Source: Lenisia limosa | Taxonomy: Eukaryota; Protista; Breviatea | Direction: 5' to 3' | NCBI GenBank assembly: GCA_001655205.1 | Contig: LPNZ01008015.1 | Location: forward strand, 1-41,194 | Length of the DNA: 41,194 nt | Part shown: positions 1-41,194 of the stretch, in pieces | How the letters are laid out: each line of letters starts with the position of its first letter | How positions within the stretch are numbered: the stretch's first letter is position 1 | The notes under the pieces: model-generated | The model's input: the letters and a program-made list of their open reading frames with translations, nothing else | What the model was told of the DNA's origin: nothing | The model's database searches: none | Translations under genes and position numbers: made by a program

Positions 1-67
1 GAGACACCCTAAGCTCTTCATCAGGTGGAAGTGGTACTCCAATGTCAGAAAGTATATTGCTAGCCAT
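1..67 (-). CDS. Possible 5' end of a hypothetical gene running off the left edge
   Basis: ATG at 67 opens MASNILSDIGVPLPPDEELRVS to the window edge; divergent from NFU1; no recognisable homology. Confidence 0.2.
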   Translation of the reverse strand, partial: MASNILSDIGVPLPPDEELRVS

Positions 68-303
68 TGTAGCGGCGCTAAACGCTCTGAATACTTGATT
101 TTAAAATAGATATGACAACAACTACATCAAAATCTAATTGCTCTTTACTACTTAATAAATATCAGTAAATGTCATTTAGCAAAATGCAAAAAAGCAAAAA
201 AAGGAATCACCCACTCACCCACCAAACAAAATATTAGGGTGTTTATTTTACATAGGGGATACACATTGGGGAATTCTGTCCACCTTTTTTTTTTTTATAT
301 ATT

Positions 304-371
304 NNNNNNNNNNNNNNNNNNNNNNNNNNNNNNNNNNNNNNNNNNNNNNNNNNNNNNNNNNNNNNNNNNNN
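304..371. other. Assembly gap (N run)
   Basis: Run of N after a poly-T tract. Confidence 0.99.
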
Positions 372-434
372 CATCGCTCTATTCAGGCTCTATTTTCAGT
401 TCATCACATATCTATCATCATATTATCATCAATT

Positions 435-1698
435 ATGGCGCTCCGTTTTGCTGCAACCAGGTTACTTCAGGTTGGTGTCTATCACATTCTAGTTGTTATC
501 TGACGTTTGCCTTTCAACTCTCTTTAAACGCCTTCATTGGATAATAGCATGGCAGTTATTCACTCTTTTTTGACATTTATGATATGTAAGCTGACTAATT
601 AAACAATTTAGCCCGTCTCTAGACCCATTGTCGCTGCTCTCTCCCAGACTATTGGTTTGATTGCAATTTTCAATTCTTGCCTCACACTATTTTCTGTTTA
701 TTTATTCATCTTCAAACGACAAAATTGGTGATAAGTCCTAGGTGCCAGAGGGTTTGCTATTATGAAGGAAGCTACTCCTGACCCAAACTCCTTCCTTTTC
801 AGGTAAGAGAAACAGTTTGACTTTTTTTGGGTTGCTTAACTTTTTTTTTATTGTTTTAAGATCTGACATTCGTCCTCAACTTGTTGAAGAGTCCATGATT
901 TTTAAGAATTACCAAGAGGCGGAAAATATTCCCTTGGCCCGTGACCTTTTCACGGTAGGATAGGATTGCTCAGAGGCGGAAAGTATTCCTCATTCCCCCC
1001 TTATTTTTATACCATAGGTTGGAGCTTCAAGGGTTTTTCTTGGCACTGATTTTGTTACTGTAACAAAAACATCTGAACAAACCTGGGCTGAACTTGAGGT
1101 ACGGTTTAAATAAGGGAAATAAACTTGACATTTATTTACTATTCAAAATCCTTTGGATCTTTGTTTTAAAAGTCCAGCCCCTTGTTGAGCCTATCATTGA
1201 AGGACATCTTGAGATGTCTGGCCAACCCATCATCCCTGAGCTTGAGGTGATTGAGAGTCTTGACGACCAAGAGCTTTTTGATAAAATTGAGGAAGTTCTT
1301 GATGACAAGGTTTGTTTTCGCATCGTTTCTTCGAAAACCGTGCTGCATCTCCCCGTTGTTTACTGCGTAGGTCCGTCCAATGCTTGAGATGGACGGTGGT
1401 AACTGCCGTTTGGATAGCGTAGAAGATGGTGTTGTTTACCTTGAACTCCAGGTGAGGGCATAATTGCAGAATTGTTTGATGGTTGCCATGAAAACACATG
1501 AAAGGGTGTTGGGCTATTTATAAGTATTAAATTTCTTGATTGCTTAGGGAGCCTGTAAGGGTTGCCCTGGTGCAGCAGCCACCCTCAAAAATGGTGTTGA
1601 ACGTGTTCTGATGCACTTTGTTCCACAGGTAAGCGTCATTGTCTCTTATTTCCATTCCATTGCTAATTATCCAGGTTGAGGAAGTTCGTGAATGTTAA
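435..1698 (+). CDS. NFU1: NFU1 iron-sulfur cluster scaffold/carrier (Nfu N-terminal + NifU-C domains), multi-exon
   Basis: Spliced: ARGFAIMKEATPDPNSFLF..GASRVFLGTDFVTVTK..KIEEVLDDKVRPMLEMDGGNCRLDSVEDGVVYLELQGACKGCPGAAATLKNGVERVLMHFVPQVEEVREC*; CxxC motif intact; likely start MALRFAATRLLQ resembles a presequence, but the first exons are uncertain. Confidence 0.92.
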
Positions 1699-1917
1699 GT
1701 CCAGTTTATTTTTATGATATGATATCATACATGTATTTATTGCTTGTGTAATCACCCGACCAGACAGAGCTACTTCTTCTTTTGAGAACTGTCAGAAAGA
1801 GTGGTCATAACCAATAAGCCGTCTTGGGGTGTTCAGTCAATTTTTTTTTGAGTTTTGAGAACACTTTGGTATAAGATCAAAGACGCTCTAAACAAGTTAA
1901 AAAAAAAAAAAAAAAAA

Positions 1918-1970
1918 NNNNNNNNNNNNNNNNNNNNNNNNNNNNNNNNNNNNNNNNNNNNNNNNNNNNN
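1918..1970. other. Assembly gap (N run)
   Basis: Run of N after a poly-A tract. Confidence 0.99.
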
Positions 1971-2036
1971 AACATTCTTTGCTCGAATGCTAGATTGTCA
2001 AAACATAATTAAGTGGAAAAAACTCTCAAAACCCTC

Positions 2037-2147
2037 TCACGCATTTCTCATCTTTTTTTTGATTCTATACTCTGTCATTAATATAATCAAGGCAAAAATC
2101 ATTGCGATGAAGGCAAGAGCCCCGCACGTTTTTGATAGATCAGACAT
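2037..2147 (-). CDS. Possible 36-aa single-TM microprotein
   Basis: MSDLSKTCGALAFIAMIFALIILMTEYRIKKKMRNA*: hydrophobic core and basic tail; may instead splice into the N gap; no homology recognised. Confidence 0.25.
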   Translation of the reverse strand: MSDLSKTCGALAFIAMIFALIILMTEYRIKKKMRNA

Positions 2148-3365
2148 TACTTTGTTATGATCATTTTCCTGTTGGTGTTTTGGTGTTTCATTATTTATTT
2201 TTTATTTATTAAAACATATCAGAGGATGAAGCTGTCAACTCTGAGAATGGGCTTGGAGGTGAGGGGAGACACAGGAGAAAAGGGAGGGGTAGGTGAAAAA
2301 AAAAAATACGTGAATTTATAATAATGAGCGAGCTAATATCACGTGCATTTAACTATTTAAACTCTTTTGTCCAAAAATTCGGCCACTTTGTAAATTGAAG
2401 GACTTGGTAGGAAGCTGACTATCTAAGGTTTTTTCCTAGGTGTGTCTTCTCTCCTTTTTCTATCCTTCTAGACATTGCATGTCCATAGTATATGTGTGCC
2501 TTTCTATAGGCGTCTCATTTCTCCAGACTTGCGAGATCTCTTTTTTATTCTCTAAAGACAATTTTTTTTTGTAGTTATATTATAGCAGTCAATGAAGGAA
2601 GAAGACCCTGAGAGGACTTAAGAACCTAAGTAGAAGAAAGAAGCTGAAGGATGACGATCACGACTGGTGTCTGTCTTGTGCTTGCCTAGTCACACCTCTC
2701 CCCCTCCTCTCTTGCCCTCTGGTGGTTTAATAATAAATAATAAGGTTTTCTACCTCTTTCATACCTGCTTACCAAGCTTCTTCTGACTGCACTACTGCCT
2801 TACTGCAGCTGATTTCGTTAAGGCGGAACACAAAGCTTGTAAAACATCTTCCCCCAAACAATTACCTCAGTTTAGGATGATATTAACAAGGTTATTTATT
2901 TATCCCCAAACCTTGCGCATCTGTCTAACCTTGCACCTTGCTGCCTTTGTCATACCTACTCCAAATGGTTGCTTTGCCTTGTATCTGTTAATCACCACCT
3001 TTCTTCTCCCTCTCTTCTCTTGCTTCAGTTTTTTCTTCTCTTATCTCACCACCTATTCTTTGTCACTGACATACCCCACTGTTTTTCTGCAATGACTGTT
3101 TTATTTTATGTACATCAGCATATTCTTAAAAGTGAGCAAAATATCAGTCAGCTGTTCAAGGCAATATCTTGGTTTGTTTCCTCTTTGCCACATGCTTCAC
3201 AAATTCACAAAATAGCTATACTGTCATACAGATAAACAACACTCATGATTGCTACAATTACATTTTAAACAAAACCAAACTATTTTTACAAATATTACAA
3301 CACATAAGAAATTCCAAAAGCAGGTTCATCAACTGATTGTCTTTCAGTTGCAGTTTGATGAGGAC

Positions 3366-6300
3366 TTAAGTTGTGGGAAGAGCAGGTAGGGAGGGAATTT
3401 CGATTGATGAGTCCATTGGTTCAGAAGGTTGCGAAATAGACTGATCCTGAATAATTAAATTGCCAAAAGCAACAAGTCCCAACATGCTCAGCCCCATCAC
3501 AAGCTTACTTCTTGAAAAGGCTGCAGTTCCGACTCTGATGCTTCAGGAAGAAGCAAGGAAGGGCTCACGCATTCCACTTCCTCTATGGGGGCTTGACCAT
3601 CAGACGGAAACGGAGATTCAATTAAGAGCTACAAAGTTATAAGCTTATCTGGGCAAACCGGAGGTAAATCAGACATCCCATTCATTTTCTTGCGTCTTTT
3701 CGTTTTAGGTTTGTTCTCAGTCAATTCCCTTTTGAAAAAGGATGCCGCAGGAAATCTATTCAAAATATTCACACCATTTGCATCAAGCATTCTACAAATG
3801 TGAAACACAATCTTTCACTCACGTATGCCCTTGTTTCTGAATCACATAAGTTTCAGGTAGGGGGCTTGGGAAAACAGTAACGGAGGAGAGTGTGAAAGGT
3901 AAGTGGGAGCGGACCCCAGCCATTGCCACGAGTTTAAGCATTTCTGAGACTGCTAGGTTGCAACAAGCGTTTTTGACCACTTCTGGCGTTGAGTTGAGGA
4001 TGAAACGAATGAATGCATCACGGTACAAGACAAGGCGCCTCCCAAGGTAATGGCAGTACGTCCAAGCGTTCACTGTTTTGCGAAGTTGATCTGGTGACTT
4101 GCTTAAGTTCATTGACGCAAGTGCGATTTGGTTGAGGGACAACGCTTTGCTTTTATTGTCTTCAAAGTAGCACAGACCATCTGAAAAATAAGTTTATCTC
4201 GACGGACTTACCGAATCTAATTGTTGCATATCGTTTTGAGTCTGAGAACCCCAAAAGTTCCTCACCAGGTACAATTACCCTTCATTATCAGAGTGGCATA
4301 ATCAAGAAGAAGGCAGAAGTAACATGGAGACATACTTGCAGAGAATAAGAGTGTTGAACGAAATTTTGAACAACTTGATAACTCTCGCGGGAAGTGGAGC
4401 ACCCTGACACAATAAGACAACGATAACACTTTAATTCATACCTTCATGTACTCATCAAGAGATAATAAAGTGATAACTTGTGTTGAGTCAGCGTTGTTAA
4501 TCTGCCTTTTAATTTTGACTTTCGCATAAAATGAGTCGGCAAGGTTCTGATTTTGCTAAATCTTGTAAGCACTTCAAAGTCTAGTTATACCTCTTCACCT
4601 GCTTGATCGTCTTGATTCTCGTCAAGCACAACTACAATAAATTATCAGAGGAGAAAAAAAAAACCTGCTCAAATTATGGATGAGGTAAAACTGTGGAATT
4701 GAATACCAATCTCTCATTCCGGTTTTTATTTTTTATTGGTAAAACAAAAAGAGGAACAATAGATAGTCAAGGGATTACTCCTCCATCAACAAACCTGGTT
4801 CGATAACGGAAAGTGGTTGATTGATGACAGGCTCAGATTGTACTTGCTCAGCTTCAAAGGGTTCCACTGTTTGACTATCTTCTTTTTCTTCACCACCGTC
4901 TTCTTTCACCATTGATTGAGGATCAATATTCTCTAAAAAGATAACCAATCAATTAATAAGTTCAGTAAGATAACACAAACCAGAAGACCGCTCCAGAAGG
5001 AAGCGTTTTCGAATTTCTATGAGTTTTTCTCCTTTCACCCAAGAGTTTGTCCAGGCATTAGCGCCACCTCTAGCTTTCTTACCCTAAAGAAGTAACATAT
5101 TGATCAACCCTACTTCTGCCAGTCTGTTTTGATTGATACAAGTAAGACATGCCTTATTAAGAGTCATGTTGGTTCCATTCAGCATTATATTTCCATCTAA
5201 AATTGTCAGTCACAAAAAAAGGACACTACCTGGTAAAATTTCACCAGGAACTCTCTTTGGGCCCATCTCCAACAAGTCGCTTCCTGCTTTGATGTATTCA
5301 TTTTGAATTAATGCCAACAGAGTTGTCTAAATCGAGTAAAAATAATAGGGTTCCTCCTCACATTTGCAGTAGATTTCGGAAGTGCACTGTTTGAATGCAC
5401 TTTAATCGGGACAGCTCCTTCCAAACTCATATCAAGATTCAAAGGGGGAAGTGGATCGAATGGGATTGATGATGGCGGATTAGACAGTAGTTCATCCGCA
5501 GTAATAGTCGGAGGAGGGATGGAAGCGACAGGGTGGGGATTTGGACGAAGATTGCAGCCAAAATCTGGAAGAGCAAGCCAAGTCATTACATCATCCGACG
5601 GCTCGAATGCAGGAGTTGGGTCACTAACAAAATTAAAGGTAACTATTTCAAATTTGTATGGCCGAGGTTGAAGAATAAAAAAGGAACGGACATCTGAATT
5701 TCACTTCAGGACCACCACTGACTTTTTAGATCCTTTTAATATTGAGAAGGGAACAAAAAAGGTAGTCATACATATATATGAGACAAGTTATTATCTTTAC
5801 TTCTGAGTCCTTTTGCACTCTATTTGAAAAATGGATACAAAACAATTGAAAACTACAGTTTTCATTCATAAAGCATACCAATGGGAGGAAAAGAACAATA
5901 TAGTAATAGCCCCCTACTCTATGTATTCTGGAAGTACTTCCAGGCTTGGAGTTGGATCCTCTTGAAGAGGAAAAGAAATAACCGCTTCAACGTCATCTGC
6001 TTGGTGAGGCTCAACAGAAGCTTCGCTTTCAATATGAACTGGTTCGGCTTTAAGCGGTTGAATACAATTAAATGTGCTGCTTTGAAGAGAAGGAACCGGG
6101 TATGCGAAGCTTGTCTGGTGTACATAAGTATCTTTTTACAGACTCATACCATTTGCTTAAACATTTCCCGAATAGGAATGAGGTTTTTGGTATCTTGCCC
6201 AAGATTTTCACCTAAGTCAATCAGAAACAGAGTAAAACATACACTCTAAAATTTTTTGATCCAAAATTTCCATAGTGTTCAAAGGATAGCGGTCGCTTTG

Positions 6301-7016
6301 TTTGGCGGTGTGGTCACCTCCATAAGACCTGAGAAGAAGAACAATATCTAGAAATATAAAATTATGGTAAAATATGTTACCTTTAAATCCTGAACAAGCA
6401 GCAAGAGTCAAAGCAGATACACCAAATTCAGGAATTATTTCATTGGGGGATTGTCCTAACTCAAGAAAGAAACCGCAGCACTTGAATCTAAACAAAGTAA
6501 GTGGAACGGCAAATAGAGCTGGTGATATAAGATGTCAAATAGAGGTTATAAAAAACCAGCCCACTTGTTTTGAACTGAACAATACGCAAGGGGGTGACAA
6601 GGATGCTTAAGTTTTTGAAGATAATTAGGGTTTTCTGAAAGAAACCGTTTCAATGCATCCAGATCGTCATTTTTAATGACCTGAAAAAGTCATGTTGAAT
6701 ACACCCAAAGTCTCACCTGTGCAATTGGCTCCAGCTCAGGTATGGTAAGAGTGGTCTGCATTTGCCCCCACAAAATAAAGATACTTTTTCACAATAATAG
6801 GAACCTCACTTTCGTTCAAAACTGTCCAAACTCTTTGAGAATGTCGACAAGTCCTAAGCTTAGTTTGGGAGTTTGGAGGAGTTTGTTGTTTTTTTGTTGC
6901 ACTCAGGTTGCACTACTCGGGTTACACTAAGAGAAAGAGCGAAAGAGCGCAAGAGAGGGCAAGAGAGGGCAAGTGCGCCAATAATTGTTTTGGGCAAAAG
7001 CTTGGACTTCAGTCAT
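3366..7016 (-). CDS. Multi-exon protein with ankyrin repeat, PH-like domain, Pro-rich linker and helical C-terminal region
   Basis: GVSALTLAACSGFK/DIVLLLRSYGGD (ankyrin-like); RFLLFKAAHLIVFNRLKPNQFILKAKLLL and PYKFEIVT..DDVMTWL (PH-like); helical block RLVLYRDAFIRFILNSTPEVVKNACCNL; ends IPSLPALPTT* at 3366; start approximate. Confidence 0.6.
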
Positions 7017-7179
7017 TATACGGAATTAGAATTAAACGGGATAATCCCATTTTTCCACTTTTCATTTTTCAATCCAAAAAGTGATAAAGTGAAGTTATCG
7101 AAAAGACGACATCCAATTAGAATAGGTGATTGGTTTTTAGGTCTGAAAATCAGACTGTGTTTTTCGTGAATCGTGGAAC

Positions 7180-9530
7180 ATGGCGGATCTATTAGGTGGA
7201 AGCTGGAAAACAGTGGCTACTGTTGGAGTTGCCACTGTTGTTGCCGTTGCTGGAGCTTATTATCTTAATGAAGCATGTATGGCTTTTCCTTTGTTTGATT
7301 GTCTTGTAGTGAAAAAGGATACTGAAAATTGTGTTAAGGAAGATATTTGCCCACTTGAAGAGGCCAGTGGTTTGTCAAATTCTTTTCTTTGATTTCTTAC
7401 TTGAACAGAATCAAAGGTAATTGAAAAAGAAGCTTCGGTTTCTACTAATAATAATGAAAGCGTTGCCCCTGAAGAAAGGACAGGTTTGTTCAATGGGGAT
7501 TGTTTTAATTTTCTGTAGAAGTGAGAGCTGCTGGTCACCTGGCTGCCAACGAGGTTAGAGAGATGTATATTCCCCGGTTATCCAAATAATTCTGGGCTTT
7601 GGGATTCCTCTTTTCTTTTCAAGAATCACTCCCTTTCGCAATTATCACATCGCAGAATGAAGAGCCAACCAAAATTCCCCATGCAGATGTACCTGAAGAT
7701 ATTGGAGAGGAGGTAAACTATGCCTTTTTGCAAATGTTTACAAATTCCAGATATTTAGGAAGAATGTTGTGAACCCTGGTCAAGTTGACGAGAAACTACT
7801 TGCAGTCTTCCAAGAATGCAAAACAAAGGCTGAAGATGCCTTGAACCGAGTTTGAGGAACTGATATTGATCCAGCCTTTTTTTTTTTTGAAGAATAATTA
7901 TGAATCAATGCTAATATGAGCAGGGAAACCTGATTGAGGCTGAGGATTTTTATTCAAAGATGTCTCAATATGCCAGAGAATTGTTCGGATCTGCCAATGT
8001 TCTTCACCTTTCAACCCTGTTTGATTTATCTTTTTCTTACAGCGTAGCTATGTTCATGGAACTATTGCAGGAAAAGTTGGAAAGTTTGACGTTGCTGAAA
8101 AGGCTCTTTTAGAGTGCAAACGTGAGTTTTTATTTATTTAAAGGAGGTTGTTATTATTTAGGTCATATGGAGGATGGAAAAGGAAAGGAAATGCCCGATT
8201 ACGCTGTGCTTCTTGTGTACGAAACCAGTCTCTTTCACTTTTTTTCAGCCACCTTGGAGATCTTTACAAGGACTTCGGATTCATTCGCACTGCTGGCTCT
8301 TACTTTGACCAAGCTATTACAACTGCCCTTTCGTAAGCAGAAATGTGAGCTTTGTTCATCTCCTGTAGTGTTGAGCCAGAGTTTGCTGAAGCAAGTGTTC
8401 GTGCGTATCTTGAAGGAGCAGTCTTTCATCTTGGAGCGGGAAATTATGAGAAGGCTGAAGAATATGGTGGGAATACACTTTTGTTTGAGTTTTTTTTTTC
8501 CTAAATTCATTCCCCACAGCCAAAATTCTTGACCCCGTTTTCAAGAAGGCCCCTCAGGTAATCATAGATTATGGAACTCTTTTTACAATGAGTAATGTTA
8601 TCTTCTTGATCCTATGTAGTATGCATGTCAACATGTATTGCTTTTTTGTGTTATTATTTCACCCAGTCGTTCCTTACACACTGCTTTTTGCATGTCGCCA
8701 GGATATGATGTTATTGATGTAATAGGCTGTTGGTGAGCGAGCAGAAGTTGCCTTCATCCATGCAATGTACAACCTTTTCAAAGCCGGTGGAGACCCCACC
8801 CCTTATGATGAGGTCCTATCAGCCATCTCCAACTTCAAGGATTTGATGGGCAAGGAGTCTGTTCGTATTATCTTTGCTTACTATGTACGCTGGGGTGAAT
8901 GGGGATGAACCAACACCTTATTTATTCAACATTAGGATGTTGCAGTTCTCTGTAAGAAACTCGGCTTGCTGAACTTTGCTGCTAGTGCTATTAAGGTTTG
9001 CTCAGGACCATGATCTATTATCTTTTAGAATTGTTGTTCTCTTTGCGAAAAGGCAATTGACCCTGCTCACCCAACCTACGCACGTGCTTTTGCCCTTTCA
9101 GGCCTTATTGACAACGCCCATAACAAGCATGACTCAGCCAAGGGCAGCTTTGAAATTGGTCTGCAATTATAATAAATTCGTCAATGTCATTCACTGACCA
9201 GCTGCCAACCTTCTCTTCCTCCACGGCTACCAAGGCACATCAAAACCGAAGAACCCGCAGTGCATCATGGCTCTTGCTGAAATCCAACGTATCTACAGTG
9301 GGTGCTAATGCAGTTCAGTTTCCAAATCTTCATTTTGCAATCGTTTACACTCCTTTAGCCGATACCCCCGCTATCAAGGCTTATCTTAGGGAGCTTGTCA
9401 AATTCTTGAAAACCAATGTGAGAGGAGCTTTGTCTTTTTAGAGTTTAATGGCTTTGGCTTGCTAACACAATAGGATCCCTCATATCCTCTTGATGCCCAG
9501 CTCGCTTCTGAAATGATTGAATTATCCTAG
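7180..9530 (+). CDS. N-terminally signal-anchored TPR/helical-repeat protein
   Basis: TM segment VATVGVATVVAVAGAYYL, acidic linker, then TPR-like helices CKTKAEDALNRGNLIEAEDFYSK, ATLGDLYKDFGFIRTAGSYFDQAI, YLEGAVFHLGAGNYEKAEEY; ends LASEMIELS* at 9530. Confidence 0.7.
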
Positions 9531-9690
9531 GTTGTTCCAAAAGATATAATGTACCACCACCATATACAAATGAAAAAACAGATATGAAAACCTCTTGAAA
9601 TCCTAAAAACATGTATTGGGGGAATTCAAGGAATACAATCTAAATGATGAGATGTGAAAAGGAAAAAACAAGGTAAAAGTTATTTTAAAA

Positions 9691-9768
9691 GTCCTCTGTT
9701 TAACGAGATTAAAAGAGCCACACGGTTCCAGTTCAGAAGATCATTGAATGGTAATTTCATCAAAGGAC
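9691..9768 (-). ncRNA. Box C/D snoRNA, copy 1 (most diverged)
   Basis: GTCC stem-TTGATGA (C)..CTGA (D')..AATCTCGTTAA guide-A-CAGA (D)-GGAC stem; guide is antisense to conserved LSU rRNA UUAACGAGAUU. Confidence 0.85.
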
Positions 9769-9849
9769 ATCTTCAATCGTACACATCAGCGTCCCCACCA
9801 ACCTGAGAAGTGAGATATGAAAAAGGGAAGACAGTAAAAAAAACTAAAA

Positions 9850-9930
9850 GAAACATCATTTTAACGAGATTAAATTGAGCCACATGGTTCCATTTCAGCA
9901 AGTTATTGAATGTAGAATAATCATCTGTTC
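9850..9930 (-). ncRNA. Box C/D snoRNA, copy 2
   Basis: ATGATTA (C variant)..CTGA (D')..AATCTCGTTAA-A-ATGA (D variant); weak terminal stem; inside intron 9803-9960. Confidence 0.8.
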
Positions 9931-10017
9931 ACAAACCAACGAAAGCTGCAAGCGTCATACCTTTCGAACTAAAGCAGTCAGATTGTACCTGACATAACAA
10001 AAAGAAACAAAAGGAAA

Positions 10018-10096
10018 TGAATCATTTTAACGAGATTAAATTGGGCCACATGGTTCCATTTCAGCAAGTTGTTGAATGTAAAAATAATCATCTTCA
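10018..10096 (-). ncRNA. Box C/D snoRNA, copy 3
   Basis: TGAA/TTCA terminal stem; same boxes and guide as copy 2; inside intron 9989-10126. Confidence 0.8.
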
Positions 10097-10197
10097 AAAG
10101 CGATTGGTCTCAGCCACCCTTCTAACCTTCTGAAGAACAGTCTAAAACAGTGAGGAAAGGAAAAAGAAAAGAAAAAAAAAAAGTTGATTATTTAAAA

Positions 10198-10276
10198 TGA
10201 ATCATTTTAACGAGATTAAATTGGGCCACATGGTTCCATTTCAGCAAGTTGTTAAATGTAGAAATAATCATCTTCA
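10198..10276 (-). ncRNA. Box C/D snoRNA, copy 4
   Basis: Near-identical to copy 3, 180 nt away; inside intron 10142-10306. Confidence 0.8.
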
Positions 10277-10309
10277 GAGACAGTAAAGCAAAGATCTGTC
10301 ACTAACCAT

Positions 10310-11927
10310 TTAAAGGTCATCCTCGTCATCAAACTCGAATTCTTCGTCATCCTAAAGCATGAGTTTAGACACCACAAGCGAAACGTTACTGAAGCATACA
10401 TCCTCTTCCTCAGCAGCGGCGGCGGCAGCGGCTTCACGGGCAGCGGCTTCTTCCTACACAAAATCAGCGATCATACATACTATGTGTTATACGGGAAAAC
10501 CAATTTGACTTTCCGCTTACAGCCTGCTTCTTCTTAATCTCCTCCTGCTCGGTGTCATACATCTTCTTCTCGGCGGCGAAGGTGGCACCCCAGGTCTCCT
10601 TAATGAAAGCATCAACCTCAGATTTGTCATCGGCAACGATGATGTTGTCAAAGACGGTACCAGACTTAACCTGCCAGAGATCGAAACCAACACCAGCGAA
10701 TGACTCGTACATGTAGACGTCCTCATGCTCGACAAAGTCGGGGTTGGCAATCATGGGGTGCTCCCACTTGCCCTGGTAGGCAGGGTTGACGATTTGCTTA
10801 GGAGTCCAGGGAGAATACTCAGGATTGGGGACCATAGGGGCTTCCCATTCTCCGTCAAGCTCATCAGACCAGTCCTCAGGAATCTCAGCCTCGGGATCCT
10901 CCACGAACTCAACAGGCCAGTCAGCGGGCTAAATTAAATTATTAATAATCAATGACAAAAGATTCAATAACATAAAAAATATCATAAGGAGCTAACCTTG
11001 ACATCTTCTGGGTCGTCAATCTTTTCACGATCATCCCAGTCAGAGGGGCGAGTGACAGCGGGATCAGGAATCTCACGGGCGAGGAGGAAGTCCCAGTTTT
11101 CGTAAAGAGATCCAGTGGCAACCTCGTTCTCGTCGATCTCAACAACGTAGGTAGAGTCAGGCTTCACAATGAAGGTGTAAACGTGAGTGATTTCGTCGGT
11201 CTCAACCTTGATTTCCTTCTTGGAAAGGAGGTTCTCTTCACCATGACGGAAGATAAGATGGGTCTTCTTGTTGGAAGGACCACAGATATCAGGGCCAAAC
11301 ATGACGCTAAAAAATGTTAGAGGGTTTCAAAAGGAAAGCTTGAAAAAAACGTTTAACTCCCAAATACTTGTAGACGGTCTCTCCATCGAATTTATCAGCA
11401 TCAAAGCCAGCAGGGAGAAGCTTGATGTATCCTCCACCACAATCGATTTTCTGGTCATTCTTGACAGTAAAAGAAAGGACGAGGTCCTTTCCCTTGTTGC
11501 TGAACTCTTCGAAAGAAGCGGTCATTCCATAGAACTTGGCATCCTCAGAGGTCTTGATTCCTGGAAGTCAATTAGACAAAAAATTATCTTATTGGTGGTC
11601 ACAAAACCCATATTGGTCCCAAAAGAGTGAACATTTCCTTTCAATCAGTGACATCATAATTTGGGGAAAGAAAAAAAAGATGTTTCATAACCATTCCGTA
11701 TCCCACCAGTGTTGATCTTCTTGTCACCATAGTGCTTGCCGACAGCAGAAGTGAAATGTCCAAAATCTTCCTTAGCAGAAGACTGAACCCAACGGGATTC
11801 CCAGTCTCCATCTATACAGGTTAATATTAAACAATCTAAGAAGAACCTCACCAAAAGTTTCCTTCAGATAAACCTTCGCTGAGGCGGCCGCCACAAGGGC
11901 CAGGACGAAATATACCCAAACCTTCAT
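10310..11927 (-). CDS. CALR: Calreticulin, multi-exon
   Basis: Signal peptide MKVWVYFVLALVAAASA; KIDCGGGYIKLLP, MFGPDICGPSNKKTHLIF, P-domain repeats (IPDPAVTRPSDWDD, DWSDELDGEWEAP), FDLWQVKSGTVFDNII; acidic tail ending EDDL*. Confidence 0.97.
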
Positions 11928-12059
11928 TATACAGTCAAATAACGGGAGAGCAATTTTTTGCGAAAAAAGAAATTCAGTTTTATAGTAAACCGGGTTCGTC
12001 TAAAGATTTTTACGAATTTATCTGGGGTGCTTTCCTACAGTACCAGGGTTTATACTCCC

Positions 12060-12400
12060 AAATCAAACATGCTGTGCCCCTCCCCTCCTCCAGGCTGACG
12101 TCGTCACGTCGTCGGGGGTCGTTGAGAAGTCGAGGAGTCGTTGGGTGTCCCACTCATGTCCCACTCGGGTCTTCACGAGAGAGGTGATCTGGGGATCTGG
12201 GACCAGAGTGCGCGGTTGTTGGCGCGGATTTAATACGGGTTGATTTTCAGATCTTTCCCCGATCTTTGGGTTGGTAGATTTCAGTCTGCCCGCTGCCCCT
12301 CTGCCACAATTGCTGCTCGCTTCACAGTCTACGCAACGAATAACACAGCAGCTCTCCAACAGTTCTCCCCTTCGCTATAACCGACTCGGCTAACCGTCAG
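12060..12400. other. GC/CpG-rich block between divergent calreticulin and ankyrin genes; function unassigned
   Basis: Dense CG dinucleotides (gacgtcgtcacgtcgtcg) and tandem tgtcccactc x2, unlike the AT-rich flanks. Confidence 0.4.
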
Positions 12401-12505
12401 CTGAGCCTGAGTTACCAAAACTACTACCTTAGCTTTAACGTACACAAACTTGAGAAATTATGTTAAGCAGTCACATAGCTTGATGTGATAGCGAATAGTG
12501 TTATA

Positions 12506-13958
12506 ATGGATGACATTTTACAGTCAGTTACTGACGGCAATGTCACTCAGCTCAGCTACTACTTACGACTGTTTGAGGAGGGTCTAATTATTTTGAAATC
12601 TTTCATTGATATTGCCCCTCATAGTTCAGGGATGGAATTGACTCAAGTAATGAAGTCGTCTATCATGGCACCAGAGTTTGTTTTGTATAGATGGTTACTT
12701 ACATTATAATGTAGATGCCACTGTTGCATGCTGGATGTATGTCTGGGCATGAAGCTGTTTTAAACATCCTTCTGTCAACTTGCTCAGACCCTGCAGTTTG
12801 TAACTCTCAGGTTTGATAATTGCTTGCTTCCCTGTTATATTTAATAACAATTTAGGATGAAACAGCCCTTGATATTCTGTGTCAGAATATTCAAAAGTTT
12901 CCTGCAAGACCACCATACGCGTCTTTGTCAACTGGTTTGTTCTTGGTAATCAAATAATATCTAGGCTCAATTGATGATGTGAAGGCAATGAATCTGCTCA
13001 TTTCAGCAGGTGTTCCTCCAACTCCAACGCCTGTTTGCATTAACTGTGCTCTAATACCAAATTAAGGAATCAATTGCTGCAATATGCACACAAAGAAGAG
13101 TTGCTGTTTTGCGTTTTCTCAGAAGAGCTGGTGTGGACCTGTCCATAAAAATGACAGTAAGAGGACCAGAACTCTTATTTCTTTAGGATGGATCATCTCT
13201 TCTTCATTCGGCTGTTCTTAGTGGTAGCATTCAGTTATTACGCCATTTGCTTGATCAAGGACTTGACCCGAATTCACAAGATAACGTTTGTTTTAAAATG
13301 TCATGTAACCTTCTTAGAGTGGGCAAACCCCATTTATCCGATATGCCGCGGAGAGTTCCCCAAGACCTTTAACTATTGCACTTGATCTTATCAAAGCTGG
13401 GGCAAATTTGAAGATTTCTGATAATGTGAGTTTGCTGGTTTGTTTGTATTTTGAATAATTCCCAGATTGTTGATAGACTACAATAGGATTTGTCTCTTTT
13501 CTCTATGAACACATCAAACTATCACTCTTCAAGTTTAACAAGGCTTTTGTTTCAAATATGTCTGATACAAGTCTATTTTTATACTATTTTATTTTTCGTA
13601 AAAGAAGTCGCTTCTTAAAACTTGGATACGCGTTATTTTTATAGAATGAAGAAACACCCCTTTTGGTTGCATGCCGTAAGGGGCATACTCAGTTAGCTCG
13701 ATTGTTACTTCCAATGACTGAATGGAGTGAAGCTGAGGTATGGTTGCTTTCCTTGAGATTTATTCAAAACAATAACTGTAACACTTTTAGCTTCAGCAGT
13801 GTGCTGATGTATGTGAATCTTCAAGTGATGCATGTACTCTGCTTTGTGTACTTCAATTTTCTGGACCGCTACCAAACTGGAGGCGACAACAGTCTCATTC
13901 CTTAATATCTCGCCCAAGTTGGACTACCCTCTCCACTTCTCGTAGTAAAGCTGGTTAG
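12506..13958 (+). CDS. Ankyrin-repeat protein, multi-exon
   Basis: PLLHAGCMSGHEAVLNILL, SSLHSAVLSGSIQLLRHLLDQGLDPN, SGQTPF..LIKAGANL, NEETPLLVACRKGHTQLARLLL. Confidence 0.85.
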
Positions 13959-14751
13959 TTTGGTATTTAGACATTAATTGAGATTGTAGTTCATATTTGG
14001 GTTGAACTATACTGAAAGATAATGCAACAGGCAGGTTATCGATACAAAAAAGAACAAAACTCGAAATTTCTTTATTAATTAAAATGATTAGAGATGAGAA
14101 ATAAAACAAGCTTTTATCTAGCCGAAGCCGTTCACACCATAGTACTTTTGTCGATTTTCTAAAGAATTAATTAAAGTGTAGTAAGTAATCAAAATGAACT
14201 TGGGAAAATTCCACAGGGTAGTACAGAAAAAAAAACTGCTTCGGATAGCAAAAGAATATAAATGCCCCTTTTCCCGACTAAGGGGGTTTTTTCAATTTTT
14301 AGAGGTTTTGGAGTTTTGCTTTTTTTTACCTTTTCAGGGTCGAAACATGATAGGCACAACCATCACTGTCATATTGTCAATATATATTACAATTTTGGGG
14401 CTCAAATAGCCTCCTTTAGTCACATTCGCGGCCATTTTTAGAATTTTTATACCTGAATGAAATACTACCCTGAGCAATTATCCTGAAGGGTCATTTTTAT
14501 CACACTTTCATTATTTGTTGCGAAATTGAAAAAAAGGAGTGAACCTCCTTAAAATTAAACAAATAGAGTGACTTACTCAAAAGTAGTTAAAAGAGAATGT
14601 TATCTTGATTAGCCCGATGTTTTTGTTGATTTGAAATAAGCCGCCATGAGTTACCACCTTTTCCCATGTTAGAGCACTGTTTTAATAAAAACAATTAAAC
14701 GAGGAAAAATACCCCGGCTTAGCTAAAATTAAATAGAATACACGCTGATAC

Positions 14752-14833
14752 NNNNNNNNNNNNNNNNNNNNNNNNNNNNNNNNNNNNNNNNNNNNNNNNN
14801 NNNNNNNNNNNNNNNNNNNNNNNNNNNNNNNNN
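14752..14833. other. Assembly gap (N run)
   Basis: Run of N. Confidence 0.99.
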
Positions 14834-15000
14834 TCATATTTACACATATTGACAATTTGCTTTTTAATTATTTATCACATTCTTGTAGAACACCTCAACA
14901 CAATTACCCAAATTGAGAACGTTCTTATCATTTAGGATTATCATGTAAAGAAGTCCGAGCGCTCTCTGCGACACACTCCTTACTCCCTTCCGGTCAATTT

Positions 15001-17172
15001 TTGCCATCTTCCTCAACTGCACCTTACGCATACTCTTGGACACCGTCAAACAGTACTGCACCCACCCTGCGGTCCTTAGCCACCAGTAACCTTGCATCCT
15101 CCATAGTTTATGACAAGCTACCATTATCGTGGCCAGCGATCATGAATGGACCCGTCACCCTTGGTTCAGCCGACTTCAAGATTTTCGACCAATGCTTGTG
15201 TGATGATCTTCGTTTCGGTCAAGATTCCCTTTCTTCAGCCCCCGCTGATGATTTCGAGGTGCCCGTGGCCGAGTCAACACATTCTGGTGTAAATAACAGT
15301 AATGTTGAGTCAGATGTCGATATTTGGTCAATGTACAGCAGCGATGACAGTGCTGCTGTTTCAGATGATGACGTGTTCACTGACCAAACTCCGATGAACA
15401 CCCCGGACCCAGGTGTCAATGTCATGCTTGCTGGGGAACAAAAACAAGAAGTTCCTCCCAGGAAAAAGATTGATACTCGACCCATTTCGCTTGATTCTCT
15501 CGGTTTGATGTCACATAACGAATTAGTCAGTCACTTGGAAGGCCTTGAAGATGACAGTCAAACCATTCGAACTTTTGGATCTCGTTCCTTGCTTGCTGAC
15601 ATTACTGCGCACCTTCCAGTCGCCAACATGACCCTCCCGTCAACTGAGCCTCTTTGGTTGTGCAGTCAGTGTTCCATGCCTACATGTGGCCAGGCATCAG
15701 CCTTTTCACCGCCTCGTCATCCCGACCTTTGGGACCTTTTGGGACCAGTGTGCCTTCATTGTGCTCTCTGCGAAGTTTCGGAAGTGAAAGCTCATTTTCA
15801 GAAGCCCACTAACATTCTGCCACCTTCAGGTCCACCACTTTCCACTACTCCCGATGCCAAATCCTCTGTACAAATCGAAATCGAACCCGTTGTTTCTCCA
15901 CCGTCATCCCCGGTGACCATTTCCCCATCTCCTTTCAAAAGTGAATCCTCTCCCGTCGAAGTTGAATCACCTCAAGAATGCAAGAAGGAACCACCTTGCC
16001 AAGAAGTCAAAGAACCAGCTCAACAACAAGAGCAAAAGGAGTCCCCACCCCCAAGTCCTGTTTTCTCTCCGATTGTCCAAGAAGTTGTTAAGTCGGTCGC
16101 ATTCCAGACCCCTTCATCTCCTTCTGCTAACTCACATTTAGTCCCAAAACGACCTCAGACCTCTGAAGTTTATCAACCTTCTAAAAAAAATATTCCCCAG
16201 CAAACTTCGGATAATTTAGTTCCTCCCAGCCCCCCCGTATTTCAGACTCAGCCCTATCCGTATTTCTACCCCCCATCAGCTCCACAACACCCTATGATGT
16301 ACACGGCTACAGATCCCAATCTTGTTACCCTACTGCAATCTCTCACTGCCCAAGTACAGGCCCTTTCCATCCCACGTCCCCCTGTTATGACGGCTCCGTC
16401 CCTGATGAGTCAAAAAGTGTCATCAGAAGTCACAACTCAAACTGGTACCATTTCATCTTCGGAGAAAATTCTCAGCTCATCCCCTTTCAAAGCCAAAGTA
16501 TCACATCCTCTTCACCTCACCCACGCAACTACAACTACAACTTCTGTTGCTTGTTCGCCTATTCACGATACCATGTCCCCCCCTCACTCCTCCATCCACG
16601 ACCATCCTGTCCCCTACCTCCCCCGACCCGAGTCTCCCGTCAGCTCCTTGGATGAACCGATAACAAGCCGTCAGAACGAAGTCCCGGTCCGGCCTCAGCC
16701 GACGACCTCCGTCCAAGAGCTCCAAGCTGCCCTCACCATCAACGATGAAGAAGAAGCCGTTCGTCAGTATATGATAAACGAAGGACTTTTCTGGACCCGT
16801 GGTGCACGAAGAAAGCTGCGTCATCAAGATCGCTTGGAACGAGCGATGCGAATTGCAGTCGACAACCAAGCTAGAGTTGATATTGGAAAACGGGACACTG
16901 CTCGTGCTCGTCTCAACCGAATTTCCGCCGCTGAAGCCAGGCAAGTTGCCTCCGCTTCCGAAAACCTCCACTCCAAACTCAGTTCCGATATGAAGCATTC
17001 TGACGACTCTTTGAAGACGACAATGAGCCGCTGGGACATAGCAGAGCGAAATGCCCGGGCTAATTTGGTCCGTCAGGAACAAAGATGGAGAACGGCAGAG
17101 AAGAAAGCCTTGGGGCATTTCAACAAAGAGGTTTCAAGTGATGAGCGATTGGCCAACAAGTTATTGGCTTAG
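15001..17172 (+). CDS. Orphan uninterrupted ORF: Ser/Pro-rich, Cys/His cluster, basic helical C-terminus
   Basis: 723-codon open frame (open from 14917; first ATG 15142; possible acceptor catttag at 14935); CSQCSMPTC..H..CLHCALC cluster; no introns, unlike nearly all neighbours. Confidence 0.7.
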   Translation: MPSSSTAPYAYSWTPSNSTAPTLRSLATSNLASSIVYDKLPLSWPAIMNGPVTLGSADFKIFDQCLCDDLRFGQDSLSSAPADDFEVPVAESTHSGVNNSNVESDVDIWSMYSSDDSAAVSDDDVFTDQTPMNTPDPGVNVMLAGEQKQEVPPRKKIDTRPISLDSLGLMSHNELVSHLEGLEDDSQTIRTFGSRSLLADITAHLPVANMTLPSTEPLWLCSQCSMPTCGQASAFSPPRHPDLWDLLGPVCLHCALCEVSEVKAHFQKPTNILPPSGPPLSTTPDAKSSVQIEIEPVVSPPSSPVTISPSPFKSESSPVEVESPQECKKEPPCQEVKEPAQQQEQKESPPPSPVFSPIVQEVVKSVAFQTPSSPSANSHLVPKRPQTSEVYQPSKKNIPQQTSDNLVPPSPPVFQTQPYPYFYPPSAPQHPMMYTATDPNLVTLLQSLTAQVQALSIPRPPVMTAPSLMSQKVSSEVTTQTGTISSSEKILSSSPFKAKVSHPLHLTHATTTTTSVACSPIHDTMSPPHSSIHDHPVPYLPRPESPVSSLDEPITSRQNEVPVRPQPTTSVQELQAALTINDEEEAVRQYMINEGLFWTRGARRKLRHQDRLERAMRIAVDNQARVDIGKRDTARARLNRISAAEARQVASASENLHSKLSSDMKHSDDSLKTTMSRWDIAERNARANLVRQEQRWRTAEKKALGHFNKEVSSDERLANKLLA

Positions 17173-17272
17173 GTTGTATTTGTTTTTAATGTGTTGTTAT
17201 TTCCATTGTTGAGGTTGAAAAATGTATAATACGATGAGAGAGAAGCTACAGTTGAATACTTTCTGAAACTGA

Positions 17273-17289
17273 AATAATAATAATAATAA
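17273..17289. repeat. (AAT)n microsatellite
   Basis: aataataataataataa between convergent genes. Confidence 0.8.
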
Positions 17290-17325
17290 GGCATGGGGGA
17301 ATTGAGGAGCCTTTTTCTTTCAGGT

Positions 17326-19492
17326 TCAGGTATTGGTTTCACTTGGAGTAGATTCCGACATGAGGCGCTGTTGGAGCCAAGATGACCACTCTTCTTGAAC
17401 AATCTGTTTAGATCTCACCTACTTAGGTGAAACCGTTTTCACAATTTAAACAAACCTCTTCCCAAAGCTGTTGTGATGATAGCTGGGATAAAGGGTTTTG
17501 GACCTATTTGATGAGAGAGAGCAAAATGAAGACAAGTTAAACATGAGACCTAATAAGGTTCAATCATATTATGCATATGAAAGTGGCGTAAAAGATTCGA
17601 TTTTTTTTATGTGATATAGTACTATATATCATATATATTAGGCATTTTCAATTTTGGTGAAAAAATGTCTCAGTGGTATTTCAATATCTCATAAAATATA
17701 TTTACACTTTATGGGGTGGTTTGTTACAATCAAAAAACTCTTCGATTGGTATGTGAGGAAGACAAAGTGAGAAAAAAAATAAAAATAGCCCATTATCTAC
17801 TTCCTCCTACTCCATTAACTTGAAGAGAAAGCTTCACAGCCAAGGCAAGTGAAGTAAAATAGAGCTCTTCAAGTGTGGTAACAGAGGATCTTGATTGAGA
17901 AAGAGCAAATTCGAGTTGTGCAACACGTGACTCAGCCAACTGCCGCCTTTGATACTCCTTAGAAATTAGTCAAGCAAAAGATACATGAAGGCTGATAGAA
18001 ATTGATAGAAATTAAGTTGATTAGACCAGGTCTTGCTGAGAGAGATCCCCTTGTCCAGTGAGGTAGCATTGAAAAAGCGTCCTCAGTTAACTCCGATGAG
18101 TTGTCATAAATAGGAATTTGAATTTAAATATGAAACAGATATCATATGATTCTTCTTGACCAATGAAATATTAAATTAAATCAAAACACTTTATAAACAT
18201 TGAAGAAATAGAAACGAATAAAAAAAGAAGTGGAGTAGTTAGTTGTTGACTAATAACATCATAGAGAAGTGTCCAAAGAGCTTACAGCTTCTAAGCGATT
18301 CTCAAGATCCTGAACCTTATGGACATATGCTTTTGGAAGATCTACAGAGCAGTCAGGAAAGAAGACAAGAGAGCTGAATCATGGTTGACTCATTGCAAGA
18401 GGAAACATACCAGCTTGTTTAATTTCAATATTCTGCTTGGTTCCAATTTGGTTTAGAATATCCTGTTGAGTTTCAGGTGACGCTCTGTTGCCATCAAAAA
18501 TGAAGGATTCAATATAAGGGTGACGAATGACTTCTTTAGCGAGTTGCTTCAATCCTTCATCCCCAATTTCACAGCCTGAAGAAAATCAAGGTTAAATAAC
18601 TCTCACATTGTAAAGTGAGGCTTTCAAGAACCTGAAATTCATAGATAATATCTGAAATTAACTGGGCCCCTTTATTGCCAAGTGGGCTGTCTTTTGATGG
18701 TTAATTATAAGGAGGCCTACAGGAAATGTCTAAATATCTCAGGTTTGGAGCCAAAGAGAGTTGTTGGCATATTGAAGATATTCCATAACTTGTGATGTTG
18801 TTACCTGAATTTTTTAAATCCATATTTGATACAAACCGCCAATATCAACATGCTGTAATGAGTGATGAACTGCAACAGCTCTTGCAAAGGCCAAACACCC
18901 TTGATCACCAATGTTATTACCTGAGGTTATTGAAGAGGGCATAAGTCCAAACCTGCCAAATATATAGTTTTCAGTGAAGTATTCCTTGTCAAGAGTTGAG
19001 AAAAGTACTCCACACTTGAAGTTGTAATACTTTTATTACCTAAACAATTAGTAATAAAAAAATAGCAATACTTGAAAGAATCAGCGTAATAAGGGTGGAA
19101 TTGTCAACAAGCGCTTCACCAAGCATTTTTAGTCCTTCACCAGTAAAACCAGAGTCTGAAGCGGATTATAACTAAAGTCCTTTCCTACTTCCAAGACCAA
19201 GCTGTGTTATTGAGTTATTGACTTTCATTGCTCTCGCAAGTAAACTGAGACTTTTTGGTGTAAAAACATTGTCTGAATCCATAAGCGATAAAATATATCC
19301 CACTTGCAAAATCAACCGATATAAGGGAACTGTTCAACCTCATATTCTTACATATTGATTCAATTTGATGAGCATTAAGGTTCAAGCCTGAAATCAAAAT
19401 GAGCCTTTATTTCACCTACCAACAAAAGAGGCATTCTGGAGAGTGTTGCTCTTTATGGCAGCTTTCAATGTTTCATATGATGCCTCTGCCAT
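17326..19492 (-). CDS. Ribonuclease-inhibitor-type LRR protein with coiled coil and short C-terminal domain, multi-exon
   Basis: LKMLGEALVDNSTLITLIL, LLTRNTSLKTIYL, EIGDEGLKQLA, DGNRASPE; C-terminus LYFTSLALAVKLSLQ/VQNPLSQLSSQQLWEE/VRSKQIVQEEWSSWLQQRL..TNT*. Confidence 0.8.
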
Positions 19493-19930
19493 CTTGATGA
19501 AGACACCGACTAACACACCTCTTCTGCACTTCTTACCTGGAAAGAACCAGTAAAAGTAATGAATATGTTTTTTGAGTAAGATGGAAGAGAGAAGAGGGGG
19601 ACTGTGGGGGTGGAGGGTCTGTGTGGGCAAGGTGTGGGTGACTAGGAGGTGGTGTTGTGGATAGCATATATGTATACACACCTCCTCAGTTTGCAACCAA
19701 TGCACAGTTGTTTGAGCAAGCCAGCGCAGACGCGCAAAGCAGATAGATCAGAGGATTTTTGATAAAGGGATCTGTCGATCTGTTGCATAGGATAATCCAT
19801 CCAAGTCAAATAAGTATCCAGGTTTCTCATTCCCGTGGCCCGGTAGCCCTGGCCAAAGGCAAAAAGTAACACGGGCCGGATTAACCCAGAGCTGATGGGA
19901 AGGTTTCCCATATAATTTCCTTCTTTCCTT

Positions 19931-20002
19931 TCTATTGGTTCTACATTGGTTCTACAGTTCTCTCACGGTTCTACTGTTCCAGTACTGTTCTCTGTTCTAC
20001 TA
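19931..20002. repeat. Degenerate short tandem repeat (gttctac-like units)
   Basis: ttctattggttctacattggttctacagttctctcacggttctactgttccagtactgttctctgttctact. Confidence 0.6.
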
Positions 20003-20280
20003 ATATCAAATGTTGAATATCTGTAATATATTATTTATCCATAAAGACCTAAAGACCAAATCATCAAAAGCCTCACCCCTCAAAAGGCTTGCACTGGGGA
20101 GCTGGATCTGCTTTCCATTCTCCTTTCCGTCACTAGTCTCAAAATTCAAAAAAAAAATTCACTGCGGTTTAGCATATCATCTGTTTTATTCAAATGCTAC
20201 AATCGAGATGTAACAGTTTCATGAAAAATAAATATATTATATCTGAAATATCTATAATTACGATGATACAATCAGCGTAT

Positions 20281-23200
20281 TTAGACAGTGTTGTCATCAA
20301 GAAGTGGCTCATGGACAGACTGGAAAGTTAACAAAAGTGACAGCGTAGGAATGTCACACCCAACCAACTCTAGCATGCTGATGCATCCTTCTCCATCCTA
20401 CTGAATTAATCGAGGGAAAATCTGGACAAAGTTGGACAAAGTGTCGAGATAAAGTGAAGTCAAGCAACTTATCACCCTCTTACTTCCGCGACGAATATGA
20501 TATCCAATTTCAAGTCGAATTTTCTGGAACATTAATTTTGTGACAATGGTGAGAGATTATCGTTCTTCCTTACATCATCAGGAGCATCGCCAAAGTTGAA
20601 CCAGTAAGCTCTCCACGCGGCAAACGGTACCACACAGGCAACAAGGCAAACTAAATTTCACAAATTAATATGAAACTGACAAAAGAAATTCCTACCGCTC
20701 AAATAGAGCCAAAAGACAGGCTCAGTCAGAAGTCTAAAGAAGACATGGTACATACCAACCATCGGGAGAAGATTGAAGAAGGTTGTGAAGACTAGATGTT
20801 CATTCCAACATTTGGCACCTACCGAAGAACGCAAGGGTGCAAAGAACAACTGCTCCAAGGTTGATGATTGAAATAGAAGTAAAGGAAAGAAGGATTACAA
20901 CCATGTGAACAAATATTACACCGCTATAAGCGGCCAAAGAGAATAGTGACTGGCTGTCAGAGGATCCATCATGCTAAGATATAAGACTCGTTTTCTACAG
21001 GAACTCACTGAGTCAATGAATTCAGCTGCCATGATATTGGAGCTGAAGAAATAAACAATGAGCGACTGAAAGAGTGCTGAAAAAATCCATCCTCCAAAGG
21101 TGCGCCTTGTAAACATCAACCCTAGAGATTATAAAATGAAGTGTATCGAACCTTTCCTGCAACTATGATAGAGTGTAGGGATATTGAAAGCAGTATCAGG
21201 CAGAACATCGGTGTCAAACACAAAAGCAAGAACTGGAAGACTGAAAAGTAAGCATCAAAAGAAGACTCATACCTTGTGAAGAACATGTTATACGTGGTCA
21301 GAGAGTAGGAGTCGAAAAGACTTGAACCAGAGAAGGTAGACTCATAACTGAAGTACAGCTGGATCAAACATATCAACATTGATTTGTAGAACCTAAAAAT
21401 AAGATAACCATGAAAAACATACGAGAAATGGGCAACAAAAGATGATCGTCTGTAACTTTGTCTTCCATGAATCATTGTCAATCTTCCCAGAGCTTTGAAC
21501 CATCCAACACTGTAATCAGCAGCCCGGGAAGCTTGTAAACCCTCATATCCTTCAATTCCAACACCCACAGCTGCCTCCTGGATCATTGACACATCGTTGC
21601 CTATGGATTAGATTGAGACACTGACAACAAACCTCCATCACCAATGGCCAGCGTAACTCTTCCTGTATTCTTGACAAGGCGAACCACCAAAGCTTTTTCT
21701 TGTGGGGTTACACGGCAGCAGATAACCGTACTAAACATGATTAAAAAAACCACTCCTACTCGGCAACAAGACCAAGTTCAAGAAAATCTTCTGAGAAGTA
21801 CTCGAGCACAGTTCCCAAAGAAGTGCCACTGATGAGGAGGGTTTGGCTCTGTTGCAATTATGAGACCAATTAACACCTACAGTGCCATCAATACAGCAAC
21901 GCTGACTTAGATCTTTGAGATCGTTGAGAGAGTTTTGAATCTCATCTGAAAGTTACACATCACGATTTTCTCACCTTTTTCAGAACCGACAATTGTGAGA
22001 AGCTTTCCTGATGTGTGGTAAAGGTTGCAAGAAGTAGCAATCTCAACAGCAGTAGTTAGCTACGGATTAAGGAAGGGGCGCCTACAACACAAACCTTGTC
22101 ACCAGTGAGCATCCAGACTTTTATTCCCGCATCCCTCATAAGCTGGATAGTTTCGGGAACGCTTTCCTACAAGGTGAAGAAATGTTGATAAAATGACATG
22201 AAGAGAGTGCTACCATCAATAATAACTTACCTGTAACTTATCTTCAATTGCGGTGATACCAAGAAATTCAAAATCTTTTTCGACACTGACAAATACCTCT
22301 TCCAAGCTCTCATCACGACCAGTTATCATGATTTCAGCCTAAATAGGTCAATTATTCAACACACATACCTTATGGTAATCTTCAAGATACTTATCCTTTT
22401 CCTCTTTTGAGAGCTCTCTGAAAATGAACAGGATGATCAGTGAAACAAACCTCTTGGCAATAATTAAAGTTCTTAAACCTTGAGCAGCGAAAGATTCGAG
22501 GTCAGCAACCGAGGACTGGAGAAGACTTTCACTGTTTTTAGTGGAAAGCCTGAACAAGTAAGTAAGCCCATCAGGGTTGTCGTAATATATAGATTACGAT
22601 ATACTATTACAATTACTATATTATGTAATATATACGTAAATCATTATACATATGATACACTAATATGATATATCGATAGATACAATATGATATTACTATA
22701 TGATATATGTGGGTCCTCAAAGCTCCGGACATCATTCAAAATTCCCGGACACATCAAAACTNNNNNNNNNNNNNNNNNNNNNNNNNNNNNNNNNNNNNNN
22801 NNNNNNNNNNNNNNNNNNNNNNNNNNNNNNNNNNNNNNNNNNNNNNNNNNNNNNNNNNNNNNNNNNNNNNNNNNNNNNNNNNNNNNNNNNNNNNNNNNNN
22901 NNNNNNNNNNNNNNNNNNNNNNNNNNNNNNNNNNNNNNNNNNNNNNNNNNNNNNNNNNNNNNNNNNNNNNNNNNNNNNNNNNNNNNNNNNNNNNNNNNNN
23001 NNNNNNNNNNNNNNNNNNNNNNNNTTTGTACCCCTCGGAGTAATTGATTCCGGGTTCCCATTTGCTTTGGCTATGTAATGGTGAATTTTGAGGGGAAAAT
23101 GCTAAAAATAGCACTGTCTACAGGGGTAAACTTTCCCGGATAGTTGCCATTTATTCCTTGAATGTGGCCTTTTATAACGGTTTTTGCTTGTTTTTGACCG

Positions 23201-25955
23201 TTTTTGGACCGTAAATAGAGAGCTTAGGGACTTAATTTGGTTTTGACCCGATAATATGTTAAATTGGGGTTTCATTATTTGATTAAGATTGAGATTACTT
23301 TCAAAAACAGAAGGGAAATAGGGTTTCTGGGTGGTTTATGGTGATTTTGTATGGAAAACTCAAGCTGTCCGGGAGTTTTGATGTGTCCGGGAATTTTGAA
23401 TGATGTCCGGAGCTTTGACTATACATATATACTAATATGATAACCAATATGATATACTTACATTGAGTATATCGCTACATAATATCATACATTACGATGA
23501 CCCTCAGAACAACCTTTTTTTTTTACCTCTTTCAACTTAGCAAACCTAGGAAGGATTTTATCATCAGCTCCCTTGATATAAATGTAACACTTCATTGTAG
23601 CCTGGTCTTGAACAACAACTGACATCCGCTTGCGGTCAGAGCTATGTAATGTTAAGACCTATGAAAGATGTTTCGAATGTTAAATACAAAATAGGCTGAA
23701 GTTATGACAAAAAAGAAAAACAAGAGTCCCATTTAAAAAGGTTTTCTTTTGTTAAATTAGGTGCTGTATATGACCATCTTTCTAGTTTTTTATTATAATA
23801 GCAGTAGATTACGTTGTATGACACCACTATCCTCATTTTCGCCGAAAATTTTCTCATCCACAAGCATACTTGAAAGGAAGAACAGAGAGAATAGAGAATT
23901 TCACCGAGCCTTCAGGAGTTGACAAAGTTAGCGTGCTTCCTTCTCGACCAGAGACAACAACCTAGTTGAGATAAGGTAAACGAAAATGATTTTTGAAAAA
24001 TAACAGCCCAGCCCCCTCTTACACCTGCAGCTGCCGCCGCTTCAACAAGGGCTAATTCATCCGGGGATGAGGATCGATAGACAAGGTTATCGTCAGCAAA
24101 ACTAGACTGATTATGATATTGAAAAACAAACCTGCCAATCGGAACAACCGTATGGCACAATGCGAGGGCGAAGATAAAGTCCACAGCTAAAAATGTTAAC
24201 CAAGAAACACCATACCTTTTGGGTCTTTCAAAATATGTGAATTGAAATAATCATCTAGGAGGTAAATATTTATATGATATTAGATATAAACAATCTTACC
24301 CAGTGAGTGAACATTTCCCTTGATGCTGCACTTTTTGAGAACCATACGGTTTTCTGTTAATGTTCCTGAAAAAAAAAATAATGTAAAGGCGAATATCTAC
24401 CCGTTTTATCAGAGAAGACAAACTCAATTTGACCAAGATCTTCACTGAGAGCAGTACTAGGAGGAAGTAAAACAAGACAAGAACAAACCTTCTTGCAATT
24501 GCAGGAATATCTCTTTCTTGGTTGTACATCCCAAGATCCCAGTTAATAAACATGGCGTAAATGTACTAAGGTTATAATGATTACATATTGAGGTAGCTTA
24601 CACGAGAAATATCGAGAGAAACCTTCAATGAAATGGGAATCATCATGGAGAAGAGAAGAAGGAAGCGAAGCGGAATAACAATGAAGTTGTACCAAGGCTC
24701 TGAACCAAGTTCAAGATACCAGTGCTACAGAGTTAACCTAATAAAAGCGCCTACTCTGTGACCTCTTTTGAGCTGCCAATATGAACCATAAACACCCAAG
24801 ATAAAAACTAGGACAAACTGAACAGAAAAAACAATCATAGTCATTTTATTAATGTTGCTATCAAGAACAGTCCACTAAAAAAAAATAAGATTGAAATACT
24901 AATACCTTTGAAGGTGGATCAGTTCTGTTCATTCCTATTTTGGTTTCAAAAGACGTGTAAACCGCAACTCCATAAGCAGTCTCAGTGTTACGAAGGTGTG
25001 TAGCTTGTAATAACATCTAAAGATGAATAAAAACAATACTCTTACATTGTCAGCAGAAAGCGAATGCCAGTCTGAAGGACTGTTTTGAAGTGCAATACGA
25101 CCATCAAAACGGTAAACTTCAGCAGAAGGATGTGGGCATTCAATAACACCTTTCAACGAAGCAATTGACCCAATCGATTCTTCATTACTTGTACTGAGGG
25201 CTTTTCGAGATTTCAGATCCGATTCGCCATCTAAATTCGAGGTCTACCATAAAACAATAAATAGTCTCACTTGAATGTAACACGACCCTTCTTCCTCTGT
25301 AGTCTTCAAGAGAATCATATCACAGGGTATTTCCTAATAGTATGTCAAAAAAGAAGTCTCTCCTTACTTGTCCTTCAGAAACACAAACAATGTCACCAAC
25401 ACAAATCTCATCAGCTCGAACCTGAAAGTAAAATTGTCTTCAGGAAAATTCTAACCTCTTTGAAAGAGCCACTTCTACTCACAATCACAGGAGCTGAATT
25501 GGCCCTATAGCATAAGTAGAAACTCAAAAAAAGGGGGAGGTCCGGTTAGCTTCTTCCCACTTGCAATCTCCCTTATATCTATGGTAGTCATCAAATCCTT
25601 CCTTGATCTAAAAAAAAGTTAACTTGAAGGGAAAGAGAAAAAAAATACCATAGACACAAATAAAATTGTGATTAGTGGAGCCCAAGTTGTAATTGGGTTC
25701 ACTGCAGTAATTGTGGGAAACTAGATTAAATAATGAAAAACAAACCAGCTGTAAAATTGCTATCAGTAAGAAGTACTGATTCATAAATCTACCAAATTGT
25801 TCCATTAAATTCTTTGGGACAAAATTTAGAAGACTATATTTGGTGTTTGATACCACATTAAGCGGAAAGTGTTTTGATGAGGTTTCATGGCTGTTCAATT
25901 CTACTGTTCTGAATCCTCCAGAAACAGCTTCAGACTTGGAAGAAAATGCCCCCAT
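20281..25955 (-). CDS. P4-type ATPase (phospholipid flippase), ALA2-like, multi-exon
   Basis: [110 protein letters not shown]; ends [10 protein letters not shown]. Confidence 0.96.
22717..22761 (+). repeat. Left arm of 45-bp perfect inverted repeat
   Basis: tcaaagctccggacatcattcaaaattcccggacacatcaaaact is the exact reverse complement of 23374-23418; it runs into the N gap, so may be longer. Confidence 0.9.
22762..23024. other. Assembly gap (N run) within the transposon
   Basis: Run of N. Confidence 0.99.
23374..23418 (-). repeat. Right arm of 45-bp perfect inverted repeat
   Basis: agttttgatgtgtccgggaattttgaatgatgtccggagctttga; a further TGTCCGG motif lies just to its left. Confidence 0.9.
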
Positions 25956-26320
25956 TTAGGTGACAATAAAAGCCCACTACTACACAAATCAGCAAGAGTT
26001 GTCCATCACTTACAAGAATTAGAACAGGGGAGGGGGTTCCTTCTCTCTTATCACGTTATATCACCAGCGCAACAGCTTACAAGACAACACAGAGCGGAAA
26101 GAGAAACGGGGAAACACTGCAATTCCCCAAATAAGCCATTGTTTTACACTGGTCCAAGGTCCCCTATATGGGGGGATCCATTCCTCCTGTGCTGGGGAAA
26201 ACACGGGTTAAGAAAAAGTGGAAAAAGAAGAAAAGTAGAAAAGAAGGGAAGGAAGCCTGGAAGGAAGGAATCAGAATTAGAAGAGAAGAGAGTTGAGAGC
26301 ATTTTCTCAGTTTTTGAACT

Positions 26321-27055
26321 ATGGATTACCGAAGGAGTAGGCGCTCTCCTGATCCGTACTCAGGTGGAAGAAGAAGAGGTTATAGAGGCCGTGATGAGTA
26401 CGTCGATGACAGGGAGTATAGAAGTCGTTCAAGAGACTATGAACGCTCTTCCTACCGCTCTTCAAGGTACAATGACTACGACATTATGCATGAAATCCAA
26501 AATGACCCACGCCTTCGTCAAGCCATGGAAATTGGAGTCCGTGCAGGAATGATGCAGTCACAATCACATCATTCGTATCCTCCTCGTTCTTACCCTCCAA
26601 GAAGACGCCCAGCATTTGATGAATTTAAGATTGAAGGATGTCTCGGTGTTGGAACTGATGGAAAACGATTCATGGAGGGAGACTTCAACTGCGTTAAATG
26701 TGACACACATAACTACAGCAGACGCAACACTTGTTTCAAGTGTGATGAGCCAAGGCCAAGTAGGGATACTGCCGAAGGTGCCAGAGCCCATAACAGCTTT
26801 TCAAAGCCTGATTCGCAAATGAGGGACAAGTTTAATTATGTACCCAGAGAAGGTGACTGGAATTGCTCTAAATGTGATGGTCAAAATTACAACAAAAGGT
26901 TTGCATTATGGTATAATTATTGTATTTCCCTCTTCCTTTGTTCATGATTTAGAACTGATTGCTACCGTTGCCATGAGCCTAAGCCATATCGTGGCCAAGA
27001 GCAAGTGGAAGATGAAGTTGTTAGGTCTGTGTCCGAAAGTTGTGATGAATGGTGA
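26321..27055 (+). CDS. RanBP2-type zinc-finger protein (two fingers) with Arg/Ser/Tyr-rich N-terminus, likely RNA-binding
   Basis: EGDFNCVKCDTHNYSRRNTCFKC and REGDWNCSKCDGQNYNKR/TDCYRC; one intron at ~26899-26952. Confidence 0.9.
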
Positions 27056-27212
27056 GCCTCCCCAAAGGATTTTAAAAGATAAGAAAGCTGTCTATATTTG
27101 CAAGAGGGAGGGAAGACGAAGATGAAATGTTCAAGAAGAAAAGTAAGGGGGAAAAGAAGCAGTAAGCCATCCAATTTGATCAGTTTTCAAAGAGGTGTAT
27201 CTATTTAATAAC

Positions 27213-29069
27213 TTAGAGAGTAGGGTACTTCATCTGGTCCTTGGTGAAACCAGGCATTGGGAATTGAGTGGCAAACTCCTCAACCTCCTTCTTAAGAGTG
27301 GCAAGCTTCTCGTTTCCATGCATGCCCTTCTTGAAGTCAACAAGTTTCTTGCCATGGCTGGCCTAAAAGTTTTAGAAGAAAATAAGAAAATAAAGAATAT
27401 GGGATAACAAACCTGGATTTCAAGAGCAATCTTAACGGCCTTGTCAAGGAAAGAAGCAATTTTGGTAAAGTCATCATTCTTCATGCCGCGAGAAGTGAGA
27501 GCGGGGGCACCAAGGCGGAGACCACCAGGGGAGAGAGCAGAGCGGTCACCCTGGACAGTGTTCTTGTTGACAGTGATAGAGCACTCCTCGAGGAGAGTTT
27601 CCATCTTGGAGCCAGTGAGTCCCTAAAAAGTAAGGGGAAAAAAGGTTTGATGAGACAAGGAAGACCACAAAAACAACCACTGACAAGGGGGTTGAGATTC
27701 CAGAGGAGGAGATGGTTGTCGGTACCGTTAGAGACAAGAGTGTAGTCGAGGGCCATAAGAGCCTCAGCAAGCTTCTTGGAGTTGGACACGACTTGCTTGG
27801 CGTAGTCAACGAACTCAGGACTGGCAACTTGCTTCAGACAAGTGGCGACAGCGGCAATCTACACAAAATTAGCTTTGCTAGAGAAAGGCCAAGTTCAAAC
27901 CTGGTGTTCATGGGGACCACCCTGGTTGGAAGGGAAGACGGCAAAATTGATAGCCTCTTCGTATTGCTTCTTGAAGAAGACAAGTCCAGAGCGGGGGCCA
28001 CGGAGAGTCTTGTGGGTGGTGGAGGTTACAACATCGCAGAACTTGAAGGGGTCGTTCACGATCTGGGCAGCAACAAGACCAGAAATGTGGGCCATATCAC
28101 AAAGAAGAATAGCCTTGTTGGCGTCAGCAATAGCGCGGAGACGAGCGTAGTCCCATTCACGAGGGTAAGCGGAGCCACCACAAATGATGAGCTTGGGATG
28201 GTAAAGAGCAGCATCGCGAGAGAGCTTCTCATAATCAATGTCGCCAGCATCCTAGATGATTAGTAAATATCAAATGAAGAAAACTCTTACATTGAGCTGG
28301 TAGGGGAAAGACTCGAAATAGATAGAAGAGCTGGAAATCTTCTTGGAGGCAGTTTGGTATCCGTGAGTCAGACTTGAAAATAAGAAAAGGGGGAGGCATG
28401 GTCTTACTGTCCACCAGAAGGAAGGTCGAGTCCCATAATACGGTCATGGGGGTTGAGAAGTCCAGTGAAGGCGTTGAAGTTAGCAGTAGAGCCTTGGAGG
28501 TAAAATGGTAAAACCATAAAAACCCTATCAGAAAATATGAAAAACACTTACCAGAGTAAGATTGGACATTGACACCCCACTCGGATTCGTTGAGGTGGAA
28601 AGCGGCGAGAGCACGCTTCTGGCACATTGTCTCAATCTGACAGATTAGACCACAAAAGGGGCCAAATTACAAACCTGATCAATGAATTCGTTACCACCAT
28701 AATATCTAAACACAATTAAAGAAAGGAAGAAGGGGGAGGTATCATGAGCAACAATAATCGAAAAAAGAAGGTGACTAATATCACAAGCAAACCTCTTTCC
28801 GGGAAGGCCCTCAGCGTATTTGTTGGTAAGAGGGGAGCCAAGGCACTCAAGAGCAGCTTGGGAAGTAAAGTTCTAGAAAAAAATTAGTAGTGTTCATTGG
28901 CCTTCTTAAAAGCAGCATTAAAAGTAACAGTTAAAGTGGTCAAAGCATTCTATTTGCAAAGGCAAACCTCAGAGGCAATTAGCTCAAGTCCGCGCCATTG
29001 GCGGTTCTTTTCCTTCTCAATGAGGTCAAAGAGCTCGGGGTCAGACTGGGCAAGAGATTGGTTGAGCAT
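27213..29069 (-). CDS. SHMT: Serine hydroxymethyltransferase, no N-terminal targeting extension (cytosolic type)
   Basis: [52 protein letters not shown] (PLP lysine), QGGPH, GTDNHL; upstream intron appears to be in the 5' UTR. Confidence 0.97.
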
Positions 29070-29454
29070 AGTAGGTGCCTAAAAAAAGAAATCAGTCACA
29101 TCCCAATAAAAGAAGCTCTAACTCACTACCTACCTGGGTTTAGAAATCCGCAAAAGGTAGAAAGATTCAAAATTTTCACAAAACAGATACGATTTAGAAC
29201 ATTCTAGAATTATTAAAACGATTACTTTTGATTACTTAGGCCACCATTTGTGTGTCACCAACCGACCCCTCCTCCCCAACTCCTCACTCCTTTTTTGACC
29301 TCCTTCTATATATAATAAAACCCAACAACAAAAATAAAACGGAAAGACTTAGAAAGACAAGACTTCTACCTGAGTACTTTGCCAAAACTCAACCACCCGC
29401 TTGCTAAATCTCAAAGCTACCTTCCCATCGAACCTCGAACGAACTTTTTTCAAA

Positions 29455-32400
29455 ATGACGGGTAGGCGGGTGGAGTATTACTTTTATTTCTTGAAAACAT
29501 AAGAGTAACCATTCAGTTGAATCAAACATTCTTCTTGACATTGTGGATTTGCATGTCTCTGTCTGTGGAAAACCTGTACTAAAGGGAGTCAACCTTAGAA
29601 TTTTAAAGGTAAATTTTTTGTGATGGTGATAGCTTTAGGGGGAAGTCCATGTTCTTTTAGGCCCCAATGGCTCCGGAAAATCCACTTTACTTGCCTCTCT
29701 TATGGGGTTCTCAAATTACACCATCACTCAAGGCAAAATCTTCTTTAATGGACAGGTAAAACAAAGTTTATTGAGTAATATGGCGTAGGATATGACTTAT
29801 AAATCTGTTGATGAGCGTGCTAGAGCTGGTATGGGTGTCATGTTCCAAAGACCCCCCACTGTACCTGGAGTTCAGCTTAAAACTCTCCTCCAGTCAGTGC
29901 TTGAAATTTCTGATTCTCTAGAGCCTCGTCACCTTCAGTCAATCCCTCTGGCCATGTGTCAACCACCAGAATGTCTGAATTCTTGGAGCGTGATGTCAAT
30001 GTTGGATTTTCAGGAGGAGAAACTAAGCGTTCCGAACTTCTTCAAGTTTGGGAGATAATGTTATTTTCACTGTTCAGGTCATGTGCCAAAAGCCTGATCT
30101 TGTTCTTCTTGATGAACCTGAAAGTGGAGTTGATCTTGAAAATATGGTTGTTCTTGGACATGGTTGCAAAACTCTCCTCTCAAGAGTAGGTTGCCTTTCT
30201 TTCTTCACTCCTCAGGATACTAACAAAAATCGTGGTGGTTTGATCATTACTCATACTGGTCATATTTTGGACTATGTCGACAGTGATGTTGGACACATCT
30301 TGATCAATGGAATTATTAGATGCAGTAATGCAAATCCAGTCCAACTTCTCGAACAGGTTAGGGAGAAAAAAAGTCCTTATTTTTCAGATTAGATCGCGGG
30401 GTTACTTCGAATGTCGCAAATGCTCTGTAGCTGAGGCGTGTGATGATCATATTATTGAATCTCCTTGCCCACAACTTCCTTCTCCACCTGTTCAGGAACC
30501 TCGTCACCTTGAAGCTTTTGTTGGTTTTTATTATTTTCACTGTTTCAGGCTCCCTCTGAAACTCCTTCATCTCTTGGTGCACTCACTAAGACCAAATCTG
30601 GTGCAATGATGATTGATCTCGATGATGACCTTAACGCCATGGAGGAGGAGGATCCCCTTTCTGATGACGTTATTTCACTGCCAAAACAATCTCAAGCCAC
30701 TCAAGTTGGTCTTGTACATTTGGTCTTTATGATCCTTCAGTCTTCGCTTTCTACTGCCCTTCTCGAGCGTAAGGCCTTGGAAGACGATGGAATTAAAACA
30801 TCAGGAAGATACCTTCAGGTTTGAACGGTAACACCCTTTAAGCTCTGGGACAGAAAAAGAGACCTTGGTAGGTATACCATTGTCTTAAAGCAGGTTATTG
30901 TTTCCAAACCTGGCTTGGTTGAAGGACAAAAAGAACCGTAATCGAGCATAACTTGCATGGTTTAGAAATAGTATAATAAAAATAATTATTAGAACAACAA
31001 TTACGATTATCGTACTGACTGAGATCTTAATCAAATTCTGCTAACAAGCAGTAAAAAGATGACATTACTGTAAGGTTATGTTCGGATATCCGTGTCAATT
31101 TCCTGGAACTACACCCTGATTTAAAACACATTGTCAAACCTCTGTTCCTCTCTATTTACATGGACCAAGTTTCAATTTTCAGGTTGATCAGCGGGTTGAT
31201 GTAGTTAAGTCGACTGTTGAGGGGCTTGAAATCATACCTCTCAAGGAAGCACTTGCTTTGTACCCTGAAATCAGTAAGATCTTTTTATAATATCGCAGTA
31301 ATAATCTTCAGGAGAAAAATACTACTGGAAAACAGTTTCTCGTGACAAGGATGAGTACACCAAGGCAGTATCCGATCATGAACTGGCAAATGTTTGTTTT
31401 TTACTTATTATTTACTCATTGTTAGGACTGCAAAGGATACGTTATCATCTGTCGTAAAGGTGTCAAACTTGAGAACCCTGTGGATGCAGGTAGTGCATTA
31501 TTTTATCCAAAGGATTATTCCTGACTTTTTATAGGTGTTCTTATGGAAGGATCTCAGCATCAGTTTGTACATAATATATTGATTGCCGAACCGGAAAGCG
31601 TTCTTCACGTTGCTTCTTCTTGCACTGGATGCTCTGGTGGCTCAGCGGTTGTTACACATTATGGTGTTTCTGAATTCTTTGTTGAAGAAGTGAGCAAATA
31701 CCTTTTTCAGCACGTCATTATTCACTGTTGCAGAATGCAACTATTTCATTCAGCATGGTGCACACCTTTTGCCCCAAATACACAATCTATCCCAGGTTTG
31801 GAAAACTCTTTTGAAGCTATTGTAGTTTTGATTATGGTATCAAATTGTATTTTTCAATATTCCTTTATTTGTTTTCGTGTAGTTTCTCTCAGCATAGTAA
31901 TGTTCACAGATCTGCTGCGATTGTCCAAAAGGGCGGTACTTATCTTTCGAACTACATTTGTGTACATCCTCTTGTGAAGATTCAGGTATTTTATAACTGA
32001 TATTCTGAATAAATTTGTCAGCCACTTTTTTTATACTCTAGATGTATCCTGTTGCAAAACTGGTTGGCGAAGGCGCGACCGCTAAGTTCTCTTCTGTTAT
32101 TCTTGCTGCTGAAGGGTAAGAACCATGGTATATTTTTGACCAATCTTTCATTTCTTGATTAAATTATTAGTTCTCTTTTCGATACTGGCTCTCGTGTGAT
32201 TTTGGACTCGCCTAACACAACCTGTGAAATGATTTCTCGTATTATTTCTACTGGTAAGACTGATGTCCTAAAGTCATATTCAAAAGTGAATAATCTACCA
32301 GGAGCAATATCATCATTGATATTATTATGTGATATCAAAATTTACTCATCGTTTCAGGTGGTAAGGTAATTGCTCGTGCCCATATTCAAGGAAATGAGGA

Positions 32401-32785
32401 CCAAACTAAAGGTCATATTGAGTGTCAGGTTTGTTAGTTTTCTTTTTGAAAGAAATTTCACCTTAAAGGGGCTCGTTCTTGGGCGTGGTATTATCCACGC
32501 AATTCCTGAAATTGAGGGCTGTGTTGAAGGTGAGTAAGGTACAGTTAGGTGTTCGTTCAGTTCTTAGCTAATATGATTTTTCTAGGCTCTGAATTGTCGC
32601 ATGAAGCAGCAGTGGGAAAAATTGCCAAGGAAAAACTGGAGTATCTGATGTCAAGAGGCCTTTCAGAAGGTGAAGCTATCTCTATGGTTGTTCGTGGATT
32701 CCTTGAAATTCGCATTAAGGGCATTCCTCCTTCCCTTCAAAACACCATCGATCGTGTCATTGATGAAGCTGCCAAGGGTTTTTAA
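29455..32785 (+). CDS. sufCB: SufC-SufB fusion (SufCB/SmsCB), archaeal-type minimal SUF Fe-S assembly protein, multi-exon
   Basis: ABC ATPase part: [43 protein letters not shown]; in-frame linker; SufB part: [53 protein letters not shown]; ends EAAKGF* at 32785. Confidence 0.92.
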
Positions 32786-32938
32786 GAGGATATCAATAGT
32801 TTTCAATGGTATTTGTTTCTGAATGTATGATGTTTTAACGATGGAAGAAACACTAAATGTACAAGAATACTAGAACTAGAAAAAAACAATATACCATTAG
32901 ATATCAATTGGATCATTGAGAGGGTCTAAAGGTTAGAA

Positions 32939-35071
32939 CTATTTGGGACAACAAAAACACAAACTATGTCCATCAAGGCAATTGACAAGGGCGTTTTTGT
33001 AGTTGTCAGTCTTGATAACATTTTTCAAATTTGAAGTGAAAATCTCTTCATGGTAGAAAGGCTCATGTTCGTGGAATCCAGACTTCTTGCAAGTCTTCAA
33101 AAACTGTCGTCCAGTATATGTAAGTCGGAAATAGCCTCGTTCCAGAGTTCCTCCCATATGCGCATCAACAACACTAATCGCTTCTCTCACATGAGCCTGA
33201 AATATTAACATATAAGTGCCCAAAAATAGTTATAGAAGATTGACCTACCTCATAGTAGGCCTGGTTGTGTTGATCAATTGATGAAAGACGACATCCATGC
33301 TTGGGATGTGTGTGAATGTAACCCATTTCAATGAGCTTGTGCTTTTCCTAGACATGAAAGGAAAAAAACAAACCATAAATTCGATTCTTGATACAGTCAT
33401 ATCAGGGTCTTCACCACAGCTGTCGGGAGTATTATTGGATTGCTTGGGGACATAGACACAAGAGATACGATAGTATTCCTCGCCATTTGAATCCTAGATG
33501 AGTTAAAGAGCGTAGATAAATGCTGTGAGAGTAAATATGATAACTCACAATCTCAGTCGAAGCCAGGAGGAAACCCATTGCTTCCAGATTTTTGGCAGTA
33601 AAATCATCTGTTAAGCTCCTGAAAAGTAAAAAAAAAAAAATGCAAAAGAATATCACTCACGTGAACTGGTTCAGGAGGGAATCAGAAATGACAACCTTTT
33701 TCAGACCATCCTGGTCAATCTTATCTTCATCCACCTAAATTGTCAACTGAAAGCAAAGAAGACAAGCAAAGAGAAGAGAGCCTCTCACCATGACACCTGC
33801 AATTCTACAAGCAAATTCATGGTCTTTTTTCCGATATTGACCAATAGGAAATCCAGCAAAACCAAGTCGACATGTCGTAATTAAATGAGGGGGATCAGTG
33901 AGAAGGCCACACCATCTGAATGTGAGAACAACAGAAGTAAACATACTTGCAGTAACTATCAGGGAGATGAGGCGGAATGGGCCCAATTGGGGCAGCATGA
34001 ATTTGGAAGTGTTCAATTTCTTGCTTTGTGGGGGGACCAGCCTATAAAATGAGGCTTATTTTTCTCAAAAAAGAAAAAATAGTATGAAAACATAATACAT
34101 AGTGTATGGTATCCCAGCATACAGGCGCTGCTTCTGCGAGAGCTGGCGGTCCATCATCATCATCTTCATCATCTTCATCTTCATCTTCATCTTCACTTAC
34201 TTGTTTCACAATAGGCTTCTTCTGTTCTTTTTTCTTCTTCAATTCCTCCTCCTTCTTAACTTGCTCTCTCTGCTCCCGTTCTTTTTTTGCCTTTTCATAC
34301 AGACTTACCTGCTTGAGGTCCTTTGTAGCCTTATCAGTCACTTCCTCCCAGATTTGTGTATTCCTATGTGAAGTCTTCTGAGAGTGAAGTTTATTTTCTT
34401 CTTCCATTTTCTTGATTTCTTGCTCTCTGAACTGGCGTTTGGCTTCATCTCTCTCCTTTTTCAGCTTTTCGTTCTCAGATTTCTGCTTCTCCTTCTTTTC
34501 ATCATTCAATTTCTTAACTCTTTCATTTCTCGCCTTGAGAGCCTCAAGTCTTGCCTTCTCTTCGATCCGCTTGGCACTCTCTTCTGCTTTGACAGCTGCC
34601 TCATCTTTCACCACCTTCGCTTCACCAACTCTCCTGTTGACAAGATCAGCTTTCGAATATTTGCCCTTCTTGTTCGACTTCTTTGTTTCTTTTTTCACTT
34701 CCTTAGGAGGAGGAGGCTGCTCAACACGAGTGGTAGCACATTCTTCAATCTTACCGTTGACTTCAGCCATGTTGTCTTTCAAAGGCTACAAAGTAAAGAG
34801 GGAAGTTAGCAAACCTGAACCGCATCTTTAAGGCGAGTTATAGCTTCCTTGGTGAGTTCCTTCCGATTGTTTAAGTTACTGAGTACTTCTGGTGAATCTT
34901 TGTATCCTGGGGGGGGGGGGGGNNNNNNNNNNNNNNNNNNNNNNNNNNNNNNNNNNNNNNNNNNNNNNNNNNNNNNNNNNNNNNNNNNNNNNNNNNNNAA
35001 CACACGAGAGTTGAAAACAACAAAACAAACAAATCCCAGGCAGTCGCTTCTGTAGTACCGCACTCCAACAT
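32939..35071 (-). CDS. AMSH/STAMBP-like JAMM (MPN+) deubiquitinase; 5' end unresolved across N gap
   Basis: HEFACRIAGVM, GYIHTHPKHGCRLSSIDQH (HxHx7SxxD), YFRLTYTGRQFLKTCKKSGFHEH; long K/E-rich coiled coil and acidic tract upstream. Confidence 0.8.
34923..34998. other. Assembly gap (N run)
   Basis: Run of N next to a poly-G tract. Confidence 0.99.
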
Positions 35072-35370
35072 ACGAGGGTAAATTATAGATGATAATAAAT
35101 AAAAGAAAAAAAGAGATAAAGTACGAGGCTAAAAGGGAAGGGAGGATGGCGAAAGCAGAAAAACAAAGTGTAAAGGGGGGGCCAAAATTAACTGTCGGCT
35201 TGACATTCATGAACATAAGAGAGTTGATAATAAATAAAAAAAACAAGCAAAGCCCAGGTCAGTCGCTATACTTACACAATCTAGAAAACACAAATCTGCA
35301 ATAATAGGACATAATCATTCCTTTAAAAGTTATTTGGCATGGTTCATAAGAGGGAGAGAAACTAGCTCCT

Positions 35371-36106
35371 CTAACTGTAAATAAGTCCATCAATGTCGCT
35401 TAAAATAGCCTCATGTGCTTCAATTTGCCAATCAATCAGATCCAAACGTCTGGAAATCATACGACTTACGGCAACAAGAATATCAGAGTCAACCACCTGG
35501 ATGATAAAAGTTTGAGATAAAGATGGCTTACGGTGGACGGAGTTGGCTGGGTGTCCTTTTTCGCATTTTTATCAGATGCAGCCATTGAATTTCTTTCCTT
35601 TTCAATGAAAAGCTTAAGCTCCTCCAAATGTCGGCATAATTCAGCACGATTGTTTTCATACTCAGCTAAACTTGTTTTCACCTAAAGTGTAAATAGATGC
35701 CATTTTCATAAAAGCGTAAAAGCACTTATGCATACCAGCATCATCTCCTGTTCAATCTTTGGCTTCCAAGCTTTTTTGAGGGCATCAGGAATTCTATCAG
35801 AAGGTGCAGTATCAAAGGCTACACCATGAAAAAAGCAGCACCTAGCAAACTCTTCAAGTCTTCCCTTCTATTCTCGAACACCCTCTTTTGCCGCTCAAGC
35901 ATGCGAAGGCGTTCTCTCAGTTGCTGTGTTACTGCATCCTAAATGTAAACAAAAAAAAAGAATAAAACACATACAAGGCATTCAAGATTGAGCTCCCTAA
36001 ATCTTCTTGCATATCTGTATTCAAGAGGATAGTCATCGATGTTAAACTCCTGTTTTACGTTACTGGACTTATCCTTTGGTCTTGAATCTGTTCGCCGTTT
36101 TCCCAT
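35371..36106 (-). CDS. Hypothetical coiled-coil protein, multi-exon
   Basis: MGKRRTDSRPKDK..LRERLRMLERQKR..KTSLAEYENNRAELCRHLEELKLFIEKE..LIDWQIEAHEAILSDIDGLIYS*; consistent GT-AG introns; no homology recognised. Confidence 0.55.
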
Positions 36107-36514
36107 GTTTATAACTGACGGCTGGGAAGCCTCAGAAGAGTGCTAGTCTTGAGTGTTATTCCAAAACAAGCCAATTGTCTGGGGGAAAGTACGCTAATAA
36201 GATGCCACAATACTATTCCTATTTAGCTCTTTGCGCACAAGTAACAGAGGTACAAGGAAACCGAACAAAACGCGCAAGAGTAAAAAATGTAGCAAATATT
36301 ACTAATGTAATTCTGAGATTTAAGTAAAAAAATTTTTTTATAAAAGTTCTCTTTCATCTCTAAAGCAGACGCCTTTACTGAGACTTCAAGATGTCAAGGT
36401 TTGTATGAAGGTTTCCTTTTTGATTAACGCTTTCAGAAACGTCAAAGATGTATGGACCTCCGTAGCTGTGTTTTTGCTTTAATTACTACAGTATCAAAAG
36501 CCCTAATACTGTAG

Positions 36515-37173
36515 ATGGAAACTGAGCAGCCTCTTTCTGATGATGAGGAAGAAGACTTCCTGAAAGGACCCCTCTCGATGCTTACTACTGCTGTTCGTCA
36601 ACAAAACCAGGTAGGTATAACCAACAAAGGGTAATTTTTACTGATATAGGTTTTGATCAATTGTCGCAACAACCATAAGTTGGTTGGTCGTGTCAAGGCT
36701 TTCGATCGCCATTTTAACATGGTTTGTTTTGCCTTTTTTGTGTGTGATTAAACCAGGATTAATCTGAAAATCTTTTTCTCTTTTTACCAATGAGCGTTAC
36801 TCAGATCTAATCTCCTTCCCTCCCTCTCCTTCTCGTTTACCATCTTCTGCATTTATTCACTAACTGATGATTCATTTGAGAGCTTTTAACAAGGTCAATG
36901 TGCAATCGTTAATTATTTCAGGAGTGACCAAATGATTCTATTTTTTAATTGGATTTAGGTTCTTGAGAATGTGAGAGAGATGTGGACTGAGAAACCTAAG
37001 GCTAACAAGGGACAGAAAAGAGGAAAGGTTTGCAAAGATTTATTTTTTTGTTGCTGCTGTTCACTTTTCACCTTTCTGTTCTGACTCTTAAGGCTGTCAC
37101 CCGTGACCGCTTTGTGAGCAAGATGTTTGTGCGTGGTGATAGCGTCATTGTTGTTCTCCGTAGCCCCGAGTAG
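36515..37173 (+). CDS. SNRPD2: Spliceosomal Sm protein D2
   Basis: [53 protein letters not shown]../[23 protein letters not shown]; three introns. Confidence 0.97.
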
Positions 37174-37565
37174 ATGTAAATTGTAAAATAGTCATTTGTG
37201 ATCAGCTATGACTAGTTCATGAGGAGGAGTAAATGGGTGAATTATATGTGATTATGGTTATTTTTGTTTGAGGATTTGAAATTAAAACCAGCACGTGACG
37301 ACAGAACGGGTCGTAGTAGCTTGGTGGGAAATAGAGGGCCATGAAAAAAACAAAAACAAAAGAGCTTTTGTATATTTATATAATTTATAAATCCCTTTCA
37401 TTTTAAGCTTGGGCTGGTCAAATTTGGGGCGATGATGCGATGGCCTGGTAATTAATGTGGAGAGACTGAGAGAAAATGGCAACGCATGGGGGGGGCATAG
37501 GGTATATAACAATCAAAAACAAATTGTAAAAAAAATACATCTTATTACAGCGTTGGGCATTTGAA

Positions 37566-38725
37566 ATGAGAGTCCTAGTCACTGGAGGTGCCGGTTTTGT
37601 TGGTTCCAATCTTTGCAGCAAGCTGCTTGAACAAGGACATCAAGTGACATGTATGATCATCTTGGTTTCCTTCTCACACCTAGGTCTTGATAACTTTTTT
37701 ACATCTCATCGGAATAATGTCGCATCCTTCCTTCTTCATGAATCATTTACTTTGATTGAGCAAGATATCATCGTAAGGGTGTTTATGAAAGTAATAAGTA
37801 GGACCCAATCAAGTTTTCCCAACCAGTTGACATGATATTTCACCTTGCATGTCCTGCTGCTCCAGACCACTACCAGGTGTGTGCATCTTCATCATAATTA
37901 CTTGACTAGGCAGATCCAATCCATACTATCAGAACCGCATTTTTGGGAACATATAATTGCCTCGAATTTGCAAGAATACACAAATCAAGAATTCTTATTG
38001 CATCAACATCAGAGGTTTATGGTGAACCATTGGTTCATCCTCAAACTGAGGAGTACTGGGGGAATGTGAATCCAATTGGACCACGGAGTTGCTATGATGA
38101 AGGAAAAAGAGCTGCAGAAACGCTGGCTTTTGATTATTACAGAAAGTACCAGGTTGATGTGACGTAAGACAGAAGATTAGAAAGACATCTCACAGTATGT
38201 AGACTTGTTCGAATATTCAACACCTATGGCCCAATGATGCATCCTTTTGATGGTCGAGTTGTTTCCAATTTTATTCAGCAATGCTTAAAAGATGAGCCAA
38301 TTACAATTTATGGAGACGGTTTGTGTGCACTTCAATAAATAAAGTAAATTCTGTTTAGGAAGCCAAACCCGATCATTTCAGTACATTGACGATCTACTCC
38401 AGGCATTTTTCAAAATTATGAAGGCAAACTCCTTCTTTGTTGGCCCGATTAATCTTGGCAATCCTTATGAACTGTCTATTCTGGTAAGACAAAGCATTTG
38501 CTTAACCCCATTTTTCAGCAACTTGCACATTTAGTCAAAAATCTCACTGGTTCAAATTCAACAATTAACCACTTACCAAAAACGGTAGATGACCCAACTC
38601 AAAGGAAACCTGTCATTGAGAAGGCAAACTCTTTATTAGACTGGAAGCCAACTGTATCCCTTTCTGAAGGAATCATTCCAACAATAGAATACTTCAAACA
38701 GCTTGATATTTCCTTATATACGTAA
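37566..38725 (+). CDS. UXS1: UDP-glucuronate decarboxylase (UDP-xylose synthase), soluble form
   Basis: [79 protein letters not shown]. Confidence 0.95.
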
Positions 38726-38869
38726 GTGGGGAAAACATGGGTATAGATATAACTAATACTCAGGAGTCCAACCCAACACATGAGAGAGATGGTATCATCA
38801 TCCTAATTTTTTGTTTCGATGCAACTTGACAAATATAACACAGTTTATTTTAAAAAAATATAAGTTAAT

Positions 38870-39370
38870 CTACGGTTAATAACCAGTAATATATCAAATA
38901 TTTGTTTATTGAAAGAGTACACACAAAAAAACTACAAAAATTAAGTTACAAAGTTCAATTTTAAAAAATTCAAACAAAATACAAACAAATAAAAAAATAA
39001 CAACTATATTAAATATACAATAGTTAAAAATTTGTTTAAATAAAGAAACAATAATATATATAAAAAGGAAAAATAAGTTCCATACTTCAGCTTTCAAAAA
39101 ATTCAAACAAATATCAAACAAATATCAATACTTCTTAGTAATCACAACTTTAGAATAATTTTTGATTTTTACATAAATTCAAAATATTCTTTCCTAATTA
39201 TTGAATGTATTTAATTATTCCAATGGCAATATGTATCATTCTGTCTAGTTTGTTTTAAAATTTATTTTTTTCTCTTTTTTTTATACCTTGCAAATCTGCT
39301 TTTCAATGGTACAAAAATCCATAATTTGTTTCAATTGTTACAATCAATTATCTATTTATGAATAAAGAAA
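38870..39370. repeat. Very AT-rich low-complexity intergenic tract with recurring aaacaaat motifs
   Basis: aaaaaattcaaacaaa occurs near 38960 and 39095; lies between convergent genes. Confidence 0.55.
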
Positions 39371-39377
39371 CATTTAA

Positions 39378-41194
39378 TTAAGAAAGTGGAAGAGAAATGG
39401 CAACAGCGCTCTCTGCGGAATTCTTCGCTTTCGCTGCCATCCAGTGTGTGTATATCTCCAAAATTACAAAAACCAGAACAAAAGCCGCCAAGAATGCTGA
39501 GACACCAGCAGACTGAAAAGTCAATTATTGCAAATAGTCATACCACTTGACAAGTCATAGTTTCCGAGTTTATTGTTTGCATCATGTAGTTGTCACATTG
39601 TGGTGACTCACACAGATTGTCTTAACAATAAATAAATTTAACAATGATCACTTACAAGACTCCATATAGACAGATTCTCCAATACATAATGGAATTGAAG
39701 GACAATTGCCTGAAATAATTAATTGCTGACGACATTACAAACTGTTGGTTTCAGGTTCTGTCGGATTTTGAGAAAACCCAATATGTCCATCAGCATTGGA
39801 ATCAAGGACAACGTTTAAAGATGAAAGAGCCATTGTCCCAAGGGCAATTCTTGTTATTATTGGTTGAAGTTCCATTGCGTAGTCTCTGACAATACAATAT
39901 CTTGGTGAAAAAAACTCAGAGTACTTTTGACGTTTCCCCTCAGGATAAAGCAAATTCTCAAAAGGGACTCGCAAATCTGAAGACGTTTCAGAAACTCGGA
40001 AACTGAAACTTGGAAGGGTGTGGGGGTCGATATCTTGATCAGAAAAAAAAAAGCTTCACCTGAGGGAAGATAGCAATTCGCGTCAAAATGTGAGTAACCT
40101 TGAGTCCTTTCCTCCATTTCACATTCACTTGGAAGCCAAACTATTAGTGCATCAAACAGTTCAGCGGGAAGGCTCAAACAGGCAGCCCCTGTGTCAACAA
40201 TTGCACGAATGGATGCTGAATAATTTGAAGTTATAGAGGCACCACAGATAGTTGGATGAAAGAGTGGGAACTCAAAGTATCTAGTCAAGATAATCAAGTA
40301 AACGATGATCTCTTTGGGAGGTCATACTCTTTAATCCACTGAGTTTCGGACCATTCAAAATTTGAAGGGTTACCATAACCTAGAAGATTGATGAACAAAT
40401 TATCCCTCACCACCAAGATGTAGTACTGGTTCAGAAAAATTGATGAAGACAGAAGGGTAAAGCAATGAGTCGCTTGCTAACAGCCCGCGAAACACAGAAT
40501 CGCCCTCTTGGTGATATGCTAAATGGTGTTATTAATTGTTTTAAGCCAAACTCAAGCTTGAAGAAGCAATTCCTAGGGTACCATCAACAGAATTCCAGTA
40601 TTTAGAACTTTCTGTTTCGGCATCACAGGTGAGAAACTGTGCTGTCGATATATGAAGCCCACCAAGATAAAATGTTTCTGTGCTGAAAATAGTAAAATTT
40701 GCACTACTGAATTACCTTGGAATACATATTGCACTCGAAGAACTTCCATCAACGTATATTCCCCTATCTGTTTTAACCTCTCCATCTCCATCAATTGCTG
40801 GTAAATTGAAAAGTAAAAACCATAAAAGGAATCTGATGTATTCAAGCACGAAGGATGTAATTCCAAAGCCTTTAAAATATCAAATTGTTATGAAGCACTT
40901 ACATAAGAAGAACAATAAAATGTAAAAGTATCAGCAGTTCCAGAATCGATTATCAGATCTAAAGTTGAATTGTTTTGTCCATACATAATCTAAGTCAATT
41001 TTTTAAGAAAAACCTCAACAAGTACGTGTGTGTTATTTTCTGACCATTTTAATGGAATACTAATCACAGGAGACTGTGAAAGAGACGGCACAAACCCAGC
41101 ATTACTGATTGCAGTACTCCAGACAAGAAGCAATACCGCAGAAGCGATGAAGGCCTTCTTCACATGCATTGTCGTTATTTCATACTGATTGTAG
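39378..41194 (-). CDS. Pepsin-like (A1) aspartic protease with C-terminal TM anchor, 5' partial
   Basis: LDLIIDSGT (40936-40950) and AIVDTGAACLSLP (40181-40195) catalytic motifs; IALGTMALSSLNVVLD..GHIGF; TM GVSAFLAAFVLVFVILEIY; stop at 39378. Confidence 0.8.

Follow-up and report, generated by a model that had tools for sequence, protein, structure and literature searches.

A predicted cytosolic SmsCB (SufCB) fusion gene with 20 introns in the genome of the breviate Lenisia limosa

Cluster binding and transfer, ATP hydrolysis and the use of sulfide are known only for the archaeal homologues of SmsCB. The SmsC2B2 complex of Methanocaldococcus jannaschii (PDB 9h78, 9h7y; PMC12192291) combines an ABC ATPase with a SufBD-core scaffold, as does the protein described here, although its two subunits are separate polypeptides and not a fusion. 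C239 and C242 of M. jannaschii SmsC, which form a CxxC motif, bind a [4Fe-4S] cluster (PMC12192291). The published work on this SmsC also shows that the number and position of cysteines vary between SmsC proteins, and sulfide-dependent rescue of Escherichia coli lacking both ISC and SUF has been published. Published studies disagree as to whether SmsC carries the cluster or whether residues of SmsB can be used. The bacterial and plastid SufBC2D system has homologous ATPase and scaffold folds.

In several eukaryotes the two halves are joined. Pygsuia biforma has a cytosolic SufCB, also called SMSCB (EukProt EP00033 P000710; Stairs et al., 2014, cited from PMC6857552), with the same fusion order, presequence-free N-terminus and motifs as the protein encoded here, and with a linker of unrelated sequence. 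The same fusion occurs in Blastocystis, Stygiella, Cantina and the BaSk metamonads, and the Blastocystis protein is reported to be cytosolic. A preprint of January 2026 (Yi et al., 2026, bioRxiv 10.64898/2026.01.29.702055) reports transcripts of a cytosolic SMSCB from most breviates, L. limosa among them. The L. limosa transcript, named cSMSCB there, probably comes from the gene described here, the two being matched by description. An earlier note on this DNA had proposed that the locus would be new if its lineage were not a known carrier. That does not hold, since breviates are known carriers and the cytosolic SMSCB of L. limosa has been reported. The new part is modest. Yi et al. worked from transcripts, and the relevant passages of the preprint give no gene structure, whereas what is added here is a gene model drawn from the genome, with 20 introns.

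The gene lies in a stretch of 41,194 nt (hereafter the window) and its features are collected in Table 1. The splice model runs from an ATG at 29455 to a TAA at 32783-32785 and yields a coding sequence of 2076 nt for 691 amino acids, with no internal stop. All 20 introns are GT-AG. The model is matched exactly by a contig assembled from polyA RNA (X2 record 6, 2259 nt), from which every intron has been removed. The predicted joint or deletion is seen in this contig at each listed intron, three joints not being displayed. The length of the contig equals the sum of 125 nt of 5' UTR (from 29330), the coding sequence and 58 nt of 3' UTR (to 32843), which leaves no space for a retained intron. The DNA and RNA runs come from one study of 2016 that included a polyA metatranscriptome.

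Table 1. Features of the SmsCB gene and its product, with positions in the window
Feature	Position	Strand	Basis or remark
SmsCB (SufCB) fusion gene	29455..32785	+	21 exons, 20 introns, 691 codons + TAA
5' UTR	29330..29454	+	to limit of RNA contig; no ATG; in-frame stop 27 codons before start
Exons 1-7	29455-29461, 29517-29608, 29639-29755, 29789-29892, 29922-30045, 30078-30185, 30216-30356	+	splice model, polyA RNA
Exons 8-14	30388-30519, 30549-30704, 30741-30818, 31183-31273, 31312-31391, 31426-31489, 31535-31689	+	splice model, polyA RNA
Exons 15-21	31734-31795, 31910-31985, 32042-32115, 32171-32253, 32358-32428, 32469-32529, 32586-32785	+	splice model, polyA RNA
Intron 10	30819..31182	+	364 nt, only long intron (splice model, RNA)
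Intron 18	32254..32357	+	phase 1 in Gly582; position and phase match a Blastocystis SufCB intron
3' UTR	32786..32843	+	to limit of RNA contig
SmsC/SufC ABC-ATPase half, aa 1-243	29455..30423	+	Pfam ABC_tran, PDB SufC matches, identity to Methanomicrobiales SmsC
Walker A loop GPNGSGKST, aa 41-49	29660..29686	+	sequence
Walker B / D-loop DEPESGVD, aa 160-167	30111..30134	+	alignment
Cys220 in GIIRC	30321..30323	+	alignment
CxxC, C240-R-K-C243, within GYFECRKC	30412..30423	+	sequence, alignment
Linker, 104 aa, aa 244-347	30424..30800	+	crosses introns 8 and 9
SmsB/SufB scaffold half, aa 348-691	30801..32782	+	Pfam SUFBD_core, PDB 4dn7, identity to Methanomicrobiales SmsB
GHIECQ, Cys604	32411..32428	+	equivalent to E. 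coli SufB C405 and T. kodakarensis SmsB C357; GL in next exon
SHEAAVG, His631 + Glu632	32597..32617	+	counterparts of T. kodakarensis SmsB H385/E386

What if the locus were prokaryotic contamination, or two adjacent genes joined by the assembler? The transcript evidence is a de Bruijn contig and not one long read, and such a contig by itself is no proof of a single transcript. Against this, 20 spliceosomal introns are spliced out in polyA RNA, the frame stays open through the linker with no stop after CRKC, and the same fused architecture is found in at least 10 other eukaryotic proteins. The contig also carries genes for SHMT, a JAB/MPN protein, calreticulin and a P4-ATPase, and eukaryotic genes flank the locus on both sides, which argues that it is not contamination. 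The rRNA, tRNA and Rfam families sought in the window yielded nothing informative on the organism. Contamination or misjoining thus has next to no probability, and the gene is treated below as one fused nuclear gene. The earlier note had argued against contamination from the introns, and had described a SufC part that continues without a stop into a short SufB; both points hold for the 691-aa frame and its single spliced RNA contig.

The first half of the protein is an SmsC-type ATPase. Walker A, the signature, Walker B with the D-loop, and the H-loop (ITHTGH) are all found, and a PDB search returns SufC matches. The Pfam models were run on single exons of 20-50 aa and gave matches only for exons 3, 14 and 21, including ABC_tran at 1.8e-9 on exon 3 and SUFBD_core at 3.4e-11. 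The loop DEPESGVD is identical in Methanomicrobiales SmsC and reads DE(S/T)DSGLD in bacterial SufC. Methanomicrobiales SmsC and the majority of eukaryotic fusions likewise keep Cys220; bacterial SufC has Val or Lys in its place. The half ends in GYFECRKC, so that the archaeal-type loop and the terminal GYxECxxC that had been proposed from the sequence are both present.

The CxxC that ends this half is equivalent within one residue to that of M. jannaschii. Cys240 and Cys243 lie 12 and 15 residues past a conserved Pro and their counterparts in MJ0035 lie 11 and 14 residues past it, the residues having been mapped by transitive alignment via a Methanomicrobiales SmsC. A third ligand is harder to place. 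The column of M. jannaschii C218 holds Ile in the window protein and in Methanomicrobiales, and a conserved Cys (C220 here) follows seven residues later. Because there is no Cys in the C218 column, the identity of the third cluster ligand is uncertain.

The linker is acidic (21 D/E against 7 K/R), rich in S, P and L, and poorly conserved across fusions. Beyond it the SmsB half is short (344 aa) and has no SufB N-terminal domain. The motifs GHIECQGL and SHEAAVG named in the earlier note are both present, and GHIECQ and SHEAAVG are invariant in 10 of 10 fusions (alignment A1). The equivalence of Cys604, His631 and Glu632 to residues of T. kodakarensis SmsB is drawn from published motifs.

The protein does not fit a classical bacterial or plastid SUF system. 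In a search of the PDB the last exon scores 69 bits (1.3e-18) with the Methanosarcina SufBD-like protein 4dn7 and 30 bits with E. coli SufB; M. jannaschii SmsB (316 aa) reaches 29.5 bits against the same exon. Compared with the window protein, SufBC2D has a different D-loop, a SufC without the Cys-rich tail and much lower similarity, and neither a SufD partner nor a SufB N-terminal domain is seen in the window protein. The prokaryotic neighbours point the same way. Of 590 prokaryotic matches, the best 80 come without exception from Methanomicrobiales (e.g., Methanoregula, Methanoculleus; loci L002-L081), in which smsC directly precedes smsB in the same orientation. Identity to these neighbours is 47-56% for the smsC half and 46-52% for the smsB half, and they share with the window protein the gene order, the Cys of G-x-I-R-C and the C-terminal Cys motif. 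They differ in having two separate proteins, with neither linker nor introns.

From end to end the spliced protein can be aligned to named SufCB proteins (blastp, E = 0), a similarity well outside the reach of chance. Full-length identity is 52% to the cytosolic SufCB of Pygsuia, 47.5% to the organellar copy of the same organism, 47% to Stygiella, 45% to Cantina and 42-45% to skoliomonads and Barthelona, the range for Blastocystis, Stygiella, Cantina and the BaSk metamonads together being 42-48%. The order of C then B is the same throughout, and the protein is colinear with all of these fusions.

A maximum likelihood tree (LG+C20+F+G4, 47 rows by 600 columns, two distant prokaryotic fusions as outgroups) joins the window protein to the Pygsuia cytosolic copy (98/89) and unites the breviates, i.e., the window protein and both Pygsuia copies (97/96). 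The eukaryotic fusions, including those of Blastocystis, Stygiella, Cantina and the BaSk metamonads, form one clade (95/99) that adjoins Methanomicrobiales, and the backbone within Methanomicrobiales is weak. The sister position to Pygsuia marks the source of the window protein as a breviate and leaves little probability for an unsampled lineage that would be a new carrier; another breviate would still fall in a group of known carriers. Its pairing with the cytosolic copy of Pygsuia to the exclusion of the organellar one might appear to conflict with the published duplication scenario, but the AU test retains both Pygsuia copies together (p = 0.265). Two candidate paralogues were also set aside. 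P0002 comes from another sample (SRR22387828), and P0092, from a different ENA contig, resembles a read-through ORF call with a frameshift.

We hold with considerable confidence that the gene encodes the cytosolic SmsCB of a breviate, derived from a fused operon of Methanomicrobiales type, acquired laterally, inherited from the breviate ancestor and since then provided with about 20 introns. The order of events would be that a Methanomicrobiales-type smsC-smsB operon fused into one ORF and was then transferred laterally into eukaryotes. The fusion gene would have been passed down from the breviate ancestor, its spliceosomal introns being gained later.

Where the product resides is of interest because Pygsuia has a second, organelle-targeted copy and no ISC, whereas Lenisia is reported to have ISC and the cytosolic copy only (bioRxiv 10.64898/2026.01.29.702055). 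Import into the mitochondrion-related organelle, as for Pygsuia mSufCB, could be imagined, given that some organellar proteins of anaerobic protists have no recognisable presequence. We regard this as highly improbable. Over the 125 nt that precede the start codon the mRNA contig and the genome are colinear, and the search for an upstream ATG in this 5' UTR found none and met an in-frame stop. The first conserved ABC strand begins after only about six residues, and acidic residues stand at positions 4, 10 and 13. The N-terminus aligns with that of the Pygsuia cytosolic copy and with the beginning of SufC from archaea and bacteria, whereas the organellar copy of Pygsuia has about 40 extra N-terminal residues. 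A targeting extension at the N-terminus of SmsCB is therefore absent, as judged from the 5' UTR and the alignment, and the 14-residue N-terminus quoted in the earlier note, said there to have no presequence, is confirmed. In addition, the preprint calls the Lenisia copy cytosolic and assigns ISCU and ISCS, which L. limosa retains, to the organelle (bioRxiv 10.64898/2026.01.29.702055). From its sequence, the window protein is predicted to be the cytosolic isoform (cSMSCB) and not the organellar one (mSMSCB).

By homology with the archaeal complex, two fusion polypeptides would dimerise via their SmsB beta-helix halves to give (CB)2, the equivalent of SmsC2B2. The Cys-rich C-terminal region of SmsC (C220, C240, C243) could then be the site at which Fe(II) and, probably, free sulfide form a [4Fe-4S] cluster, and the Cys604/His631/Glu632 site of SmsB may contribute. 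Binding and hydrolysis of ATP at the ABC site might take turns with cluster binding and power the release of the cluster. Its recipients would presumably be client proteins in the cytosol or the CIA pathway.

The current picture of SmsCB is unchanged by the locus. Few examples show as clearly as SmsCB how a gene from archaea has altered a core pathway of eukaryotes, and the locus proves at the genome level that, in a breviate, the fusion belongs to the resident nuclear genes. The locus also supplies an exact model of a protein for which the public protein collections searched contain no full-length version; a collection of 15 billion proteins returned only a 103-aa ORF fragment. The model can serve as a reference for annotation of this genome and for tracing, by intron positions, the spread of the gene through eukaryotes.

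The intron load is very high, with 20 introns in a coding sequence of 2.1 kb. Sixteen measure 29-56 nt and others 104, 114 and 364 nt. The earlier note had described the passage from SufC to SufB as running through phase-0 introns. This stands for the four introns that bridge the end of SufC, the linker and the start of SufB (after aa 231, 275, 327 and 353), but it does not extend to the whole gene, where 12 introns are in phase 0, five in phase 1 and three in phase 2. The contigs of the DNA run break inside intron 10, at 30907-30946. A search of this intron for a transposon found no convincing repeats, and its 40-nt segment is single-copy within the window.

One intron position is held in common with Blastocystis, that of intron 18 in the first Gly codon of a conserved S-x-G-G motif. 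What if this intron was inherited together with that of Blastocystis and did not arise in parallel? The fused gene would then already have borne introns at the time of its passage from one eukaryote to another. Such a history would be direct evidence that genomic DNA was transferred between eukaryotes, or that the eukaryotic origin of SmsCB lies much further back, and breviate genomes could serve to order the transfers. This scenario is unlikely, and chance can explain a single position in common. Other fusions have fewer introns than the 20 found here: none in Barthelona, one in Skoliomonas litria and nine in Blastocystis sp. Blastoise, whose protein, unlike that of the window, has no CxxC motif. 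A separate entry, P0146 (locus L082), has a gene length equal to that of an intronless coding sequence.

Three-frame translation of 29200-33100 revealed peptide stretches like SufC and SufB on the forward strand, interrupted by short GT...AG segments. A scripted splice model joins these stretches into one SmsCB gene of 21 exons and 20 introns, all GT-AG. The reading frame encodes 691 aa and has no internal stops. In order, introns 1-10 measure 55, 30, 33, 29, 32, 30, 31, 29, 36 and 364 nt and introns 11-20 measure 38, 34, 45, 44, 114, 56, 55, 104, 40 and 56 nt. Twelve are in phase 0, five in phase 1 and three in phase 2. The earlier note had read phase-0 introns between the SufC part and SufB, and all four introns from the SufC end through the linker to the SufB start are indeed in phase 0. 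Inside intron 10, contigs of a DNA-like sequencing run (X1) break with loose ends on both sides of a segment of about 40 nt, over which summed X1 depth doubles (78 versus 38-40). This points to further genomic copies of the segment or to an allelic variant; the window holds a single copy of it, and clear terminal repeats were not found.

Could SufC and SufB be two separate genes? One study covers the locus with X1, in which all sampled words are present and contigs follow genome order over 28900-33300, and with a polyA metatranscriptomic run (X2). A single X2 contig, which is a de Bruijn contig and not one molecule, spans the whole gene. Every joint or deletion listed for it is a model intron with GT..AG ends. 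Its length is the sum of 125, 2076 and 58 (2259 nt), so all 20 introns have been removed, including three whose joints are absent from the listing. The frame stays open through a 104-aa linker and the same architecture occurs in other species, which makes the two-gene reading untenable. A true fusion, as originally proposed, is therefore the reading that stands.

Domain matches agree with this identity. Scanned as single exons, exon 3 matches Pfam ABC_tran (1.8e-9) and the last exon SUFBD_core (3.4e-11), with a weak SUFBD_core match in exon 14. PDB searches matched 93 aa of the C half to SufC proteins and the last exon to the Methanosarcina SufBD-like protein 4dn7 (1.3e-18, 69 bits) and, at about 30 bits each, to M. 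jannaschii MJ0034 and E. coli SufB. The same 93-aa stretch was searched with HMMER against 1.84 billion representatives, followed by two word searches seeded by its matches, and full-length fusions were named through cluster look-up. By blastp, the closest is a 680-aa Pygsuia biforma fusion (52% identity over the whole length), followed by a 698-aa P. biforma fusion (47.5%) and those of Stygiella incarcerata (47%), Cantina marsupialis (45%), two skoliomonads (45%) and Barthelona sp. PCE (42%). In a MAFFT alignment, Barthelona sp. PAP020 and Blastocystis sp. Blastoise give 46% and 45%. A separate MAFFT alignment of fusions shows conservation of all motifs quoted in the earlier note. A full-length copy of the window's protein was not found in the searched protein collection, where its sole trace is a 103-aa prokaryote-style ORF call (ENA assembly ERZ3820729). 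Logan proteins were also among the fusions found. Further eukaryote-like fusions occur on environmental or Logan contigs (L086, from SRR22387828; L082, from ERR14657300; P0055; P0057). In at least one of them (L086) the SufC and SufB parts are divided among several called ORFs, possibly because of introns. SmsCB carriers outnumber those named so far.

Features of the window
Feature	Position	Strand	Remarks
Calreticulin match	10464-10904	-	exon-sized ORF
723-aa open frame	15001-17172	+	GC 0.49-0.51
P4-ATPase C-terminal domain match	21122-21592	-	exon-sized ORF
RanBP-type zinc finger match	26321-26947	+	exon-sized ORF
Serine hydroxymethyltransferase	28235 to 29069 or 29132	-	just upstream of SmsCB; spliced RNA contig, depth 343
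X2 contig	29330-32843		2259 nt
SmsCB	29455-32785	+	CDS 2076 nt; ATG 29455, TAA 32783-32785
Segment in intron 10	30907-30946		X1 contigs break
SmsCB intron 18	32254-32357		phase 1
JAB/MPN-domain gene	32939-33400	-	just downstream of SmsCB

The gene is nuclear, as had been claimed, and contamination is excluded by the eukaryotic genes on the same contig. Both flanking genes lie on the strand opposite to SmsCB, and the calreticulin, P4-ATPase and RanBP zinc-finger genes are ordinary eukaryotic neighbours. The 723-aa open frame has no Pfam match and lies in the window's sole GC-rich stretch, where GC skew is strongly negative; it may represent a gene that is rich in repeats or of low complexity.

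The lack of a presequence, from which a cytosolic copy had been proposed, is borne out by the transcript. In the X2 contig, the 125-nt 5' UTR lacks any ATG and carries a stop codon in frame with the start. The protein begins about six residues ahead of the first conserved ABC strand, as do E. coli SufC and archaeal SmsC, and three of its first 13 residues are acidic. Together these sequence features point to a cytosolic copy. An N-terminal extension (about 40 aa) is found only in the 698-aa Pygsuia copy among the fusions of the separate MAFFT alignment. Cytosolic SMSCB is reported for Lenisia in a recent preprint (bioRxiv 10.64898/2026.01.29.702055).

The origin of the gene is archaeal. A pattern from an alignment of the SufB halves of fusions (A1), scanned against prokaryotes at one genome per species, found 590 loci that were confirmed. 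Among these, the top 80 all belong to Methanomicrobiales (Methanoregula, Methanoculleus, Methanospirillum, Methanolinea and Methanofollis), and in 78 of the 80 smsC directly precedes smsB in the same orientation. Compared with these Methanomicrobiales smsC/smsB pairs, the two halves of the window's protein show 47-56% (C) and 46-52% (B) identity. A concatenated ML tree (47 rows x 600 columns; LG+C20+F+G4 PMSF, careful search) has two distant prokaryotic fusions (P0148 and P0149) as outgroups; it keeps at most six archaeal loci per genus label, omitting 44 of 78, and omits the fusions of Blastocystis (P0256), Barthelona PAP020 (P0257) and GEM-RC1 (P0258). The window's protein groups with the Pygsuia cytosolic copy (UFBoot/SH-aLRT 98/89), then with the Pygsuia organellar copy (97/96), and all eukaryotic fusions form one clade (95/99) that falls among Methanomicrobiales; the backbone of that archaeal group has weak resolution. 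The sister relation to Pygsuia speaks for a breviate source, probably Lenisia limosa, and the 2016 date of the single study behind X1 and X2 fits this. This excludes a plastid or proteobacterial placement, the outcome that would have spoken against an archaeal-type origin, and agrees with published trees (PMC11316075; PMC6857552; bioRxiv 10.64898/2026.01.29.702055). An AU test does not reject a clade of the two Pygsuia copies (p = 0.265), so the topology obtained is compatible with duplication after Lenisia diverged. P0146, P0055 and P0057 cluster with Cantina.

The earlier note's observation is confirmed and its interpretation supported. Its suggestion of novelty, made for a lineage that is not a known carrier, does not hold. 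Earlier work had already established the fusion, traced it to Methanomicrobiales and recorded it in Blastocystis, Pygsuia, Stygiella and BaSk metamonads (PMC11316075; PMC6857552). Moreover, cytosolic SMSCB transcripts are reported for every breviate studied but FB10N2 in the January 2026 preprint, which lists L. limosa among species pairing cSMSCB with organellar ISCU/ISCS (bioRxiv 10.64898/2026.01.29.702055). Within a family that is known and has recently been well charted, the window's SmsCB is unremarkable, and its lineage is a known carrier. What is new is the genomic gene model of a breviate SmsCB and its intron load, and the worth of the locus lies in a reference gene model and tests of intron position.

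Exact protein-to-genome mapping shows that carriers of this laterally acquired gene vary widely in how many introns it has. Against 20 in the window, there are none in Barthelona sp. PCE, one (31 nt) in Skoliomonas litria and nine in Blastocystis sp. Blastoise. The sole intron common in position and phase is intron 18, matched by a Blastocystis intron (L085:3662-3773); both interrupt, in phase 1, the codon for the first residue of a conserved Gly-Gly. With 20 and nine introns inserted uniformly over about 2000 aligned sites, the probability of at least one coincidence is about 0.09 (1-(1-20/2007)^9), and it exceeds this at a G|GT proto-splice site. A single shared position is compatible with chance. 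Therefore, most or all of the compared introns were gained after acquisition. Intron 13 and L085:2890-2990 fall in the same codon in different phases.

How might the protein work? In M. jannaschii SmsC2B2, one [4Fe-4S] cluster sits on the flexible SmsC C-terminal region (ligands C218, C239 and C242), the complex binds either the cluster or ATP but not both, and E. coli without ISC and SUF is rescued by the system when grown anoxically with sulfide (PMC12192291). Work on T. kodakarensis instead presents SmsB C357/H385/E386 as possible ligands (PMC12442378). The window's CxxC (C240, C243) is at most one residue away from its M. jannaschii counterpart, whereas the third Cys differs, C220 being seven residues past the C218 column; C220 is common to Methanomicrobiales and most fusions. 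The SmsB triad is present (Cys604/His631/Glu632), and the surrounding motifs are invariant in 10 of 10 fusions in A1. From these conserved residues and the archaeal homologues, a homodimer equivalent to C2B2 would be expected. By the same analogy, it would assemble [4Fe-4S] clusters in the cytosol, with sulfide as the probable source and turnover driven by ATP. The linker is acidic, unconserved among fusions and probably a mere tether. The Blastocystis sp. Blastoise fusion (L085/P0256) lacks the SmsC C-terminal CxxC; its sequence there is G-F-S-A-F-A-N-N instead of the G-Y-x-x-C-x-x-C of the others. This copy must operate differently if clusters are assembled on the SmsC tail.
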